Positions 1 through 64,000 of a DNA stretch of 64,000 nucleotides are shown here, in pieces. The translations under genes and the position numbers were made by a program. The stretch comes from Candidatus Enterousia sp. (GTDB lineage: Bacteria > Pseudomonadota > Alphaproteobacteria > Rs-D84). Each line of letters begins with the position of its first letter. The first letter of the stretch is position 1. The notes beneath the pieces are model-generated. The model made no database searches and had not been told where the DNA came from. It worked only from the letters and a program-made list of their open reading frames with translations. The stretch lies in assembly GCA_045635825.1 (NCBI GenBank), contig JAZTWM010000006.1, positions 12,265-76,264 on the forward strand, written 5' to 3'.

Positions 1-1320
1 TCCGCATTTGTCGCAGTGAACCAATGGAATTGGTTCCCCCCAATACATTTGGCGTGAAAATCCCCAGTCGCCCATGCGATAACGAACCTTTGGACGGGCA
101 AAGCCAGATTCTTCGCCAACCTTGATTGCGGCGGCGATTGCGTCTGCCTTGTTCATGCCATTCATAAAGCCAGAATTGATGTGTTCACCGTCACCAACCC
201 ATACCTTGTCTGGTTCGCCGCCGGCCAATACCGGGATAATTTCCAGATTGAATTTCTTGGCAAAGTCCCAGTCGCGTTCGTCATGGGCAGGTACCGCCAT
301 AATTGTACCATGTGCATAGTTTACCAATACATAGTCAGCCACAAATACAGGGATTTGTGTGCCGGTAAATGGATTTGTTGCCATGATGCCTTCCAGTTTG
401 ACGCCGGTTTTATCTTTGGTTGCGTCTGTTCTGTCAAATTCAGATTTGGCAGCAGATTCTTTGATGTATGCACGTACGGCATCTGCATTTGTAATGCGAC
501 CATCATCTAACCATTTTGCCAACAGTTTGTGTTCAGGTGCGATTGCACAGAAAGTAACGCCGAAGATTGTATCAACACGTGTTGTGTAAACGGTCATAAT
601 GTCGTCGTCAATACGGAAATCAACGTCGGCACCGGTTGAACGGCCAATCCAGTTGATTTGGTCGCGTTTAACTTTTTCTGGATAGTCAACATAGTTTAAA
701 CCGTCCAACAGTTTGTCTGCGTATTTAGTGATTGCCAGATTCCATTGCATTTTTTCGCGAACTTCTACTTCGCCATGGCAACGGTTGCATTTGCCGTCTT
801 CTAGTTCTTCGTTTGTTAATGTTGTACGGCACTTTGGACACCAATTCATTGGTAACATAGATTTATATGCTAAACCTGCATTAAAGAACTGGATAAACAT
901 CCATTGTGTCCATTTGATAAACTCAGGATCAGATGTTGCGACCTGGGCGTTTAGGTCAATAGACCATCCCATATCCAACATATTCTTGGTAAACTTTTCG
1001 GCCAATTCACGAACAACAACAGATGGGTGACGGCCGATTTTTGTTGCATAGTTTTCTGCAGAAATGCCCAGTGAATCAAACCCCAGTGGATACAATACGT
1101 CATAGCCCTGCATGCGGCGGAAACGTGCCATAACATCGCAACCGGTATAGTTTAACATATGACCGCCATGCAAGCCTGTGCCAGATGGGAATGGAAATTC
1201 AGCCAACATATAAAATGGTTGTTTGCTGCCGTCGTTTTTTGGTGTGAAAACACCACTGTCTTGCCATCTTTTTTGCCATTTTGCTTCGCGTTCATGTACC
1301 TTTTTGATATCTTCTGCCAT
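1..1320 (-). CDS. leuS: Leucyl-tRNA synthetase, N-terminal part (runs off the window edge). The minus-strand translation starts MAEDIKKVHEREAKWQKRWQDSGVFTP and continues through PFPSGTGLHGGH and WIGRS.
   Basis: Open frame from start codon (complement of 1318-1320) to the window edge with no stop; class I aaRS motifs (HGGH as HIGH variant, LeuRS-like editing region). Not in the ORF track because it is truncated. Confidence 0.8.
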   Translation of the reverse strand, partial: MAEDIKKVHEREAKWQKRWQDSGVFTPKNDGSKQPFYMLAEFPFPSGTGLHGGHMLNYTGCDVMARFRRMQGYDVLYPLGFDSLGISAENYATKIGRHPSVVVRELAEKFTKNMLDMGWSIDLNAQVATSDPEFIKWTQWMFIQFFNAGLAYKSMLPMNWCPKCRTTLTNEELEDGKCNRCHGEVEVREKMQWNLAITKYADKLLDGLNYVDYPEKVKRDQINWIGRSTGADVDFRIDDDIMTVYTTRVDTIFGVTFCAIAPEHKLLAKWLDDGRITNADAVRAYIKESAAKSEFDRTDATKDKTGVKLEGIMATNPFTGTQIPVFVADYVLVNYAHGTIMAVPAHDERDWDFAKKFNLEIIPVLAGGEPDKVWVGDGEHINSGFMNGMNKADAIAAAIKVGEESGFARPKVRYRMGDWGFSRQMYWGEPIPLVHCDKCG

Positions 1321-1392
1321 TTTAATTTTTCCTATGGTTGTTAATAACTGGGCGAATGTTAGCCCAAAATTACTGTGAATTCAAGGGTGGAT

Positions 1393-2106
1393 TTAGTTTT
1401 TCTTGGAAAAGTGTGCCAAAAATTCGGTGTTGCCACTGCCACCCAGTATTGGCGATTGGGTTATCCCACACAATCGAAAGCCAGATTTTGCAAATGTGTC
1501 TACTACATTTGTAATTGACTGTTCATGTAATTCTGTGGATTTTATAACGCCATTATATTTGGCGGATATTTCACGTGGGACTTCGAATTGTGGTTTAATC
1601 AGGGTGATTATGTTTTCTGCACCCCATGGAACCAGCGCGGATATAATGTTTGTTAATGATATAAATGAAACGTCAATTACAATTAAATCAACGATGGATT
1701 GTACCGCCAGTGTACGAATATCTGTTTGTTCCAGTGATACAACACGTGGATTGTTTTTTAGTTCAGGTATCAATTGGTCGGTGCCGACATCAACTGCATA
1801 AACACGTGATGCACCATTCTTTAATAGGATTTCTGTGAAACCGCCTGTGCTGGCCCCGACGTCTAGACATGCCATGCCCGATGGGTTTATGTTAAAATGT
1901 TCCAGTGCGTGTGCCAGTTTAAGGCTGCCACGACCGGTTGTGTATGGCAAGGGTTGTGCAGTTATTGTGTCATTTTCGCAAACTTGTTGACTGGGCTTCT
2001 TGGCGGGGACGTTATTTATAAATACTAATCCAGACTCAATAGCAGAAACTGCCTTGGTACGGGTGGGATAAAAATTATTAATAACTAACGCTTGATCTAG
2101 TCTCAT
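1393..2106 (-). CDS. tlyA: TlyA-family rRNA 2'-O-methyltransferase (S4 domain + FtsJ-like MTase). Likely start MRLDQALV at 2106, inside the longer tracked ORF 1393..2274.
   Basis: MRLDQALV..NNFYPTRTKA (S4-like) followed by LDVGASTGGFTE SAM-binding motif; length ~237 aa typical of TlyA. Confidence 0.7.
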   Translation of the reverse strand: MRLDQALVINNFYPTRTKAVSAIESGLVFINNVPAKKPSQQVCENDTITAQPLPYTTGRGSLKLAHALEHFNINPSGMACLDVGASTGGFTEILLKNGASRVYAVDVGTDQLIPELKNNPRVVSLEQTDIRTLAVQSIVDLIVIDVSFISLTNIISALVPWGAENIITLIKPQFEVPREISAKYNGVIKSTELHEQSITNVVDTFAKSGFRLCGITQSPILGGSGNTEFLAHFSKKN

Positions 2107-2199
2107 AAATAGTATAGTATCATGTTTCTTTCCTAAAATCAACTTGACAATATACGCTTTTGGTCTATGGTTGTTTTGTTGTATAAGCAAGGGGTTAGT

Positions 2200-2509
2200 T
2201 GTGACAGATGACACAAAACGCTTTAAAATTGAAGTCTTGAAAGATGGTATTGCCAGATATAAAGATGATATCAAAAGAGATAGACTGGCGGCGATTGGGT
2301 TGTTGTTGGGTGGAACAGTTGCAGCAGCAGGAACAGGGGCACAAATGGTGGAATATGAAACTGTTTTTGCAAAGGCGGTAACAGTATTGCTGATAGTTGG
2401 TGCATTAGGTCAAGGTGGTGTTGATGCAGTGCGGGTGATACGCAAGCAAAAACAGGTTAAACAAATGCAGACTCAGTTATTAGAACTGCAAAAACAATTA
2501 CAAAAATAA
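2200..2509 (+). CDS. Small hypothetical protein with a hydrophobic Gly/Ala core and a Q/K-rich coiled-coil tail; paralog of 2531..2845. Likely GTG start at 2200 after AAGGGG.
   Basis: Shares AALGQGGVDAVRVIRKQKQ with next ORF (AALGKGGADVVRAVKAQKQ); both preceded by AAGGGG-type RBS. The ORF track starts at 2144 but that is only 38 bp from the divergent tlyA start. Confidence 0.45.
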
Positions 2510-2530
2510 GTTTATATAAAGGGGATAGAG

Positions 2531-2845
2531 ATGGTGAATGAAAAATCAAGACGCTATATGATAGATACATTAAATGAAGGTGCTGATAAATATCAGGATG
2601 TTGCAAGTTATAGAAAGGTAAGTGCGGCATTATGCTTGATGGTGGGGGCGATTGCAACCGCGGCAGGTTCGTTATCGACAACATGCGATTATTTGAATAC
2701 GGGTGATAAGGCGATTATGTGGATTGCTGCTGTGGCTGCGCTGGGTAAAGGCGGTGCAGATGTGGTGCGTGCAGTCAAAGCACAAAAACAAGCAAATTTG
2801 TTGCGTAATGAAGCGTTGCTTGTTCAAAATCAAAAACAGAAATAG
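2531..2845 (+). CDS. Small hypothetical protein, tandem paralog of 2200..2509
   Basis: RBS AAAGGGGA 7 nt upstream of ATG; paralogy to preceding ORF; hydrophobic core + coiled-coil tail. Confidence 0.5.
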   Translation: MVNEKSRRYMIDTLNEGADKYQDVASYRKVSAALCLMVGAIATAAGSLSTTCDYLNTGDKAIMWIAAVAALGKGGADVVRAVKAQKQANLLRNEALLVQNQKQK

Positions 2846-2865
2846 TATTTGCAGGAGAGAAAGTT

Positions 2866-3144
2866 ATGAATAAATCTATGCAGGAAACAAATAGTGAAGT
2901 TTTGAAGTGTCAGGGGTGTCATGCCGGTTGTGTATGCGGTGCAGAGCCAATTCGTGATCCACGTAATGATAATGCGATTGTTGGTTGGCAACCTAAGGTT
3001 GGTTCTGTGGTTGTGTTTACATATTTGGATTTAGATAATGATATAATGCATTTGATGCCAATGCAGAGTAAGCGTTTGGCGGCATTAAAGGCATTGAATT
3101 TCTTGGCACCGATGTGTGATAAATATAAGCAGAATTGTCGATAA
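2866..3144 (+). CDS. Small cysteine-containing protein of unknown function (family member 1; the paralog is at 27222..27494). N-terminal CxGCxxxC, C-terminal CDKYKQNCR.
   Basis: RBS GGAGAGAAAG upstream; conserved C-terminal motif shared with the 27222..27494 ORF. Confidence 0.5.
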   Translation: MNKSMQETNSEVLKCQGCHAGCVCGAEPIRDPRNDNAIVGWQPKVGSVVVFTYLDLDNDIMHLMPMQSKRLAALKALNFLAPMCDKYKQNCR

Positions 3145-3149
3145 AAATA

Positions 3150-3181
3150 TGCTTAGGTCGGTTTATGCCGGCCTTTTTTAT
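3150..3181 (+). terminator. Possible rho-independent terminator (imperfect hairpin aggtcgg..ccggcct + T-run)
   Basis: Seen in sequence downstream of 2866..3144 stop. Confidence 0.3.
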
Positions 3182-3248
3182 TTAGTCAATCGTTCCTAGG
3201 GTATTTGTTGTGAAGGTATGATATTTTGAATATCAAAGGGAGGATAAA

Positions 3249-3725
3249 ATGAAAAAGTTTTGGTTATTTGTTTTTGCAATTATCGTATCTTTTGTGCCAG
3301 GGATTATTGGGGGATTTTTTTCGCCAATGTCGCCTGGGGCAAATGAATGGTATAACGGATTGATTCAGTCAGTCTTTACGCCAAATGGTTGGGTGTTTAG
3401 TATTGCGTGGATAATTCTTTATACGCTGTTGGGGGTTGCGTTGTTCTTGGTTATGAAAAGTTCAAAGCCACGCAAGTCTAAATCGGTTCCATATGCATTG
3501 TTTATATCGCAGATGTGTTTGAATGCGTTGTGGAGTTATTTGTTCTTTGGTTTGCATATGGTTGGTGGTGCGTTTATTGCGCTGGTTACTTTGCTTATGG
3601 TGGCGATATGGATGGCGGGGTCATTTCGTTCAATCAGTCGTGGGGCATCGTATTTGGTGTGGCCATATATTGTGTGGTTGTCCTTTGCGTTATATTTGAA
3701 TGGTGCAATCATAATGTTGAATTAA
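3249..3725 (+). CDS. tspO: TspO/MBR tryptophan-rich sensory protein
   Basis: 158 aa, five hydrophobic helices, W/Y-rich (NEWYNGL, FTPNGWVFSIAWIILY) typical of TspO; RBS AAGGGAGGA. Confidence 0.7.
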   Translation: MKKFWLFVFAIIVSFVPGIIGGFFSPMSPGANEWYNGLIQSVFTPNGWVFSIAWIILYTLLGVALFLVMKSSKPRKSKSVPYALFISQMCLNALWSYLFFGLHMVGGAFIALVTLLMVAIWMAGSFRSISRGASYLVWPYIVWLSFALYLNGAIIMLN

Positions 3726-3727
3726 AA

Positions 3728-3756
3728 AAATCCCACCGTTTGGTGGGTTTTTTATT
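3728..3756. terminator. Bidirectional rho-independent terminator (cccaccgtttggtggg flanked by A-run and T-run) between convergent tspO and rnhA
   Basis: Perfect hairpin with flanking poly-A/poly-T. Confidence 0.6.
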
Positions 3757-4180
3757 TTAATGATTCGGCGGCGGTTCGTGCCAATGTGTCAACGCGTTCG
3801 TTCATTTCGTGTCCTGCGTGTCCTTTGACCCAGTGCCAATGTATTTTTTTTGTAGAAGCCAGTTCGTCAAGTTGTTGCCACAGTTCTTGATTCTTGACGG
3901 GTTGTTTGCTGGCGGTACGCCAATTATTTTTCTTCCAATTTTTTATCCAAGATTGCATGCCGTTTTTTACATACTGGCTGTCTGTGTGGATTTCCAATTC
4001 GCTATGATTTTTTGCGGCGGTTAATGCGCGTATTACCGCCATTAATTCCATGCGATTGTTTGTGGTGTTTTTTTCGCCACCGCTGCGTTCTGCAATGTTT
4101 TTGCCGTCAGTTGCAACAAATCCCCAGCCCCCAGGTCCGGGGTTGCCCAGGCATGAACCGTCTGTCCAAATTTTTAACAT
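3752..4180 (-). CDS. rnhA: Ribonuclease HI. Start MLKIWTDGSCLGNPGPGGWG at 4180; the tracked ORF extends further upstream to 4282.
   Basis: TDGSC..GNPGPGG, TNNRMEL, HTDSQY, VKGHAGH..NE..D: full RNase H catalytic signature; 142 aa. Confidence 0.85.
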   Translation of the reverse strand: MLKIWTDGSCLGNPGPGGWGFVATDGKNIAERSGGEKNTTNNRMELMAVIRALTAAKNHSELEIHTDSQYVKNGMQSWIKNWKKNNWRTASKQPVKNQELWQQLDELASTKKIHWHWVKGHAGHEMNERVDTLARTAAESLK

Positions 4181-4188
4181 TTTATATG

Positions 4189-4208
4189 ATTCCTTTTTGT
4201 GATATAAT
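4189..4208 (+). promoter_or_regulatory. Candidate sigma70 extended -10 (TGaTATAAT at 4200-4208) directly upstream of tkt; would give a leaderless or very short-leader mRNA
   Basis: Consensus TATAAT with TGn extension 8 nt before the tkt ATG; no SD visible. Confidence 0.35.
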
Positions 4209-4215
4209 ACCACAC

Positions 4216-6003
4216 ATGAAGTATAATTCCAAAGATTTAAAAGAAATGGCGAATGCAGTGCGCGCATGGGCATTGCATGCAATTAGAATCGCAGGCAGTG
4301 GACATGTTGGTATTGTCTTGGGGTGTGCGGATATTGTGACGGCGGTTTATGCTAACTTTTTGCGTCGTGGTCGTGATCGATTCGTTTTGTCTGCTGGACA
4401 TGGCAGTGCGTTATTGTATTCGGTCTTGAAACTGGCTGGATATGATATTGGTGAATTAGATTCTTTTCGTAAAATTGGTGGATTGCCCGGACATCCTGAG
4501 TTTGGTATCACAGGTGTCGATGCGACGACTGGACCGTTGGGGCAGGGGGTTGGAAATGCAGTTGGTATGGCATTGGCTGCGAAAATAAAAGACGCAGATA
4601 CAGATGCAAAAGTTTATTGTTTGTGTGGCGATGGTGATTTAATGGAAGGCGTTGCCCAGGAATCTGTTGCGTTTGCAGGGCGGTATAATTTAAATAATTT
4701 GATTCTGTTATGGGATGATAATGGAATTAGTATTGATGGTGTGGCACAAACAGATGTGGATATTCCTGCACGAATGACAGCGGCAGGATGGCGTGTCTTG
4801 ACTGTTGCGGGTGACGATTTTGCGTCTTTGAATCGTGTGCTGTCAATGGCGCAACGATCAAACAAGCCGACATTTATACAATGCAAAACCCAAATTGGTG
4901 CGATGTCATCTGTGGCCGGTATGGCCAAGGCACATGGTTTTGGCCTGGGTGATGCAGAATTGATGCAGTTGGTGCAAAAGTTTTTGTCGCCTGTGGGTGA
5001 AAATATGTGGCGTAATGTTGCAATGGAACAAGGGGTGGTTGAACTGACGGAATCAGAACCTTTTGTTTTGCCGCATGTTGCGTTGCCACAGGTTGGTGAA
5101 TGGATTTCAACACGTGAATTGTCGGGTATTTATTTGAATGAATTGTTGCAGGCAGGTGCAAATATTGTCGGTGGCAGTGCGGATTTAGGTGGCAGTACAA
5201 ATGTCAAGGTGTCGGCATCACGTGAAATTTCTGTGGATGATTTTAGGGGCAATTATATCAATTATGGTGTGCGTGAATTTGCAATGTCAGCAATCATGAA
5301 TGGTATGGCGGCGATGGGGATGCGTGTATATGGTTCAACGTTCTTGGTGTTTAGTGATTATATGCGTGCAGGAATGCGTTTGTCGGCGTTATCGGGGTTG
5401 CCGGTTGTTTATGTGCTGACCCATGATAGTATTGCAGTTGGCGAAGATGGGCCAACGCATCAGCCAATCGAACAATTGCCATCGTTACGTATGATTCCAA
5501 ATATGAATGTGTTCAGGCCATGTAATGGTGCGGAATTGATGTATGCATGGCGGTGTGGTTTGTGTGCGGATAATCGTCCAACGTCCATTGTTTTATCACG
5601 TCAAAAAATACGTCAGGTTTCAACCCCATTGGGTGCGGACCTGTCGCGTGGTGCGTATGTTATTCGTCCATCGGATACGACACGTGTTCGTGCAACTATT
5701 TTGGCCACCGGCAGCGAGGTGCCTTTGGCGTTTGATGTTGCAGAAAAATTGGGGGCAGGGGTTCAGGTTGTGTCTGTACCATCGGTTGCGGATTTTCGTG
5801 CCCAAGATAATGCATATAAGCAAGAGATTTTACGTGGTCTGGTTGTTGCGATAGAAGCGGCGACATCTGCACCATGGTTTGAGTTTGCAGATGTTGTGTT
5901 TGGTGCAGATGAATTTGGATTGTCTGGTGATGGTGAAACGGTATATCGCCATATGGGGTTTGATGCGGATGCAATCGCACAGAGTTTGGCGGACAAGATT
6001 TAG
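4216..6003 (+). CDS. tkt: Transketolase. Start MKYNSKDLKEMANAVRAWALHAIRIAGSGHVG; the tracked ORF begins earlier at 4012.
   Basis: SGH.G thiamine-PP motif, GDGDLMEG, transketolase C-terminal domain; ~595 aa. Confidence 0.85.
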   Translation: MKYNSKDLKEMANAVRAWALHAIRIAGSGHVGIVLGCADIVTAVYANFLRRGRDRFVLSAGHGSALLYSVLKLAGYDIGELDSFRKIGGLPGHPEFGITGVDATTGPLGQGVGNAVGMALAAKIKDADTDAKVYCLCGDGDLMEGVAQESVAFAGRYNLNNLILLWDDNGISIDGVAQTDVDIPARMTAAGWRVLTVAGDDFASLNRVLSMAQRSNKPTFIQCKTQIGAMSSVAGMAKAHGFGLGDAELMQLVQKFLSPVGENMWRNVAMEQGVVELTESEPFVLPHVALPQVGEWISTRELSGIYLNELLQAGANIVGGSADLGGSTNVKVSASREISVDDFRGNYINYGVREFAMSAIMNGMAAMGMRVYGSTFLVFSDYMRAGMRLSALSGLPVVYVLTHDSIAVGEDGPTHQPIEQLPSLRMIPNMNVFRPCNGAELMYAWRCGLCADNRPTSIVLSRQKIRQVSTPLGADLSRGAYVIRPSDTTRVRATILATGSEVPLAFDVAEKLGAGVQVVSVPSVADFRAQDNAYKQEILRGLVVAIEAATSAPWFEFADVVFGADEFGLSGDGETVYRHMGFDADAIAQSLADKI

Positions 6004-6009
6004 GTGCAG

Positions 6010-6708
6010 ATGGCGGAATATATTTTTACTTTGTCATCTGGGGAAGAAGTTCCTGTTGTAATTACAACAAGGCGTGGTGTTCGTAGTATAACGCTTAGGC
6101 CTAAGACTGTGCCAAAGCGAGAGATTCATATTTCAAAACCATGGTTGGTATCAGAAAGCACAGCGATTAGGTTTTTAACCTCAAAGCAACGTTGGATTGA
6201 ATGTATTTTTCAAAAGTGTCCACAGAAGATTACGTTGTCTCCGGGTGATGAAATAGAGTTTTTGGGGCGTATCGTTCAGTTAGAGCACTGTCCGTCAATG
6301 CGTTCTAATAAGTTTAGTGATGGTGGTGCACGTTTAATGATTGGTGGTGCACGCGATATGTTTGAGCGGCGTGTGCGTGATGTTATAAAGGCAGAGTTCT
6401 TGAACCATGTAAAAGATGTTGTGCGTACTGCCCCGCGTGAGTTTTGGCCACAACGTATTGCAATTCGTGATACGACCAGTCGTTGGGGCAGTTGTTCAAC
6501 GTCGGGAACAATGTCTTTTTCGTGGCGGTTAGCCTTTGCACCATTGGATGTGTTGCGATATGTTGTTATGCATGAATTGGCACACAGAAAGCATATGGAC
6601 CATTCGCCTGAGTTTTGGGCGACAGTTCGTGAATTGTATGGTTTTGGGGTAGAACGGGCCAAGCGTTGGTTGGCACAGCATGGTGGGGAATTGCACAGGT
6701 ATTTTTGA
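6010..6708 (+). CDS. YgjP/DUF45-family zinc metallohydrolase (HExxH near the C-terminus: HELAHRKHMDHSPEFW); its start overlaps the tkt stop.
   Basis: HELAHxxHxxHSxxFW motif characteristic of the DUF45/WLM-like metal-dependent hydrolase family; ends with TGA. Confidence 0.55.
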   Translation: MAEYIFTLSSGEEVPVVITTRRGVRSITLRPKTVPKREIHISKPWLVSESTAIRFLTSKQRWIECIFQKCPQKITLSPGDEIEFLGRIVQLEHCPSMRSNKFSDGGARLMIGGARDMFERRVRDVIKAEFLNHVKDVVRTAPREFWPQRIAIRDTTSRWGSCSTSGTMSFSWRLAFAPLDVLRYVVMHELAHRKHMDHSPEFWATVRELYGFGVERAKRWLAQHGGELHRYF

Positions 6709-6904
6709 TTTAATTGTGTGCTTATTTATACTTGCAAAAAAATATTTTTGTCCTATGATATAGTGGATATGATAAATAAAGACTTTATTTTTGTCATCTT
6801 GCATCACGCCCATGCGGGCGAATATTAGCATATTGTGTTTTTCTGTGGTATAATTGACATTGATAATGTCGCAATTTTTCATATAAACAATAGGATAAAA
6901 TAAA

Positions 6905-8197
6905 ATGGATTTGAAACCAACGAAACCTTTGTCGGGATTTATAGAACTAACACCTGTTCAGCAGCGCTGTTTTGATGAATGTGCCAGACGTATGCAAAAT
7001 GTATTGCGGGGGGCTGGTTTTTCGCACTTGGATTTGCCTGCGATTGAACGTGCCGAGGTTTTGACAGATAAAGACAATTGGGATGAAATTGAAACACAGA
7101 TGTTCTTGTTTCAAAAGGGTGATACCAAAATGGGGTTGCGATATGATGGTACGGTTGGTTTGTCGCGTTATGTTGCAGGTAATATGAATAATTTGGTATT
7201 CCCATTCCGCGCATATCAGTTTGCACGTAATTATCGTGGTGAACGTCCACAGCGTGGTCGCTATCGCGAGTTTTATCAGATGGATTTAGATATTATGGGG
7301 GTCGGTTCACTGTCGGTGAATTATGATGCAGAAATTGTTGCTACATTATCACGTGTGTATGAATCTGTGGCTGAGTTTATTGGTCCAACAGTTGTGCGTG
7401 TTGGTAATCGTAAGTTCTGGAATGCAATGTTTGATTATTTGAATCTGGACGACACGCAAAGACGCAGTGCATTTGTACTGATTGACAAGAAAGACAAATT
7501 AAAAGATTTCCAAGAAGGATTAATTGAAGAAGTTGGCGAAGTGGCGGCAACAGAAATCAATCGTGTATTTGCAGATGGGTATCAGTCTTTTGAAGGTAAG
7601 AGTGAGGCCTTGGATTCAGCAATTGCAGAAATTAATAACTTTATGGAATTGTTGCGTGCAATGGGTATTGCCAATGCCAGAATTGATTTGGGTATTATGC
7701 GTGGACATGCATATTACACAGGTGTTGTGTTTGAATTCTTTTTAGAAAACTTCCCAGAATTGGGGGCAATTGGTGGTGGTGGTCGTTATGAAGATTTGGC
7801 ATCAAAGTTTTCTAAGACCAAGATTATTGGCGTGGGTGCGGCGGTTGGTTTTTCTCGATTGATGGTTGCGTTGATGGACGATAATCGTATAGATCTTAGT
7901 TCTTTTGAAACACCGGTTGATGTTGCTGTGCTGTGTATGGGGGCGGATCAGGTCGTGTATTCTATGTCTGTGTTGGGGGCATTACGTGATATGGGTATTG
8001 CGTCCGTTGCGTATTTGGATGCAGATAAGAAATTCAAAAATCAAATTGAATATGCCGATAAAATTAATGCCCGTTTCAGTATGATTGTTGGCGAAAATGA
8101 AAGGGTTGGTCAAACTGTGGCCTTGAAGAATATGGTGTCTGGCGATCAGGTGAATGTGTCTGTTGCGGATGCAATTAAAATGGTAAAGGGTGAATAA
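6905..8197 (+). CDS. hisS: Histidyl-tRNA synthetase
   Basis: Class II motifs: FRAYQFARNYRGERPQRGRYREFYQMD (motif 2) and GGGRYEDL (motif 3); 430 aa. Confidence 0.85.
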   Translation: MDLKPTKPLSGFIELTPVQQRCFDECARRMQNVLRGAGFSHLDLPAIERAEVLTDKDNWDEIETQMFLFQKGDTKMGLRYDGTVGLSRYVAGNMNNLVFPFRAYQFARNYRGERPQRGRYREFYQMDLDIMGVGSLSVNYDAEIVATLSRVYESVAEFIGPTVVRVGNRKFWNAMFDYLNLDDTQRRSAFVLIDKKDKLKDFQEGLIEEVGEVAATEINRVFADGYQSFEGKSEALDSAIAEINNFMELLRAMGIANARIDLGIMRGHAYYTGVVFEFFLENFPELGAIGGGGRYEDLASKFSKTKIIGVGAAVGFSRLMVALMDDNRIDLSSFETPVDVAVLCMGADQVVYSMSVLGALRDMGIASVAYLDADKKFKNQIEYADKINARFSMIVGENERVGQTVALKNMVSGDQVNVSVADAIKMVKGE

Positions 8198-8199
8198 TA

Positions 8200-9264
8200 A
8201 TGATTGTTGAACAGAAATTGCGTGATATTCAAACACGCGCGGCAGAAATTGAATCACAGATGAATTCAGGTGATATTTCTGGCGATGAATTGACACGCCT
8301 GTCCAAGGAATATTCCAGATTAAATGAAATATTGCCTTTGGTTGCAGAATATTTTCAAACGGTGGCCGGCATCAATGATGCACGTGAAATGCAGGGCGAT
8401 CCAGAATTGCGTGATATTGCGAATGAGCAGTTGATTGAATTAAATCATAAATTGCCAGAAATTGAAAAGAATCTGCAAATTGCATTATTGCCACGTGATG
8501 ATGCAGATGATAATAGTGTGATTATGGAAATTCGTGCCGGTGTTGGTGGTGAAGAATCTGCATTGTTTGCGGGGGATTTATATAATCAGTACAAGTCATA
8601 CGCCTTGCGTCAGGGTTGGCGGGTTGAGGTTGTAGAAGAAAATGCAACATCACTGCGTGGCTACAAAGAAATTATATTCAAGATTGATGGGGCCGGTGCG
8701 TATGGTCGTATGAAATTTGAATCGGGGATTCATCGTGTTCAGCGCGTTCCAGAAACCGAAGCAGGTGGACGTATTCACACCAGTGCGGCATCTGTTGCCG
8801 TTATGCCTGAGGCCAAAGATATTGACGTTGTAATTGAAGACAAGGACATTCGTATTGATATTTTCCGTGCATCTGGTGCCGGTGGTCAACACGTTAATAA
8901 AACAGACAGTGCGATTCGTATTACACACTTTCCAACCGGTATTGTTGTGACATGTCAAAATGAACGCAGTCAGTTGCAAAATAAAATTGCGGCGATGTCT
9001 GTTTTGCGTTCCAAGTTGTATGAAAAACAGCGTACCGAACAAATGAATGCCAGCAATGCATCACGTAAATCCATGGTTGGTTCGGGTGATCGCAGTGAAA
9101 AGATTCGTACATATAATTTCCCAGAACAGCGTGTGACAGATCATCGTATTAAACTGACATTGTACAAGTTGGATGATATCTTGGCAGGTGGTGCGGGATT
9201 GGATGAAATGATTGATGCGTTGATTGCAGCGGATCAGTTGGAACAATTAACAAATATGGAGTAG
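8200..9264 (+). CDS. prfA: Peptide chain release factor 1
   Basis: GGQ motif (RASGAGGQHVNKTDSAIRITH) and PxT-type tripeptide (RVPETEAGGRIHTS); no frameshift site as in RF2. Confidence 0.8.
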   Translation: MIVEQKLRDIQTRAAEIESQMNSGDISGDELTRLSKEYSRLNEILPLVAEYFQTVAGINDAREMQGDPELRDIANEQLIELNHKLPEIEKNLQIALLPRDDADDNSVIMEIRAGVGGEESALFAGDLYNQYKSYALRQGWRVEVVEENATSLRGYKEIIFKIDGAGAYGRMKFESGIHRVQRVPETEAGGRIHTSAASVAVMPEAKDIDVVIEDKDIRIDIFRASGAGGQHVNKTDSAIRITHFPTGIVVTCQNERSQLQNKIAAMSVLRSKLYEKQRTEQMNASNASRKSMVGSGDRSEKIRTYNFPEQRVTDHRIKLTLYKLDDILAGGAGLDEMIDALIAADQLEQLTNME

Positions 9265-9272
9265 GAATCGTC

Positions 9273-9563
9273 ATGAAACGCTTAGCAACCTTGCAATCGG
9301 TGTATTCTTTGCATCAGCAAGCGTTGGGGGGAAAGGCGTATTCGCAATATACAGATGATGAAATTAAATTGCATGTTCAGTCTTTGACCATTGCAAACTG
9401 TATCGCGGATTATGCCCGGTTAGAGATGCGTATTGGTGAAATCAAGCAGTTTATTGCAACGTATGACCAGAAACCATGCGTTTATGAAAAAATTATTGCC
9501 GATACATGGCGTTGGATTTTGGATTTAAAGCCACAGTTACCATTACAGGTTCGTTCACGATAG
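9273..9563 (+). CDS. Hypothetical 96-aa protein downstream of prfA (at the position where prmC is usually found).
   Basis: ORF with an AGGAA-like RBS; no recognisable motif. Confidence 0.3.
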   Translation: MKRLATLQSVYSLHQQALGGKAYSQYTDDEIKLHVQSLTIANCIADYARLEMRIGEIKQFIATYDQKPCVYEKIIADTWRWILDLKPQLPLQVRSR

Positions 9564-9667
9564 CGTGCAGGATTTGTTGATTGGAAAATATTTGAAAATA
9601 TGGTACTATATACTGTATGTACAGGTACAGTTTATTGCCTGAATTGTGTGCAGGGATATCAAGAGAG

Positions 9668-11206
9668 ATGAGCCACAAAACCAAACATTTTCATTTTCTT
9701 AAATTGCCCATTTTGATGGTTGGGGTGATAAGTGGATTTTCATACATAAATGTTGTATATGCCGCATGCACTTTTTATCCACATACGGCTTCAGGTTTGA
9801 AATCTGATATGTTAAGAGTACGAACGCTGAATGGTACTGTGGGACATTATAGATGTGGTGGTGGTAATTGTGTACAAGGTGATTGGGTTGTAGATGTAAT
9901 AGCGGGAAAGAGTTACATATGCACTAGTGATGGTACAAAATGGGATGGTGGGGCGATACCAAATTGTACTAGCAATCCCAACACAGAGAAATATATTCTA
10001 CAGTCCTCTGCAGACTCAAGAAAAACCTTGTTCTCTGGTAGGGAAAAATCTAGTAGTTCGGAGCATTTTACCACAAAGAGGTCTGATAATTGCTATGCGT
10101 ATGAATGCATAAATGGTACTGTGCCATCTGCTGATCGTACAAAATGTGTTTGTAAAAACGGTGAAAATAAAACATCTGGTCTTTGCATGGGAAAAGTACA
10201 CGCAACCTTTTGTGAACTAAAATGCATAAATGAAAATTGGCAAGTTACCAAGATAAAAACATGTGAACCACACTATACACCTAATACTAGTGCCACAGAA
10301 TGCATAGAAGCACAATCCACAAACCGTACTTCATCTGGCGGCAACACATCATCTACTGGCGTCACCCCAACACCATCTACAACTACCTCACCATATCAAT
10401 ATGACCACTTAATCGGCCAACAATGCCAAAATCCGGTCCGATTACCCGAGCATGCAACCAATGGATTCATCATCGAAAATCGACAGGCACTCCATGGCAT
10501 CGCATGCATGGTAACCGCATGTCAACAGCCAGACTGGATGGTCAACCCACAAGGCCGCGCCAATTGTATCCGTAATACCACCACAACAACACCAACCACA
10601 ACCACCACATCGACAGAAACGAATACCTCAGATGCAACAACACCATCAACCGCAATACCTATTGCAGACACAACAACAGAACAACCTGTGGTTGCAGAGG
10701 AAACGTCTGATGACGCAGCAGAGGCATCAGTGGCAACACCTGTTGTAACCGAACAAACCCCAGAACCATGTGAAGACACAAACCAAGGTATCCAATCAGG
10801 ACATATTGTAAATGGGATTTGTGTGCCGGAATCTTGTGTGACCCCAGGTTGGACATTGATAAATGGTAAATGTGTGCATGCCGATGGTATAGATTGTAAA
10901 GACACAATGTATATGGCAGATACTGCCACATATCAAAATGGCGTATGTACCGTTCACGAATGTTATGCAGGGTTTGAGGTAAAAGAAAACCAATGTGTTG
11001 AAATCTCTGGCCCATGCAAGAGTTTACCCGATAAAGCAACACGTGGTCATCGTAAATATGACAAAGACGCAGATTCTGTAAAATGTAACGTTGATGATTG
11101 CGTTGATGGATATGTTATTGCAGATGATAAAATGTCATGTCGTGAAGACTATGAAGCATTGGCGGAACAGGCACGTGAACGCGAACAATCCACCGGTAAT
11201 AAATGA
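9668..11206 (+). CDS. Secreted cysteine-rich protein with mucin-like Thr-rich linkers (TTTTPTTTTTSTETNTS); signal peptide MSHKTKHFHFLKLPILMVGVISGFSYINVVYA. Ends at an in-frame TGA that may be read through into 11222..11737.
   Basis: Signal peptide, >40 Cys in repeated CxC/NG contexts, low-complexity Thr/Pro tracts. Confidence 0.6.
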   Translation: MSHKTKHFHFLKLPILMVGVISGFSYINVVYAACTFYPHTASGLKSDMLRVRTLNGTVGHYRCGGGNCVQGDWVVDVIAGKSYICTSDGTKWDGGAIPNCTSNPNTEKYILQSSADSRKTLFSGREKSSSSEHFTTKRSDNCYAYECINGTVPSADRTKCVCKNGENKTSGLCMGKVHATFCELKCINENWQVTKIKTCEPHYTPNTSATECIEAQSTNRTSSGGNTSSTGVTPTPSTTTSPYQYDHLIGQQCQNPVRLPEHATNGFIIENRQALHGIACMVTACQQPDWMVNPQGRANCIRNTTTTTPTTTTTSTETNTSDATTPSTAIPIADTTTEQPVVAEETSDDAAEASVATPVVTEQTPEPCEDTNQGIQSGHIVNGICVPESCVTPGWTLINGKCVHADGIDCKDTMYMADTATYQNGVCTVHECYAGFEVKENQCVEISGPCKSLPDKATRGHRKYDKDADSVKCNVDDCVDGYVIADDKMSCREDYEALAEQAREREQSTGNK

Positions 11207-11221
11207 CTGGGTGCGGTTGGT

Positions 11222-11737
11222 ATGGGTGCAACCGGTATTGGTGGTGCAATGTTATTGTCTGGGATGTCTGAAACCAAATCCGATGACGAAGCCGAACGTG
11301 CGATGAAAGCATATCTGTCAACGTTCACATGCAAATACGGAAATGAAAGTGTGCCGGGTGGTACAATGAACGTGGAAATACCGGGTGGTAATGAACTGAT
11401 ACAAATGTATGCAGAATATGTTGCATTGGCAAATGATTTGAAGGTACGTAAAGAAGCCCTGGGAATGGCCCCTGGGATAGAGAGCGAGGCGATATTAGAT
11501 TCTGCGACATCTGGATTATATGATGATGTTTCCACCGGCAAGACCCAGGGTGCATATGCATCATTGGCACGTGCGTTATCAGATCCCAACAGCGAGGATG
11601 CAAAAATATGGGCGGCCCAACGTGAGGAATCAGCTGAGAAGAAAGAAACCGGTGCAATTACCGCCGGTGCCGGCGCCGGTGTCAGCCTGATTGGAAATAT
11701 CACCAGTAATGCCGTAGATAAAAACAAAGATAAATAA
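11222..11737 (+). CDS. Hypothetical protein in the same frame as 9668..11206, separated only by TGA + 5 codons; N-terminus is a Gly-rich hydrophobic segment (possible TM of a fused protein).
   Basis: Same reading frame (both 2 mod 3); the hydrophobic LGAVGMGATGIGGAMLLSG segment spans the junction; the antisense ORF 11149..11751 was rejected. Confidence 0.45.
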   Translation: MGATGIGGAMLLSGMSETKSDDEAERAMKAYLSTFTCKYGNESVPGGTMNVEIPGGNELIQMYAEYVALANDLKVRKEALGMAPGIESEAILDSATSGLYDDVSTGKTQGAYASLARALSDPNSEDAKIWAAQREESAEKKETGAITAGAGAGVSLIGNITSNAVDKNKDK

Positions 11738-11740
11738 TAA

Positions 11741-11771
11741 CAATCCCCCATTGGGGGATTTTTAATTGTTG
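11741..11771. terminator. Bidirectional terminator hairpin (atcccccattgggggat + T-run) between the convergent 11222..11737 and ftsB-like genes
   Basis: Perfect 7-bp GC-rich stem, T-run. Confidence 0.55.
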
Positions 11772-11783
11772 ATGGTTATGGGT

Positions 11784-12119
11784 TTATATTTTTAATATTT
11801 TTGTTTTTGGGTCGCCAATATTTAAGTATTTAAGTCCCAATTCTTCGACATAGTCAGGACTGTAATTTTGCAACAGTTGAATGTGGCGGTGTAATTCGTC
11901 CAGATTTTTTTGTTCATCGGCCAATAATTCTTGTTCGTTGTGCAGTCGCCATATGTTTATGCCAAAGCGTTGAATGTTGACATCGCCCCAGAACATGCCA
12001 ATAAACATAAAGCACGCAAATAATGATAATGCCAGTCCTAGTTTGCCACGTGCACCACATGACCATGCACGACCGATAAAACTAAATAATTTTTTGATTT
12101 TTCCTTTCATAGATGGCAT
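11784..12119 (-). CDS. ftsB: FtsB/DivIC-like septum formation initiator (single TM + coiled coil)
   Basis: TM LALSLFACFMFIGMFWG followed by coiled coil LHNEQELLADEQKNLDELHRHIQLLQ; ~110 aa. Confidence 0.55.
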   Translation of the reverse strand: MPSMKGKIKKLFSFIGRAWSCGARGKLGLALSLFACFMFIGMFWGDVNIQRFGINIWRLHNEQELLADEQKNLDELHRHIQLLQNYSPDYVEELGLKYLNIGDPKTKILKI

Positions 12120-12129
12120 TATATCATAA

Positions 12130-13044
12130 ATGTTTAGTGATTATCAACTTTTTGGTGCACCTTTGGCTGGGGTTACTGACCGGCCATTTCGACGAATCGT
12201 TCGTGAGTTTTCACCAAATGCACCGATTGTAACCGAAATGATTTCATGTCATTCTTTGGTGGGGGCACATAAGAATTGTTTGCGGAACTTTGATGATTAT
12301 TCCAATGAAGGGGCTGTTGGGGCCCAAATCTTTGGTGCAGATGTTAATTTGATGGCGGATGCGGCACGTATATTACAGGATGCAGGTGCCAAGTGGATTG
12401 ATATAAATATGGGCTGTCCTGTGCCAAAGGTGGCAACGCGTGCCGGGGCTGGGGCACATTTAATGCGGGATCATAAATTGGCAGAACATATTATGCGTGC
12501 AGTGGTGGGGGCAGTGCAGATTCCTGTATCAATCAAGACACGATTGGGGTGGGATGATGAACATCGTGATTGGTTTGATTTGGCACAAATTGCGGCAGAC
12601 TGTGGCGTGAAGTTTATGGCACTGCATGGTCGTACACGTGCACAGTTATATTTGGGGCAGGCCACACATCCCGATGTGTCAAAGTGTGCAATTCCAGTGA
12701 TTGCAAATGGTGATATTCGTTCAAGTCAAGATTTGGCAGAATTAGAACAATTAGGATATGCAGGGGCGATGATTGGTCGTGCGATGTTGGGGCGACCATG
12801 GATTTTATCACAGATTGCAGGGGCGGATTTGTCAGATGTTGATGTTGGTTCGGTTGCCTTGCGACATCTGGAATATGCGATTGAATACTATGGGGCAAAG
12901 ACCGCGGTGCCAATGTTTCGCAAGCATGCTGCATGGTATAGTGCGGGGATGCCCAATTCGTCTGAATTTCGTATCAAAGTAAATCAAATTGACGATGCAG
13001 ATGCGTTAAAGGTTGCAATTCGTGATTTTTGGGGTATGATTTAG
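12130..13044 (+). CDS. dusB: tRNA-dihydrouridine synthase (DusB/NifR3 family)
   Basis: APLAGVTDRPFRR, DINMGCPVPKV, catalytic Cys context, TIM-barrel Dus signature. Confidence 0.8.
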   Translation: MFSDYQLFGAPLAGVTDRPFRRIVREFSPNAPIVTEMISCHSLVGAHKNCLRNFDDYSNEGAVGAQIFGADVNLMADAARILQDAGAKWIDINMGCPVPKVATRAGAGAHLMRDHKLAEHIMRAVVGAVQIPVSIKTRLGWDDEHRDWFDLAQIAADCGVKFMALHGRTRAQLYLGQATHPDVSKCAIPVIANGDIRSSQDLAELEQLGYAGAMIGRAMLGRPWILSQIAGADLSDVDVGSVALRHLEYAIEYYGAKTAVPMFRKHAAWYSAGMPNSSEFRIKVNQIDDADALKVAIRDFWGMI

Positions 13045-13076
13045 GAAAGTTTAATTGTTTTAGAGGACAGTGAAAG

Positions 13077-13934
13077 ATGACAGAAGTTATTGAAAATACA
13101 GATACAGTTGTAGAAACACCTGTGGAATTGACTGCGGGTGAAATGTTGCGTAATGCACGTACCACAGGTCGTCGCAAACGTGAAATAACAACAATTTCAA
13201 AGCAGTTATGTATTCGTGAAGAGTTTTTAGAAGCACTGGAAAATGGTGATTATAAGGTTATCCCAGAACAGGTTTATATTTTGGGTTTTGCACGTAACTA
13301 TGCAATGGAATTGGGGTTAAATCCTGATGAAATTGTGGCCAAGATAAAAAAAGAAATGGGTGTGTCGGATGCGTGTGCAGATGATGACGAGGATGTTAGT
13401 GCATGTGCCATGCCCAGCATCAAGGAAGAAAATTGGTGGAAGGTAACATGGGTTAAGGTTTATCAGTTTATTTATCAACATTGGTTGTGGTTTGTTGGTG
13501 CGATTATTGCAATTGCTGTTGTTATTACTGCGATTGTTTTGTTACAGCCCACAGAAGAACCGGTTGTGGCACAAACTGAAACAGCACTTGTTGCAGCAGA
13601 GGTGTCAACAGAACCGGCGTACAAGTTGTCTGTGCGTGAAAGATTTGGCACAGGTAATCGTGAAAAGGCAAATGTAATTTTGCAGGCGACAGGTGAATCT
13701 TGGGTCAAGGTTGAAGATGGTCGTGGAAATACTACGTTCAGTCGTGTATTGGTGCCAGGTGATGTATACTATGTTCCAGTCGGGAACAAGTACAAGGCGA
13801 CATTTGGAAATGCAGGTGCAATTGATATCTGGGTTAATGGTGAATTAGCACCAGCAGTAGGCCCAGATCATACCAGAAAAGCGGGTGTTTCATTGGCGCC
13901 GGATGTTTTGATGGGACAGAAGAAAGAAAAATAA
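13077..13934 (+). CDS. rodZ: RodZ-like cytoskeleton protein (XRE HTH + TM + DUF4115-like C-terminal domain)
   Basis: N-terminal HTH ([27 protein letters not shown]), central TM, C-terminal [24 protein letters not shown] beta domain. Confidence 0.6.
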
Positions 13935-13976
13935 TATTGTGAAAGAAGGGGGCAAAGGAAACTTTGCCCCTGTGTA

Positions 13977-14004
13977 TTGAAATTTGAAATATTTGCCTTA
14001 TAAT
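13977..14004 (+). promoter_or_regulatory. Candidate sigma70 promoter for uvrA (TTGAAA -35, 16-nt spacer, TATAAT -10)
   Basis: Consensus hexamers seen in sequence 11-38 bp upstream of the uvrA ATG; no alphaproteobacterial LexA box (GTTC-N7-GTTC) seen. Confidence 0.4.
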
Positions 14005-14014
14005 TATTTTTACT

Positions 14015-16885
14015 ATGGCAAATGTAATTAAAATTCGCGGTGCACGTGAAAATAATCTTAAGAATATTGATTTAGACATACCAAAAAATAAGTTGGTGGT
14101 CTTTACTGGTGTTTCTGGTTCGGGGAAGTCTTCTCTGGCATTTAATACGATTTATGCCGAAGGCCAGCGCAGGTATGTTGAGTCTTTGTCCAGTTATGCA
14201 CGTCAATTTTTAGATATGCAAAAAAAGCCCGATGTCGATTTGATAGAAGGGTTGGCACCGGCGATTTCAATTGAACAAAAGACAACGTCTAAAAATCCAC
14301 GTTCAACTGTTGGAACGGTGACAGAGGTCTATGATTATTTACGACTGTTATGGGCACGTATTGGTGTGCCGCATTCCCCAGTTACCGGTAAGCCGATTAA
14401 GTCACAGTCAATTGCGGAAATGGTTGATTGGACAATGAAGATTCCACCGCAAACTAAAATATTTATTATGGCCCCACTGGTGCGTGAAAGAAAAGGTGAA
14501 TATCGCAAGGAATTGGCGTTCTTGGTCAAACAGGGTTATACACGTGCGATTATTGATAATGAATTGGTTGATTTGTCGGCGGTGCCGTCTTTGGATAAAA
14601 ATAAAAAGCATACAATTTTCGTTATTGTGGACCGCTTGCAAATGCCAGCAGATGGTACAGATAATGAAGAGTTTCGTTCACGAATGTATTCGTCTTTTGA
14701 AGGGGCGTTGCGTTTGGTGCCGGGTTCGGTATTGGTTCGCAGACTGGATACAAATGAAGATACGTTGTATTCGCAGAACTACGCTTGTCCAGTAAGCGGT
14801 TTTACGGTACCAAAAATAGAACCCAGGTTGTTTTCATTTAATGCACCAATGGGGGCATGTCAAAACTGTGATGGGTTAGGTGTTCAATTAAATATGTCGC
14901 CAGATCTGGTTGTTCCGGATCCATCTAAGTCAATTTTAGGTGGTGCGATTGCACCATGGTCACGTGGTGGTATGCTTAGTCAATTTGAGCATCTGCTGGA
15001 TGCGTTGCATAAGAAGTTTAAGATTCCTTTGTCTAAGCCATGGCATACCCTGAGTCAGGAACAAAAAGATTTGATTTTGTATGGCAGTGGTGACGAGACA
15101 ATAAAAATAAACTGGAATGGCTTTGTTTATGAAAAGCCATATGAAGGCGTTATTCCAAATATTGAACGTCGTTGGCGTGAATCAGAATCAGAGGCGATGC
15201 GTACAGAACTGGCTAAATATCAGGCGGAAAAACCATGTCCGGTTTGTCATGGCAAGCGTCTAAATATACAAGCATTGTGTGTGCGTATTAATGGTGCAGA
15301 CATTATGGATGTTTGTGATATGGCGGTTGATGATTCTTTGGAATGGTTTCGTGACTTGCCAAATCATTTATCACAAAAAGATAATGATATTGCAAAAATT
15401 GTATTGCGTGAAATTACCGATAGATTGTATTTCTTGCAAAATGTTGGATTGGGGTATTTGACTTTGTCACGTATGGCGGGGACTTTGTCTGGTGGTGAAG
15501 CACAACGTATTCGTTTGGCATCCCAGATTGGCAGTGGGCTGTCTGGTGTGTTATATGTGTTAGACGAACCGTCAATTGGATTGCATCAGGCAGACAATGA
15601 CAAGTTGTTAGACACGCTGAAAATGTTGCGTGATAAAGACAATACGGTTATTGTTGTTGAACATGACGAAGATGCGATGCGTATGGCGGACTATCTGTTT
15701 GATATTGGGCGTGGTGCAGGTATAAATGGTGGTAATGTGATTGCCCATGGTACGCCAGAACAGGTTATAAAAAATAAAGAATCAATTACAGGGCAATATT
15801 TATCTGGTGTGCGTAAGATTGCGGTGCCAAATAAACGTCGTGCGGGTAATGGGCATGTTATTCGTGTCGCAGGGGCACGTGAAAACAATCTGAAAAATGT
15901 AACGGTTGATTTTCCGTTGGGAAAGTTTATTGCTTTGACTGGTGTGTCGGGGTCTGGTAAGTCAACATTGTTGCTGAATACATTGTATCCTGCGTTGATG
16001 CGTGCGTTATATAATTCTAAAATGGAAACTGGGGCGCATGATATTATAACTGGTATGGAAAATGTAGATAAAGTGGTTGATATTGATCAATCGCCAATTG
16101 GTCGCAGCCCACGCAGTAATCCGGCAACATATACAGGCGTGTTTGGTGATATTCGTGACTTCTTTGCAGGTTTGCCCGAGGCCAAGGCGCGTGGATATGG
16201 GCCAGGTAGATTTTCGTTCAATGTTAAAGGTGGACGGTGTGAAGCCTGTCAGGGTGATGGACAAATTAAGATTGAAATGAACTTTTTGGCGGATGTTTAT
16301 GTTGAATGTGATTGTTGTCGTGGGTCACGTTATAACGAAGAAACATTGGCGGTCAAATATAAAGGTAAATCAATTGCGGATGTACTGAATATGACGGTCG
16401 AAGAGGCGTATCGTTTCTTTGTTAATGTGCCAAAGATTTCACGCAAGTTAGAATTGTTAAAACGTGTTGGGTTGGATTACATTAAATTGGGACAAAGTTC
16501 ATTGGATTTATCTGGTGGCGAGGCCCAGCGTATCAAGTTGTCCAAGGAATTAGCATCACGTAGCACAGGACAGACAATTTATATCTTGGATGAACCAACA
16601 ACAGGGTTGCATTTTGAAGATATTAAAATGTTGTTGTCTGTTTTGCATGAATTGGTAGAGCAGGGTAATACCGTAATTGTTATTGAGCATAATTTAGAGG
16701 TTATTAAAACTGCAGATTGGATTATTGACTTGGGACCAAATGGTGGTGCGGGTGGTGGTCAAGTGATCGCTGTTGGGACACCCGAAGATATCGCAAATGT
16801 TCCAGAATCTAAGACGGGAAAATATTTGCACAAGTATCTGGACAAATCAGTAAAAAATAATAAAATAAAGGGCAAAAAGGAGTAG
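14015..16885 (+). CDS. uvrA: Excinuclease ABC subunit A
   Basis: Two ABC ATPase modules ([10 protein letters not shown] / [10 protein letters not shown] Walker A, LSGGE signatures) and zinc-finger cysteines; 956 aa. Confidence 0.9.
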
Positions 16886-16887
16886 AA

Positions 16888-17424
16888 ATGTTTGGCTTTG
16901 GTAAAAAGAAAGAAAAGAAAGTAACAGAAAATCAGGTGACCGATGCAGATATCAAGGCGGTTGAAAAAGAATTAGGTGCAGATAAAATGCCCAGCGGTAT
17001 GAAAGAAACCGCCCAGCGTATGATGTCTGGTCAGTTCAATATGAATGATATGTTGGCACAGTTAAAGCAGATTAAGAAGATGAGCAATTTTAGTGGTCTG
17101 TTGAAGATGGTGCCAGGGATGTCTGGTGCGGTGTCTGCAATGAAAGAAAAAATTAAAGATGGCAGTGTAGATGCTCAGATCAAGATTTTAGAGGCAATGA
17201 CACCAGCAGAACGTGCAGAACCTGAAAAGGTGTTCGCAAATGCCAAGGCGCGTATTGCAGAAACAGCAGGGTGTACTGTACGTGATGTCGAACATTTGAT
17301 TAAGCAATATACCAAGATGAAGCAGCAAATGGCGATGATCCAGCGTATGGGCGGAATGGAGGCTGTCATGCAAAGAATGCAGCAGCAGGGTGGTATGCCA
17401 GGTATGAAACCACAAGGAAATTAA
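16888..17424 (+). CDS. Stand-alone SRP54/Ffh M-domain homolog (no NG GTPase domain)
   Basis: GQFNMNDMLAQLKQIKKMSNFSGLLKMVPGM and ..TVRDVEHLIKQYTKMKQQM plus an M/Q/G-rich tail are near-colinear with the Ffh M domain; it starts 3 nt after the uvrA stop, so no NG domain can lie upstream. Confidence 0.6.
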   Translation: MFGFGKKKEKKVTENQVTDADIKAVEKELGADKMPSGMKETAQRMMSGQFNMNDMLAQLKQIKKMSNFSGLLKMVPGMSGAVSAMKEKIKDGSVDAQIKILEAMTPAERAEPEKVFANAKARIAETAGCTVRDVEHLIKQYTKMKQQMAMIQRMGGMEAVMQRMQQQGGMPGMKPQGN

Positions 17425-17425
17425 A

Positions 17426-17701
17426 ATGGATATTAAAAAAGTAGTTACAAACTTTAAAAACTTGTTTGATTGGACGCCGGTTGCAGTAACAGAACCGGTG
17501 CCAGATTTCTATGAATATGGCGATATTGGTAAACAGTTTATTGGTTACAATGTTGTTGTGACGTACAAGCATCATGGTGTAAAGACATATTCATTTTCAT
17601 GCGATACAGACAAATTAGGTTTCGCAGATAGAGAATGGGCCAAGCGTCGTGCAGATAAATTTTATGCCAAGATGCAGAAACAGGTGGTAAAGGGGCGTTA
17701 A
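17426..17701 (+). CDS. Hypothetical small protein (tandem paralog A)
   Basis: NLFDWTPVAVTEPV..YKHHGVKTYSF..FYAK shared with the next ORF; tightly packed (1-nt spacers) between the ffh-M gene and rlmE. Confidence 0.5.
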   Translation: MDIKKVVTNFKNLFDWTPVAVTEPVPDFYEYGDIGKQFIGYNVVVTYKHHGVKTYSFSCDTDKLGFADREWAKRRADKFYAKMQKQVVKGR

Positions 17702-17702
17702 A

Positions 17703-17993
17703 ATGCATTTGAATTGGAGGCATTTGTTTGATTGGACGGTTGTGTCCGCAACAGAGCCTGTTGCAGTTAAGAACAAACATGGTGCGATTGAAGGGTATGA
17801 GTTTGAGGTTCAGTATGTATACCATGGCAAACGCAAGTTCTATTTTGATATGGATGCGGATATGTGGTATGCGCAATATGGTTCGCCATTGGCAGCTGCC
17901 AGAAGTTTTTATGCAAAATACGATGCAGAAGCCAAGGAATGGCAACGCAAGGCTGCTGAAATATGCGGTGTAAAAAAAGTGAAAAGTCGTTAA
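17703..17993 (+). CDS. Hypothetical small protein (tandem paralog B)
   Basis: HLFDWTVVSATEPV..YVYHGKRKFYF..FYAK; paralog of 17426..17701. Confidence 0.5.
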   Translation: MHLNWRHLFDWTVVSATEPVAVKNKHGAIEGYEFEVQYVYHGKRKFYFDMDADMWYAQYGSPLAAARSFYAKYDAEAKEWQRKAAEICGVKKVKSR

Positions 17994-17996
17994 ATA

Positions 17997-18656
17997 ATGA
18001 AAATAACAAACAAAAAAATTGCTGCAAAGAAATCTTCGGTCGCATGGTTGCAAAGACAGGCCGCAGATCCATATGTTGCACGTGCCCAAAAAGAAGGCTA
18101 TCGTGCACGTGCGGCATATAAACTGATTGAAATGAACGAAAAGTTCAAGTTCTTGCGTAATGGTCAGGTTGTTGTTGATTTAGGGGCGGCACCGGGGTCT
18201 TGGTCACAATATATTGCACGAACATTTCCAAAGTCTAAGATTTTTGCAATGGATTTGTTGGAGATTTCTCCAATTGTTGGGGTCGAAACATATCAAGGTG
18301 ATTTTACCAGCGATGAAGCGTTGCGTTGGTTGGAAGAAAAACTGAATCTGCCAGCAGACGAGTGTGGTGCAGGTACGGCAGATGTTGTTGTGTCTGATAT
18401 GGCACCAAATACAGTTGGGCACAAGAAAACCGATCATATTCGCCAGATGGTGTTGCTGGAATATGCGTTTGATTTTGCATTGCGTGCATTGAAACCTGGT
18501 GGAACATTTGTTTGTAAATCCTTTACAGGTGGAACAACGCAGGATTTGTTAAAGCAAATCAAGGAACGTTTTGAATATGTGCATCATATAAAACCACCAT
18601 CATCACGTAAAGACAGTGTGGAAATGTTTATTGTTGCATTGGGCTTTCGTGGATAG
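17997..18656 (+). CDS. rlmE: 23S rRNA (uridine2552-2'-O)-methyltransferase RlmE/FtsJ
   Basis: RSRAAYKL, VVDLGAAPGSWSQY, DVVVSDMAPN motifs of the FtsJ family. Confidence 0.85.
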   Translation: MKITNKKIAAKKSSVAWLQRQAADPYVARAQKEGYRARAAYKLIEMNEKFKFLRNGQVVVDLGAAPGSWSQYIARTFPKSKIFAMDLLEISPIVGVETYQGDFTSDEALRWLEEKLNLPADECGAGTADVVVSDMAPNTVGHKKTDHIRQMVLLEYAFDFALRALKPGGTFVCKSFTGGTTQDLLKQIKERFEYVHHIKPPSSRKDSVEMFIVALGFRG

Positions 18657-18670
18657 TCAATAAAATAAAA

Positions 18671-18697
18671 AACACCCAAAACAGGGTGTTTTTATTT
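18671..18697 (+). terminator. Rho-independent terminator after rlmE (cacccaaaacagggtg + TTTTTATTT)
   Basis: Hairpin + T-run. Confidence 0.55.
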
Positions 18698-18698
18698 G

Positions 18699-18775
18699 TG
18701 GTGGATGTGATTGGACTCGAACCAACGACCTCTTCGATGTGAACGAAGCGCTCTAACCAACTGAGCTACACATCC
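18699..18775 (-). tRNA. tRNA-Val (anticodon CAC), CCA encoded
   Basis: Cloverleaf folds by hand: GGATGTG acceptor, TAGCTCAGTTGGTTAGAGC D-arm, anticodon loop TTCACAT, GGTTCGAGTCC T-arm. Confidence 0.85.
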
Positions 18776-18840
18776 ATGGACGTTGTATTATAAACATAAG
18801 AAAGGCCGTTTGTCATGTAATTTATTTGTTTTTTTGATGA

Positions 18841-19926
18841 TTGTGTTGTAAAATGAAAGACATGATAAAGCGGCGTTTTATATATGTTATTTCTATTGTA
18901 TTGTTGTGTGGTGGGGCATTTGCCGCTGAATCATTGCTGAGGCCTGCAAGTTTTCCAGTTGTGTCAAAAGATTTCTCGTTTGAGCAACGTGTGGAAAATA
19001 TGGCAGAAGGTTATAAACCTTATGCGGGGATGAGTGCATATCAAATAATGGAATTTGAATCTATGGAAGATTATGCCCAGCGTGCGATAGAGGCAGAGTT
19101 AAGGGCAGCGGGTATTGAAGTTTGCGATGGGTGTGATGAAAACGGCAATCCGCCTGTCCAAGATGGTAGTACAGCGGTTGCGTTGCCACAGGTACCGGTA
19201 CAAACAACTGTGCAAACAAATATGCAGACACCGGTTCAAATAACTGCACAAACAAATGTGCCAAAAACAGAAACGTCAAAGCAGCCGTCTGTATCCGTCG
19301 GTGGGGTGCAGGGGTATTGTAGCCGTAAAAATCCTAATATTCCAGTTGGGCAAACGATACCGTTTGGGCTGCCTGTTAATACGGCGGATTTATCACCAAA
19401 TATATCTAGTCGTGCAAAAAGTATTGCGAGAAATACAGATAGGGGATTGTTTTGTTCGCCATATGGTTGTGGGCGTGGACGACCACATGAAGGTATTGAT
19501 ATTGGTTGTGATGCGGCCTTTTATCAAATGCCGATTTATGCAACTGCGGATGGGGTTGTTGATCATATTGTTTATGCTGGAAAAAATGCGTCTGCGGGTA
19601 ATTATATTAGAATAAATCATGGTAATGGGTGGATTTCGCAGTATATGCATTTGGATAAAATGTTTGTGTCCAAAGGGCAACGTGTAGAGGCAGGGTGTTT
19701 GATTGGTTTGATGGGACATACCGGCGGTAATCGGGATCAAAAAGTTCGTGGAATGAGTATTGATTTAACACATTTGCATTATGAAATAGTGTATTCGGGC
19801 AAGGCGTCTTATGTTCAGGCACCTAATGGTAAAAAAATACCGATTGTGCGTGGGGATAAAAAATTAGGCTATTGTGGCAGTTTTAAGAGCAAAATTTTGC
19901 CTAATGAGATTATGGTGTATAAATAA
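18841..19926 (+). CDS. Secreted M23-family metallopeptidase (LytM-like) carrying the N-terminal DFSFEQR..EGYKPYAG module
   Basis: Signal peptide; HEGIDIG..D and HLHYEI (HxxxD / HxH M23 zinc ligands). The true start may be the second or third Met. Confidence 0.7.
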   Translation: MCCKMKDMIKRRFIYVISIVLLCGGAFAAESLLRPASFPVVSKDFSFEQRVENMAEGYKPYAGMSAYQIMEFESMEDYAQRAIEAELRAAGIEVCDGCDENGNPPVQDGSTAVALPQVPVQTTVQTNMQTPVQITAQTNVPKTETSKQPSVSVGGVQGYCSRKNPNIPVGQTIPFGLPVNTADLSPNISSRAKSIARNTDRGLFCSPYGCGRGRPHEGIDIGCDAAFYQMPIYATADGVVDHIVYAGKNASAGNYIRINHGNGWISQYMHLDKMFVSKGQRVEAGCLIGLMGHTGGNRDQKVRGMSIDLTHLHYEIVYSGKASYVQAPNGKKIPIVRGDKKLGYCGSFKSKILPNEIMVYK

Positions 19927-19942
19927 AAGATTGAGATTTGTG

Positions 19943-20029
19943 TGGTGGGGATAGTGGGACTCGAACCCACACGGTCGCAATGACCAAAGGATTTTAAGTC
20001 CTCAGCGTCTACCATTCCGCCATATCCCC
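19943..20029 (-). tRNA. tRNA-Leu (anticodon TAA), long variable arm, CCA encoded
   Basis: GGGGATATGGCGGAATGGTAGACGC.. anticodon loop CTTAAAA, variable arm TGGTCATTGCGACCGTG, T-arm GGGTTCGAGTCCC. Confidence 0.8.
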
Positions 20030-20073
20030 GAAGACTTTTGCAACAATGCCACAACATGTGGCATTTGATTTTA

Positions 20074-20149
20074 TGGTGGAGCTGATGGGACTCAAACCCA
20101 CGACCTCTACGATGCGAACGTAGCGCTCTATCAACTGAGCTACAACCCC
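20074..20149 (-). tRNA. tRNA-Ala (anticodon CGC) with G3:U70, CCA encoded
   Basis: GGGGTTGTAGCTCAGTTGATAGAGC.. anticodon loop TTCGCAT; G3:U70 identity pair present. Confidence 0.8.
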
Positions 20150-20156
20150 AATTAAA

Positions 20157-20243
20157 TGGTGCGGATAAGAAGACTCGAACTTCCAAGGTATTGCTACCAC
20201 TAGTACCTGAAACTAGCGCGTCTACCAATTCCGCCATATCCGC
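20157..20243 (-). tRNA. tRNA-Leu (anticodon CAG), long variable arm, CCA encoded
   Basis: GCGGATATGGCGGAATTGGTAGACGC.. anticodon loop TTCAGGT, long variable arm, GTTCGAGTC T-arm. Confidence 0.8.
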
Positions 20244-20382
20244 AGGCGAGAAGTATATTATATCAAAATAGATGCTATTGCAACAAGAAAAATGTCTTTT
20301 TGTGATAAAATATTTTCATCAGGATGCCTATATATTATTTACTTGCACAGAAAATTGTAATTTTGCTAAGATTTTAGCAGAG

Positions 20383-22935
20383 ATGAAGAGAGTTTTAATT
20401 TTTGCAGTAAATATAATGCTGTGTGTTGGGCTGGCGTATGCCGGGGTTCGTGATGGCACGGCTGTTTTACGTGCAAAAACAGACAAGACGACATCACAAA
20501 GTCGTGTGTCAACTGTTGCTAAGCGTGCTAGTGTGCCGCGTTCGGCTGTATTGACCCCACGCAAGGAATCGCCGTCACGTGGTTCAAATGTTGCGGAAAG
20601 AAAGCAAAATGCGCGTGGTGGTGTGGTTGCACGTGCCGCCAATGTTACTGTGGGGCGTGGTGCATCAGGCGTAGTAGGACGTAATGGTCAAAATCTTCCC
20701 AGAACTTCAATTATAGAGGAAACGCCTGCCTTGATGTCCAGTACACGTACGGGTGCAGAATATGAACGCTGTAAAAATACTTATTTTTCATGTATGGATC
20801 AGTTTTGTATGCTGAAAAATGATGATTATCGTCGTTGTTCTTGTAATGACAGGGTGTTTGCATTAGATGAAGAACGGCAAACCTTACAAAGTGCAGGTGA
20901 AAAAATAACCGTTTTTAATGAGCAGTTGGATGTTGTTGGTATGACTGCAAGTCAGGCAGAGGCGATGCGTAAAGAATCAGAAGGCGAGCAGGCATTGACG
21001 GGTGATAATTCTGCATCTAAGGCATTGTTACAGGCGATTATGAATTCTATTCGTGGAGAGGATGGTACGGTTGCGGGGAAATACGCAGGGTTAAATAGTG
21101 TAAATATTTCATTTGATACGGTGAATGCTTTTGGTATGACAGATATTGGCCAGGCAATTGCTTCTTATAATGGAAATGCCCTGTATAGTGCGGTCTATCC
21201 ACAGTGTCGTGATGCGGTTCGTGCAGATTGTAATGATGCATCATTGCAGCGTGCAATAACTGCATACTTAATGGCGGTAGAACAGGATTGTAATACTGTA
21301 CAGACGGCACTGGAACAAACACGTAAAAAGACCAAGGCGGCAGTTCGTGAAAGCAGTGCAATGTTGGATTTAGCACGTGTTGAAAATCGTCAAAAGCACA
21401 ATTCATCCGATATTACAACATGTGTCAATGATGTTGAAACAGCAATTCTGAGTGAAGAGGTTTGTGGGGCAGGGTATCATAAATGTTTGGATAATGGTGA
21501 ATATATTGATATCTCTACGGGAAAGCCGATTGCCGGTGTTAAAGATTTTTATAAACTGGGGGATATGTTAAAGTTTAGTGACGGGGTTGATGCAGTGCAT
21601 CAAAAGTTGTCTAAGAACTCTAGCAATCGTATGTTTGTTCAGAACTTTGAGTCGCGTGTAAAAATGTTTGCAATGCCTGCATTGGACAAGTGTGTAGAAG
21701 ATGCAGATTTTGTTTGGGCGGAATACTTGGATAGGGCGATGTTGTCTATATATTATGCGCAAAAGTCCAAGGTGGAAGAGATAAAACAGGGCTGTTTTGA
21801 TTATGTGTCATCGTGCTATATGAGTACGGATGATGCGATTTCTGGTGCAACGGATGTGCTGACAGGGGATAGTTCTGTTTTGATTCAGCCTGATAAGATT
21901 GCGTTAAATAATCAGATGTGTACAGATTATATCGAATCTTGCAACAATATGTTCGATAATAATATTATTGCTGATTATATCGAGAATATTACCAATACAG
22001 ATACTTTGACGGCATGTCGTGCGGTTGTAAAGCAATGTTTTGATAAATATGGTGGTATGAATTATGAAAACTTTTATTACCCGTACAGTGGTTTGTTTGC
22101 ACCGGGTTCTGCCGAGGCACCAGATTGGTTTACGTTGTATACTTTGAAGACAGAACAAGATGGGCGTGTTGTGTATGAAACCAATGCGGACGGTTCTTTT
22201 GCGTATAAGTCAGAATGTGCAAAACAGTTGCAGACGATTCCTGCGTGCAGTTCGCCTGAAATTATAGAGCGTGCATTTGGTGGATTAGATTATAATACCA
22301 TGACGGTTGAGTATGGTGTGTTTGTTGCAGATACTGGGTCGTTTGCTGCAGAAGCATGGGCTGAACGTAATTTGCGTTCAACAGGTGTTGCGACCGAGGT
22401 TTATAATCAGATTATTTCTATTTTGTCAACCCAGTGTATGAATTTGCAGGGGCGTTTTGTAGAGGTGCAGTTTATGCCGGATGTGTATGAACAGGATAAT
22501 TATTGTGTGTCCAAGTTTGGGGAAGATGGGGGAAAGTATCAATCTTTCGTTGGCTTGTATGGTATTGGTGATGGCGAGAATATGTGTCCACGTGATTATT
22601 CTTTGGGGGTTGCAACACAATCATGGGGGGCTTGTTTGTGTTGGGAAAATGGTGGCAGGCGTAGTAAATGGGGCAAGGCGGCAAAATGTATGCCTGTGTT
22701 GCCGGTAAATGATAGTGGGGATGATATTGCGTGCAGTTCGGGTACTTTTACTACGGTTACAACTTCATCGGATTTTAGTGAAGATGCATGGTGCGTACAA
22801 GATGTGATTAACAAGGGGTTGAACCAGGTTTGTCCTTTGGGGGGATCTGTGATGCAGGATCTTGATAATTCTAATGGGTATTGTGCAACCAAAGATGGCA
22901 AGGCTTTGTTAAAGGTTCCAGAAGGTGTTAAATAA
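20383..22935 (+). CDS. Large secreted cysteine-rich protein of unknown function (~850 aa). Start MKRVLIFAVNIMLCVGLAYA; the tracked ORF begins at 20272.
   Basis: Signal peptide, basic Arg/Ser-rich N-region, many paired Cys (CSCND, CVEDADF, CYMSTDD...). No recognisable catalytic motif. Confidence 0.55.
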   Translation: MKRVLIFAVNIMLCVGLAYAGVRDGTAVLRAKTDKTTSQSRVSTVAKRASVPRSAVLTPRKESPSRGSNVAERKQNARGGVVARAANVTVGRGASGVVGRNGQNLPRTSIIEETPALMSSTRTGAEYERCKNTYFSCMDQFCMLKNDDYRRCSCNDRVFALDEERQTLQSAGEKITVFNEQLDVVGMTASQAEAMRKESEGEQALTGDNSASKALLQAIMNSIRGEDGTVAGKYAGLNSVNISFDTVNAFGMTDIGQAIASYNGNALYSAVYPQCRDAVRADCNDASLQRAITAYLMAVEQDCNTVQTALEQTRKKTKAAVRESSAMLDLARVENRQKHNSSDITTCVNDVETAILSEEVCGAGYHKCLDNGEYIDISTGKPIAGVKDFYKLGDMLKFSDGVDAVHQKLSKNSSNRMFVQNFESRVKMFAMPALDKCVEDADFVWAEYLDRAMLSIYYAQKSKVEEIKQGCFDYVSSCYMSTDDAISGATDVLTGDSSVLIQPDKIALNNQMCTDYIESCNNMFDNNIIADYIENITNTDTLTACRAVVKQCFDKYGGMNYENFYYPYSGLFAPGSAEAPDWFTLYTLKTEQDGRVVYETNADGSFAYKSECAKQLQTIPACSSPEIIERAFGGLDYNTMTVEYGVFVADTGSFAAEAWAERNLRSTGVATEVYNQIISILSTQCMNLQGRFVEVQFMPDVYEQDNYCVSKFGEDGGKYQSFVGLYGIGDGENMCPRDYSLGVATQSWGACLCWENGGRRSKWGKAAKCMPVLPVNDSGDDIACSSGTFTTVTTSSDFSEDAWCVQDVINKGLNQVCPLGGSVMQDLDNSNGYCATKDGKALLKVPEGVK

Positions 22936-22956
22936 AGTAAAATGCCAAAAGAAAAA

Positions 22957-22980
22957 CCCGCAATTTGCGGGGTTTTTTGT
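22957..22980. terminator. Bidirectional terminator hairpin (aaaacccgcaaattgcggggtttt) between convergent genes
   Basis: Perfect GC stem flanked by A/T runs. Confidence 0.6.
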
Positions 22981-22993
22981 TGGTATCTTATTT

Positions 22994-24097
22994 TTAAAAC
23001 AGGTATTTGACTGTCAAACTGCCAATCCAACCATCACGTGCGCCGTCACGACGACCAAATGTACCTGTAAAATTAAAGTCTGCGACATTCTTTTCTAGTG
23101 ACAGGCTGTATTCTTTAAAGTTGCCTGTTTCCAGTGTTGATGTTGCGATGTTATTTACGGTTAAGTCGTTGTTAGATGTAGACATTATCGCGTATTTTGC
23201 ATTTATTGATCCAAACCATCCGTTTGCAATATGTTTGATAGCACGTATAGATGGTGCGAATTCAAATATGCTAAGTGCGTTGTTTTTTATTTCATCACCA
23301 TTGGCGGATTGATATTCTTCGCCCCTTATCCAAGTGTATGCCAAGTGTACGCCAGGCTGTATTGTAAATGTTTGATCCAATGTGAAATCGTATGTTGCGT
23401 TTATTGCACCGCCGGCCCAGAAATTAGAGTATTCGTCTGTGCCATCTGTTGTTGTTGCGGAATTGTTCAGTACGCCACCGTTGATGGTTGTGTACAGTCC
23501 CAGGTCGCCAAATACATTGCCGTTATAGATGCCAAAGAAGCCACCTTGTTCATCAATGTTGATGTGCTTGTTCTTTTGTTCACCGTTTATAAATCCTGTA
23601 TATAGTCCCCATTTAGATAGGCCACCAGCAAATTCGGATGTGCCGCCGGCGACGCCGAACATGAATATATCGGCGTCTGAATCTAATCTGTCAAAATTGT
23701 CAAACTTTGCATTGTCGCCCATATGTTGCCAGTTTGCCCACAGACTGTTTAATGTTGCGTCTGGGTTTACTGTGTCGCCACCACTGCGACCAGCTGTGCC
23801 GTCATCGTTGTATTCACCGTATAGTGGGGCACGACCATACATGGGGGCACGACCGTATGTGCTTGCAGGGTTTTCGTTTGCCTGGGCATTTATTGCCTGG
23901 GTTCTTAGTTTTTGGCCGCCCATTGTGCCACGCATAGAACCGGCAAATGATGAAAACATCGTTTGTGTTACAGAATGTTGTATTGCCGCGATATTGTGGG
24001 CAGATATTGTGTTGGCGTACATGTGTGCCGATGCATTTGCGTCGATTGTTCCCAATATGGCAAACAATGATATGTTGAATAATATGTTCTTTTTCAT
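22994..24097 (-). CDS. Outer-membrane beta-barrel protein, autotransporter-beta-domain-like, C-terminal ..VKYLF
   Basis: Signal peptide MKKNILFNISLFAILGTIDANA; alternating amphipathic beta strands; aromatic C-terminal residue (F) typical of OMPs; WANWQHMG..DADIFMFGVAGG resembles an autotransporter translocator. Confidence 0.55.
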   Translation of the reverse strand: MKKNILFNISLFAILGTIDANASAHMYANTISAHNIAAIQHSVTQTMFSSFAGSMRGTMGGQKLRTQAINAQANENPASTYGRAPMYGRAPLYGEYNDDGTAGRSGGDTVNPDATLNSLWANWQHMGDNAKFDNFDRLDSDADIFMFGVAGGTSEFAGGLSKWGLYTGFINGEQKNKHINIDEQGGFFGIYNGNVFGDLGLYTTINGGVLNNSATTTDGTDEYSNFWAGGAINATYDFTLDQTFTIQPGVHLAYTWIRGEEYQSANGDEIKNNALSIFEFAPSIRAIKHIANGWFGSINAKYAIMSTSNNDLTVNNIATSTLETGNFKEYSLSLEKNVADFNFTGTFGRRDGARDGWIGSLTVKYLF

Positions 24098-24242
24098 AAT
24101 TCTACTCTCTCTTGTTGTCATTATGATGTGTTTTATTATAGCATAAAAATCCTATTATTAAAAATGATAAATATAATGGGCGTTACGTTCAAAAATGTTT
24201 TTTATTGTAGTTTTGATAAAATCTGTTATGATATTTATCATT

Positions 24243-24806
24243 ATGGCAAATGAAGTTTGTGAAGAGTTTATAGATAGACCGGTCGTTATGGTTGGACTGA
24301 TGGGGGCAGGTAAAACAAGTGTTGGACGTGCCTTGGCCCGTAGGTTGGGTATACCATTTGTTGATTCAGATAAAGAAATTGAAATGGCGGCAGGTTGTAG
24401 CGTTGTTGATATTTTTTCAATGTATGGTGAAGAAGAGTTTAGACGTGTGGAACAGCGTGTAATTGAACGCTTGTTAGATACGCCGCCTGCTTTGAAAGTG
24501 ATTTCCACAGGCGAGGGGGCTTTTATAACGCCGGCAGTGCGTGAAATGGTTTTGGCGCGTGCGTTATCTGTTTGGTTGCGTGCGGATTTGGATTTGTTAG
24601 TTCGGCGGACGGGGGCGCGTGATACACGTCCGCAGTTGTTGAATACAGATAGTCGTAAAATACTTTCTCAGTTAATAGATGAACGTTATAAGATATATGC
24701 TTTGGCGGATATTACGGTCGAGACACGGGACGAAAACCTGCGTAAGACATTGGGTAAGGTTTTGAAGGCGATAGAGGATTATTCTAATAAACAAGATAAG
24801 GAGTAA
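24243..24806 (+). CDS. aroK: Shikimate kinase
   Basis: Walker A GLMGAGKTSVGRALA, DSD motif, 187 aa. Start MANEV at 24243 inside the longer tracked ORF (24195). Confidence 0.8.
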   Translation: MANEVCEEFIDRPVVMVGLMGAGKTSVGRALARRLGIPFVDSDKEIEMAAGCSVVDIFSMYGEEEFRRVEQRVIERLLDTPPALKVISTGEGAFITPAVREMVLARALSVWLRADLDLLVRRTGARDTRPQLLNTDSRKILSQLIDERYKIYALADITVETRDENLRKTLGKVLKAIEDYSNKQDKE

Positions 24807-24809
24807 AAA

Positions 24810-25385
24810 ATGGCTAAAAAGAAAAATATATTTAAAGAATTTGGTTCTTTTGTTCAACGTGGTAATGCAATCGATATGGCGGTTGGTATTATCGTTGGTA
24901 GTGTTATGACCAGTGTTGTAAACTCTTTGGTGAAGGATGTTTTGATGCCACCGATTGGTTTGTTGGTTGGTGGGGTTGATTTCTCTCAGTTGTTTGTGAC
25001 GTTAAGTGCATCTGCTGAAAAGTTTGAAACGATTGCACAGGCACAGGCTGCAGGTGTGGCGACATTGAATTATGGTATGTTTTTGAATTCGGTGGTTAGT
25101 TTCTTTATTACGATGTTTGCAATATTCTTGTTTGTTCGCACAATGAATAAAATGCGTGATAAGAAACCTGCAAACACCCATGCATGTCCATATTGTACAT
25201 CAAATATCAGTAATTCAGCGACAAAATGCCCATTTTGTTGTTCTGAGGTAGCCCCAGTCGAGACAGCGGCTGTAGAGGATAGCGAGTTGAAAAAAAGCAT
25301 CAAGGGTGTGACAAAAATGGCGGGACATGTGGCAGATGGCGCGTTAAGCAAAATTAAAAAAATTAAAAAAATTACAAAGAAATAG
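24810..25385 (+). CDS. mscL: Large-conductance mechanosensitive channel MscL with an unusual ~45-aa C-terminal CxxC..CxxCC zinc-ribbon-like extension
   Basis: FKEFGSFVQRGNAIDMAVGIIVGSVMTSVVNSLVKDVLMPPIG is the canonical MscL TM1; the tail is HACPYCTSNISNSATKCPFCCSE. Confidence 0.8.
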   Translation: MAKKKNIFKEFGSFVQRGNAIDMAVGIIVGSVMTSVVNSLVKDVLMPPIGLLVGGVDFSQLFVTLSASAEKFETIAQAQAAGVATLNYGMFLNSVVSFFITMFAIFLFVRTMNKMRDKKPANTHACPYCTSNISNSATKCPFCCSEVAPVETAAVEDSELKKSIKGVTKMAGHVADGALSKIKKIKKITKK

Positions 25386-25415
25386 GGCGGTTTATAAATA
25401 TTTTGCTTTAAGTTT

Positions 25416-25448
25416 GGTCGGCGGATAAAAATGTCCGCCGATTTTTTT
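25416..25448 (+). terminator. Rho-independent terminator after mscL (cggcggataaaaatgtccgccg + TTTTTTT)
   Basis: Hairpin + T-run. Confidence 0.6.
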
Positions 25449-25735
25449 GCTTGTTGTTGGTGGGTTATGTATAGTTTGCTGGGAAAGGTGGGATGGTTCT
25501 TTGTGGGCTTGGGCGTTAAATGTAATTCGTGTTTGTGTCGTATAGTTTGGGCGTGATCTTGTGTGTTGTAATCGGTAAGAGGTGATGGCGATTTTGATGT
25601 GGTGGTGTGTCGTTTGGGGAGTTTTTTTATGGTGGTGTAATAATTTATATGTGATTGTGCGTTTCGAAAAAAAAGTCCGGAAAACAGCGGGGTGTAGCGA
25701 TTGCTAAAAGGCGTATAATGTATATTATGTATAGT

Positions 25736-26015
25736 TTTGTGTGCTGTGGGCCACTAAACAATACCTAATATGTGTGCTTGTGTTTGTTGTGTTTTGGTGT
25801 GCTGTGGCCCACTAAACGGATACATAATATGTGTGCTGGTGTTTGTTGTGCTTTGGTGTGCTGTAGCCCACTAAACAATACATAATATGTGTGCTGGTGT
25901 TTGTTGTGCTTTAGTGTGTGCTGTGGCCCACTAAACGTATACATGATATGCGTGTGCTTGTGTTTGTTGTGCTGTGGTCCATTAAACGTATACATAATAT
26001 GTGTGTTTGTTGTCT
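25736..26015. repeat. About five tandem copies of a ~59-bp direct repeat (gtgtgctgtggcccactaaac[a/g]atacataatatgtgtgctggtgtttgttgtgctttg) inside a 1 kb ORF-free, C-depleted spacer
   Basis: Seen directly; unit starts near 25741, 25801, 25860, 25920, 25970, the last copy shortened. No unique spacers, so not CRISPR. Confidence 0.7.
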
Positions 26016-26410
26016 TGACCCGTTCCCATTCCTTGGCTATGTTTTTGGGTCGTTATTTGTAAATCTATATTTTTACAAATGCGGTTTAATTGTTTGTAAT
26101 TTGTGGATAGTTTGCTGTAATTGGTTGCGTGTTTGACTGTTGTGTAATATTGTGTTCTTTTGGTGGTTTGGACTTAAAAATGATGATTTTTGTGCCCTAT
26201 TTTGCTCGTTTTTTTGAAAAAATGGCGGATTTCTGCGGTTTTTTAGTGTTTTATGGCCGTTAGGGGTGATTTTTTGATGCTTTTTGTGGTGGGGTTGGGG
26301 TGTTTTTTATAGTGTTGTGGGGTATGGTGTGTGGTACCCTGCTTTGTTGTTAATGTAAAACTTTAACGTGTTACAATTGTTATTTGTTTGTAGCTAATAA
26401 TGTTTAAGAT

Positions 26411-26441
26411 AAAAAGCACGCCGATTGGCGTGCTTTTTATC
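26411..26441. terminator. Bidirectional terminator hairpin (aaaagcacgccgattggcgtgctttt)
   Basis: Perfect stem, A/T flanks; directly 3' of minus-strand gene 26437..26754. Confidence 0.55.
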
Positions 26442-26754
26442 GTTGTTTTTGTAATTTGATTGCCTTGCGGTGGTATTTTTGTGCTTGTTTTTTATATGTT
26501 TGTGCACTGTTGTGTGCCATATGTCCCAGGTAGAACATTAATAGTGCCAGCCCCAGTTGGGTGTAATTTGGATCGCTGTTATCATTGATTAGAGATAGTA
26601 TGTTTGCAATCAATAATGTAGCTGCAGAACAGTTTGCAACCACGCATGCAATTTTAGCATGGTTTACCTGACGCATTGTGTTTGCGTGCAATGTGTCATA
26701 TAATTCGATTTTATCTGGGTGATGATTGTTTGTTTTGGTGTGTACAGACGACAT
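26437..26754 (-). CDS. Small hypothetical membrane protein (two predicted TM helices, basic tail)
   Basis: ORF with two hydrophobic segments; last gene of the co-directional minus-strand array. Confidence 0.4.
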   Translation of the reverse strand: MSSVHTKTNNHHPDKIELYDTLHANTMRQVNHAKIACVVANCSAATLLIANILSLINDNSDPNYTQLGLALLMFYLGHMAHNSAQTYKKQAQKYHRKAIKLQKQR

Positions 26755-26769
26755 AATGTGTATTCCTTT

Positions 26770-27231
26770 TTATTTTTGTTTGTTGTATTTTGATGGAAAC
26801 AAAACCTTGCCCAAGGTATTTTGCATATATTGATCTGTGCATTTGCCTGTCGCCAATTGGCAAAAACAATGCATACGACGTATTGGTCGTGTCGTACCTG
26901 CGATGGAAAAGTCTGGATCGCATTTGCAAATCTGGATATCGCATACGTTATTCAGGTTCAGTGTTGAATGGTCGCTGCGATTGCCACACGATGGGCCGAT
27001 GTGGTAAATAGTTGTTGCCGAAATGCCATGATTGACTAAACAAGAGTCTGGCTTTGGGTGGCGGTTGTCAAGTATCGCCTGTAGCAATTTTTCCGCTTTG
27101 AATAATGTGATTTTATCCAGTTTGTGCAGTTTCAGTAATTTTTGCAATTCTGGACAGCGGGTTACGATACGCAATTTGGTTTGTGTTAATTTTTCGTTCA
27201 TGCGTGTACCAATATTATAAGTTAACGGCAT
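26770..27231 (-). CDS. Hypothetical protein (~150 aa; start probably MPLTYN or MNEKL, because the tracked N-terminus overlaps the next gene)
   Basis: ORF; contains an HSTL motif and several Cys; no confident family assignment. Confidence 0.35.
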   Translation of the reverse strand: MPLTYNIGTRMNEKLTQTKLRIVTRCPELQKLLKLHKLDKITLFKAEKLLQAILDNRHPKPDSCLVNHGISATTIYHIGPSCGNRSDHSTLNLNNVCDIQICKCDPDFSIAGTTRPIRRMHCFCQLATGKCTDQYMQNTLGKVLFPSKYNKQK

Positions 27232-27494
27232 TTTTGTTTGTAGTTGTCGCACAATGTTGCGATTTGAGAGGCTAAACGTTGCCCTGCTTGGAATGTTGGG
27301 CATGTGTACGGAAAGATTAATTGTACTTTGCCTTCGGCATCTACGTAGTATTTGATTGTTTTTGTTTGGATTTTTGGATAAATAATGCCGTCTGTGTCGC
27401 GTATTGCGTAAATATAGCAGGCACGTGGACAACCGTCGCAACGCATTTCTGGTAGTTTTGCTTCGTGTGGCATTTGGTGGAATTGTGTGAACAT
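27222..27494 (-). CDS. Small cysteine-containing protein, family member 2 (paralog of 2866..3144). Carries CDGCPRAC and C-terminal CDNYKQKCR.
   Basis: Colinear similarity with 2866..3144, including an identical-type C-terminal motif and an N-terminal CxGCxxxC. Confidence 0.5.
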   Translation of the reverse strand: MFTQFHQMPHEAKLPEMRCDGCPRACYIYAIRDTDGIIYPKIQTKTIKYYVDAEGKVQLIFPYTCPTFQAGQRLASQIATLCDNYKQKCR

Positions 27495-27616
27495 TTTTAT
27501 ATCCTTTGATTCTGTGTTTTTTATTTCAAGCGGATAATAGACAAAAGAAAATCACTTGTCAAGTGATGCCCCTGCCCGCTTGCTTGTAAAAAATCCCGCA
27601 GTTGCGGGATTTTTTA

Positions 27617-27934
27617 TTATCTTAGTCCTTTGGCACGACAACAGGCCGATGCGGCGGATTTCCAATCAGAGTATTGCTTTGATGGGGCGCGTAAATCACG
27701 CCATGGCTGCCAACCGCTGCAACGTTTTTTACTGCCTGTGCCAGTGCATTTTGCATAGCGACGCAATGTGCAGGTTTGTGCCGATGTTTTGCCTGTATCG
27801 GTTGTGCATTTTACAACAACATTTTGGTTTTTTGCATCATTCTTTCCCATTTCTTTGGATGACATAACCTGATATGCCCCAGCGCTGCAAATGGTGGATA
27901 TAACTAGCAGTGTTGTAAATAAATACTTCTTCAT
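27617..27934 (-). CDS. Small secreted cysteine-rich protein (signal peptide + 8 Cys)
   Basis: MKKYLFTTLLVISTICSAGA signal peptide; KCTTDTGKTSAQTCTL..KCTGTGSKKRCSG. Confidence 0.5.
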   Translation of the reverse strand: MKKYLFTTLLVISTICSAGAYQVMSSKEMGKNDAKNQNVVVKCTTDTGKTSAQTCTLRRYAKCTGTGSKKRCSGWQPWRDLRAPSKQYSDWKSAASACCRAKGLR

Positions 27935-27999
27935 TGGTTATCCCCTTTTGATACTGATATTATAAATCTTTGCGTTTCGAAAAACAATAAGAATAAATG

Positions 28000-29142
28000 T
28001 CAACGTGTTAATGGGTCTGTTGTTGGTTCGTGGCAACCGTTTTCACGCGTTAGTTTGACACGATTCATCCAGCCTTTTAAGAACTTTTTATTATTTCCAC
28101 GCTTGGATACCTGGACAAAATATTGTTGCATGTCGTCAAGATAATCGTTGTGCAAATCACCGTTATAGGTTTCAGCGGCACGTGCAACTTCATCGTCAAT
28201 TTTACTGCGTTCTGGTATTTTTAATACACGACAAAAATGTTTGATTCCTGTGACAGGGCCGGATGCCCAGCCAAAGGTGAAAACATCGCCACGAACATAG
28301 TCTGGTAATTTTTCAATGCCATGTTGACGATAGTATTTGCGATTAGCAATATCTTCGGCACCGGCACGTGTTAGATTGCGAACGTTAACCTCTGGATTGT
28401 TGTTTTGTGATATGCCATAGCATGTGTAACCGCCAGAATCGTCTTTGTCATGACCACAATCGCCTTCGGCACGAAATGTTGTAATCATAATTTTTTCAAA
28501 CGCAGGGTCTGATTGTGCATATTTACCGCTGGTTAAGATTTTGTTCAAGAAATGCTGACTGCGTTGTGGTGGTGTACATGGGCCATTGCGGACAGTTTTA
28601 TTTGCGATTACAGGCCGTCCAAAGGTATCGGTACCCACCGCACGTCCATTTGTGGTTGCTGTGGGTTGTGTTTGTGCCGTTGTGGGATATTGCGACTGTG
28701 TGGTTTGTTGCGTTTGCTGTGCCGTTGTTTGTTGTTCTGGGGTGGTTTGACGGTCGCCGATAGCCACGACTTCTTCGAATGCACCGGGTTTTTGCACGCA
28801 GTATTCATCGTCTAATGGATATTTGTCGCAGTATTGTTCGTGTGTCATTTTATGATAGTCTTGTTTTCGTTCCAGTTCTGCACGACTAATCATTCGGTCC
28901 AAATATGCTTCTTCGGATTCAACGTCAATTGTGTGAAATGCACTGGCATTGGCATAAGGGGCATACCCAGTTGATGCGTTGCTCGTCCGTTTGTTAAAAG
29001 AATAATCCATAGATGTTTTTGGTGCATTTTCTACACGTAATAATGATTTGGACAATCCGTATGCGGATGTGCATACGCCAGTCATGATGAATAATAATAA
29101 AAAGTGGCGTGTAAAATTATTCATTGGTTGTCCAAGGTTCAT
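28000..29142 (-). CDS. Secreted GH108-family muramidase-like protein with a peptidoglycan-binding (PG_binding_3-like) domain, Q/T-rich linker and the N-terminal DYSFNKR..TGYAPYAN module
   Basis: EGDCGHDKDDSGGYTCYGIS resembles the GH108 catalytic N-terminus (EGGYvnDpxDpGGxTkyGIt); signal peptide; TQQTTQSQYPTTAQTQP linker. Confidence 0.55.
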   Translation of the reverse strand: MNLGQPMNNFTRHFLLLFIMTGVCTSAYGLSKSLLRVENAPKTSMDYSFNKRTSNASTGYAPYANASAFHTIDVESEEAYLDRMISRAELERKQDYHKMTHEQYCDKYPLDDEYCVQKPGAFEEVVAIGDRQTTPEQQTTAQQTQQTTQSQYPTTAQTQPTATTNGRAVGTDTFGRPVIANKTVRNGPCTPPQRSQHFLNKILTSGKYAQSDPAFEKIMITTFRAEGDCGHDKDDSGGYTCYGISQNNNPEVNVRNLTRAGAEDIANRKYYRQHGIEKLPDYVRGDVFTFGWASGPVTGIKHFCRVLKIPERSKIDDEVARAAETYNGDLHNDYLDDMQQYFVQVSKRGNNKKFLKGWMNRVKLTRENGCHEPTTDPLTR

Positions 29143-30832
29143 CGTTCATTATTAGATAATATAGTGCAGGATTGTCAGAACCGGGGTTTCTTAGAATTGG
29201 GCGAACAACATATATGTCTACGTTGCAAGGGGTGTTGCCACCCTGCTCTTCTTTCAGGTCTTCGTGAAACTTTGATGCAAAATCCATTGCCTGCAAGTAT
29301 GCAGCATCATCGTCATTATCGCTGATTGAATCACCCATCCACATCAGCCACATACCATGGTTTACAACGTTTTCTTGACCTTCTAGGTCGTCGGCAGATA
29401 GTAATAATAATGGTGCAAATTCAACGCCACTGGTAAAGTCGCCTGTTTCAGTTTCGGTCCAGTCGTACATGCCACCAATAAACTTGATTGCACCGTATGC
29501 CAGACCACCGGCGGCCTCTAATTTTCCAAGCATAGCGGCATTTTTCATAGTGGAATGGAATAACCAATCTTTGGCTTGGTTGGCAAAACCGCTGGAACGG
29601 CCCATGCGTGCGGCCTTGGTAATAAGTTTGTTGCCTGTCATGGCGGATTTTGTTGCCCGGGCGGCACGTGCAACGATGTTGCCACGTTGTGCCAATTTTA
29701 ATGAACGCAATCCACGACGATAGGCATTTAATTCAGAAAATGTTTTTGTTGCGTCGCGATATTTTTTTACGTCGTTGGTTGCGTCTAGTGTTTTTACAGT
29801 GTCTTTGGCTTTGTCCAAATCCTTGGTCAAATCTGCAATTTTTGCGGCGTCTTTGGTCTTGTCTAGTTTATTGATTTTATTTGTTAGGTCTGCAACGTCA
29901 CGTGTGGCACGTGTCCATTTTATAACGTCATCAGATTTGCTGAGTGTTTTTATAGTACCGGTCAGACCTTTTAATGCACGTGATGCACGTGCGGCCTTGG
30001 TTGCCCCGGTTATGACAATGCCACCACCCATAGTTACAACGGTTATTACGATATCCAGTGCAATTTCCAGATATGTTATCCATTGCAGGTTTACATCACC
30101 TGCAATGTAATAGTCGTTAGAGTCGTCTTCCATATTGACGGTTCTTTCACTCATTACTTTGTTTATGATTAAATCGTCATCTGCCAATGCGGAACGTGCA
30201 GTGCATTTACCGCCATTGTCGTCTGCATTTGGATACAGTTCGTCAATATGGTCACGAATGTATTCAATTGCCAGGGTGTTATTTTTATCAGGCCCCACAA
30301 ATTCGTCCAATGCCCCATGTTCGACAATCATGATTGCGTACCATGCGGGTTCTGTATTTGTCCAAATCGCGGCATCATCTGGATCGCCCAGGCGTGGGTT
30401 TGGATTGTCGGTTGGCAGTCCGCGTTTTTCAGACAGCATTAATCGCTGTTTTAATAATTTTGGCTGTGTTTCATAGTTTACGATAATTTCACGTCCATTT
30501 GGAAATGTGTACATGATGGGCATGAACTTTATTGTTTCGCCTTCGGGAGTGTTAGCGATTTCAGGGCATGCCAGTACCGGACCTAGAACATCTTTTTGTG
30601 CAAATGTTTGATAAATCCATTGCTGAATTACGGTTTCGTGTTCCGTTTCGGCCGCAGGATCGGCGGTGCGTGCCAATGCGTCTGCAAATACTTTGGTTGC
30701 ACATGCCGTATCGTCGGGGCCACGTGTTGGGATTGTTGTGTCTATCAGGCGTGTGTTGGCCCCGTATACGGTGTGTGGTATAACCGCAGGGAACAATAAT
30801 AGGCAAAAGAATATAAAAATGTTTTTTAGCAT
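29117..30832 (-). CDS. Secreted hypothetical protein (571 aa) with a central Gly-rich hydrophobic segment and a K/D/T-rich coiled-coil-like repeat region
   Basis: Signal peptide MLKNIFIFFCLLLFPAVIPHTVYG; VITVVTMGGGIVITGATKAA; repeated KxLxKxxD motifs; start overlaps the stop of the upstream gene. Confidence 0.5.
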   Translation of the reverse strand: MLKNIFIFFCLLLFPAVIPHTVYGANTRLIDTTIPTRGPDDTACATKVFADALARTADPAAETEHETVIQQWIYQTFAQKDVLGPVLACPEIANTPEGETIKFMPIMYTFPNGREIIVNYETQPKLLKQRLMLSEKRGLPTDNPNPRLGDPDDAAIWTNTEPAWYAIMIVEHGALDEFVGPDKNNTLAIEYIRDHIDELYPNADDNGGKCTARSALADDDLIINKVMSERTVNMEDDSNDYYIAGDVNLQWITYLEIALDIVITVVTMGGGIVITGATKAARASRALKGLTGTIKTLSKSDDVIKWTRATRDVADLTNKINKLDKTKDAAKIADLTKDLDKAKDTVKTLDATNDVKKYRDATKTFSELNAYRRGLRSLKLAQRGNIVARAARATKSAMTGNKLITKAARMGRSSGFANQAKDWLFHSTMKNAAMLGKLEAAGGLAYGAIKFIGGMYDWTETETGDFTSGVEFAPLLLLSADDLEGQENVVNHGMWLMWMGDSISDNDDDAAYLQAMDFASKFHEDLKEEQGGNTPCNVDIYVVRPILRNPGSDNPALYYLIMNDEPWTTNE

Positions 30833-30899
30833 TATTATTCCCTGTAGTGTTTTTATTTGGTTGTGTATTGTGCCGCCTGTGCCCCCATAACGGTATCTG

Positions 30900-32732
30900 C
30901 TAGTTTACCTTTTTATTGTTGTTTGGGTTACTGTCGGTTTTGTCGTTAGGATCCGATGTTTTAAACAGTTTTTCGGTCCATTTTTTGATGTCGAATTGTT
31001 TAGAGTTTTTTGCAGCATCGTCTGCGGCATCTATGTCTTTTGCGGATTTGCCAACAGCGGCACCGGCGCGTTCTGCGAACTTTTTTACAGTACCAAGTTT
31101 TTTGCTGGCCTCTTCCATATTTTGTGCCCCTTTTACGGCGTCTAGTACTTCGGTATCTTCGTTGTTACCTTTGCCACCAGTGCCACATTCTTCGTCCATT
31201 TCCGCCAGTTGTGCTTCGATTTTTGCGATTGCATATTCATACATATCGGGTCCCAGATCAGGTTCCAGTGGTGCAGGTTCCGGCTGTGGTGTTGTTTGTT
31301 GTGCGGTTGGTGCGGGTGTTGTTTCAGGGATTATTTCCGCACAATAATCGGCCATTAACTGATAGCCATCGATGCAACCCCATTCGATACATTTTTTTTC
31401 TTCGTTCAATCCAAATATGTATATGGGCAGGTTTTTTTCTTCTTCGTTTGGACCTTTCCCATCACAATATTTTGGGGTGCATTTTTTTGTTTTTGAATCA
31501 TAATTAAATGATTCACCGCAGTCCCATTTCCAACATACTTTTGATGTATCTGGGACGTATCGAACGCTATCACCTAGGCCATTTGGTGGTGCAGATGTGC
31601 CAGAACACCAGCGTGTTGTACAACTTTCTGACCATGCGTCATCACTGACTAGGTCTTTAAAGAATCCAAGGATCCCGCCACTAGATTTTGAACGGCCACC
31701 CACTTGGCATTGGCGAACCATGGCCATTGCACCACCACCTTTTTTCTGACAGAACATATAATCGCCAATGCCACGTTTTACGTCGCCGGTGGTTGTATTG
31801 CAACACGTTTGTTTGTTTGTAACAGGGTCTGTCAAACAGTCGGTTTCCGAGAACATTTGCCATCCAACAGTGGCCGCACCAACAACTGCACCTGCACCAA
31901 GAGCGATCCATCCAGCTGGGCCAGATAGTGCTAAAACGGATGCAACCCCCATGCCGACCATTGCACCGCCTGCGGTTGACATTAGAAGGTCTTTGCCTGT
32001 GCGGGCACCTTCGCCCATATTAGCATCCCACCACATTTTAACACCGCCTACTACTGATAGTACGCCTAGACCTTTGCTTACAACTTTGCCCGCTGTACCT
32101 TTTAATATGTTTAATTTGCTATTTGTCTTGATTGGGTCTGGTTTTGGTGGTGGCATGTTGTTAAAGCCTTTGCCAGATACGAATTTTCCGTTCATATTTT
32201 TATAATTGACTATGCCACTTTTATGGACTTCACGATAGTATTGTTTGCCGTCTGTGTGGGTGAAAAGTTCGCGTGTAAAAACATTACCTTTGCTGCTGGT
32301 AATTGTGCCTGTTGGCAGTGGTTTTGGCGCCTTTGCCGCGGCGGTTGTTGTCTTGGCGGCTGTGCTGCTTGTCGAAGTTGATGCTGGTGTGGATGGTGAC
32401 GCAGTGGGGGTTGCAGCTGGTGCACCGTTTTTAGAGAAGTAAATAGATCCATTTTTTTTAGTAACGCTTATACCCTGTTTTTTTAGATTTCTTTGTAAGG
32501 CATCGTATTCTCCTGGGGTAAGTTGGTCAGTGGTATAGGCGGGCATACCCCCACCTTTTGTTTGCCAGTCGCTTAATATGCTGTCAAATGACTGGCCACC
32601 AAAACCCAATTTTGCTTTTGCTGCATCGAAGACGGGGGTGGCGGCATAAGATAATGATACTGTGCATATTAATAATGAAAATGCAACAAGGAATGTTTTT
32701 ATTTTTTTTAGAAAAAAAGTTTTTATAGACAT
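30900..32732 (-). CDS. Secreted hypothetical protein (~610 aa) with a Thr/Ala/Ser/Pro-rich linker, a glycine-zipper membrane segment and a Cys-rich C-terminal half
   Basis: Signal peptide; AATPTASPSTPASTSTSSTAAKTTTAAAKAPKP; GAMVGMGVASVLALSGPAGWIALGAGAVVGAATVG glycine zipper; CxxC/WxC-rich region. Confidence 0.5.
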   Translation of the reverse strand: MSIKTFFLKKIKTFLVAFSLLICTVSLSYAATPVFDAAKAKLGFGGQSFDSILSDWQTKGGGMPAYTTDQLTPGEYDALQRNLKKQGISVTKKNGSIYFSKNGAPAATPTASPSTPASTSTSSTAAKTTTAAAKAPKPLPTGTITSSKGNVFTRELFTHTDGKQYYREVHKSGIVNYKNMNGKFVSGKGFNNMPPPKPDPIKTNSKLNILKGTAGKVVSKGLGVLSVVGGVKMWWDANMGEGARTGKDLLMSTAGGAMVGMGVASVLALSGPAGWIALGAGAVVGAATVGWQMFSETDCLTDPVTNKQTCCNTTTGDVKRGIGDYMFCQKKGGGAMAMVRQCQVGGRSKSSGGILGFFKDLVSDDAWSESCTTRWCSGTSAPPNGLGDSVRYVPDTSKVCWKWDCGESFNYDSKTKKCTPKYCDGKGPNEEEKNLPIYIFGLNEEKKCIEWGCIDGYQLMADYCAEIIPETTPAPTAQQTTPQPEPAPLEPDLGPDMYEYAIAKIEAQLAEMDEECGTGGKGNNEDTEVLDAVKGAQNMEEASKKLGTVKKFAERAGAAVGKSAKDIDAADDAAKNSKQFDIKKWTEKLFKTSDPNDKTDSNPNNNKKVN

Positions 32733-32734
32733 AA

Positions 32735-33628
32735 TCAATAACTTCCTGTGGTTTGGCATTGTTCAATTGGTGTGCCGGCGGCACGACATGCCTTTAATTT
32801 CGCCAGATCTTCACGTAATGTTTGGGTGGTTGTACCGTATTTGGCTTCGCACCATTCACGACGTTTGGCAGCAATGCGAATGCGACGGTCCAGATACGCC
32901 TCTTTGGATTCGATTGTGATGGTTTTAAATGCACTGGTGCCGGCGTATGGTTTATATCCTTCGGTGGCGTTGGCCTTGCGTTCTTCAAAGGAAAAGTCAG
33001 CCGCCACTTTTGGCATTTCATCTGTCGCAGTTGGTAATTTGTTTGCACCCGATTGTTCGCGCAGGGCCTCTAACTCTGCCCGGCGGGCGGCCATGTCTGC
33101 CTTCCAATTATCTTGTTGCTTGGGTTGGGTGGACGGAAGTGTTGATACAATCGCCTGGGTTGGTGTGTTTGTCTTTATGGATGTGTCTGGGAATGCAATA
33201 CGGGCATTTTTATCAAACCCAGTATTTTGTTTTACATAATTGTCAAATGCACCATCTAAGTATCCGGCACAAGATGTGGCATAGTTTGCCCCAGGCATTT
33301 GTGTCAATTGCATCATTAATGCAGGACGTATATCCTTTAATTTTGTGTCACGACAATTGTTACGCATTCCACATTGCTGGGCAATCAATTGGGCGGCAAT
33401 TTGGTTGCAGTCGCCAGATTTAGCGTCTGGACCATCGACGTATACCGGTGTTGGCATACGCTGATTATATGGCGAGTTTGGGTTCCAATATGGATTTGAT
33501 GAATAACTTTGTACGTTTTGAATGTTTCCATAATTGGAAAATGCAGATGGTGATGCATTGCATAAACCAGTATATGTGATAACACATATCATAAATAAAT
33601 GAAGTATATACTTGTGCTTAATTCTCAT
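32735..33628 (-). CDS. Secreted hypothetical protein carrying the DFSFEERKANATEGYKPYAG module near its C-terminus
   Basis: Signal peptide MRIKHKYILHLFMICVITYTGLCNA; the shared module with 18841 and 28000 proteins; Cys pairs. Confidence 0.5.
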   Translation of the reverse strand: MRIKHKYILHLFMICVITYTGLCNASPSAFSNYGNIQNVQSYSSNPYWNPNSPYNQRMPTPVYVDGPDAKSGDCNQIAAQLIAQQCGMRNNCRDTKLKDIRPALMMQLTQMPGANYATSCAGYLDGAFDNYVKQNTGFDKNARIAFPDTSIKTNTPTQAIVSTLPSTQPKQQDNWKADMAARRAELEALREQSGANKLPTATDEMPKVAADFSFEERKANATEGYKPYAGTSAFKTITIESKEAYLDRRIRIAAKRREWCEAKYGTTTQTLREDLAKLKACRAAGTPIEQCQTTGSY

Positions 33629-33649
33629 TTCCAGGTCCCTGTAATGTGA

Positions 33650-34117
33650 TTATAGCAAAAACAGACCTGTCAGGAAAGATAAAAATCCCCCAATTAGAAA
33701 AAATGGTGCAAATGGTATATATTTTTGTTGATTAAATCGTGCCCATATTGCCCCAATCAGGCATGCGAATATTAGTGCCAGTCCCAATCCATTTGTCCCC
33801 AGCCATAATCCCCCAACACCAATTAACTTTATATCGCCCATACCAATTGGTGGGTATGGAATGTTTTTATTTTTGTGCAGTTTGTCAAATAATATGCCAA
33901 TAATTGTTGCCATAATGTATCCGAATGTTGCACCAATGACAGCATTTGATATGTCGGTTGGAAAACTGTAAAAAGTGGTTAATATCAGCCCAATCAGCAT
34001 AAGTGGAAACAGGTATGCGTCTGGGATTATACGACGACGCAGGTCGGCCCTGGATATCATTATGGCCAGCCAAATTGCAGTGGCAATTAATAGGCTAAAA
34101 AATATATTAAAAATCAT
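33650..34117 (-). CDS. Prepilin peptidase-like (A24 family, CpaA/TadV-type) small membrane protein
   Basis: 155 aa, 4-5 TM helices, Asp in the ADLRRRIIPD context and a second Asp in a later loop, as in CpaA-type peptidases. Confidence 0.5.
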   Translation of the reverse strand: MIFNIFFSLLIATAIWLAIMISRADLRRRIIPDAYLFPLMLIGLILTTFYSFPTDISNAVIGATFGYIMATIIGILFDKLHKNKNIPYPPIGMGDIKLIGVGGLWLGTNGLGLALIFACLIGAIWARFNQQKYIPFAPFFLIGGFLSFLTGLFLL

Positions 34118-34190
34118 GTTTTCCCCCTTGCCTTTCGAATCGGATGTGTGCTATGATATATCAGTAGTATTATAACAAGGATTCTGTAAT

Positions 34191-34778
34191 ATGAGCAAGG
34201 GTTGGGATAACACAGCACTAAAAAAATTAAAAGCATTGACTGGCAAGGGGTTGTCTACGTCCGAAATTGGTAAGCGGCTGGGGATGTCTAAGAATGCGAT
34301 TGTGGGTAAATTAAATCGTTTGGGCTGGAATGCCAAGGCGGGTGGTGCCAGTGTCGCCGGGGCAAGTGAAAAGAAAACCGCTGCAGTGTCAAAGAAGACC
34401 GAAGAAGTTGTGGAAAAACGTGCAACAAAAAAAGTAGCCACCAAGGCTGTAAAAGAAGAAAAAAAAGTTGTTGTGAAAAAAGTGGCGGCCAAGGCCGAAA
34501 CAAAGCCTGTAAAAGCCAAGGTAGAACCTAAGAAGGCAGAAGAAAAAACATCTGCACGTTCCACAAAGGTAAGCGCCAAGGATTTGGCAGTGCATCAGCG
34601 GATTGTTCAGCATTCTTTGGAAATGGCAAACTTGAAACCAAATCAATGTCGTTGGCCGATTGGTGATCCTGATTCTGAACATTTTCATTTTTGTGGCGAA
34701 ACAGTGTTTGTGGGTAAACCATATTGCTATGAGCATTGTAAGCAGGCGTATCAGTTTACACCGCCCAAGAAAAAATAG
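34191..34778 (+). CDS. gcrA: Cell-cycle regulator GcrA
   Basis: N-terminal W..LK.L...GLS.SEI..RLG.S.NA..GK..RLG and C-terminal CRWPIGDP....FCG.....PYC..H are GcrA hallmarks; a K/A/E-rich linker lies between them. Confidence 0.75.
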   Translation: MSKGWDNTALKKLKALTGKGLSTSEIGKRLGMSKNAIVGKLNRLGWNAKAGGASVAGASEKKTAAVSKKTEEVVEKRATKKVATKAVKEEKKVVVKKVAAKAETKPVKAKVEPKKAEEKTSARSTKVSAKDLAVHQRIVQHSLEMANLKPNQCRWPIGDPDSEHFHFCGETVFVGKPYCYEHCKQAYQFTPPKKK

Positions 34779-34802
34779 TTTTGTTGGTGGGGAATAAGAC
34801 GT

Positions 34803-37103
34803 ATGTCGATAGAGAGAGAGAATCTTAAGCAATCGTTAAAAGTTGTCGATTATGATATCGCAGGTAATCCTTTGCGTGCATACCAGGACGTGGATGGGCG
34901 TTTGGTGTTTGTCTTGGATTTGTTGATTGATGATATTAAGCCAAATGTGTTATTGGTAATTAGTCCTGAGGATAATCGCAAGTGGGATGATATAATTGCT
35001 AATGATTGGGGTGTGGATTTGGAAACTGTGCGTCCCAAGAAGGATAATAAATATCAAAAGTTAGATATAGAATATGCAGGGTTAGATAAATACTCTGATT
35101 TAATTCAGGCGTATTTGGGTAGAGGTGATGTTTCGGCCAGGTTGGCGGATTTGCAGGCGTTTCGTGTCAGTGTTGCAAAACATGTTGCAACAGAAAGGTT
35201 GGCTGCTGCTGAAAAGTTGGCAGGTCAGGCACGTGAAACGATTGAAAAAACAAACGATACAATTGCAACCCTGCAAGAAAAACTAAAAGGGTGGCGTGTA
35301 AAACTGCAGGAATATAAGTCGCAGATTGGGCGGGCACCTGGAAAACAGGTTGCGTCAAAGATTTTGCGGGCGGAATCGCAGATTGATGCGATTGGCGAGA
35401 AAATGGTTCGGGCAAAAAAAAGATTGGCCAGTGCCAAGAATCGCCTGGTAAATGCAGAAGATGATGCGGATATCGCACGTAACATATTAACCAGAATTCA
35501 GCAGATTGCGGGTCATGATGGACAAGATGCAATCGTAACAGATTTAACAACAATAAATAAAACAGGGGCAGAAAAAATGGCAGATAATGATATTAAACCA
35601 ATCTTGGATCAGGATCCAAATATATTAGATGAAGATATTGCGTTTAAGCCTATTGTATTTGATACGTCTGTGGCGCCGGTTGTGCCGTCTGCACCATCTG
35701 TGACGTCAAATGTGCCAAAGTTTAAGCCATTTGGTAATGATGTAGAAAAAACAGAAGAAGTGGTTTTTGCACCGGTTGTGGCGGATGTGCCAGTTGCACC
35801 GGCTGTGCCGGAAACACCTGTTGTGCCAGAGACGTTGGCCGCACCTGTTGTGTTTGATGTGCCAGAAGTTCAAGAGGTTCAAGCGCCTGTGATTGAGCCT
35901 GTTTCAGTTCCTGTTGCCCAAGAGGTGCATATGCCAGCACCATTGGTGGAACAGATGCCTGTGCCGGTTTTGGATAGTATTACAGCGGTTGGACCAGTGC
36001 TAGATCAGGCGGATTCAGAAGTGTTTGGTGGTGATGTGTTGTCACCAGAACTGTCAACATCAGTGGTGTCAGAAGTGCCGATGTCACCTGTGTTAGAGGC
36101 ACCAACTTTATCGCCAGTTGTGTCAGATGTGCCGGTGGCACCTGTGGTCCCTGCCCATGCGATGCCTGTTGTTAATGCACCAGCGTCAAGTGCACCTGTG
36201 GCACCGATGCCAGAGATATCAGCATCGCCGGTTGATGGCCCAGGAAGACCTGTGTCCCCTATTGCGGCACCGGTGGTTGCGGTTTCGGCATCAACCCCAC
36301 GTAAGCCCACCACATTATATTATGTGTTGTTGATGGTGTTGATTGCGTTGTCTATATTCACGTTGTGGATTTATCAAAAGTCTTCGAACCAGAATCTGCC
36401 GGAATTGGGTGCTTCTGTTCAGGCAGAAACACAAGAAGAAGTTGTTGTGCAGGATGGTCAGGATGCCAATTCACCATTCTTGGGTGGTGCAGAAGATGTG
36501 AAAGCCGAAAAGGTGTCTGAGCCAGTTCAGGTTGTTATGCCAGCCCCAGAAGTAAAACCTGTGGAAACAGAAAGTGTTGAGCTTGTCATGGATATTGTGC
36601 CAGAAGAAGTTCCTGCAACCCCAGCCGAGGCAGTTACTATTTCGCCATCTGTAGAGGTTGTGTCTGTGCCAGCAACCCCTGCACAAGAAGATGAGGTTAT
36701 AGAGCCACAACCTGTGGAAGAAAATCCTTTCTTGTCAGATGATACTGTGGTTGCACCTGCACAGAAGTCCATTGCTGAAATTATTGCCAGCAAGCCTGTG
36801 TATAATGTTGCACGTGACGATAAGAAATTTGTTGCAGATCCTGAATATGAAACAAGTGAAGAGGATGAAGAAACAGTAGAAGAAGTTGTAGAGAAAGAAG
36901 TACCAGTGGTCGATGTTGCGGAACCTGTTGTTACGGGTGTGACAGATGAAGTTGTGACAGAGGTTGTGCAGGATACATGTGCAGATGGAAACTTGCCAGA
37001 TGAGAATGGGTGTTGTTCTGGTGAAGAATCTGTTGATTTAGGTGGTGGTGAATTGGCGTGTTGTGTCGTCGGTACAGACGAATGTTTCCCACCAATGAAA
37101 TAA
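34803..37103 (+). CDS. Large hypothetical protein (766 aa): coiled-coil N-domain, P/V-rich (PVVP/PAVP) repeats, one TM, acidic E/V-rich C-terminal region with a terminal Cys cluster
   Basis: ORF with strong low-complexity periodicity; TM TTLYYVLLMVLIALSIFTLWIY; CADGNLPDENGCCSGEE..CCVVGTDEC at the end. Confidence 0.5.
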   Translation: MSIERENLKQSLKVVDYDIAGNPLRAYQDVDGRLVFVLDLLIDDIKPNVLLVISPEDNRKWDDIIANDWGVDLETVRPKKDNKYQKLDIEYAGLDKYSDLIQAYLGRGDVSARLADLQAFRVSVAKHVATERLAAAEKLAGQARETIEKTNDTIATLQEKLKGWRVKLQEYKSQIGRAPGKQVASKILRAESQIDAIGEKMVRAKKRLASAKNRLVNAEDDADIARNILTRIQQIAGHDGQDAIVTDLTTINKTGAEKMADNDIKPILDQDPNILDEDIAFKPIVFDTSVAPVVPSAPSVTSNVPKFKPFGNDVEKTEEVVFAPVVADVPVAPAVPETPVVPETLAAPVVFDVPEVQEVQAPVIEPVSVPVAQEVHMPAPLVEQMPVPVLDSITAVGPVLDQADSEVFGGDVLSPELSTSVVSEVPMSPVLEAPTLSPVVSDVPVAPVVPAHAMPVVNAPASSAPVAPMPEISASPVDGPGRPVSPIAAPVVAVSASTPRKPTTLYYVLLMVLIALSIFTLWIYQKSSNQNLPELGASVQAETQEEVVVQDGQDANSPFLGGAEDVKAEKVSEPVQVVMPAPEVKPVETESVELVMDIVPEEVPATPAEAVTISPSVEVVSVPATPAQEDEVIEPQPVEENPFLSDDTVVAPAQKSIAEIIASKPVYNVARDDKKFVADPEYETSEEDEETVEEVVEKEVPVVDVAEPVVTGVTDEVVTEVVQDTCADGNLPDENGCCSGEESVDLGGGELACCVVGTDECFPPMK

Positions 37104-37109
37104 AGAAAA

Positions 37110-37135
37110 GACCCGCAAATGCGGGTCTCTTTTTA
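37110..37135. terminator. Bidirectional terminator (agacccgcaaatgcgggtct + TTTTT)
   Basis: Perfect hairpin. Confidence 0.6.
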
Positions 37136-37612
37136 TCTGGTATGTTGACATACGGGATGTGTCAAAATGTGTTTTATCTGGCTAGGGATTAATAGACGCA
37201 GTGCAATTGAAGGTGTCCCATAGGTCGCGGAATTGTGATACACTGCCAGGACTTCGGATTGTGCCAATGCATCAGGTTTGCGGATATTTCCTTGTTTGTC
37301 TATGATGCCATTTGTGATGTCATCTTGGTATGCGTGTGCCAAATCCATAACAAGGCCCGGATTTATTTGTGTGGTATTGTCCGGACTGTATGGCAGATGG
37401 TATTTTTTGTGTATTGCGATATATCCAGGAAGCCTCTTGAACCCCAGACCCAGTTGTGGTTTGTATTCCTGGAACATGCCAGACATAACATAATCTTGGG
37501 CGGCCAAGGCACTGTTGTGGATGATGGTGTATTCTTTATTAAATAGTGTTGGGTTTAACTGTTGTAGGCACAGTTCCCGAATTTTGAAAATTGGTACTAA
37601 ATCCTGTTGCAT
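37133..37612 (-). CDS. Hypothetical protein (159 aa)
   Basis: ORF only; no motif recognised. Confidence 0.35.
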   Translation of the reverse strand: MQQDLVPIFKIRELCLQQLNPTLFNKEYTIIHNSALAAQDYVMSGMFQEYKPQLGLGFKRLPGYIAIHKKYHLPYSPDNTTQINPGLVMDLAHAYQDDITNGIIDKQGNIRKPDALAQSEVLAVYHNSATYGTPSIALRLLIPSQIKHILTHPVCQHTR

Positions 37613-37697
37613 TTCTTTCCCCGATTTTTAGTCTAAAATATACTAACATTGTGTGCATGCTTGTCAATAAAAAACACCCCGTATGGGGTGTGTTGGT

Positions 37698-38666
37698 TTA
37701 TCTGGCAACATCACCACGCAACTTTTCGTGATGAATATAGTCTTTTAGTTTGAAGCCACCATCTGCACGCCAGTTCAGCATTCCATTCCAGTTTGCGTCT
37801 GGGATTTCAACGGTTGGCAAAGGGTGCGGTTTACGTTGTAATTGTTCTGCGACCTGGGGCAGATGGTTTTGATAGATGTGTGCATCATGCAGTTCGCCTT
37901 TTAGGATTCCTGGTTTTAATCCTGCTTCTTTGGCGTACAGTAACAGCAATAGTGCATAACTGGCGATATTGTATGGGATGCCCAAGAACATATCGCATGA
38001 ACGTTGGGTCCATATCATATTTAATTTGCCGTCACGTACAATTAACTGGTGCATCATATGGCATGGTGGTAAAGCCATTTGCGGAAAGTCTGTTGGGTTC
38101 CATGCGGATACTATGATGCGGCGGTCATTTGGATTATTTTTTAGTTTATCTATTGCGTTTGCAACCTGGTCTATGCCCGGATTGTTTGGATTGAAGTTGT
38201 CGGTTGGGTTTTGTTCAATTCTGGATGTGTCCCATTGGTAATCACCGCCAAAGTGTCGCCACTGGAAACCGTAGATTGGTCCCAGATCACGTTCGCTGTC
38301 CATGATAGAATTGCGTAATATTTGTTTCTGTTCAGGGGTAAGTGGGGTGTTGTCCCATTCCAGCATGCCCTTTTTTAGTTTGTATTCTTGTTCAACTTTG
38401 ACCGGGTTTGCCCATTCGTTCCAGATTTTGCAATTTCTGTCTTGTAACCATTTTTTATCTGTGATTCCACGCAGAAAGAATTCCAGTTCAGTTGCGATAT
38501 TTTTTAGTCCCATTTGTTTTGTTGTGATTAATGGGAATCCGGTTTCCATGTCATGTACGAATGTTGCACCATGTCCCAGGCCTATGTCTGGGATTCCTGT
38601 ACGATTTTGTCGCAGGTCGCCACCACGTGTGTATATGTCGCCCAGAATATCCAAGTATGCTTTCAT
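37698..38666 (-). CDS. thyA: Thymidylate synthase (long form, 322 aa)
   Basis: MKAYLDILGDIYTRG..RTG, PLITTKQ, PPCH..Q active-site Cys context, GIPYNIASYALLL. Confidence 0.85.
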   Translation of the reverse strand: MKAYLDILGDIYTRGGDLRQNRTGIPDIGLGHGATFVHDMETGFPLITTKQMGLKNIATELEFFLRGITDKKWLQDRNCKIWNEWANPVKVEQEYKLKKGMLEWDNTPLTPEQKQILRNSIMDSERDLGPIYGFQWRHFGGDYQWDTSRIEQNPTDNFNPNNPGIDQVANAIDKLKNNPNDRRIIVSAWNPTDFPQMALPPCHMMHQLIVRDGKLNMIWTQRSCDMFLGIPYNIASYALLLLLYAKEAGLKPGILKGELHDAHIYQNHLPQVAEQLQRKPHPLPTVEIPDANWNGMLNWRADGGFKLKDYIHHEKLRGDVAR

Positions 38667-38671
38667 AATAA

Positions 38672-38700
38672 TTTGCCTTTTATATTGTCATAAATAAACG
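38672..38700 (-). terminator. Terminator after tig (aaacgcgcctttggcgcgttt)
   Basis: Hairpin seen between the tig stop and thyA start. Confidence 0.5.
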
Positions 38701-38728
38701 CGCCAAAGGCGCGTTTATTCGGTGTTAG

Positions 38729-40036
38729 TTAGCGGACAGATGCCTGTTGAAACAGTTCGTCTGCTTTAACTTTTTTTTCTTTTGTTTTTACATGTGTCAA
38801 CATGGCATCCAGTGCCTTGCGTTCAAACAACATGCCACGCAACATTGCAACTGCGTTTTGATTCTTATTGTAGAATTCAAAAACCTGTTTTGGGTCTGGA
38901 TAGCGTGTTGCTTCGGCCCAAATTGCTTGTTGCAGGTCATCGCGTGATACTTCAACCTGGTTTTGTGTACCCCATTCTGCCAAGATTAGCCCCAGTTTTA
39001 CACGGCGTTCTGCGTCTTTGCGTTCAGTTTTTTCATCCCATTTATGGTCACATTTTTCGTCGTGACAATGGCTGTGGTTGCGGTCAAATTCTGCTTTTGC
39101 CATGTTGTATTCTTGTTCAACCAATGTTTCTGGCAGATCCAGTTTTACTTTGTCTGCTAACATGTCCAGCAATTCGTTACGCATGTCACGTTTTGCAACG
39201 TCTTCGTATTGTTCGTTCAAAATGTTACGAATGTGTTGTTTCAGGGCATCTACAGATTCTTGGCCGACCTGTTTTGCCAGTTCGTCATTTAATTCAGGCA
39301 AGATATGTTTGCGTACTTCGTGTACTTCAACTTCAAATCGTGCGTCCTTGCCAGCCAGATTTTCTGCATGGTATGCGTCTGGGAACTTGACACTTACATC
39401 GAATTTGTCGCCAACCTGATGGCCAATAACTTGGTCTTCAAAGCCTGGGATAAATGCGCCAGAGCCTAAAATCAAGTGATGTTTCTTTGCTTCGCCACCT
39501 TCAAATGCTTCGTCGCCAACAAATCCCTTAAAATCTATAACGGCAACGTCACCATTTTGTGCTTTGTATTCTTTGTCTTGTTTTTCTGCAACACTGCGTG
39601 ATTTGCGGATGTTTTCTAATGCAACATCTACTTCTTTTTCATCTAATTCGGCAGTTTTTTTGGTTACAGTATATTTTTCTAAATCGATTGCTGGCAATGT
39701 TGGCAAAATATCAAATTCCAATGAGTATTCTGTATCTTTGCCCATCTCCCATCCAGCCAGGTCTGCCTTTGGGGCACCGGCCAGGCGGATTTTTTTGTCG
39801 GCGATATAGTCGTTTAAATCCTGGTTCATTAATTTGTCAATCGCTTCGCCGTATGCGGATGCATTGTATTTCTGACGCAGGATATTTAATGGCACTTTGC
39901 CGGCACGAAATCCAGGCATTTTAACTTTTTTGCCGTATTCTAACAAGATTTCATCAGCAGCAGCCTGTACCTGATCGGCTGTTAAGGTGCCGGTGACTGA
40001 ATAGTGTAAATCTTTAATTTTTTCTTTTGTAAACAT
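38729..40036 (-). CDS. tig: Trigger factor
   Basis: N-terminal ribosome-binding GFRxGKVP signature (MPGFRAGKVPLNILRQKY), FKBP-like middle domain, 435 aa. Confidence 0.85.
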   Translation of the reverse strand: MFTKEKIKDLHYSVTGTLTADQVQAAADEILLEYGKKVKMPGFRAGKVPLNILRQKYNASAYGEAIDKLMNQDLNDYIADKKIRLAGAPKADLAGWEMGKDTEYSLEFDILPTLPAIDLEKYTVTKKTAELDEKEVDVALENIRKSRSVAEKQDKEYKAQNGDVAVIDFKGFVGDEAFEGGEAKKHHLILGSGAFIPGFEDQVIGHQVGDKFDVSVKFPDAYHAENLAGKDARFEVEVHEVRKHILPELNDELAKQVGQESVDALKQHIRNILNEQYEDVAKRDMRNELLDMLADKVKLDLPETLVEQEYNMAKAEFDRNHSHCHDEKCDHKWDEKTERKDAERRVKLGLILAEWGTQNQVEVSRDDLQQAIWAEATRYPDPKQVFEFYNKNQNAVAMLRGMLFERKALDAMLTHVKTKEKKVKADELFQQASVR

Positions 40037-40103
40037 ATGCTTCCCCTAAGATTTTAAGAATTGCTGTGTGATTATACAATGTTTTTATTTGAAAGCAATA
40101 ATA

Positions 40104-40136
40104 AAAAATCCCGCATGTGCGGGATTTTGTTTTTTT
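40104..40136. terminator. Terminator after rpsI (aaaatcccgcatgtgcgggatttt + T-run)
   Basis: Perfect hairpin. Confidence 0.6.
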
Positions 40137-40147
40137 GTTCGAAACGA

Positions 40148-40633
40148 TTAACGTTTGCTGAACTGTGTAGAACGACGTGCCTTGCGGAAACCGTAGTGTT
40201 TACGTTCAACAACACGACTGTCGCGTGTCAAGAAGCCTGCGGCCTTCAATGCGGTACGCAATTCTGGTTCGATTTTTTCCAATGCTTTGGAAATACCATG
40301 CTTAACTGCACCGGCCTGACCTGATAAACCACCACCTTCTACCATTGCAACAATGTCATAAGATGTTTCACGTTTTGTAACACCGAATGGCTGTGCAATA
40401 ATCATCTGCAATACTGCACGACGGAAATATTCGCTGGACGCTTTGCCGTTAACGATGATATTGCCCTTACCTGGCATCAAGTATACACGTGCAACAGAGT
40501 CTTTACGTTTGCCAGTTGCATATGTGGCATTGTTCAATTTTGGTGCTGCAACAGTTTTCTTGGCTGTTGCTTTCTTTGCAGGGGCAGCCTTTTTAGCTGT
40601 TGTCTTTGCTGCTGTTTTCTTTGCTTCTGCCAT
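40148..40633 (-). CDS. rpsI: 30S ribosomal protein S9 (with a K/A-rich N-terminal extension)
   Basis: C-terminal [14 protein letters not shown] invariant S9 tail. Confidence 0.9.
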
Positions 40634-41106
40634 TATTCGCCCCTTTTGTTCTTGCGGTTCAAGCCTGCGAAATCAATAACTTCTGGTTTCTGGGCTTCGT
40701 GTTTGTGTTCTGCACCTGCGTAAACATGCAGTTTTGTTAAACGTTGATTTGCCAATGCAACTGCTGTGCGGCGGCCCATCATACGTTTTACAGCGTTGAA
40801 AACCAATTTTTCTGGCTTTTCAGAACGCATCTGGCCCAATGTGCGTGATTTTAATGAACCTGTCCACAAAGAGTGCCAGAAGAAACGGTCTTTGTCGGCC
40901 TTGTGACCAGACAATGCAACCTTGTCTGCATTGATGATGATAACGTGGTCACCACAATCCATGTTTGGTGACCATGTTGGCTTATGCTTGCCACGCAGGA
41001 TGTTTGCGGTATATGCCGCCAAACGACCTAATGTGCAATCAGTTGCGTCAATTAGATACCATTTGGCTTCTAATTCGCACTTTTTTAACGATTTTGTCGC
41101 TGCCAT
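40633..41106 (-). CDS. rplM: 50S ribosomal protein L13
   Basis: WYLIDA..LGRLA..A..L.GKHKP.., [12 protein letters not shown]; overlaps rpsI by 1 nt. Confidence 0.9.
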
Positions 41107-41144
41107 TTTGTTTTTTCCTTGTTTTTATTGTTATAGCGGTGCGT

Positions 41145-41173
41145 ATTATGACCTAATCCGCAGAAAATGTCAA
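41145..41173 (-). promoter_or_regulatory. Candidate sigma70 promoter for rplM-rpsI (minus strand: TTGACA, 17-nt spacer, CATAAT)
   Basis: Hexamers read on the minus strand ~40-65 nt upstream of the rplM start. Confidence 0.4.
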
Positions 41174-41237
41174 GAAAAATGTATATGGTATAATAATACC
41201 GTATTAGAATAACGTGATGTTTTGTGCTGGCGTATAG

Positions 41238-41266
41238 TTGACATTTTTGTATTTTTGTGTTATATA
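41238..41266 (+). promoter_or_regulatory. Candidate sigma70 promoter (TTGACA, 17 nt, TGt-TATATA extended -10) for the 41303 ORF
   Basis: Consensus -35 and extended -10 seen in sequence. Confidence 0.4.
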
Positions 41267-41302
41267 TTGTGTCGATGAAATAAATAAAAAGAGGTAAAGT
41301 AA

Positions 41303-41539
41303 ATGTCAAAGTCAGCATTTCAGGCAAATTCGGCAGAAAAAATTGCCCTGCCACAAAACAGTCAGTTGACTGTATATTTGAAGCAATATCCAATGGTTAA
41401 GATTGTTTTTAAGCCAGAAACCCAACAATGGATTACAAAAATGCCAATTGGTGCATATAAGGAAGTTGTTGCACCAACACAGCGTATGCGTATTTGGGAT
41501 ATTAATGGTGTGGCCCAAGATTTTGCAAAACAAAGATAA
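41303..41539 (+). CDS. Hypothetical small protein (78 aa)
   Basis: ORF with RBS AAGAGG, good upstream promoter and downstream terminator. Confidence 0.45.
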   Translation: MSKSAFQANSAEKIALPQNSQLTVYLKQYPMVKIVFKPETQQWITKMPIGAYKEVVAPTQRMRIWDINGVAQDFAKQR

Positions 41540-41544
41540 ATAAA

Positions 41545-41575
41545 AACGCCCAATCGGGCGTTTTTATTTATTGGT
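41545..41575. terminator. Bidirectional terminator (aaaacgcccaatcgggcgtttt)
   Basis: Perfect hairpin between convergent genes. Confidence 0.6.
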
Positions 41576-43282
41576 TTACATTTCTTCGGGGATAATCAAT
41601 CCCATCAAATCAATTGTTTGTGCCAATGTGTCACGTGCAATCTGGGTGATGTGCAGACGACCTGCCCTGATGTCTGATGGAACGTCATCACGCAGAATTG
41701 GGCAGTTGTGATAGAATGTGTTAATCAGTTGACACAAGTCATAGGCATAGTTCGCAATCATATCTGTTGCACGATTTTCAAATGCACTGTGTACAGTACG
41801 TTCAAAATCCAGAATGCCAATCAGCAAATTGCGTTCGTCTGTTGTCATTGGCATATATGTTGGATTTGCATCTGTGTTTGCACGCTTTAGGACACTGTTT
41901 AAGCGGACGGCTGTATACAGGATGTATGGACCTGTTCTGCCTTCGAAGCTGGTGACAGATGCTGGGTCAAATATATAATCTGAACGGACATCGTGCATCA
42001 GGTCATTAAACTTAACAGCAGACAAGGCGATGGCGTTGATTGTTTCTGGGGATAGTGTTTTGCCAGATTCTGCAACACGATCGTTTACTGCAACATTTAC
42101 AGCGTCGATAATGTCGTCCAGGCCGGCGGCGTTTCCGTCACGTGTTTTGAATGGCTTGCCGTCACGTCCGTTGATTGTGCCGTATCCAATATGTTCTAAT
42201 GCGTTGTAGTCAAAAATGTTTGATATTTCAGCCGCACGGAACAGTTGTTCAAAATGCAGACTTTGACGCAGGTCGGTAAAGTATATAATGCGATCTGGGT
42301 TGTCTGTTTGTTTGCGACAATATACGGCGGCCAGGTCTGTTGAATCATATGTGTCCGCACCGCGTGAATCAGTCCACATATATGGTGGCATTGGTTTGTT
42401 GTCTGTTTCACGTTTTACAACGATAACTTGGGCACCGTCGCTTTCTGTAATCAAATCTTTGCTACGTAGTATTTGTTCAACGTTATCTAAATATTTAGCA
42501 GCATTTCGTTCGCCTAAATCATAGTCGAATGGCAGGATGTTCAGGCGATTAACTGTTTCTTGCATCATTTTCATAGAGACTTTCAAGAACTTTTCATACA
42601 GTGCGAAATAGCCTGCATGACCGTTTTGGAACTTTGCCTTGATGTCTTGGGCATGGGCCTGAAAATCTGGGTTTTCTTTGGCAAAACTGCTGGCGGTTGG
42701 ATAGTATGTGTTTAATTCTGCTGGGTCGATTTCAAAATCAACAGGTGTTGCTGGGTCAAAATTGTCCTGGAAATATGGTAGTTCTGGGTGCAAACGTTCA
42801 ATCCATGCGATTACCAATGCCATTGGTTTGCCCCAATCGCCCATGTGATTCCAAGAGTATGTTTTGTGTCCCAATAATTTAGCAATGCGATTGAATGTAT
42901 CGCCAACAATAGATGTACGCAAATGGCCAATGTGTAATGATTTGGCAACGTTGTATGCACCGTAATCTAAATCGATTGTTTGTGGTGTGTCTGTGCGTGG
43001 TGCTTGTGGCAGGCATGCAGATTGCCAAATAAAATCATCCTTTAATTTAATGTTGATGAATCCTGGGCCGGCAATAGATGCGTCCGCAACAAAATCCAGT
43101 TCTGTTAGTTTTGGCAGTATTTCACTTGCAAATTCGCGTGGATTCTTTCCGGCTGATTTGGCCATAACCATTGCGACATTTGTTGAAAAGTCTCCAAATT
43201 CACGATTGCGTGGAACTTCTAGGTTTACGGTCGTTCCCAGTTTTTCGTTTATCGCATTTGATACATACTTGTACAAGTTCAT
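41576..43282 (-). CDS. argS: Arginyl-tRNA synthetase
   Basis: SLHIGHLRTSIVGD (HIGH), class I anticodon-binding C-terminal domain ending in M; 568 aa. Confidence 0.85.
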   Translation of the reverse strand: MNLYKYVSNAINEKLGTTVNLEVPRNREFGDFSTNVAMVMAKSAGKNPREFASEILPKLTELDFVADASIAGPGFINIKLKDDFIWQSACLPQAPRTDTPQTIDLDYGAYNVAKSLHIGHLRTSIVGDTFNRIAKLLGHKTYSWNHMGDWGKPMALVIAWIERLHPELPYFQDNFDPATPVDFEIDPAELNTYYPTASSFAKENPDFQAHAQDIKAKFQNGHAGYFALYEKFLKVSMKMMQETVNRLNILPFDYDLGERNAAKYLDNVEQILRSKDLITESDGAQVIVVKRETDNKPMPPYMWTDSRGADTYDSTDLAAVYCRKQTDNPDRIIYFTDLRQSLHFEQLFRAAEISNIFDYNALEHIGYGTINGRDGKPFKTRDGNAAGLDDIIDAVNVAVNDRVAESGKTLSPETINAIALSAVKFNDLMHDVRSDYIFDPASVTSFEGRTGPYILYTAVRLNSVLKRANTDANPTYMPMTTDERNLLIGILDFERTVHSAFENRATDMIANYAYDLCQLINTFYHNCPILRDDVPSDIRAGRLHITQIARDTLAQTIDLMGLIIPEEM

Positions 43283-43316
43283 TTTTTATATACCCTTCAT
43301 TATAAGTCAGTAGATT

Positions 43317-44597
43317 TTATATTGGTAAAACAATACGGACGCACAGACCGCCCATTTCGCTGTCTTCCAGGAACAGTTGGCCACCATGGTTTTCAATTGC
43401 GGTTTGTGCAATAGATAATCCTAAGCCTGTGCCACCGGTATCTGTGCCACGTGCATCATCAAGGCGAACAAATGGTCGCATTGCGTCTTTTTTGCGTTCA
43501 TCTGGAATGCCAGGACCGTCATCTTCGATTGTAACCTCGATCGTGTCTGTCATATCACGTTCGGTGATTTTGATGCGTTTGTGTGCATATCTGGATGCGT
43601 TTTCAATAATATTGCTGAATGCACGTGCCAAAGCCATTGGGCGGGCATAGAACTGTGCCGGTGTTTCTGGAAAATCTGTGATGATTTTCTTGTCTGGGGC
43701 ACTGTCACGTGCGATGCGTAACAGCATTGGCGGCAGTTCGGTTGCCTGCTCTATTTCTGGGGCTTCACCACGTGCAAATGCCAGATAACCATTTACCATT
43801 TCGGTCATTCTGTCTATGTCGCGTATTAAATCTTGGTCGGTTGCAGTTTGTGTTTCCAGTGATAGACGCATGCGTGTCAGGGGGGCTTTTAAATCGTGAC
43901 TGACGGCATTGAGCATATCTGTACGGGTGCGATTGTACCTGTCCAGACGTTCTTTCATGGTAATCATAGAAGTGGCCGCTTCGCGGATTTCTTTGGAACC
44001 TGTTGGCACAAAGCCGGGTGCGTCCAGACCACGACCAAATCTGCTGGCGGCGTGTGCAATGCGACGAATGCTGCGTGTGTGCATGATGATGAATGGTGTA
44101 ATCAGTATAGATACAATCAGGATAGAACCAATTAGCCAAATAATAAATACTTCGGTACTGGTTGAATAAATGCGGTACAAGGATGTTCCAAATGTTGCGA
44201 TTTGGTTATCTTTGGTTGGGATGTCAACGAATACCAGACGTTTGCCCTTGTCCATATAGATTTGGGTTCGTCTTTGCAGGCGTTTTGATAATTCTGATGC
44301 CAATTTTCCGGTTTCGTGGGCTTTGTTATCGTTGTGCTTTGGACGATTAAGTTTGTCATGAAACGAAACGTTGATACCCGTGTCACGTGCCATTTTTTTG
44401 ACGGCTTCGATATTGCCTTCGTCAATGAAATTGGTCATTGTGATAATTTCGCCTGCCAATGTGCGTGCCAATGTGTCGTGTACGCGTGACCAGTGGTTGC
44501 CAAAGAATGCGTTCGCAACGATAACCTGGGCGATGACCAATGGTAACAAAATCATTAAAATGGTACGCCATAAAAAACTGCGTGGTGTCAATCTCAT
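43317..44597 (-). CDS. Sensor histidine kinase (EnvZ/PhoR-like; two TMs, HAMP, HisKA, HATPase)
   Basis: H-box VSHDLKAPLTRMRL, N/G boxes (IIENASRYA, DDGPGIP, GTGLGLSI). Confidence 0.8.
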   Translation of the reverse strand: MRLTPRSFLWRTILMILLPLVIAQVIVANAFFGNHWSRVHDTLARTLAGEIITMTNFIDEGNIEAVKKMARDTGINVSFHDKLNRPKHNDNKAHETGKLASELSKRLQRRTQIYMDKGKRLVFVDIPTKDNQIATFGTSLYRIYSTSTEVFIIWLIGSILIVSILITPFIIMHTRSIRRIAHAASRFGRGLDAPGFVPTGSKEIREAATSMITMKERLDRYNRTRTDMLNAVSHDLKAPLTRMRLSLETQTATDQDLIRDIDRMTEMVNGYLAFARGEAPEIEQATELPPMLLRIARDSAPDKKIITDFPETPAQFYARPMALARAFSNIIENASRYAHKRIKITERDMTDTIEVTIEDDGPGIPDERKKDAMRPFVRLDDARGTDTGGTGLGLSIAQTAIENHGGQLFLEDSEMGGLCVRIVLPI

Positions 44598-44602
44598 CTT
44601 AC

Positions 44603-45262
44603 TTACCGTTTTGTGTTGTGGTGCTGGGGTGACAATTCAACTAATTTGTACCCATGGCCCCGTATTGTTATTATGTCTAGGTGTGATAATACTATATTTA
44701 ATTTGCTTCGCAAGCGTTTTGCAACCATTGGTGTTGCAGGTGCTGTGTTACCGACAGGACTGGTTAATAATTGCAGTAATTTTTTTTCTTCGCCCGACAG
44801 TGCAAAAATGCGTGGCGTGTCTGGGTGTTCTGGGGTTGTTACAAAGAATTCGTTGTCTGTAAATGTCAGCCCATTTGGTAATTTAGAACTGATTTGCGTA
44901 CGTTGATTTATGATATTGTTTAAGCGTAAAATCAATTCCCGTATCTGGAATGGTTTTGCCAGATAGTCGTTTGCACCGCCGGATAGGCCTGCGATTGCGT
45001 TGTCTGCCCCAGTCATCGCGGTCAGCATTATTGTCGGCGTAGTGTTACCAGAATGACGAAGTTGTTGCAGAAATGTCAAGCCGTCCATGCCTGTCATCAT
45101 GCGATCCAGTACGATTGCATCAACGGATATTTTTGCCAAGATTTCACTGGCGTTTTCTGCGGATTCTGCACCCAGAACATGAAAGCCTTCGTTTCGCAAT
45201 CCATGTGCCAAGGCATTGCGTAGAACTGTGTCGTCGTCAACAACAAGGATAGTTTTATTCAT
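44603..45262 (-). CDS. OmpR-family response regulator
   Basis: Receiver domain VVDDD..D..KP, C-terminal winged helix ..RGHGYKL. Confidence 0.8.
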   Translation of the reverse strand: MNKTILVVDDDTVLRNALAHGLRNEGFHVLGAESAENASEILAKISVDAIVLDRMMTGMDGLTFLQQLRHSGNTTPTIMLTAMTGADNAIAGLSGGANDYLAKPFQIRELILRLNNIINQRTQISSKLPNGLTFTDNEFFVTTPEHPDTPRIFALSGEEKKLLQLLTSPVGNTAPATPMVAKRLRSKLNIVLSHLDIITIRGHGYKLVELSPQHHNTKR

Positions 45263-45271
45263 GGGTTTGGC

Positions 45272-46189
45272 TTACTCTAATGGTTCAACAGCGTATTCCC
45301 CAGGCTGAATTGTGTTCATGGCGTTGTTTGGCCCCATCATGTCTTCGTCATATGTTGCGGTACGGAATTGTGTGCTGTTGGTGGCAAACTCGGTCTTGAA
45401 CAGTGCGTAACCTGTACCCCCGCCTGTGGTTGGTCCTTGCATGCCCAAGGAATAATAGCCACCCAGAATGCCATAGTCTAAATCGATGTAATCCAGACTG
45501 ACAATTAGTGATACGCTGCTGATGCCGTCACTGGTCATATTGCATGCGAATTCACGATTGGACAGAATTGCTTCGGAATTAACAGGGACAACAATGTCCA
45601 TTACGGTTGGTTCGCAAACACGACTGATGCCGTTTACCAAGAATTCGTATGTCATGCCAACGGTTGCCTTGGATAGGCCGGTTGACATACTGACCTGGGA
45701 AATAGTTCCTTTTGGAATCTTGACCATTGCGTTGGCAATGCCACTGCGTACTGGGAATGATATGCCAGACTGTAAGCAATCGCGTGAAAAAGGATCTGCT
45801 TCACAAATATAAACACGAGAATGGGCGTTCATCATGAACATGTTTGCCAGGCTGTTGAACAAGAAAGAACGTGTAATACGGTCGTTCAAACGTGTGCAAC
45901 CAAAATTGCGACAAATAACCATTGGCTTGTTGGCAAACATAACACCAGGGTGCTCATAGGCCTCGAAATCACGTGCAGCCATAATGTTTTCGTCATAATC
46001 AAGACTGTCTGCACGTTCCATAAACTCGGTCTCTGGGATAAAATTAGGGTCCTCGGGGTATGCATAGTATGACTGGACAGGTGTTTGTGTATAGATTGTT
46101 TGAAAATCTTCGTACATAACATCAGGGTTTGCATGTGCGGAAAATGCACAAAATGCAACAAGTACAGCCATTAAATTTGATTTTGACAT
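45272..46189 (-). CDS. Secreted hypothetical protein (305 aa), co-oriented with the two-component pair
   Basis: Signal peptide MSKSNLMAVLVAFCAFSAHA; no motif recognised. Confidence 0.45.
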   Translation of the reverse strand: MSKSNLMAVLVAFCAFSAHANPDVMYEDFQTIYTQTPVQSYYAYPEDPNFIPETEFMERADSLDYDENIMAARDFEAYEHPGVMFANKPMVICRNFGCTRLNDRITRSFLFNSLANMFMMNAHSRVYICEADPFSRDCLQSGISFPVRSGIANAMVKIPKGTISQVSMSTGLSKATVGMTYEFLVNGISRVCEPTVMDIVVPVNSEAILSNREFACNMTSDGISSVSLIVSLDYIDLDYGILGGYYSLGMQGPTTGGGTGYALFKTEFATNSTQFRTATYDEDMMGPNNAMNTIQPGEYAVEPLE

Positions 46190-46323
46190 AATAACGCCTT
46201 TGGTTCTCTTGGGTAAATATTAGAACATTTTAGATAATTGTGTCAAAACAAAAATATTTTTATTGAAAAACGAATGGCGTTTGTTCTAAGTTATGATTGA
46301 TTAGAAATTAAGAAAGGTGGATT

Positions 46324-46985
46324 TTATGGTTGATTTAATTATTTCTGGTGAATCTGGTAAACTGCATGCGGTTTATCATAAGTCGTCACAGCCGTCGGCA
46401 CCCTTGGCGGTGGTATTGTCTGGGAATCCACGCCAGAAATATCACATGAACGATCGTGTGTCGTATGCGATGTTTCGTGCATTTATGGATATTGGTTTTT
46501 CTGTTGTACGATTTAATTATCGTGGTGTTGGTGATTCCGAAGGTACGATTGGTACAACAACAGATAATATGTTGGATATTGCAACGGTTATTGACTGGAT
46601 TCAAAATCACAATGAAGATAGTGACAAGATTTGGTTGGCGGGGCATCAATTGGGGGCGTGGTATGTTTTGCAGGCAATGATGAGACGACCAGAGGTGTCT
46701 GGCTTTGCGTTGGTGTCGCCTGATGCATCTGTGTCAGATTTTGCATTTTTATCACCACGTCCAAATCGTGGCCTGTTGTTGCAGGGGGCAATGGAAAGCG
46801 ATGAGGCAAGATCTTTTGCAAGCCATTTGACCCAAATATTGAAAAAACAGGCCCAGATAGATTTAGAAACAATTCGTGTCAGGGGTGCGGATGCTATGTA
46901 CAGTCAGCCAGCAGATTTGCGACAAATGTATAATGATTTGAAGGCCTATGTTGGACGTGAAAACGAAGAAGATAAGTTGTTGTAA
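46324..46985 (+). CDS. Alpha/beta-hydrolase-fold protein (small esterase-like)
   Basis: [26 protein letters not shown] nucleophile-elbow-like motif (GxQxG). Confidence 0.5.
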
Positions 46986-46987
46986 TA

Positions 46988-47977
46988 ATGCAAGGTAAAG
47001 AAAGATTTTTAGATGCCAATATTCCAGATGATATGGGGACGACAATTCGCCCCCGTTCGTTGATGGATTTTATTGGGCATGATAGTTTAAAACAGAACCT
47101 GTCTGTTTTTATATCTGGTGCACGTTCGCGTGGTGAATCGATGGATCATGTGTTGCTGTATGGGCCGCCGGGGTTGGGGAAAACAACGTTGGCGCATATT
47201 GTGGCAAATGAATTGGGGACTAATTTCCGTGCAACATCGGCACCAATGTTGACCAAACAAGGTGATTTAGCGGCGATTTTGACGTCGTTAGAGCCAATGG
47301 ATGTATTATTTATTGATGAAATACATCGTTTGCCAACCGCCATTGAAGAAGTTTTGTATTCCGCAATGGAAGATTTTAAGTTGGATATTATGTTGGGCGA
47401 AGGGCCCAGTGCGAAAAGTGTGCGTATCGACCTGCCCCCGTTTACGTTGGTTGGGGCGACGACACGTACAGGTTTGTTGTCTAATCCGTTGCGGGATAGA
47501 TTTGGAATCGATTTGCGTTTGACGTTCTATTCGCCCGAAGATTTGGCACGTATTATTATGCGTAGTGCAAATATCTTGGGGACGCCGATTGATGCAGATG
47601 GGGCATTGATGTTGGCAAAATCGGCACGTGGAACGCCACGTATTGCAAATCGTTTGTTAAAACGTGCACGTGATTTTGCAGGGGCGTTGGGAAAAAATCA
47701 AATAACGGCAGATATTATCAAGACAACGTTGGTTCAGTTGCATATTGATGCCTGTGGTTTGGATGAAATCGATCGTGAATATATGAATATGATTGTAAAG
47801 TTCTATGCAGGTGGTCCGGTTGGTGTTGAAAATCTGGCGGCGGCATTGTCTGAACCCAGTGATACAATCGAAGATGTTATAGAACCGTATTTGATGCAAC
47901 TGGGGTTTGTGCAACGGACGCCACGTGGTCGCGTTATTACAGAGGCAGGATATGCACATTTGGGTTTGGAAAAGTAG
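46988..47977 (+). CDS. ruvB: Holliday junction ATP-dependent DNA helicase RuvB
   Basis: [14 protein letters not shown] Walker A, DEIHRL, sensor 2 and winged-helix C-terminus. Confidence 0.9.
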
Positions 47978-47995
47978 TGATAATGGTGTTTTATT

Positions 47996-48511
47996 ATGAC
48001 AAGGCATATTAATTTGGCACGTGTCTTTATCCCCAGTCCTGAATATGATGCCTTGGCGGGTGGTGTATATGGCGTGTGTGCCAAGGCATTGGATGGTGTT
48101 TTGTGCGAATTGGTAGATGCGATGCCAAATCGTGACGATTTGCCAATGTATCGTGAGTTTTATGAGATTCTGGACGGGGTTTATAATATGACCTGTGTAT
48201 CTGGATTGATGCCGGTTACGAAACCATTTGTTAGGTGGTATCAGGCAAACAAGGTGTCTGTGGGGCAAGCGGATGATAGGTTGGGTCAGCAAAAACATCG
48301 GTATTCACAGGATGCGAATGTTCTTAACTGTGGCACAATGGAAGAATATCATTTGTTGGAACATATTCATTCTAATTTTGTAAATAAATTAAATAATAGA
48401 CCCATGACAAACTATACGAAGAAATTACCGGCATGTTTTGATACGGATTTGAAAAACGAAAGAGTTCGTGCCTTGGTGCAGAAATGGGCATTTCCGCAGC
48501 GACAGAAATAG
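47996..48511 (+). CDS. Hypothetical protein (171 aa) inserted between ruvB and the ybgC-tol genes
   Basis: ORF only. Confidence 0.4.
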   Translation: MTRHINLARVFIPSPEYDALAGGVYGVCAKALDGVLCELVDAMPNRDDLPMYREFYEILDGVYNMTCVSGLMPVTKPFVRWYQANKVSVGQADDRLGQQKHRYSQDANVLNCGTMEEYHLLEHIHSNFVNKLNNRPMTNYTKKLPACFDTDLKNERVRALVQKWAFPQRQK

Positions 48512-48517
48512 TGTAAT

Positions 48518-49129
48518 ATGATAGGAAAGATAGTTGATTTTTTGCAGATTGCTGAAAAATTGGAATGTGAATACCGTTTGACACGTATGAGTGACGGTAA
48601 AAATCAGGCGGTGGCATCGCATTCGTGGAATATGGCAATGATGGCGATGGTGTTGCGACCTTATTTGCAGACCCCAGTTGATATGTTGCGTGTATTGCAG
48701 ATGTGTCTGTTGCACGATTTGCCAGAGGCGATTGCACATGATGTACCTTTGCATCAGCAGACGCCCCAAGTGCGTGCAGAAAAGCATGTTCGGGAATCTT
48801 TGGCGATAGAACAGATTGTTGGAATGCTGGATAATGATGAAGTGCGTTCTTGTATGACAGAGTATGAAGCAAGACAAACGCCAGAGGCCCAACTGGTTAA
48901 AGCATTAGATGTATTGGATACGGGGGTTCAGCATATGTGTGCGTCTGATTTGTCGTATGTTGGCGAGTTTGATAATAACTTCTATTGGAAGATGTTTTTT
49001 GATGATGACTTTGTGCGTATGTTTGATTTTGAACCTGTGTTAAGACAGGTTATGGATGAAATACGTGCACGTGTTGCATACAGGTTGCGTCAAGAACAAG
49101 ATATTGATGTAAAGGTGTTTAAAAAATGA
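48518..49129 (+). CDS. HD-domain phosphohydrolase (YfbR-like 5'-deoxynucleotidase family)
   Basis: HSWNMA..H..DL.E...HD motif arrangement (H..HD...D). Confidence 0.55.
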   Translation: MIGKIVDFLQIAEKLECEYRLTRMSDGKNQAVASHSWNMAMMAMVLRPYLQTPVDMLRVLQMCLLHDLPEAIAHDVPLHQQTPQVRAEKHVRESLAIEQIVGMLDNDEVRSCMTEYEARQTPEAQLVKALDVLDTGVQHMCASDLSYVGEFDNNFYWKMFFDDDFVRMFDFEPVLRQVMDEIRARVAYRLRQEQDIDVKVFKK

Positions 49130-49500
49130 AGATTCATATATTCCCATTTACGATTGCGTATGCGGATACAGATGCCGAAGGTATTGTGTATCATGCCAGA
49201 TATCTGGAAATTGCAGAGCGGGCACGCATGAACTGGTTGCGTGGACGGTTGAATGTTGGCGATGATATTGGCTTTGTTGTACGTGAATTGAATATCAAGT
49301 ATATTCAGCCATTATGTGTTGCAGATGACTTTGTTGTTGAAACGCAAATGGTGGACGTTGGGGCGGCGGTTGTAAAAATTGAACAAAAGTTCGTGAAAGA
49401 TGGGAAAGATTATGCTATAATAAATCTTAAAGTTGCGTATTTGGGGGCAGATATGCGTCCAAAACGTATACCACAGGATTTTATTGCCGGGTTGGTATAG
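49126..49500 (+). CDS. ybgC: Tol-Pal-associated acyl-CoA thioesterase YbgC (hotdog fold)
   Basis: YADTDAEGIVYHARYLE..ERAR hotdog thioesterase signature; position upstream of tolQ. Confidence 0.75.
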   Translation: MKIHIFPFTIAYADTDAEGIVYHARYLEIAERARMNWLRGRLNVGDDIGFVVRELNIKYIQPLCVADDFVVETQMVDVGAAVVKIEQKFVKDGKDYAIINLKVAYLGADMRPKRIPQDFIAGLV

Positions 49501-49536
49501 GTCGTATAAACGTAATAAATATGAAAGGAATGGAAA

Positions 49537-50031
49537 ATGGGAAATAACTTTTCGTTATTAAGTTTGTTTACTGGTGATATTATGACGATTTTTGTGTCAA
49601 TCGTCTTGGTTGTGTTCAGTATTATGTCCTGGACCGTTATTGTTGAGAAAATTCGTTTGTGGAAAATGTTCAAACGCAATCCGGTTAAGATTAAGCCAAC
49701 AGATAATTTGGATGTCGTTGTGGATAAATTGATACGTCCATTTGATAAGAATCTGTGGTTCTTGTCCATGGTGGCATATATTTCACCATTTATTGGTTTG
49801 TTTGGTACGGTTTGGGGGGTTATGGATTCTTTTGCATCAATTGGTGTTAATCAGTCTGTCAGTATTGGTGTTATTGCACCGGGGTTGGCAGTTGCGTTGG
49901 GGACGACTGCGCTGGGGTTGATTGCAGCGGTACCTGCAGCGATTGCACACCAATATTTTGCCAAACGTTCAGATGAATTATATGATCGTTTGGATGAAGT
50001 ACGTCGTGAATTAAAATGCAAAAATAACTAA
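49537..50031 (+). CDS. tolQ: TolQ-like (MotA/TolQ/ExbB) proton channel, short form
   Basis: Conserved C-terminal TM pair with GLFGTVWG...APGLAVALGTTALGLIAA..IA; gene order ybgC-tolQ-tolR-tolA. Confidence 0.7.
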   Translation: MGNNFSLLSLFTGDIMTIFVSIVLVVFSIMSWTVIVEKIRLWKMFKRNPVKIKPTDNLDVVVDKLIRPFDKNLWFLSMVAYISPFIGLFGTVWGVMDSFASIGVNQSVSIGVIAPGLAVALGTTALGLIAAVPAAIAHQYFAKRSDELYDRLDEVRRELKCKNN

Positions 50032-50053
50032 AACAGATAAAAGGTTTGTGGCT

Positions 50054-50452
50054 ATGGCACGTATGCGACGCAGACAGACAGATGCAGGCATTCAATTAAC
50101 GCCGATGATAGACGTTATGACGGTGTTGTTGGCGGTTTTTATGGTAACAACACCGATGATGACAACGGGTATTGATTTAGAATTGCCACGTGCGGGTGCG
50201 TCTGCAATGACCGGCAGTGATCATGCAATTCAAATTAGTGTGGATTCGCAGGGACGTTATTTTTTAAGTGAAACACAATTGTCACGTGATGAAATTGTAA
50301 AGCGTGCAATTGCGATGCGTGGTGAAAATCCAAACCTGACCATCATGATTAGCGGTGATACGCATGCGGATTATGGTGCGGTAATGTCTATGATGGGGAA
50401 ATTAAAGGATTCTGGGTTTCAAAAGGTTGGATTGCGTACACAACCAGAGTAA
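50054..50452 (+). CDS. tolR: TolR (ExbD/TolR family)
   Basis: INLTPMIDVMTVLLAVFMV single TM with conserved Asp, periplasmic domain. Confidence 0.75.
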   Translation: MARMRRRQTDAGIQLTPMIDVMTVLLAVFMVTTPMMTTGIDLELPRAGASAMTGSDHAIQISVDSQGRYFLSETQLSRDEIVKRAIAMRGENPNLTIMISGDTHADYGAVMSMMGKLKDSGFQKVGLRTQPE

Positions 50453-50458
50453 TTATAA

Positions 50459-51268
50459 ATGGCAAAAATTGATCAATTTTCAGCAGAAAACTTGTTGATG
50501 TCTGTTTTGGGGCATTTGGCATTGGTGGCCGTTATGGTGACTGCATTTGCGGTTGTTGTTAATCGCGCCAAATTGGTGACACCAGACAGAATACAGATTA
50601 TGGAAATTGACCTGAATGATGTTGTTGTTTCTGGTGAAGAGACCAAGTTATATAATGTTGGCCAGGTTGCAGAATCTAAGCCCGAAGAAGAAACGCCGGC
50701 CCCTGTGGCACAGCCCGATAAAAAGGAAGAAAAAGCCGAAGAAAAGCCAGAAGAGATAAAGGTTGAAACACCAACATTGGTTGAAGAGGTAAAGCCAGAG
50801 CCGGAACCAGAACCCGAAGAAGAACCTGAAAAAAAGCCAGAGCCGGAAAAGAAGGCGGAACCTGAAAAGGAATCAAAGCCGGTTGAACCAGCACCTGCCC
50901 CTAAGAAAAGGAAGGTCGTGCGTGTAAATCGCGAGGTTTTGTCATTGGAACGCACTTTGACGGTGTCTGTTGTTGATGCGTTGCGTGTCGCAATGACACG
51001 TTGTTGGGTGATTGATAATAAACGTCCAGATATTACGGATATTCGTGCTGTGGCACATTTAGCCATGCGTAAGAATGGTACTGTACGTGATGTATGGTTT
51101 GAATCGGCGGCACGTGCAGAAACGGATCCTGCATTTTCTTATGTCTTGGATACAATTCGCAGTGCCATTGACAGATGTCAGCCGTTTCGTATGTTGCCAC
51201 AGAATGAGTTTTCTAAGTGGGAAAAGATTCAGTTAACCTTTTACCCAACCCAGGGCAAGGTTATGTAG
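50459..51268 (+). CDS. tolA: TolA-like protein (N-terminal TM, E/K/P-rich PEPE linker, C-terminal TolA-III-like domain)
   Basis: Position after tolR, domain layout; tolB/pal do not follow. Confidence 0.6.
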   Translation: MAKIDQFSAENLLMSVLGHLALVAVMVTAFAVVVNRAKLVTPDRIQIMEIDLNDVVVSGEETKLYNVGQVAESKPEEETPAPVAQPDKKEEKAEEKPEEIKVETPTLVEEVKPEPEPEPEEEPEKKPEPEKKAEPEKESKPVEPAPAPKKRKVVRVNREVLSLERTLTVSVVDALRVAMTRCWVIDNKRPDITDIRAVAHLAMRKNGTVRDVWFESAARAETDPAFSYVLDTIRSAIDRCQPFRMLPQNEFSKWEKIQLTFYPTQGKVM

Positions 51269-51269
51269 T

Positions 51270-51719
51270 TTAAGATTTTTTACGGCGTTGTTTGAAAAAG
51301 TCACGTAATAGTGTGGCGGAAATCTCTGCAAATTCGGGCGCTTGGCGGACATTTGGTTTCCATAAATGTTTGTCTGTATCATAGATGCGGGCATTTGATG
51401 TTATGCCCCCGCCCTTTTCATCTGTTGCGGCAAAATATACATTGCGAATGCGTGCAAATGAAATTGCGGTTGCGCACATTGCACAAGGTTCTAATGTGAC
51501 GTATATGTCACAGTCATCCAGAAATTTTTGGCCCAATTTTTTGCAAGCACGATTTATTGCGACGATTTCTGCGTGTAATGTTGGGTTTTTGCGATATTGT
51601 ACCTGATTTTCGCCACGTGCGATAATTTTGCCATCGCGTACAATTACGGCACCGATTGGCACGTCATCATGTTTGTGTGCACGTTTTGCACAAAGAATGG
51701 CTTGATTCATAAAATTCAT
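51270..51719 (-). CDS. tadA: tRNA-specific adenosine deaminase TadA
   Basis: HAEI.AI.., TLEPCAMC zinc-binding CDA motifs; 149 aa. Confidence 0.85.
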   Translation of the reverse strand: MNFMNQAILCAKRAHKHDDVPIGAVIVRDGKIIARGENQVQYRKNPTLHAEIVAINRACKKLGQKFLDDCDIYVTLEPCAMCATAISFARIRNVYFAATDEKGGGITSNARIYDTDKHLWKPNVRQAPEFAEISATLLRDFFKQRRKKS

Positions 51720-51736
51720 GTTTTATACTGTATCAC

Positions 51737-52297
51737 ATGAATTCAAAGTTGCAAATTATTTCAGGACAGTTTCGTGGACGTAAGTTGCGTTTGCCGCCAG
51801 ATGCACGTCCAACACAAAATCGTGCCAGAATTGCATTGTTTAATATGATGGAATCTGGGATTGTTAATGGTGGGGCGGATTTGCGTGTGTGGGATGCGTT
51901 TGCAGGATCTGGGGCGTTTGGGTTGGAATGTTTGTCACGATATGCAAATGCTCAGGTTTTGTTTACTGACCCTGCCCCATCTTCGATTAAGACGGTGCGT
52001 GATAATTTAGCGACGTTATCTGTTGGTACGCGTGCAACAGCGGTTCAGACCGATGCGATTGGTGCGATTGCCGGGTATGGTGCAGATATGGACTTGGTCT
52101 TTTTGGATCCGCCGTATGTCGATGCGGATTTAGGTGTGGCGTTTGTTCGTCGGTATTCGACTGTTGCCAAATCTGGCGCGATTTTAATCTGGGAACAGGA
52201 AGTTGGTAACCCACAACCTGTGGATGAAGCGGTATGGGATATTTTGCGTGACAAGACATATGGTCGTGCCAGATTTTTGATTTTAAGAAAAATCTAG
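51737..52297 (+). CDS. rsmD: 16S rRNA (guanine966-N2)-methyltransferase RsmD
   Basis: IISGQFRGRKL, D.FAGSGA.G.E..SR, DPPY catalytic motif. Confidence 0.8.
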   Translation: MNSKLQIISGQFRGRKLRLPPDARPTQNRARIALFNMMESGIVNGGADLRVWDAFAGSGAFGLECLSRYANAQVLFTDPAPSSIKTVRDNLATLSVGTRATAVQTDAIGAIAGYGADMDLVFLDPPYVDADLGVAFVRRYSTVAKSGAILIWEQEVGNPQPVDEAVWDILRDKTYGRARFLILRKI

Positions 52298-52498
52298 ATT
52301 ATAAAAATTTTATTCATGTGCATTTTGCAATTGTGCAGTAAGTACATTTTTTTCTATACTTATTTTGAAGACATCAAAGGAAAGGATGTTAACGCATTGA
52401 ATGTACAATGTTTTGTTACTTGGCGTAGTGTGTTTGCACTGGGCCGGTTTTTGGCATTGTGTATTTGACGCGAGTGTTTTGGGTATAATAAAGGGAGT

Positions 52499-52771
52499 TT
52501 GATGCGCTGTGTCGCGCTGATTTTTGCCATGATGATATGTGGGGCTGCAAATGCGGAACTGGTGTCACGTGGCTATGTCGATGCGACGGTCGAGACGCGT
52601 GTTGATACGTCCAAAGATGCCAAGCAAGTGATGACGGGACCGTCTGCCAAGATTGGTGATAAATATTTGTATGAAATATGGCCAAATGCAACAAACGCAC
52701 AGGTTGGTAAGATGTATACAGATGATACAGGATTGGATGATTGGGGCGCGATTCCAGCCGTATGGAAGTAG
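52499..52771 (+). CDS. Small secreted protein, member of a local three-gene family. N-term YVDATVETRVDTS; C-term YLYEIWPNATNAQVGKMY..AVWK.
   Basis: Signal peptide; shares its N-terminal motif with 53015 and its C-terminal motif with 53252. Confidence 0.5.
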   Translation: MMRCVALIFAMMICGAANAELVSRGYVDATVETRVDTSKDAKQVMTGPSAKIGDKYLYEIWPNATNAQVGKMYTDDTGLDDWGAIPAVWK

Positions 52772-53014
52772 TTTTTGGATTATGGTGTTTCTTTTTATGG
52801 TTAGCTTGCTGTAATTTATTGTTTTTTTGTTGTTTTTTTGCGTCAAAAAGGGCTTGCCCGGTTTGCCTGTTTTTGTGTATGATATATTAAAGTATGGTGG
52901 GGTATTGAATATTCCGCAAAAGGAAGGGTTTATAAAAACATAGTTTTTTATCTTTTGTGGGGGATTTGATGTCGGTGGTTGTGAGGCGACCGCATATTAG
53001 AGGGATATTTTGGT

Positions 53015-53242
53015 TTGAGAATATTGGTGTTCGCATTTTTGATGGGGTGGTTGCCGTTTACAGCATTTGCTGTGACGGTTGCGACTGCTGATTATGTTGA
53101 TGCAAAATCTGATACCAAGGTTGACACATCCGCCAATGCAGTTCAAACACTGAAAGGGGACTATACTGTGTCTGGTTCGTTTACAGTGACAGGGGCATTC
53201 AAGGTGCCAACGCCGCCATTGCCAAATCCAGATGCAGATTAA
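53015..53242 (+). CDS. Small secreted protein, family member (N-terminal YVDAKSDTKVDTS motif only)
   Basis: Signal peptide MRILVFAFLMGWLPFTAFA; motif shared with 52499. Confidence 0.45.
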   Translation: MRILVFAFLMGWLPFTAFAVTVATADYVDAKSDTKVDTSANAVQTLKGDYTVSGSFTVTGAFKVPTPPLPNPDAD

Positions 53243-53251
53243 TACTAGGTT

Positions 53252-54520
53252 ATGAAGCGAATTTTATGTTTTTTGGTTGGTATGTTTATGTCTGTGGCAA
53301 ATGCGGCGGAAATGGCCACGATTGGATATGTTCATGAATTATTAGAGCATAATTATGGTGTCTTTGTGCCCATGAATGACACGTTGACCGATGCGGACAA
53401 GGATACGCCGGTCAATATGGAATATCTGTTAACGGTTGTTGATATCGCCAATGAGTTTATTACAGGGGTGCGTACGAACTATGCCGGGACGGTTTATGCG
53501 ACAGATGATGCGGCAGATACGGTTGCAACCATTCAGGCGTATGATACTTTGCTGAAAGAAGTTGAAGCGGTGGATTATGAATATCCGTTTGAAATGACTG
53601 TGTCGGGTGGTTCTTTGTCGTTTACAATATCTGCCCAAGGGGAGTTTTATATAGATTGGGGTGATGGAACGCAGGAAACAATAACCAAGCCAGATACGAC
53701 AAATACGACCTATTCGCATTCCTTTACTGGCTATGATTCACATTCTGTACGTTTGGGTGGGCTGGCAACCGATTACAATGATAATGTTACCACTGCGGCA
53801 ATCAGTTTTTATGGCGATTCCAGTATTTCAACCATCCAAGGTAACCTGAGCAAGATTTTCCCAACATTGGAAAATGGTGAAAACCCACGATTTTATCAAA
53901 CTTTTGCTGAAATGTCTGTGACAGGGGCGATACCGGCAAATTTATTTATAGATTTAGTTGGCGCACCAGTAGAGAATATGTTTTATAGAACTTTTTATGG
54001 CAGTAATGGTTTCCGTGGTGCAATACCGGAATCTTTGTTTGGTACAATGACAGGTGCACCAGCCAAGGCGATGTTTTATGAAACGTTTCGTGGGGTGTCA
54101 CAATTAACAGGTGGTGTTCCGGAAAAATTGTTTTCAAGTATTACAGGTGCACCCGCAGAGAACATGTTTTATGGGACATTTTATGGGCTGTCCAAAATGC
54201 GTGGAACGATTCCATCTGGTGTGTTTGCAGGGATTTCTGGCGCACCTGCCCCAGGAATGTTCAACCAGACGTTTGCCAATTGCAGTAAGTTAAGTGGTAT
54301 TGGTGAAGGGGTGTTTGGAAATCTGTCGGGGGCCGCACAAAATAATATGTTTTACAGGACATTTTATGGTGATAAAAAATTGACAGGATATACCCCAAAG
54401 ATAAATGGGCAATATTTGTATGAAGTTTGGCCAGATGCGACATCTGCCCAGGTTGGTGGTATGTTTGGCAGTTGTAATAAATTGTCTGATTATCGATCTT
54501 TCCCCAGTGTGTGGCGATAA
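53252..54520 (+). CDS. Secreted repeat protein (422 aa) with ~6 tandem ~26-aa repeats (G.IP..LF....GAPA.NMFY.TF.G...L.G), possibly LRR-like; C-terminal YLYEVWPDATSAQVGGMF..SVWR motif shared with 52499
   Basis: Signal peptide MKRILCFLVGMFMSVANA; the internal repeats are visible directly in the translation. Confidence 0.55.
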   Translation: MKRILCFLVGMFMSVANAAEMATIGYVHELLEHNYGVFVPMNDTLTDADKDTPVNMEYLLTVVDIANEFITGVRTNYAGTVYATDDAADTVATIQAYDTLLKEVEAVDYEYPFEMTVSGGSLSFTISAQGEFYIDWGDGTQETITKPDTTNTTYSHSFTGYDSHSVRLGGLATDYNDNVTTAAISFYGDSSISTIQGNLSKIFPTLENGENPRFYQTFAEMSVTGAIPANLFIDLVGAPVENMFYRTFYGSNGFRGAIPESLFGTMTGAPAKAMFYETFRGVSQLTGGVPEKLFSSITGAPAENMFYGTFYGLSKMRGTIPSGVFAGISGAPAPGMFNQTFANCSKLSGIGEGVFGNLSGAAQNNMFYRTFYGDKKLTGYTPKINGQYLYEVWPDATSAQVGGMFGSCNKLSDYRSFPSVWR

Positions 54521-54628
54521 TTGTTAAAAAATACTTGATTTTTTTCGTGTTTTAGGTAATAATGCGCGTCGCACAGCACCCTTGGAGGCTGTGTAATGTT
54601 AAACAAAATGCTATAAAAGGATATAAAA

Positions 54629-55243
54629 ATGGCAATTGAATTAAATGCAGAAATTCGCAATGTTGCTGGCAAGGGGGCCGCACGTAGCATCCGCAATAAC
54701 AAAAATGTTCCTGCGGTGATTTATGGCGAAAAGAAAGCCCCAATCGCAATCGAATTGAACGGTCGTGAATTCGAAATGTTGTTGAAAACCCCAGGTTTGC
54801 GGACAAAATTATTCCAAATCAAGACAGCAAACGGCACAGAAGACGCAATGTTGATGGATGTTCAATATCATCCTGTGTCTGATATGGCAATCCATGCGGA
54901 CTTTAAACGTATCGATGTCAAGAACCCTGTTAACGTTGTTGTTCCAGTTGAAGTTATCAATGCTGAAACTTCTAAGGGCTTGAAATTGGGTGGTACATTG
55001 AACTTTGCAGTTCGTAAAGTTGCTTTGCGTGGCTTGGTTGATGTTATCCCAGAAAAAATCATTATCGATTTGGCGAACTTGACAATCGGTGATGTGGTTC
55101 ACGGTACTGATTTGGTATTGCCAGAAGGTGTCGAATTGGGCTTGCATCAGGCTGAATTGGCATTCGCAATTATCGGTGGTAAGATGCCAATGGAAGAAGA
55201 TGAAAAAGCCAAAGCAGCAGCGATGGCAGCATCTAAGAAATAA
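54629..55243 (+). CDS. rplY: 50S ribosomal protein L25/general stress protein Ctc
   Basis: L..E.R...GKG..R..R..G.VPAVIYG N-terminal signature, ~200 aa two-domain form. Confidence 0.85.
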   Translation: MAIELNAEIRNVAGKGAARSIRNNKNVPAVIYGEKKAPIAIELNGREFEMLLKTPGLRTKLFQIKTANGTEDAMLMDVQYHPVSDMAIHADFKRIDVKNPVNVVVPVEVINAETSKGLKLGGTLNFAVRKVALRGLVDVIPEKIIIDLANLTIGDVVHGTDLVLPEGVELGLHQAELAFAIIGGKMPMEEDEKAKAAAMAASKK

Positions 55244-55245
55244 TA

Positions 55246-55275
55246 AAATCCCGCCAAACGGCGGGTTTTTCTTGA
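55246..55275 (+). terminator. Rho-independent terminator after rplY (aaatcccgccaaacggcgggttt + T-run)
   Basis: Perfect hairpin. Confidence 0.6.
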
Positions 55276-55329
55276 CAGGTTTGATTTTCATGGCTAAGGT
55301 TGTGCCCGAAAAAATCAAGGTTTTATATT

Positions 55330-55767
55330 ATGAATACAGAAAAAATAATTCGTTCAATCGTGGAAAGTTCGTATGCAGGCTGTAAGGTGGAAAGTTTGGA
55401 TATGGGGCTGACTTCGGAACTGGGGTTGGATTCATTGGATAAGATTGATATCTTGGTCAAGGTTGAACGTGCGTGTCGGGTTTCAATACCCGATGTTTTA
55501 GCGGAAAAAATTGAAACAGTTGGCGATTTGGTAAGTTGCGTTAATGGATTACGTGCAAAAGTGCCAGTTGATCGCATCTTGTCAAAAAGGCTATCTGGTG
55601 GACGTGTTGTGCGTTCTGCGTATCGTATTGATGATGGGCGTATTAAGTGTAATTTGACGGGTGGTTTTTGCCCAGAAATTAAGCCAACAATGGTGATTCG
55701 ACCAATGGAAGATATGTGTGCATTGGTAAAATGTGCCAGATATCAGCAGTACCAAAAGACGAAATAA
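55330..55767 (+). CDS. Acyl-carrier-protein-like domain (GLDSLD phosphopantetheine site) fused to a ~75-aa basic, 4-Cys C-terminal extension
   Basis: TSELGLDSLDKIDILVKVERACRVSIPD matches the ACP helix II region (DLGxDSLD); the tail is KCNLTGGFCPE..MCALVKCARY. Confidence 0.45.
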   Translation: MNTEKIIRSIVESSYAGCKVESLDMGLTSELGLDSLDKIDILVKVERACRVSIPDVLAEKIETVGDLVSCVNGLRAKVPVDRILSKRLSGGRVVRSAYRIDDGRIKCNLTGGFCPEIKPTMVIRPMEDMCALVKCARYQQYQKTK

Positions 55768-55768
55768 A

Positions 55769-55797
55769 AAATGGGCGATTTGCCCATTTTTTATGTT
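55769..55797. terminator. Bidirectional terminator (aaaatgggcgatttgcccatttt)
   Basis: Perfect hairpin between convergent genes. Confidence 0.6.
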
Positions 55798-55798
55798 T

Positions 55799-56878
55799 CT
55801 ATTTTTGTTCCCCAATATAAATGCCCATGTCAAAAGCAACATCCAGTAATGGTTCATCAGATGATACATATGCATTAGATGTCACCAGTTCTGGGATTTT
55901 TGGATCTGCCTGACATTCGCCAGATGACACAATGTCCGCCAGTGCAACGGTGCGAACCATGTCGTCTTCCAGTGCGGTCATTACGTATGTTTCGCCGTTT
56001 TCAATGGCATGTAATGCACAGTCGGCAAATCGGGTTGCCAATATACGATCGGTGGCGGTTGTGTCCCCTGCCCGTTGGGTGTGTTCTGGGAATGCGGTAC
56101 GATTTACAATGCCGGATGCGGTTAATTTGCGTGAAATCATATCTGCAGGTCGTCCGGAATGACCACGCAGGCTGATTCCTTCGGATACTATGATAATTCC
56201 ATAGTCATTGGGCGCATTTTTAATATGTTTAATCAGATTATCTACATCAAACTTAATTTCTGGAATTAAAATCGCAGATGCACCGGCGGCAATGCCGGCA
56301 TGTAATGCCAGTTGACCACAGTCACGACCCATGGCCTGAACCACGAACCAGCGGTGATGACTGCGTGCGGTTAACATTAACTGGTCACAAAATAGTGTCA
56401 GTTGTTCAACAGCAGAATCAAAACCAATTGTACGTGTTGTTAGGGGGATATCTAAATCAATTGTTTTTGGAATGCATATCAGTTGCAAGTCACGATATAT
56501 CTCACGATTTGCCCATGCCAAGGATATGCTGCCGTTGCCACCAATTAGAATCAATGCGTCCAGTGCCAAATCGTTTAATGATTTGCGTAACATACGGCGA
56601 AACTTTTCAACACGACCAGATTCAGCAGCGGTTTCAAAGTTCAGTGCATTTGCACGACCGTTGTGTAGAAAACTGCCAGCCAGACGTGCGTTCTCAATCG
56701 GTATCATCATGTCGTTTAATTCAATAACTGCAGGTGGTGTTACACACAGGCCATCTGTGCCATCTAGGATGCCAAAAACACGCCAGCCACGACGTGATGC
56801 ACCACGCATAATTCTGTGAATTGCGGTGTTCAGACCACTGCAATCACCGCCTGTTGTCATAATTCCAATCTTTTTCAT
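55799..56878 (-). CDS. pfkA: 6-phosphofructokinase (PfkA family). Start MKKIGIMTTGGDCSGLN.
   Basis: GIMTTGGDCSGLN, MGR.CG, catalytic GGDGS-like motif; ~360 aa. Confidence 0.8.
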   Translation of the reverse strand: MKKIGIMTTGGDCSGLNTAIHRIMRGASRRGWRVFGILDGTDGLCVTPPAVIELNDMMIPIENARLAGSFLHNGRANALNFETAAESGRVEKFRRMLRKSLNDLALDALILIGGNGSISLAWANREIYRDLQLICIPKTIDLDIPLTTRTIGFDSAVEQLTLFCDQLMLTARSHHRWFVVQAMGRDCGQLALHAGIAAGASAILIPEIKFDVDNLIKHIKNAPNDYGIIIVSEGISLRGHSGRPADMISRKLTASGIVNRTAFPEHTQRAGDTTATDRILATRFADCALHAIENGETYVMTALEDDMVRTVALADIVSSGECQADPKIPELVTSNAYVSSDEPLLDVAFDMGIYIGEQK

Positions 56879-56992
56879 AAAAATCCCCTGTTTTCTTGTG
56901 CTATTATACCATAAATAAGTTGACAAAGAAGTTTTATTTGTAATAATTTGTCTAAATTGAAATATAACTGCAAAATTACTAGGAGTTAAGGT

Positions 56993-58144
56993 ATGTCGAA
57001 ACAGAATAAAAACAACATGGGTACGACCAAGCGTTCCACTGATGATATGATAAATGATGCCATTGCACAGCAGAATGATTGGTTGGAAAATCGTCGTGAA
57101 TATACACGTGGTTTTTTAAAGTCTTTGAATTTGTTTGCACGCCCATCTAACAAGAAAAATGTTGAAAATGTTTCTGTGGAACAGACCAAGGTTGAACAGG
57201 CACGCCGTCGTCGTACAGGATTGGGTGCGTATTGGTTTCCGGTGTTATGTGCAGTATTGGTTATTATGATTGCGATTTGGGTTATGTTTATTCGCGGTAC
57301 AACCCAGCCACGTGTTGTTGTCGTGCCAGCGGTTCCAGAACCAGTCGTTCAACGTGTCAAGGCAATTACAGTGCCAGAGTTTGATATTGTACGTATAGAA
57401 AAAGATGGAGATATTGTTATCGCAGGTCGTTGGTTGCCACATCAAAATATTTCTATCTTGGTAAATGGCAAGGTTGTTGCGACAGAACGTACCGACTATC
57501 GTGGTGAATTTGTTTATTCGCCAACAAATCAGTGGAAGCCTGGTAACTATACAATTGCATTGTTGGGTACAGATCCAGAAGTAAAATCTTCGAACAAAGT
57601 GTTTGTGTATATTTCCGAAGAAGGTCCTAAAAAATCAATGTCTTTGCTGATGACAAAAGAAGGCAGTACATTATTGCAGGGGCCGGCATATTTGTCAGAT
57701 GGTGATTTGCATGTATCAAAAATTGATTATTTGGATACAGGTCGTGTTGTTGTGACAGGGGATGCGTTGCCACGTTTGCGTGTAACTTTGTCATTGGATG
57801 GAAAATATTTGGGATATGGTCGTGTATCTGACCACAAACATTTTGGTCTGGGGGCAGATGTTGGTGAATTGGCATCAGGCAAGGAATATGAATTGATTGT
57901 ACGTTTGCATGATGGTGATGGTCGTACAGTTGGTGCAATTAAGCATAATTTTGTGATGCCAGAAATGACAGGTGATGATGATACATATTATACTGTACGA
58001 CGTGGTGATTGTTTGTGGGTGATTGCACGTAATTTTATGCGTCGTGGTGTCTTGTTCAGCATTATCGCAGAACGTAATAACATTGAAAATCCAGATTTAA
58101 TTTATCCAAAACAGTTATTGCAGATTCCGGTTGCTGGAAAATAG
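56993..58144 (+). CDS. LysM-domain membrane protein (N-terminal cytoplasmic segment, one TM, periplasmic region, C-terminal LysM)
   Basis: C-terminal YYTVRRGDCLWVIARNF...IENPDLIYPKQLLQIP is a canonical LysM; TM YWFPVLCAVLVIMIAIWVMFI. Confidence 0.65.
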   Translation: MSKQNKNNMGTTKRSTDDMINDAIAQQNDWLENRREYTRGFLKSLNLFARPSNKKNVENVSVEQTKVEQARRRRTGLGAYWFPVLCAVLVIMIAIWVMFIRGTTQPRVVVVPAVPEPVVQRVKAITVPEFDIVRIEKDGDIVIAGRWLPHQNISILVNGKVVATERTDYRGEFVYSPTNQWKPGNYTIALLGTDPEVKSSNKVFVYISEEGPKKSMSLLMTKEGSTLLQGPAYLSDGDLHVSKIDYLDTGRVVVTGDALPRLRVTLSLDGKYLGYGRVSDHKHFGLGADVGELASGKEYELIVRLHDGDGRTVGAIKHNFVMPEMTGDDDTYYTVRRGDCLWVIARNFMRRGVLFSIIAERNNIENPDLIYPKQLLQIPVAGK

Positions 58145-58165
58145 TTTGTTCTAAAGGGGTTCAAT

Positions 58166-58600
58166 ATGCGTCCAAATGAAATCTTGATGATGTTGCGGTC
58201 GTTAGAGCAGAATCCAGAACAGTTAACCAAACGACACTTGAAAAAGATTTATGCCCTGTTGATTGCAATGGGGCATTATCCAGTATGCCCATGGTGCAAG
58301 GAATATATATACGATATAAACGACTTTACATGGGATCATATTGTGCCGAAAGCCGCGGGGGGGGCGGATTCTGTGGAAAATCTGCAACCAATGCACCGGC
58401 ATTGTAACAACGCAGCCAAGAACGATTGTGTGTATCAAATGGACTATCACTATGACATACAAACTGAATTGGAACATACGATTTTAGATGTGCGTGTGGC
58501 GGTATGCAAAAAATCTAGGACAGAACAAAACGAAAAGAAAAAGAAAGGAAAGTACAATAATAATAAACAACGGGTTAAAACCAGAAGCAGACAAAGATAA
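58166..58600 (+). CDS. Small HNH endonuclease-domain protein
   Basis: CPWC...(31)...DHIVPKAAGGADSVENLQPMHRHCNNAK: Cys pairs + DH...N...H = HNH nuclease core; K-rich tail. Confidence 0.7.
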   Translation: MRPNEILMMLRSLEQNPEQLTKRHLKKIYALLIAMGHYPVCPWCKEYIYDINDFTWDHIVPKAAGGADSVENLQPMHRHCNNAAKNDCVYQMDYHYDIQTELEHTILDVRVAVCKKSRTEQNEKKKKGKYNNNKQRVKTRSRQR

Positions 58601-58602
58601 AA

Positions 58603-59436
58603 ATGAAACACGATAAAATCAGTTTTGCGATTAAGGTGACCAATTGGTGCAATTTAAAGTGCGCGCACTGTTGCGAAAACAGTGGTCCACGTGTTATGCC
58701 CAACTTAATGCCTGTGGCCAAGGTTGAAAAGTATATTGGCGAATTTAAGGCAATGCCATTGTCAAAATGGAATCATTTAGTGTTTACGGGTGGTGAAGCA
58801 ATGGCACCCTATTTCCTGCATAATAACGAATATATGCCGCACTGCTTGTCTATGGCGGGAAATGCAGGTATGTATCCTTTTGTAAAAACAAATGGTATAT
58901 GGGGGGCAGACGAAGCCTTGCGTCATCGTATATTACAGGATTGTGCCAATGTGGCAGAAAAAAATGGAAAAATGACCTCGCTGGATATTTCTGTTGACGA
59001 GTTTCATAAAAACGTGCCTGCCGTTGCCCAGATTATTGTGGATATTGCCAGCAGTGACTATCTAGCACGTCGTGTGCGTGTTTCAATTTGTGGATTGGAT
59101 ACAATCAAATCACATGCACAGTTTAATTATTTAATCGCATATTTAAAATCACGTAACGTGCATGTGTTCCCATGCGAACACGACTTTATCGCGGCATTGG
59201 GTACGGTTGGAACACGTGTGTTGTTTGATTTCAGTACGCCTGTTGCCAGAATGGGACGTGCAAAAACCAAGGGTATGGGCGAGACCATCCCCGATGGTGC
59301 AACAGATAGTGTTTTGGGGAATTGTCTGCAGATAGATAATGATGATATTGCAACATTAAACTATTATCACAAGACACCGGTTAATGGGCGACCTGTTTTT
59401 GATGTGGCGCGTGAATTATTGTTAAAGGTTAGATAA
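58603..59436 (+). CDS. Radical SAM enzyme (CxxxCxxC: NWCNLKCAHCC; GGE SAM-binding motif FTGGEAM), no SPASM domain
   Basis: CNLKCAHC at residues 21-28 and TGGEA ~50 aa later; 277 aa; starts 3 nt after the HNH gene stop. Confidence 0.65.
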   Translation: MKHDKISFAIKVTNWCNLKCAHCCENSGPRVMPNLMPVAKVEKYIGEFKAMPLSKWNHLVFTGGEAMAPYFLHNNEYMPHCLSMAGNAGMYPFVKTNGIWGADEALRHRILQDCANVAEKNGKMTSLDISVDEFHKNVPAVAQIIVDIASSDYLARRVRVSICGLDTIKSHAQFNYLIAYLKSRNVHVFPCEHDFIAALGTVGTRVLFDFSTPVARMGRAKTKGMGETIPDGATDSVLGNCLQIDNDDIATLNYYHKTPVNGRPVFDVARELLLKVR

Positions 59437-59437
59437 A

Positions 59438-60250
59438 ATGCCAAAAAGAATACCAGATGATGAATTGACGCCAGAACAGTTGGCGAAACGTGAAAAACGC
59501 AGACGCTATTTGGCGGAAAATCGCGAAAGGATTAGTGCACAAAGACGTGATTACTATATGCGTAATGCGGAAAAAATACGTGAACGTTCACGCTTGAATA
59601 TGCGTGCCATGTCAACCGAAGAACGCAGAATCAAGGATAGGAAGTATCGTGAAAAGCATGGTGATGAAATTCGTGCCAGAAAAAAACAGCGTTATCTGGA
59701 AACGGCCGAGGTTTGCAAGGCACGTTCTAAGCGGTATTATGCAGGATTGACCCCAGAACAGAAAAAAGAACGTGTGGCCGCCAAACGTGGCAGTGCACAG
59801 GCATGGGTTGAAAGAAATATTGAACAGGTGCAGGCTGCACGACATCGTTATTATGAAGCCCATCGTGAGAAAAAATTGGCGTATGGTGCGAAGTATATTG
59901 AAGAACACATAGATGAATTGCATGCAAAATCGGCCCAGGTGCGTCGTGAAAAAACAGATGCACGTAAAATGTGTCCGGCGTTTCGCTTTACAGAATATCT
60001 GCGATTAAAAGAAAATGCACGTTTTGTTGCAGTGTATCGTCCGCAAACAAACCTGGCACACAAGGCGGCCAAGACATGTGTGGCGATTCAAAATGCAGAC
60101 TATTCATTGTGTCCAATTTGTTCTAATCCAAGAATTGCCGGGGATAAGATGGTGGCGACCTGCCCTATGCCGCATGTGTTCGAATTTGATGATGCCGTTC
60201 AGCAAATTCGCAATTTCGCAAAACAGATTGTCGCAGAAAATAAAAGATAA
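59438..60250 (+). CDS. Highly basic repeat protein (three ~30-aa R..RYY..N.EK/R repeats) with a C-terminal 4-Cys cluster (CPICSNP..ATCPMPH)
   Basis: Low-complexity R/K/E-rich repeats seen in translation; starts 2 nt after the radical SAM gene stop. Confidence 0.5.
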   Translation: MPKRIPDDELTPEQLAKREKRRRYLAENRERISAQRRDYYMRNAEKIRERSRLNMRAMSTEERRIKDRKYREKHGDEIRARKKQRYLETAEVCKARSKRYYAGLTPEQKKERVAAKRGSAQAWVERNIEQVQAARHRYYEAHREKKLAYGAKYIEEHIDELHAKSAQVRREKTDARKMCPAFRFTEYLRLKENARFVAVYRPQTNLAHKAAKTCVAIQNADYSLCPICSNPRIAGDKMVATCPMPHVFEFDDAVQQIRNFAKQIVAENKR

Positions 60251-60261
60251 TAGGATAAAAA

Positions 60262-61491
60262 ATGGATAAAAAGTTAGTGAAGTTCAATTTGGCGGATGAG
60301 ATTAAATCTGAGGCACCAGCGGGGTATGTAGAATCGTTGGAAAAATTAGTTAATGATATCGTGATTCCACGTGAGTTGGAAAAGATGTGCACCCAAGAAG
60401 GTCGTGTGTACAACCATAGTTTTGCAGATTATCAAAAATTGGCACGTGATATTTGGGGTGATACAATATCTGTCACGATAAAAAATGCCCCACATAGGGT
60501 TTTGTGTGGATCTGTGGGCAGTGCAAATCATCAAAATGCAGGTTATCATACATATTGGCGATTGATTGCCGATGATGGTACGCATTCTTATCAGGCACAA
60601 GAACAACATTGTGCGGCCGAATGTATATGTAAAGAGTTGCAAGTATTTGCAAATCAAAATAACGGCAGATTGCAATGGTTGGTTAAGAGTTTGTTGGCAA
60701 AACAAATCGGTTATCAGGCATTGCGTCAAAAAATGGGGTTACAGTCTTTGCATTTAGGGGCAGACGATGAAATAAAATCGATTTATAATATTAAGAAAGG
60801 GGCAACGATTTCTGGGGACGCAATGTTGGTTAATGATGTGTTCTTGAATACTTCGTGGGATAATCAGATGCGTCGAATTGCGGACAAGGTGTCGTATGGA
60901 TTGCGTGCGTTGGCACCCTTGTTGTGTGATGGTTCTGTAATTGATGGCGATAGCAGTAAAAATTGTATTTTTGTTAGTCATCCAAGCCTTAGATGTGGGG
61001 AAGATATTGTGGGTTCCTCTTATTATAAGCATAATGTGGATCATTGTTTGTATCGTAAGAATTGTTTGCTTGATCCGGGTGTGCATGAATTGGCAAGAAT
61101 CATAAATAATAAGATTGAGTTTGGTCGTAGATTGCGTGGTAGCGGTAATGTGGTCGAAACTGAACCTGTTATGCCGGGGGTAACGGGTGCAAAAAATCAT
61201 AGCGATGTTTATGATAATGTAGTGACTTCTACGCCAGAACCATGTGTTCGGTTTCCTTTCCTGCAAAATGGAAATAAAACTTTAATATGGGCGGGGGTTA
61301 CATGCGTTTCATTTGCTGGATTTTTGATGTGTGTTTCATTGGCAAAGCGGTGTGCCGAAGAATTGGTGGCCGAGAGAGAAAAATCACATAAAAAGGAAAT
61401 CGTGATAGATAGGCCAGATTCTGTACATAATCAGCGTGGTGATATTGAATGGCATAATGTATCAAATGCACGTAATGGACACAGCAGATAG
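60262..61491 (+). CDS. Hypothetical protein (409 aa), paralog A of a tandem pair; N-terminal ~75 aa almost identical to paralog B
   Basis: MDKKLVKFNLADEIKS..AGYVESLEKLVNDIVIPRELEKMC..; internal LLCDGSVIDGDSSKNCIFVSHPS motif. Confidence 0.55.
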   Translation: MDKKLVKFNLADEIKSEAPAGYVESLEKLVNDIVIPRELEKMCTQEGRVYNHSFADYQKLARDIWGDTISVTIKNAPHRVLCGSVGSANHQNAGYHTYWRLIADDGTHSYQAQEQHCAAECICKELQVFANQNNGRLQWLVKSLLAKQIGYQALRQKMGLQSLHLGADDEIKSIYNIKKGATISGDAMLVNDVFLNTSWDNQMRRIADKVSYGLRALAPLLCDGSVIDGDSSKNCIFVSHPSLRCGEDIVGSSYYKHNVDHCLYRKNCLLDPGVHELARIINNKIEFGRRLRGSGNVVETEPVMPGVTGAKNHSDVYDNVVTSTPEPCVRFPFLQNGNKTLIWAGVTCVSFAGFLMCVSLAKRCAEELVAEREKSHKKEIVIDRPDSVHNQRGDIEWHNVSNARNGHSR

Positions 61492-61522
61492 TGGCAGAAA
61501 ATCAAAGATAATAGGATAAAAA

Positions 61523-62800
61523 ATGGATAAAAAGTTAGTGAAGTTCAGTTTAGCGGACGGTATTAAATCTCTGGCACCAGCGGGGTATGTAGAATCGCTG
61601 GAAAACTTAGTTAATGATATCGTGATTCCACGTGAGTTAGAAAAGATGTGCGCCCAAGAAGGCCGTGTGTACAATTATAATTTTGCAGATTATCAAAAAA
61701 TGGCACGTGATATTTGGGGTGATACAAAGCTTGTTCGTCTTGTTGTGGGTACTGATGAGTATTATCTGTCGTCGATTGGTGGATTTGGTCATGAAGGGTT
61801 TGGTGGACGCTATACAGAAGAAGTGTTGAACGCAGATGTTGATGGTGTTGTTTATCAGGCCCAGGAACAGGATTTGCCATGGGGCTTTGATAAGTGGCCA
61901 GCAAGGTTAAAGAGATTTGCAAATAAAGATAATCCCAGATTAAGATGGTTGGTTAAGCATTTGTTGGTACAGCAACCAGGATATAAGGAATTGCGTAAAA
62001 AAATGGGGCTGAGTTATGTGTTTTTGGGGGCGATAGATGAATTCAAGGCAATTTATAATGTGCAAAATGGTGGTTATGTTGATTCAAGTGTGCAGAGTGT
62101 TTTTGCGTCAATGATGGATCAGGACCCTTATTACAGAAAATGCAGGCCAGATGTAATTGAAAAATTAGAAATCCAACTGCGTAAATTGGCATCGTTGTTG
62201 TGTGATGGTTCGGTAATTGAGGGCGATGCAAGCAAGAATTGGATTTATGTGGACCACCCTAGTTTCCATAGTCCCTTCTCTTTGATTGGTAGATCGTACA
62301 CTAAATATTCTGTGTATGGTGCGTTGTATGATTATAATACGTTTATGCACTATGGTTCTGATCCGGCTCGTGTGGCCCGTGAAGTAAATAATATTGTTGA
62401 TTATAACAGAGTAGCTAATGGAGTGATGGCGTCTGAGCCACCGGTGCGACCTGTGAAGGGTGTAAAAATTCACAGCGATGTGTACGATGTTGTTGAAGGA
62501 TTGAAAACGGAATCTTTGGTTAAGGATTTGCGTACCTTGGCATCAAAGTTGGATGGCGATGCGGTTTTGGGTGCCGATAAGACAACAAATCATGTTTTTG
62601 TAGATCATCCATCTTTTAAGTATGGCCCAGAATCTGTCTTGGGTGTGGCGAATTATAAATTACCAGCTTCATCCGTTGTTGGGGGTATGAACCGTATCGC
62701 ACGTGCCGGTGGTGTGGATGGGTTTGCGAATGAAATGAATAACAGAATTGCATTCTATAAAAAATTGAAACTGAATCAGACAAATACAAAACAAAGATAG
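61523..62800 (+). CDS. Hypothetical protein (425 aa), paralog B; contains two copies of a KN.I(F/Y)VDHPSF motif
   Basis: Near-identical 5' 240 bp to 60262 gene including 20 bp upstream; then diverged. Confidence 0.55.
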   Translation: MDKKLVKFSLADGIKSLAPAGYVESLENLVNDIVIPRELEKMCAQEGRVYNYNFADYQKMARDIWGDTKLVRLVVGTDEYYLSSIGGFGHEGFGGRYTEEVLNADVDGVVYQAQEQDLPWGFDKWPARLKRFANKDNPRLRWLVKHLLVQQPGYKELRKKMGLSYVFLGAIDEFKAIYNVQNGGYVDSSVQSVFASMMDQDPYYRKCRPDVIEKLEIQLRKLASLLCDGSVIEGDASKNWIYVDHPSFHSPFSLIGRSYTKYSVYGALYDYNTFMHYGSDPARVAREVNNIVDYNRVANGVMASEPPVRPVKGVKIHSDVYDVVEGLKTESLVKDLRTLASKLDGDAVLGADKTTNHVFVDHPSFKYGPESVLGVANYKLPASSVVGGMNRIARAGGVDGFANEMNNRIAFYKKLKLNQTNTKQR

Positions 62801-62859
62801 CAAAAAAACATACTGGACATGGGGTGGATTTTGGTGTATCATCTGCCCTGTCCTTATCT

Positions 62860-62933
62860 GCGGGCGTGGTATAATGGTAGCACGTCAGCTTCCCAAGCTG
62901 AAGACGAGGGTTCGATTCCCTTCGCCCGCACCA
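62860..62933 (+). tRNA. tRNA-Gly (anticodon CCC), CCA encoded
   Basis: GCGGGCG acceptor, anticodon loop TTCCCAA, AGGGTTCGATTCCCT T-arm. Confidence 0.85.
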
Positions 62934-63025
62934 TCCGCCTTCGCTTAGCGCTGCGGCGCGATTTGCGGCGCAACGGTTAGAGAAGTGGATGCTGCGCCAA
63001 AATGAAATGGAGGCGAGCTGATATT

Positions 63026-63265
63026 ATGTTCTATGTGTATATTTTGCAGTCGCAAATTTTTCCAGACAGATTTTATATTGGTTATACGGCGGATTTAAAG
63101 CGAAGGTTGTATGAACACAATAATGGATTGTCAGTACATACAAAGAAATATAAACCATGGTATTTGAAGAATTATGTCGCTTTTCAAGATGAGGAAAAGG
63201 CCAGACGTTTTGAACGGTATCTTAAAACAGGCAGTGGACGGCGTTTTGTAAAGCAACATTTGTGA
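63026..63265 (+). CDS. Small GIY-YIG nuclease-domain protein
   Basis: FYVYIL.....YIGYTADLKRRLYEHN: GIY-YIG catalytic motif; ~80 aa stand-alone form. Confidence 0.65.
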   Translation: MFYVYILQSQIFPDRFYIGYTADLKRRLYEHNNGLSVHTKKYKPWYLKNYVAFQDEEKARRFERYLKTGSGRRFVKQHL

Positions 63266-63294
63266 TGCTTCGTGTGGCACAGCCATAAAATTCA

Positions 63295-63320
63295 GCCGAC
63301 CCTTTGCGGTCGGTTTTTTA
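63295..63320 (+). terminator. Rho-independent terminator (ccgaccctttgcggtcgg + TTTTTT)
   Basis: Perfect 6-bp GC stem + T-run. Confidence 0.55.
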
Positions 63321-63399
63321 TTCTTAAAGTTGGTTGATATATAATTTTCTTCGTGGCATACTGTGGGTATGGAATCTTTTTTAGCATAGGGGATTTATT

Positions 63400-64000
63400 A
63401 TGAATATTATTTCTGTGGATACCAAACCGTTTGATAATCAAAAACCAGGAACTGGGGGGCTAAGAAAACAAACATCTGTTTTTATGGCCCCTAATTTTTT
63501 AGAAAACTTTATTCAGTCAGCCATAAATGCCAGAACTGTTGATGGTACGACTTTGCGGACGTGGGTCGTTGGTGGGGATGGCAGATATCCAGGGATGCAA
63601 TTCTTGCCAAAGATTATCAAGATATTGGTTGCAAATGGTGTGGAAAAGATTTTAGTCGTGGGACGTGATTTGGTTGCCCCAACACCTGCAATTTCACATA
63701 TTATACGCAAGTATAAGGCAGACGGTGGATTTATTTTGTCGGCATCGCATAATCCGGCCGGCCAAAATGGGGACTTTGGGGTCAAGGTGGAAATGGATAA
63801 TGGTGGTCAGGCAACGGAAAGTTTCACAAATGCATTGTATGAACAGACCAAGTCTATAACGCAATATAAAACATTGGACATCAGTGATTTAGAGGTTGGT
63901 GATTTGACGCAGGTTGAATATGTTGACCCGATTGCTGACTATGCGGATTTGTTGGAATCTATGTTTGATTTTGATGCGATACGTGCGTGGTTTGCCGATG
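63400..64000 (+). CDS. pgm: Phosphoglucomutase (alpha-D-phosphohexomutase family), N-terminal part, runs off window
   Basis: KPGTGGLRK and SASHNPAG (active-site phosphoserine loop TASHNP) motifs; no stop before the window end. Confidence 0.8.
   Translation, partial: MNIISVDTKPFDNQKPGTGGLRKQTSVFMAPNFLENFIQSAINARTVDGTTLRTWVVGGDGRYPGMQFLPKIIKILVANGVEKILVVGRDLVAPTPAISHIIRKYKADGGFILSASHNPAGQNGDFGVKVEMDNGGQATESFTNALYEQTKSITQYKTLDISDLEVGDLTQVEYVDPIADYADLLESMFDFDAIRAWFAD

Follow-up and report, generated by a model that had tools for sequence, protein, structure and literature searches.

Radical SAM epimerases have, to our knowledge, been described solely for natural products that are secreted peptides, and we know of few types that have been characterised structurally and mechanistically. 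Among the described systems, the closest to the locus considered here is that of EpeE (YydG; PDB 8AI1-8AI6), encoded in the Bacillus subtilis epeXEPAB/yydFGHIJ cluster together with a 49-aa precursor peptide, a protease and an ABC exporter. EpeE bears an auxiliary [4Fe-4S] cluster in a T-SPASM domain (PMC13012085). A single critical Cys has been identified as the hydrogen donor of radical SAM epimerases, namely Cys372 in PoyD and Cys223 in EpeE (PMC8326336). Cys223 lies opposite SAM across the substrate. The proteusin epimerases (PoyD/OspD type) rely on a lone radical SAM cluster, lack an auxiliary one and strictly conserve a single catalytic Cys (PMC8326336).

The present analysis concerns a stretch of 64,000 nucleotides (the window) from Candidatus Enterousia sp., a member of the order Rs-D84 of gut Alphaproteobacteria with reduced genomes, which are smaller than 1 Mb in this lineage (PMC12306168). 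As described in an earlier note on this DNA, ORF calling placed five co-directional genes at 58166-62800. All are on the plus strand, and they are separated, in order, by 2, 1, 11 and 31 nt. The domain calls made there (HNH, radical SAM and, downstream, GIY-YIG) were confirmed by Pfam, and the adjoining tRNA-Gly(CCC) by both ARAGORN and Rfam (Table 1). The locus is very probably a composite of three layers, which occupy a fixed slot extending from a LysM gene to the tRNA. The first layer would be a lineage-specific radical SAM enzyme with a dedicated partner just downstream in about four of ten species; the second, a small HNH nuclease with its active-site residues intact, apparently inherited vertically here and lost in most species; and the third, an orphan gene cassette, tandem-duplicated in the window species, that is mosaic, fast-evolving and recently exchanged. 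The conserved core is an uncharacterised radical SAM enzyme and a basic, Cys-rich partner in reduced-genome gut bacteria. The complete statement, in which the three layers are combined with a proposed chemistry and partner substrate for the core enzyme, has in our judgement somewhat less than an even chance of being correct.

Table 1. Features of the locus and its flanks, with positions in the window.
Feature	Position	Strand	Basis
LysM-domain membrane protein gene	56993..58144	+	PF01476, E = 4.7e-10
Small HNH nuclease, 144 aa	58166..58600	+	PF01844, E = 1.6e-10, 41.4 bits vs 21.4-bit cutoff
Radical SAM enzyme, 277 aa, CNLKCAHC	58603..59436	+	PF04055, E = 3.3e-7
Partner protein, whole, 270 aa	59438..60250	+	ORF; no Pfam match
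Partner N-terminal part, aa 1-175, basic ~14-residue helices (RxxxYY repeats)	59438..59962	+	AF2
Partner C-terminal module, ~95 aa, C179, C214, C225, C242	59963..60250	+	Conservation
Left copy of 248-nt direct repeat	60219..60466	+	92% identical to 61480-61727
Paralog A, 409 aa, orphan	60262..61491	+	ORF; no Pfam match
Paralog B, 425 aa, orphan	61523..62800	+	ORF; no Pfam match
tRNA-Gly(CCC), right-hand border of variable slot	62860..62933	+	ARAGORN, Rfam
Small GIY-YIG protein, 87 aa	63002..63265	+	PF01541, E = 1.6e-13

The EpeE/YydG-like radical SAM enzyme is the constant element of the locus. Its family is confined to the Rs-D84 lineage (113 clusters, 66 species loci) and is strongly constrained by purifying selection (dN/dS 0.06-0.14). 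EpeE is the sole significant PDB match of the family profile (E = 2e-12 over ~190 residues; the next match has E = 2e-3), and the overall fold is also closest to EpeE. The motifs CNxxCxHCC, FTGGE, NGxWG and (I/L)SxDE(F/Y)H are common to both enzymes, but their identity is only 18%, and the NCBIfam YydG equivalog TIGR04078 matches residues 8-141 only, with 34.6 bits against a 300-bit cutoff (E = 1.4e-8). A profile of the C-terminal third did not match EpeE and had no detectable similarity to it there. Examination of 62 homologs shows C16, C20, C23 and G63-G64-E65 to be invariant, whereas the Cys residues of an auxiliary (twitch/T-SPASM) cluster are absent. Beyond the CxxxCxxC triad, C241 is the only invariant Cys. 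This enzyme and EpeE each own a critical or invariant non-cluster Cys (PMC8326336). The enzyme had been described as lacking a SPASM domain, and indeed no conserved C-terminal Cys motif occurs among the 62 homologs; the suggestion of a DNA/RNA-modification module fits less well, as the nearest relative of the enzyme, EpeE, modifies peptides.

Of 62 species loci, 26 carry the partner module directly downstream of the enzyme gene, 18 of them with the LysM gene upstream and the other 8 in a different setting; the spacers are 1-9 nt or the genes overlap. In about 55% of the species the enzyme has no partner within 6 kb. The length of the partner ranges from 189 to 539 aa across loci. Its repeat region (pI 10.2) is predicted by AF2 to form helices with pLDDT of ~90; repeat counts differ from species to species, with indels of repeat-unit size in the alignment, and no match was found among Pfam, PHROG or PDB folds. 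The Cys4 module is the conserved hallmark of the partner, wherein three Cys residues are invariant and the fourth nearly so among 21 modules of 19-71% identity, in agreement with the earlier description of an R/K-rich repeat protein with a Cys4 tail. Selection on the module is purifying (dN/dS 0.125-0.19), and the repeat region evolves more loosely (0.10-0.50). AF2 predicts the module to be mostly helical, at a pLDDT of only 42-57. Several of the Cys residues occur in a C-P context, and hydrophobic periodicity is kept at 20-30% identity, by which the module resembles a small folded metal-binding domain rather than a peptide core. A single protein of locus L010 contains it twice, and L053, L063 and L081 each have a tandem pair of genes for it; precursor genes are often duplicated in the same manner.

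The HNH nuclease occupies the slot in some loci only. It is located between the LysM and radical SAM genes in 8 of the 66 species loci, plus L013, L014 and L083, the last being the locus of the window species. The protein joins a zinc site of the form CxxC...C to a DH...N...H...N catalytic core, and its C-terminal tail is basic. Residues C41, C44, D57, H58, N72, H77, C80 and N81 are invariant among 12 homologs of 28-86% identity; its N-terminal 'RHLKKLYALLIA' domain gave no match. The nucleotide identity of the gene to that of L013 (63-77%) indicates that it is old and vertically inherited. The HNH and radical SAM genes have diverged in step with their flanks, which argues for vertical inheritance of both.

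The third layer has a different history. Paralogs A and B, noted earlier as proteins of unknown fold, are 48% identical over 342 aa. Paralog A begins with a shared N-terminal segment of 67 aa, continues with an A-type variable region and has a transmembrane segment towards its C-terminus, at aa 340-358 (Kyte-Doolittle hydropathy reaching 1.94 at residue 340). Segments of the A type are also found in P0125 and P0127-P0130. Paralog B contains an internal duplication of an 'L..LA..L.GD..(V/I)..VDHPSF' module (residues 214-292 vs 336-416), and its family is represented by 17 clusters among 5.8e9 proteins and by only 3 representatives among 1.84e9. The paralogs are present in only a handful of close species. 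The 248-nt direct repeat indicates a tandem duplication, the unit of which starts in the 3'-terminal portion of the partner gene, and the region upstream of paralog B retains a copy of the last codons of that gene (GCAGAAAATcAAAGATAA). The cassette is 91-98% identical in nucleotide sequence to that of species whose flanks are 72-80% identical, and its dS is 0.14-0.30 as opposed to 1.0-1.7 in the flanks, with a dN/dS of 0.72-0.84 for paralog B. The supposition that the large proteins are diversifying was therefore well founded: they are fast-evolving (dN/dS 0.7-0.84), mosaic and exchanged between species. The recent exchange probably proceeded by recombination between the partner gene, at its 3' end, and the tRNA.

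The surroundings of the slot are stable. The PFK, LysM, tRNA-Gly and GIY-YIG genes and the rpsP operon form a conserved chromosomal synteny, with the tRNA at the equivalent position in L001, L004, L006, L011, L013 and L014, and GIY-YIG orthologs following it in L004, L020 and L083. The GIY-YIG gene, which has a terminator-like hairpin 3' of it (63294-63315), is a conserved chromosomal neighbour outside the module. As had been surmised, the content of the slot itself varies among relatives. We considered and rejected a tRNA-linked integrative genomic island: no integrase domain was found in the genes lying between 55000 and 64000, and neither an att-like repeat nor a copy of the tRNA 3' end flanks the slot, both as stated in the earlier note. 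The five genes do not deviate in composition (GC 0.40-0.44, GC3 0.34-0.45) from the backbone (GC 0.434 +/- 0.018, GC3 0.373 +/- 0.040), contrary to what an acquired island would suggest, and horizontal exchange was found for the paralog cassette only. No relatives were found on phage, plasmid or viral contigs in the collections searched.

We infer for the core enzyme the following scheme, in which the chemistry and the substrate are proposed jointly and only tentatively. The enzyme would be a distant relative of EpeE/YydG that lost the Cys residues of the auxiliary cluster and kept one non-cluster Cys. Its SAM-derived 5'-deoxyadenosyl radical would act on a protein substrate by hydrogen-atom abstraction, in a reaction more likely to be redox-neutral since the enzyme is devoid of an auxiliary cluster, e.g., a C-alpha epimerisation with C241 giving the hydrogen back. 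The likeliest substrate would be the Cys-rich C-terminal module of the partner, and the basic helical repeats may anchor the partner to another macromolecule, possibly nucleic acid. The many species without an adjoining partner imply that it is not the sole substrate, or that it is encoded elsewhere. Against the partner as substrate, its Cys4 module looks like a folded domain, and L014 and L015 keep the partner after deletion of the radical SAM gene (the paralog there also carries a stop codon). The profile of the C-terminal third, which gave no EpeE alignment, leaves C241 only a putative counterpart of Cys223. Against an epipeptide-type cluster, the protease and exporter are absent: neither the window nor any of 80+ related loci contains a short precursor peptide, membrane protease or ABC transporter of an epeXEPAB-like system. 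The more far-reaching proposal, that a new epimerase-like branch without an auxiliary cluster modifies a large basic intracellular protein instead of a secreted peptide, giving D-residues or a Cys-linked crosslink, and is retained order-wide in these gut symbionts, we regard as unlikely.

The same partner could be construed otherwise, as an Fe-S or Zn protein that supplies the lost auxiliary cluster or electron path in trans, or as an adaptor for targeting; in this view the basic repeats would bind RNA or DNA, and the enzyme would modify that nucleic acid or a third protein. The C-P contexts and hydrophobic periodicity of the Cys4 module, maintained across 19-71% identity, are consistent with such a role, as are the loss from the enzyme of cluster Cys that EpeE has (PMC13012085), the high pI of the repeats and the nature of the optional HNH neighbour, likewise a basic, Cys-containing nucleic-acid enzyme. 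We nevertheless consider it doubtful: the module is predicted, at low confidence, to be mostly helical, whereas the twitch domain is beta-hairpin-based; absence from beside the enzyme in more than half of the species would be odd for an obligate subunit; duplication in one polypeptide and in tandem genes is unusual for a 1:1 subunit; and EpeE, a peptide enzyme, is the only match significant at the sequence level. The LysM envelope protein is a further conceivable associate: the enzyme would work with it, e.g., by modifying the protein itself or a peptide of the cell wall, and the genes further downstream would be incidental. The LysM gene is found upstream of the enzyme in 36 of 66 species loci, in 21 of which its stop abuts or overlaps the start of the enzyme gene. 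In the window 21 nt separate it from the HNH gene, a distance inside the spacer range of the five genes; no convincing terminator was found in this gap, nor is the LysM gene separated by one from the enzyme gene, and the strongest promoter-like site (56920-56947) is upstream of the LysM gene. Its supposed status as a separate unit is thus not demonstrable, and the gene is probably co-transcribed with those downstream. Such a role for the LysM protein is nonetheless highly improbable, as the enzyme occurs in a different context without a nearby LysM gene in the other 30 loci, some of which still keep the Cys4 partner, the HNH gene or a 573-aa gene can sit between the two, and the PFK-LysM block is a general synteny of the clade; the LysM gene is a conserved upstream neighbour, a context outside the core module.

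The idea that all five genes form one accessory system beside the tRNA, for anti-phage defence or DNA/RNA modification, would account for their tight co-directional packing, the HNH active site (intact as judged from its residues), the variable slot, the mosaic, fast-evolving and exchanged paralogs, and the coincidence of enzyme deletion and paralog stop codon in L014 and L015. Weak, partial N-terminal matches of the enzyme to PADLOC models of prokaryotic viperins (E = 2.6e-6) also point in this direction. The full set is, however, present in the window's own species only, and its parts, rather than travelling together, vary independently in nearly every other combination: enzyme alone; enzyme and partner; HNH and enzyme; enzyme, partner and one paralog; and HNH, partner and paralog without the enzyme. 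The enzyme and HNH genes are vertically inherited, the composition is that of the backbone, integrase, att repeat and phage, plasmid or viral relatives were not found, and the paralogs are restricted to close species. In PADLOC-DB v2 the HNH nuclease, the partner and both paralogs had no match and no system model was matched. Assignment of the enzyme as a prokaryotic viperin (pVip; PDLC02903, NF038283) was rejected, with 22 bits against the 180-bit NCBIfam cutoff and no viperin-specific C-terminal features detected. We thus judge a single five-gene system, as put forward in the earlier note, to be very unlikely, although the HNH nuclease or the paralogs may be functionally tied to the enzyme. 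The note's own counter-evidence, a conserved chromosomal context together with unlinked parts, was found in part. The PADLOC and NCBIfam comparisons bear out its statement that the combination corresponds to no system yet described for restriction, RiPPs, viperins or tRNA modification.

The more far-reaching proposal of a new epimerase-like branch would, if true, place a counterpart of RiPP chemistry at the level of proteins, in a role within the cell. The family would widen the chemistry and substrate range of the radical SAM epimerase branch. The family offers a compact (277 aa), confidently modelled EpeE relative without an auxiliary cluster, and with the Cys-rich partner a tractable two-gene system for probing the purpose of that cluster. 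The cassette, near-identical between species in which the synonymous sites of the flanking genes have reached saturation, is a clean case of recent gene flow among uncultured reduced-genome gut bacteria, the vehicle of which is not recognisable. These findings have no bearing on any long-standing open question.

Compared with known systems, the HNH nuclease resembles the free-standing phage-type endonucleases (PF01844; phrog_338, E = 5.7e-14, and related families) and keeps an intact beta-beta-alpha-metal core, but its gene is chromosomal and vertical at one site, with no phage, intron or terminase context. The radical SAM enzyme differs from the SPASM/twitch RiPP maturases (SuiB, SkfB, PqqE, ChlB) in having neither the SPASM/twitch Cys motif nor an RRE; SPASM-family NCBIfam models match its N-terminus only (13-21 bits), and all its NCBIfam matches are far below their cutoffs. 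With respect to EpeE, the enzyme here comes from a Gram-negative gut bacterium of reduced genome instead of a Firmicute, and the candidate substrate is a neighbouring basic protein of ~190-540 aa instead of a short precursor. The proteusin epimerases show no significant sequence or fold match to the enzyme, which has no C-terminal RRE domain, and the nitrile-hydratase-like leader peptides of their substrates are absent at the locus; their cofactor inventory, however, is the same as that which the enzyme here would possess.

The earlier note described five co-directional genes, and a six-frame ORF list places them as described, with gaps of 2, 1, 11 and 31 nt between successive ORFs. Pfam assigns an HNH domain to the first of them and a Radical_SAM domain to the second, and also recovers the GIY-YIG gene downstream. 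The partner protein and both paralogs match nothing in Pfam, PHROGs, PADLOC or NCBIfam (two sub-threshold PHROG matches of the partner were later rejected). That the upstream LysM gene forms a separate unit, as had been proposed, is not demonstrable: its stop lies 21 nt from the HNH start, no credible terminator was found between the two, and the strongest promoter-like site is located upstream of LysM. Counts in the promoter and terminator scan did not exceed those in shuffled sequence, and the scan is therefore used as weak support only. Elsewhere in the window, a 155-aa protein begins with a PP-binding domain of acyl-carrier type and ends in a Cys-rich extension; its counterpart (130-177 aa) is conserved upstream of the phosphofructokinase (PFK) gene in the related loci L001, L011, L013 and L014. 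GC skew is positive almost throughout positions 1-64000 and its cumulative value climbs nearly monotonically over the 64 kb, which places the window inside one replichore, without origin or terminus.

Coordinates of features in the window and in loci from related genomes (prefixed L)
Feature	Position	Strand or direction	Evidence or remark
PP-binding protein, 155 aa	55300-55767	+	PF00550, E = 3.3e-6
Strongest promoter-like site	56920-56947		scan counts not above shuffled sequence
HNH nuclease	58166-58600	co-directional with other four	six-frame ORF list; Pfam HNH domain
Radical SAM enzyme	58603-59436	co-directional with other four	six-frame ORF list; Pfam Radical_SAM domain
Partner, 270-aa basic protein	59438-60250	co-directional with other four	six-frame ORF list
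Paralogs A and B	60262-61491, 61523-62800	co-directional with other three	six-frame ORF list
tRNA-Gly(CCC)	62860-62933
Small GIY-YIG protein	63002-63265	+	Pfam; downstream of the five genes
Small-ORF interruptions of rpsP operon	L013:12089-14504, L014:11725-14302, L006:11759-13293, L083:10188-10949		L083 interval past window 3' end
Radical SAM gap and stop-bearing paralog	L014:6838-6859 and 7680-8921		same in L015
Second radical SAM gene in tandem	L043:6840-7655
Flg_new-repeat proteins	L004:1-421, L010:7558-9696
HExxH protein, about 573 aa	L017:4164-5885, L075:6856-8586		examples from 13 species loci

Homologs of the radical SAM enzyme constitute a narrow family: proteins of about 280 aa throughout, they fall into 113 clusters at 90% identity, and the named ones all derive from uncultured alphaproteobacterial MAGs of gut or rumen. 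Scanning one genome per species with a profile yielded 66 loci, many labelled Candidatus Enterousia, a member of the order Rs-D84 with genomes of about 0.75-1.0 Mb and an inferred dependence on partner organisms for living (PMC12306168). Gene contexts of homologs, tblastn and an HMM survey of every retrieved locus were combined to compare the variable slot between LysM and tRNA-Gly. The flanking order is conserved: PFK on the minus strand, LysM, the slot, tRNA-Gly(CCC), often GIY-YIG, and then rpsP-rimM-trmD-rplS. The slot itself holds the radical SAM gene only in some relatives, the enzyme and partner in L001 and L016, HNH and the enzyme in L006, the enzyme, partner and one paralog in L011, HNH, enzyme, partner and paralog in L013, and HNH, partner and paralog, with the radical SAM gene cleanly missing, in L014/L015. 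The full set occurs in the window's own species only, where a second genome (GCA_045656105.1, locus L083) has the whole five-gene order, followed by tRNA-Gly, GIY-YIG, phosphoglucomutase and the rpsP operon.

LysM lies upstream of the radical SAM gene in 36 of the 66 species loci, abutting or overlapping its start in 21 of these 36, and the enzyme is found in a different chromosomal context (near rpsL-rpsG-fusA, YceG, tRNA-Pro and NUDIX) in 30. An HNH gene separates the two in eight loci (seven in one count, plus L037 in another); two HNH genes directly follow the enzyme in L038, and one lies about 3.5 kb downstream in L076. Paralogs occur in none of the 66. The locus is real and tidy but composite, its five genes falling into three independent layers (enzyme with partner, HNH nuclease, paralog cassette).

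Several neighbouring features deserve mention. In relatives, between two and seven small ORFs of 64-112 aa without Pfam match interrupt the rpsP-rimM-trmD-rplS operon, which is unusual for a ribosomal operon that is compact as a rule, and all the more so where the genome is reduced. Very large Flg_new-repeat proteins (e.g., 3099 aa) near the slot in relatives may be located at the cell surface of these bacteria. In 13 species loci the slot is adjoined by a syntenic protein of about 573 aa that carries an HExxH...EEHKAD motif; it lies upstream or downstream of the enzyme depending on the locus, has no Pfam match and is absent from the window. It was rejected as a candidate cluster protease and is regarded as a chromosomal neighbour.

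The partner consists of two parts. Residues 1-175 form basic helices of about 14 residues (pI 10.2; predicted by AF2 at pLDDT about 90), whose number shifts by unit-sized indels, giving proteins of 189-539 aa. In the module made up of residues 176-270, three cysteines are invariant and a fourth is nearly so, and hydrophobic periodicity is conserved as well (21 sequences, 19-71% identity). This module is under purifying selection (dN/dS 0.125-0.19); its AF2 model is of low confidence (pLDDT 42-57, pTM 0.30). Neither Foldseek against PDB nor Pfam and PHROGs returned a fold or family match, and a link to phage "HNH endonuclease" repeats was rejected (weak phrog_7091 match, E = 1.3e-3; nine divergent partners match nothing in PHROGs or Pfam). 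In a reverse search of metagenomes, the diverse alignment of the Cys4 module varied too much to be scanned as a pattern, and a closer one returned a single, uninformative locus.

A Cys4-module protein directly follows the radical SAM gene in 26 of the 62 species loci with sufficient sequence (18 of them next to LysM, 8 in the other context), and lies slightly further away in three more. That the pair is retained in two chromosomal settings is the strongest argument for functional coupling. The module appears twice within one protein in L010, and the partner gene is tandemly duplicated in L053, L063 and L081. About 55% of species have no partner within 6 kb of the enzyme, which counts against obligate pairing; the genes downstream of such partnerless enzymes are ordinary (GDH, a TolC-like protein, NUDIX).

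The paralogs, which are 48% identical, form an orphan cassette. Their family comprises 17 clusters among 5.8e9 proteins, and an exhaustive profile search of 1.84e9 representatives returned only three family members and two marginal matches: P0152, with one module in common, and P0153, whose RCC1-blade-like motif is probably a chance match. A tandem duplication is evident from a 248-nt direct repeat (92% identical); the duplicated unit begins inside the last codons of the partner gene. Paralog A has a predicted C-terminal transmembrane segment, in place of which paralog B has a repeated internal module, and several homologs alternate A-type and B-type segments in a mosaic alignment. Between the window and L011 or L013, dS is 1.0-1.7 for LysM and the radical SAM gene and 0.14-0.30 for paralog B (dN/dS 0.72-0.84), and nucleotide identity, 72-80% in the flanks, reaches 91-98% from about 60140 through the paralog B 5' end and 3' half. 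The low dS and the jump in identity indicate recent exchange of the cassette between species, apparently by recombination between the partner gene 3' end and the tRNA. Long-term dN/dS between A and B (0.33-0.40) indicates that the paralogs genuinely code for protein. One lineage, represented by the independent assemblies L014 and L015, has lost the radical SAM gene between HNH and partner and carries an in-frame stop (YQA*EQD) in its single paralog (B), which hints at joint decay in this one lineage. The cassette is a well-documented, unexplained case of recent inter-species exchange.

In the HNH protein, the residues for zinc binding and catalysis are invariant over 28-86% identity. Its nucleotide identity to L013 (63-77%) reflects a divergence equal to that of the flanks, indicating an old, vertically inherited gene with many losses. 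Apart from being a neighbour of the radical SAM gene in a minority of species, it shows no mechanistic tie to that enzyme.

The locus lacks the usual marks of a mobile island. As the earlier note had remarked, it has neither integrase nor att repeats; the GC deviation from the backbone that it proposed to look for was not detected, nor any other compositional deviation. No relatives were found on IMG/VR viral contigs or in GenBank phages, and paralog B, the only query used, has no match among PLSDB plasmids. The GIY-YIG gene, taken earlier as a hint of an accessory locus, represents conserved synteny after tRNA-Gly (L004, L020, L083) and does not mark a mobile element here.

The evidence best supports a conserved two-gene unit, in which an EpeE-like radical SAM enzyme is paired with a Cys-rich partner. 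Judging from homology and cofactor inventory, the enzyme would act on a protein by hydrogen-atom abstraction; the C-terminal module of the partner is the most plausible substrate, and the reaction would be redox-neutral and epimerase-like, with C241 as the putative hydrogen donor. The main rival casts the partner as a metal-binding adaptor or in-trans auxiliary subunit, the substrate being elsewhere and possibly a nucleic acid. A single defence system of all five genes is a weak alternative, as is coupling of the enzyme to LysM.

For the enzyme-partner unit, the nearest known relative of the enzyme is the peptide epimerase EpeE (YydG), which is defined by its radical SAM cluster, by an extended twitch domain that houses one auxiliary [4Fe-4S] cluster, and by Cys223, the residue that gives a hydrogen atom back to the substrate C-alpha radical (PMC13012085, PMC8326336). 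Across 62 aligned homologs of the present enzyme, which is under strong purifying selection (dN/dS 0.06-0.14), C16, C20 and C23 (CxxxCxxC), GGE, KTN, W100, S130, D132, GRA and C241 are invariant, and H135 of the DEFH motif nearly so. Unlike EpeE, the family has no cysteine set for an auxiliary cluster, and the YydG equivalog model scores 34.6 bits against a 300-bit cutoff; the enzyme is thus a relative of EpeE outside the EpeE family. C241 is the sole invariant cysteine outside the triad; in a sequence comparison aimed at matching it to EpeE Cys223, neither a single C-terminal fragment nor a 19-sequence C-terminal profile returned an EpeE match. Locus L043 encodes two such enzymes in tandem, the second of which keeps CxxxCxxC, GGE and DxxH and has Val at 241, a natural variant that could reveal the role of C241. 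In EpeE, variants of C223 are reported to lose the product, with cleavage of the backbone or trapping of a C-alpha radical (EPR). One strictly conserved extra cysteine parallels the reasoning behind PoyD Cys372 and EpeE Cys223 (PMC8326336), and the enzyme-partner pair would represent a new variant among the radical SAM protein- and peptide-modifying enzymes.

Follow-up and report, generated by a model that had tools for sequence, protein, structure and literature searches.

Two adjacent genes of Candidatus Enterousia sp., here called A and B, carry near-identical 5' ends that have evolved in concert, while the remainder of each gene has diverged from the other and is nevertheless shared, almost unchanged, with other species. 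The DNA studied was a 64-kb window, and all coordinates below are window positions. The pair probably arose by an old partial tandem duplication whose 5' module has since been repeatedly homogenised, the module serving also as an arm for copy-number change, for the formation of hybrids and for allele exchange. Segmental concerted evolution was seen as low synonymous divergence inside a tract with a sharp boundary, as variants shared between paralogues, and as recombinant products. Gene conversion is a well-known process; the gene family on which it acts here is not.

Extent and boundary of the shared 5' module

The features of the locus, all on the forward strand, are as follows.

59438-60250, + strand: p270, an upstream orphan gene of 270 aa and the family's constant left neighbour
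60200-62960, + strand: island of cross-species identity, 88-99% nucleotide identity to L006/L007, with flanks at 52-80%
60219-60466, + strand: 5' module, copy 1, a direct repeat at 92% identity with change-point boundaries at -43/+205
60262-61491, + strand: gene A, 409 aa, consisting of N module, diverged body, predicted C-terminal transmembrane helix and charged tail
60645-60800, + strand: conserved island RLQWLVK...MGLQ...EIKSIYN in A, 72% identical to 61915-62070 in B
60902-60974, + strand: repeat-unit core LRxLAxLLCDGSVIxGDxSKNxIxV in A, with copies in B at 62178-62250 (81%) and 62529-62601 (64%)
61480-61727, + strand: 5' module, copy 2, comprising a relic of the p270 3' end, AGGA (61513-61516) and codons 1-68 of gene B
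61523-62800, + strand: gene B, 425 aa, consisting of N module, variable centre and R2
62860-62933, + strand: tRNA-Gly(CCC), right edge of the block that is near-identical between species

A repeat search returned a single 248-nt direct repeat, the longest in the 64-kb window, in which copy 1 and copy 2 lie at a spacing of 1261 nt; one of its 23-mers is present exactly two times in the window, the expectation from shuffles being 0.00. Each copy starts 43 nt upstream of an ATG and ends at codon 68. The first-pass annotation had described 5' ends about 93% identical over some 20 bp of upstream sequence and some 75 codons; the near-identity was confirmed, and its extent is corrected to 43 nt and 68 codons. 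In the codon alignment of A and B, a maximum chi-square change-point test placed the right boundary at CDS nt 205 (60466/61727), with 34 of 265 sites differing to its left and 457 of 929 to its right (chi2 112.6, a value reached in 0/1000 permutations), and the left boundary lies at -43. The self-repeat search and the change-point test thus both upheld the sharp identity boundary that had been proposed, and uniform divergence along the gene pair was not seen. The two copies in the window differ at 16/204 coding sites of the module.

Copy 1 holds the last 32 nt of p270 with its stop codon (60248-60250), an AGGA ribosome binding site (60252-60255) and codons 1-68 of gene A. The p270 relic in copy 2 now encodes the last four codons of gene A and its TAG (61489-61491), and the junction sequence of this copy, CAGATAGT, is common to the tandem loci L006, L007 and L010. 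Genes A and B are separated by 31 nt, and tRNA-Gly is next after B. A promoter-like site lies upstream of p270, at 56920-56947.

Beyond the module the two proteins have diverged but are still homologous, with 48% identity over 342 aa (E 1e-82), in keeping with the earlier description of a loosely similar remainder, and the shared islands that had been pointed out, RL(Q/R)WLVK and LLCDGSVI...HPS, are present at 60645-60800/61915-62070 and 60902-60974/62178-62250. The body of A contains 14 cysteines and a single LLCDGSVI...HPS unit. Towards the C-terminus of the protein a transmembrane helix is predicted (residues ~340-360, nt ~61279-61341, hydropathy 1.94), and the conserved charged tail stays near-identical even in the 78%-identical allele L11_1. 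Gene B is divided into the N module (residues 1-67), a variable centre (68-330, nt ~61724-62512) and R2 (331-425, nt 62513-62797), a conserved C-terminal second repeat unit that includes the weaker LLCDGSVI...HPS copy. No transmembrane segment was predicted in B, and neither protein shows any signal peptide or known motif for secretion. Simple-sequence tracts were found in neither gene.

Concerted evolution and recombinant products

Between A and B of the window, dS was 0.19 in the first 67 codons and about 1.4 in the rest, a difference of about 8-fold, with a module omega of 0.33. Comparable values were obtained within L006 (0.11) and L007 (0.17), the rest of the genes lying at 1.4-1.7 across the three loci; the module estimates are based on small counts, 4-14 synonymous differences per pair in 204 nt. 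One explanation of the repeat, which we judge improbable, is that purifying selection alone has acted, such that the N-terminal 67 residues, the ribosome binding site and perhaps the 5' mRNA never diverged and no recombination took place. The N module is indeed under purifying selection (omega 0.11-0.33) and forms the family's densest run of invariant residues, and the upstream part of the repeat does include the ribosome binding site. However, protein constraint alone is insufficient to explain the synonymous drop at the boundary, the identity also covers the 3'-end relic that no longer codes for p270 in copy 2, and no Rfam element was found in the module. Furthermore, site constraint predicts a lower orthologue dS in the module than in the bodies, yet the reverse was found between the window and L006, with 0.33-0.39 in the module and 0.07-0.13 in the bodies.

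The distribution of variants also argues against selection alone. The counts of concerted, orthologous and cross sites in the 5' 204 nt, with the window as one partner, were 12:1:1 against L006, 9:5:1 against L007, 9:3:1 against L010 and 7:3:1 against L011, while the same quartet counts among the closely related L006, L007, L010 and L011 were uninformative or tended slightly towards orthology. The upstream 40 nt are likewise concerted, with AATAGG in both window copies and AGCGGG in both L006 copies. As variants are more often common to the two copies of one genome than to orthologues, gene conversion is indicated, and the conversion reading offered in the first-pass annotation is supported by the dS contrast, by the 12:1 ratio of concerted to orthologous sites and by the hybrids and patches described below.

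A recent partial duplication, also suggested there, is not supported, because the tandem A+B layout and the duplication junction are common to five loci (L006, L007, L010, L011 and L012) and synonymous sites in the bodies are saturated. A single recent replacement or re-duplication of the 5' end, confined to this genome, would have looked much the same as repeated conversion if the window had been the sole source of data, but is very unlikely: L006, L007 and L010 display the same sharp pattern with differing residual divergence (residual identity 92-96%), and the duplication junction is shared across lineages. The 16 coding differences between the window copies likewise imply that the last event was not very recent.

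Recombinant products were observed directly. L009, a contig conspecific with L007 and 98.2-98.6% identical to it in the flanks, is without exactly one 1261-bp repeat unit, and the crossover of this deletion maps to -28 to -24, inside the repeat. Hybrid genes were found in L1 (A-type, then B-type) and in L13 (A-type with a B-type C-terminus); L10_1 carries an A/B/A patch, and L6/L7 have a conversion patch at alignment columns 157-182, where identity is 87% as against 67% in the window. The extra conversion patches and the switch in the L1 hybrid map to the 60645-60800 island.

All relatives are metagenome assemblies, and it was considered whether collapsed repeats or chimeric joins at conserved segments, introduced in assembly or binning, could have produced these patterns. 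Near-identical segments of co-occurring strains can be mis-joined by assemblers, and one clear chimera, P0017, was encountered: a 538-nt contig, covered at 0.9x, that joins an N module to part of a histidine kinase. We nevertheless regard an artefact as scarcely credible, since the tandem layout was recovered from five independent assemblies, made in different studies, as well as from the window, single-copy and nonsense alleles each recur on several contigs, and contigs run continuously from the diverged flanks into the cassette. The two copies also differ at 8% of repeat sites, and they were therefore resolved rather than collapsed.

Probable exchange between species, and estimates of selection along gene B

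Comparison of the window with L006, L007 and L002 gave dS of 0.9-2.3 for the flanking genes (PFK, LysM and p270) and of 0.07-0.14 for the A and B bodies, so that gene bodies 90-99% identical sit between synonymously saturated flanks in different species. Nucleotide identity rises from 52-75% in the flank to 88-99% at ~60200 and falls just after tRNA-Gly. The divergence of p270 among relatives is that expected under vertical descent. Within species the relationship is reversed: in the L6 clade, a single species, p270 is 96-99% identical and the bodies fall to 78-87%, and within-species alleles differ by up to 22%. The L15 allele is 95% identical to those of L2/L8 from other species, against 87-92% to its conspecifics, and the divergent A allele of L11 sits between arms that are 92-100% identical. 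The locus is thus less diverged than its flanks between species and more diverged than them within species, as in trans-species sharing. Because the bodies are near-identical across species with saturated flanks and the alleles are diverse within species, the locus is a polymorphic cassette with a conserved arm for recombination on either side, closely comparable to the Helicobacter bab genes.

Selection was estimated for each segment of B. Omega was 0.11-0.31 in the N module, 0.6-1.5 in the centre, which is not significantly different from 1, and 0.07-0.6 in R2 in most pairs; orthologues of gene A gave 0.2-0.3. The B reading frame remains open against neutral expectation, as 0.12% of neutral simulations stay open, and one allele carries a nonsense codon. 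Given this allele and a centre omega not significantly above 1, constraint on the B centre may be partially relaxed.

A conserved N-terminal module attached to a diversifying remainder, as the first-pass annotation put it, is accurate as a description of these omega values; the analogy drawn with polymorphic toxins or effectors is not upheld. Such a locus would combine a trafficking N module with a swappable toxin, immunity genes and orphan cassettes, and we consider it quite unlikely here. The conserved N-terminus, the variable rest, the exchange between lineages and the raised omega of the B centre agree with it, but these are general properties that other systems share. Against it, homology between A and B extends over all the length they share instead of giving way to unrelated C-terminal domains, and R2, the C-terminal end of B, is conserved rather than variable. 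Searches of Pfam, NCBIfam, PHROGs and PADLOC gave no match for A or B at E<=0.1-1, toxin, immunity and secretion-associated domains included, and no recognised trafficking N-domain (PAAR, RHS, TPS, LXG, MIX etc.) was detected in either. No immunity ORF follows A or B, there being only 31 nt between the genes and a tRNA after B; the proteins show none of the secretion signals such a locus would call for; and tblastn within the 64-kb window revealed no further copies or orphan cassettes.

The A/B family is an orphan one, known only from relatives of Candidatus Enterousia, and all database members that were examined lie at this one locus. An exhaustive phmmer search of 1.84 billion representatives returned only family members, one fragment and a spurious repeat protein (P0018); a profile search for distant relatives added none, a sequence-profile search of the PDB found nothing, and neither fold matching nor genomic context gave an assignment. 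Viral contigs contained no relative, and scanning metagenomes for the N module by itself turned up a single locus (L009) without any new C-terminal partner, P0017 being treated as a chimera. Two further candidates were rejected. A precursor of the radical-SAM/RiPP type, with conserved leader and variable core, does not fit proteins of 409-425 aa, and linkage to a maturase is not obligate: the radical SAM gene adjacent in the window is absent from L006, L007, L009, L010, L011, L015 and L017, which keep the A/B family, and the reading was rejected because the gene is missing from most family loci. An element integrated at tRNA-Gly was discarded as well, the cassette being upstream of the tRNA and not downstream.

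Proposed origin, significance and known systems

The boundary, the dS contrast, the concerted variants, the one-unit deletion, the hybrids and patches, the near-identity between species and the diversity within them are direct observations, and the following sequence of events would account for them. An ancestral gene specific to the lineage of Candidatus Enterousia-like Alphaproteobacteria would have been duplicated as a unit that began 43 nt upstream of the start codon and broke off within the gene's last repeat unit; ending there, the duplication would have left copy A truncated at its 3' end, and A would later have gained its transmembrane tail. The bodies would then have diverged to synonymous saturation, while the 248-nt module stayed about 90-96% identical between the copies, repeatedly homogenised through homologous recombination between them, conversion being tolerated there because the module encodes the conserved N-terminal domain. 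Unequal crossover at the module could remove or add a whole copy, and crossovers at the module and other conserved islands would generate hybrid A/B genes. The module probably also acts as the left homology arm for whole-allele replacement between strains and species. The right arm of A alleles would be the conserved A tail plus the second module; B alleles would use the conserved end of R2 together with tRNA-Gly.

The N module may be a shared functional or docking domain, and the variable centre may determine specificity, with diversifying or frequency-dependent selection acting on it. A bolder proposal, advanced tentatively and rather doubtful, is that membrane-anchored A and soluble B, with a common docking or catalytic N-domain, constitute a new two-part specificity system in obligately partner-dependent, sub-megabase gut Alphaproteobacteria. 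Phages, hosts or competitors would impose frequency-dependent selection on the centre, the 5' module and conserved ends would be built-in handles by which alleles sweep across species boundaries, and breaks made by the neighbouring HNH and GIY-YIG nucleases might help exchange.

Candidatus Enterousia and its order, Rs-D84, comprise gut bacteria that have not been cultured and whose genomes measure ~0.75-1 Mb (PMC12306168). At this locus homologous recombination is seen at work in these bacteria on three levels: tandem copies recombine with each other, strains with other strains, and species with one another even where synonymous sites of their housekeeping genes are saturated. Small genomes of this kind are thought to keep few duplicates. 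Polymorphic, exchanged loci usually mark an interface with phage, host or competitor, which makes the orphan pair a concrete candidate for investigation in bacteria whose biology has otherwise had to be deduced from metabolism only. For annotation, the 5' 250 nt of A and B are unusable for orthology assignment.

The closest parallel is with babA, babB and babC of Helicobacter pylori, in which chimeric genes arise by intragenomic conversion, the crossovers lying ~60-240 bp from the start codon, and whose loci can hold different alleles or be empty (PMC4552749). A and B resemble them in a shared 5' module (ending at nt 205), hybrids and conversion patches, a conserved B-type end and copy-number variation. 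The products of the bab genes are adhesins of the outer membrane that have signal peptides and end in a C-terminal barrel; they are encoded at dispersed loci and are phase-variable through CT repeats, whereas A and B are adjacent, are without signal peptides, detectable family or fold, or simple-sequence tract, and have no sequence relationship to them. Duplicated bacterial genes that evolve in concert through gene conversion are familiar from tufA/tufB and the rRNA operons, where paralogues are, as here, closer than orthologues over a defined, sharp-edged tract; there the whole gene is homogenised and function is identical, whereas in A and B ~250 of ~1250 nt are affected and the bodies remain distinct. 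Rhs, CDI, MafB and LXG systems share the conserved N-terminal part, the variable remainder and its replacement by recombination, but the variable parts of A and B are mutually homologous, and no toxin or immunity domains, immunity gene or orphan cassettes were found with them. Conserved ends around a variable, horizontally exchanged centre are also known from fliC, type IV pilins and HsdS of Type I restriction systems. A and B have no homology to these and no hsdM/hsdR, pilus or flagellar genes nearby, but they follow the same design, with conserved ends serving as recombination arms, a centre polymorphic within species, and allele classes distributed across lineages.

The shared 5' module and its origin

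The first-pass annotation had described two diverged tandem paralogues with 5' ends about 93% identical, and this was confirmed by the presence of a 248-nt direct repeat (60219-60466 versus 61480-61727, 92% identity), the divergence of the remainder and the result of a change-point test. The genes and islands concerned are listed below.

Features of the A/B locus (window coordinates)
59438-60250, p270, a 270-aa gene upstream of A
60262-61491, gene A, ORF of 409 aa, same strand as B
61523-62800, gene B, ORF of 425 aa, adjacent to A on the same strand
60645-60800 (A) and 61915-62070 (B), conserved island within the diverged bodies
60902-60974 (A) and 62178-62250 (B), conserved island within the diverged bodies

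The repeat is the longest direct repeat of the whole 64-kb window, and a 23-mer taken from it occurs exactly twice there, with 0 occurrences expected by chance. It runs from 43 nt 5' of each ATG to codon 68; the shared start does extend upstream of the ATG as had been claimed, but by 43 rather than about 20 bases, and it takes in 68 rather than about 75 codons. The change-point test placed the edges of the tract at -43 and CDS nt 205, with differences at 34/265 sites inside and 457/929 outside, a statistic reached by 0/1000 permutations. Homology is retained past codon 68 (48% protein identity, E 1e-82).

In copy 1 of the repeat, the final 32 nt and stop codon of p270 are followed by an AGGA ribosome-binding site, and copy 2 contains a relic of the p270 3' end, inside which gene A terminates (CAGATTGTC in p270 versus CAGATAGTG after A; the TAG of A lies at 61489-61491). 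It was therefore determined that the duplicated unit was 1261 bp long, from -43 to a point within the final portion of the ancestral gene.

Purifying selection acts on the 5' module (omega 0.11-0.33), and no RNA element was found in it with Rfam. Constraint alone, however, does not explain the identity of the 5' ends, for which recombination is needed, since synonymous divergence is eight-fold lower in the module and the identity continues across the non-functional p270 relic. By the Nei-Gojobori method, window A and B differ by dS 0.19 and dN 0.06 over codons 1-67, versus dS 1.4 and dN 0.63 over the remainder; at L006 and L007, two related loci from metagenome assemblies, dS was 0.11 in the module versus 1.55 outside and 0.17 versus 1.70, respectively. 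Across 204 coding bases, concerted, orthologous and cross sites stood at 12:1:1 for the window versus L006, 9:5:1 versus L007, 9:3:1 versus L010 and 7:3:1 versus L011, and the bases upstream of the ATG are likewise shared between copies within a genome, against orthology. Gene conversion, one of the explanations offered by the annotation, was supported by both the dS contrast and this sharing of variants, whereas a recent duplication was not borne out. Between window and L006 orthologues, dS is higher in the module (0.33-0.39) than in the body (0.07-0.13), which fits a crossover-resolving segment rather than extra site-level constraint.

Protein features and selection

B carries two copies (R1 and R2) of a ~100-aa unit, LRxLAxLLxDGxVIxGDxSKNxIxVxHPS..., and A carries one copy plus the degenerate start of a second, where a hydrophobic stretch of 21 residues (mean hydropathy 1.94) intervenes, followed by a charged tail. 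There are 14 cysteines in A and 3 in B, with no signal peptide in either. The AlphaFold model of B is moderate (pLDDT 64) and that of A is unusable. In the B model the N module forms one strand and two helices, and the rest comprises a beta-hairpin region whose variable loop is disordered, one helical segment and a pair of helix/three-strand/helix units. Foldseek with the B model gave no significant match in PDB or BFVD.

Both the N module of B-type alleles, at omega 0.11-0.31 (P<0.05 in 8/9 pairs), and R2, at 0.07-0.6 for most pairs, are conserved, and omega in the B centre (residues 68-330) is 0.6-1.5, indistinguishable from 1. A-type bodies gave 0.2-0.3, significantly below B for the window versus L006 (P 0.03). 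The B centre is not simply decaying, since with the 177 differences between two alleles the frame stayed open in only 0.12% of random-substitution simulations. The family gene is nevertheless dispensable at least sometimes, as the single gene of L015 (4680-5921; also L016) has an in-frame stop in the conserved YQAQEQ motif (YQA*EQ), an allele found on three contigs, where gene calling gave two ORFs of 103 aa and 306 aa. Invariant polar residues run most densely in the N module. Judged by evolutionary behaviour, this module may be a functional or docking domain common to A and B, and the centre may determine specificity and be under diversifying or frequency-dependent selection.

Distribution, neighbours and allele exchange

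The family is an orphan: 16-17 clusters were found in 5.8 billion proteins and 4 matches in 1.84 billion representatives, to which a profile search added no further members. Neither A nor B matched Pfam, NCBIfam, PHROG or PADLOC, and no relative was found with a solved structure or on viral contigs. The named carriers comprise MAGs of Candidatus Enterousia sp. and a single unclassified alphaproteobacterial MAG (sheep rectum); Enterousia, an uncultured lineage of the gut, has genomes of ~0.75-1 Mb (PMC12306168). In all retrieved contexts the family gene occupies one locus, with p270 on its 5' side and tRNA-Gly or PGM on its 3' side, as a tandem pair in the window, L006, L007, L010 and L011/L012 and as one copy in L001, L002-5, L008, L009, L013, L015/16 and L017/18. 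In L014 (159-530, P0017), a 59-aa N module is joined to a histidine-kinase ATPase fragment; this candidate new cassette is most likely an assembly chimera (538-nt contig, 0.9x coverage).

The order LysM-protein, HNH, small radical SAM, p270, A, B is tight (gaps of 1-31 nt), with a strong promoter-like site 5' of the LysM gene, no terminator-like site found between p270 and the B 3' end, and only weak matches elsewhere in the cluster. p270 is likewise an orphan, diverging smoothly as for a vertically inherited gene. Between the LysM gene and p270 are the free-standing HNH endonuclease gene (58166-58600) and the 277-aa radical SAM gene (58603-59436), the latter with only weak YydG/viperin-like matches at its N-terminus. 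Neither is an obligate partner, since the radical SAM gene is missing at most family-carrying loci, including the whole L006-type clade, and HNH is missing in L002.

Further features were observed nearby and elsewhere. A free-standing 87-aa GIY-YIG nuclease ORF (63002-63265, Pfam E 1.6e-13) between tRNA-Gly and the phosphoglucomutase gene is an insertion beside the variable locus, as it is absent from the corresponding position in L006, L007 and L009. In L006 (12127-12172), a segment made up of the final ~20 nt of tRNA-Gly and 26 nt downstream recurs (97.8%) ~95 nt past the tRNA, possibly as an att-like scar left by integration or excision. Window 25734-25978 holds a T/G-rich tandem array (58-59-nt unit, 4.1 copies, 86-88% matches) with GGCCCACTAAAC in each unit, and an 84-nt direct repeat (52632-52715 and 54381-54464, 70% identity, 1749 nt apart) probably marks another diverged tandem paralogue pair. 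Many small ORFs (65-112 aa, no Pfam match) lie among the S16, RimM, TrmD and L19 genes in L001 (13572-17576), L015 (8217-10921) and L017 (7858-9660), an interleaving unusual for this conserved operon.

Beyond what the annotation had proposed, the locus is an allele-exchange hotspot across Enterousia species, with a cassette that moves between them. Flank dS between the window and L006/L007/L002 is saturated or nearly so (PFK 2.0-2.3, LysM 0.9-1.2, p270 0.9-1.4), and that of the A and B bodies between species is 0.07-0.14. Sliding identity to L006/L007 is 52-75% over p270, rises through the 5' module, reaches 86-99% up to the B end and tRNA, and is ~79% past the tRNA. Within one species-level clade (L006, L007, L009, L010, L011, L015, L017), p270 is 96-99% identical, but B bodies of different allele classes are only 86-92% identical; the L011 A allele shows 78% identity to conspecific A alleles, and the L015 allele is nearest (95%) to those of other species, L002 and L008. 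The divergent L011 segment (gene nt ~150-1080) is flanked by a left arm formed by the 5' module (92-98% identical) and a right arm from the A tail through the B 5' module (93-100%), the architecture of a polymorphic cassette locus whose recombination arms are conserved.

The 248-nt repeat is also a driver of copy-number change and hybrid formation. L009, with 98.2-98.6% identity to L007 over ~11 kb of flanks, lacks exactly one repeat unit (gene A) and switches from A-side to B-side variants at -28 to -24, within the repeat. Painting of each family gene against window A and B identified L001 (A-type over columns ~61-192, then B-type) and L013 (A-type as far as the HSDVYD island, then a B-type C-terminus) as hybrids. 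L10_1, the first copy of L010, is A/B/A, its B-like tract of ~270 nt being 83-91% identical to its neighbour versus 45-67% there in other tandem pairs. A short extra conversion patch is common to L006 and L007 (87% versus 67% in the window).

Comparison with known systems

A polymorphic toxin family, also suggested by the annotation, failed every defining feature that could be tested, leaving gene conversion as the part of its interpretation that stood. The closest behavioural analogue is the Helicobacter pylori bab family, whose genes are near-identical towards both termini and diverge in the middle. In that family chimeras arise by gene conversion whose crossovers lie 60-240 bp from the start codon, and locus occupancy varies (PMC4552749). 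A and B share no sequence, fold or localisation similarity with Bab proteins. Given this Bab-like behaviour and the failure of the toxin reading, A/B is a new example, from an unusual organism and a new orphan family, of an evolutionary mechanism that was already known.
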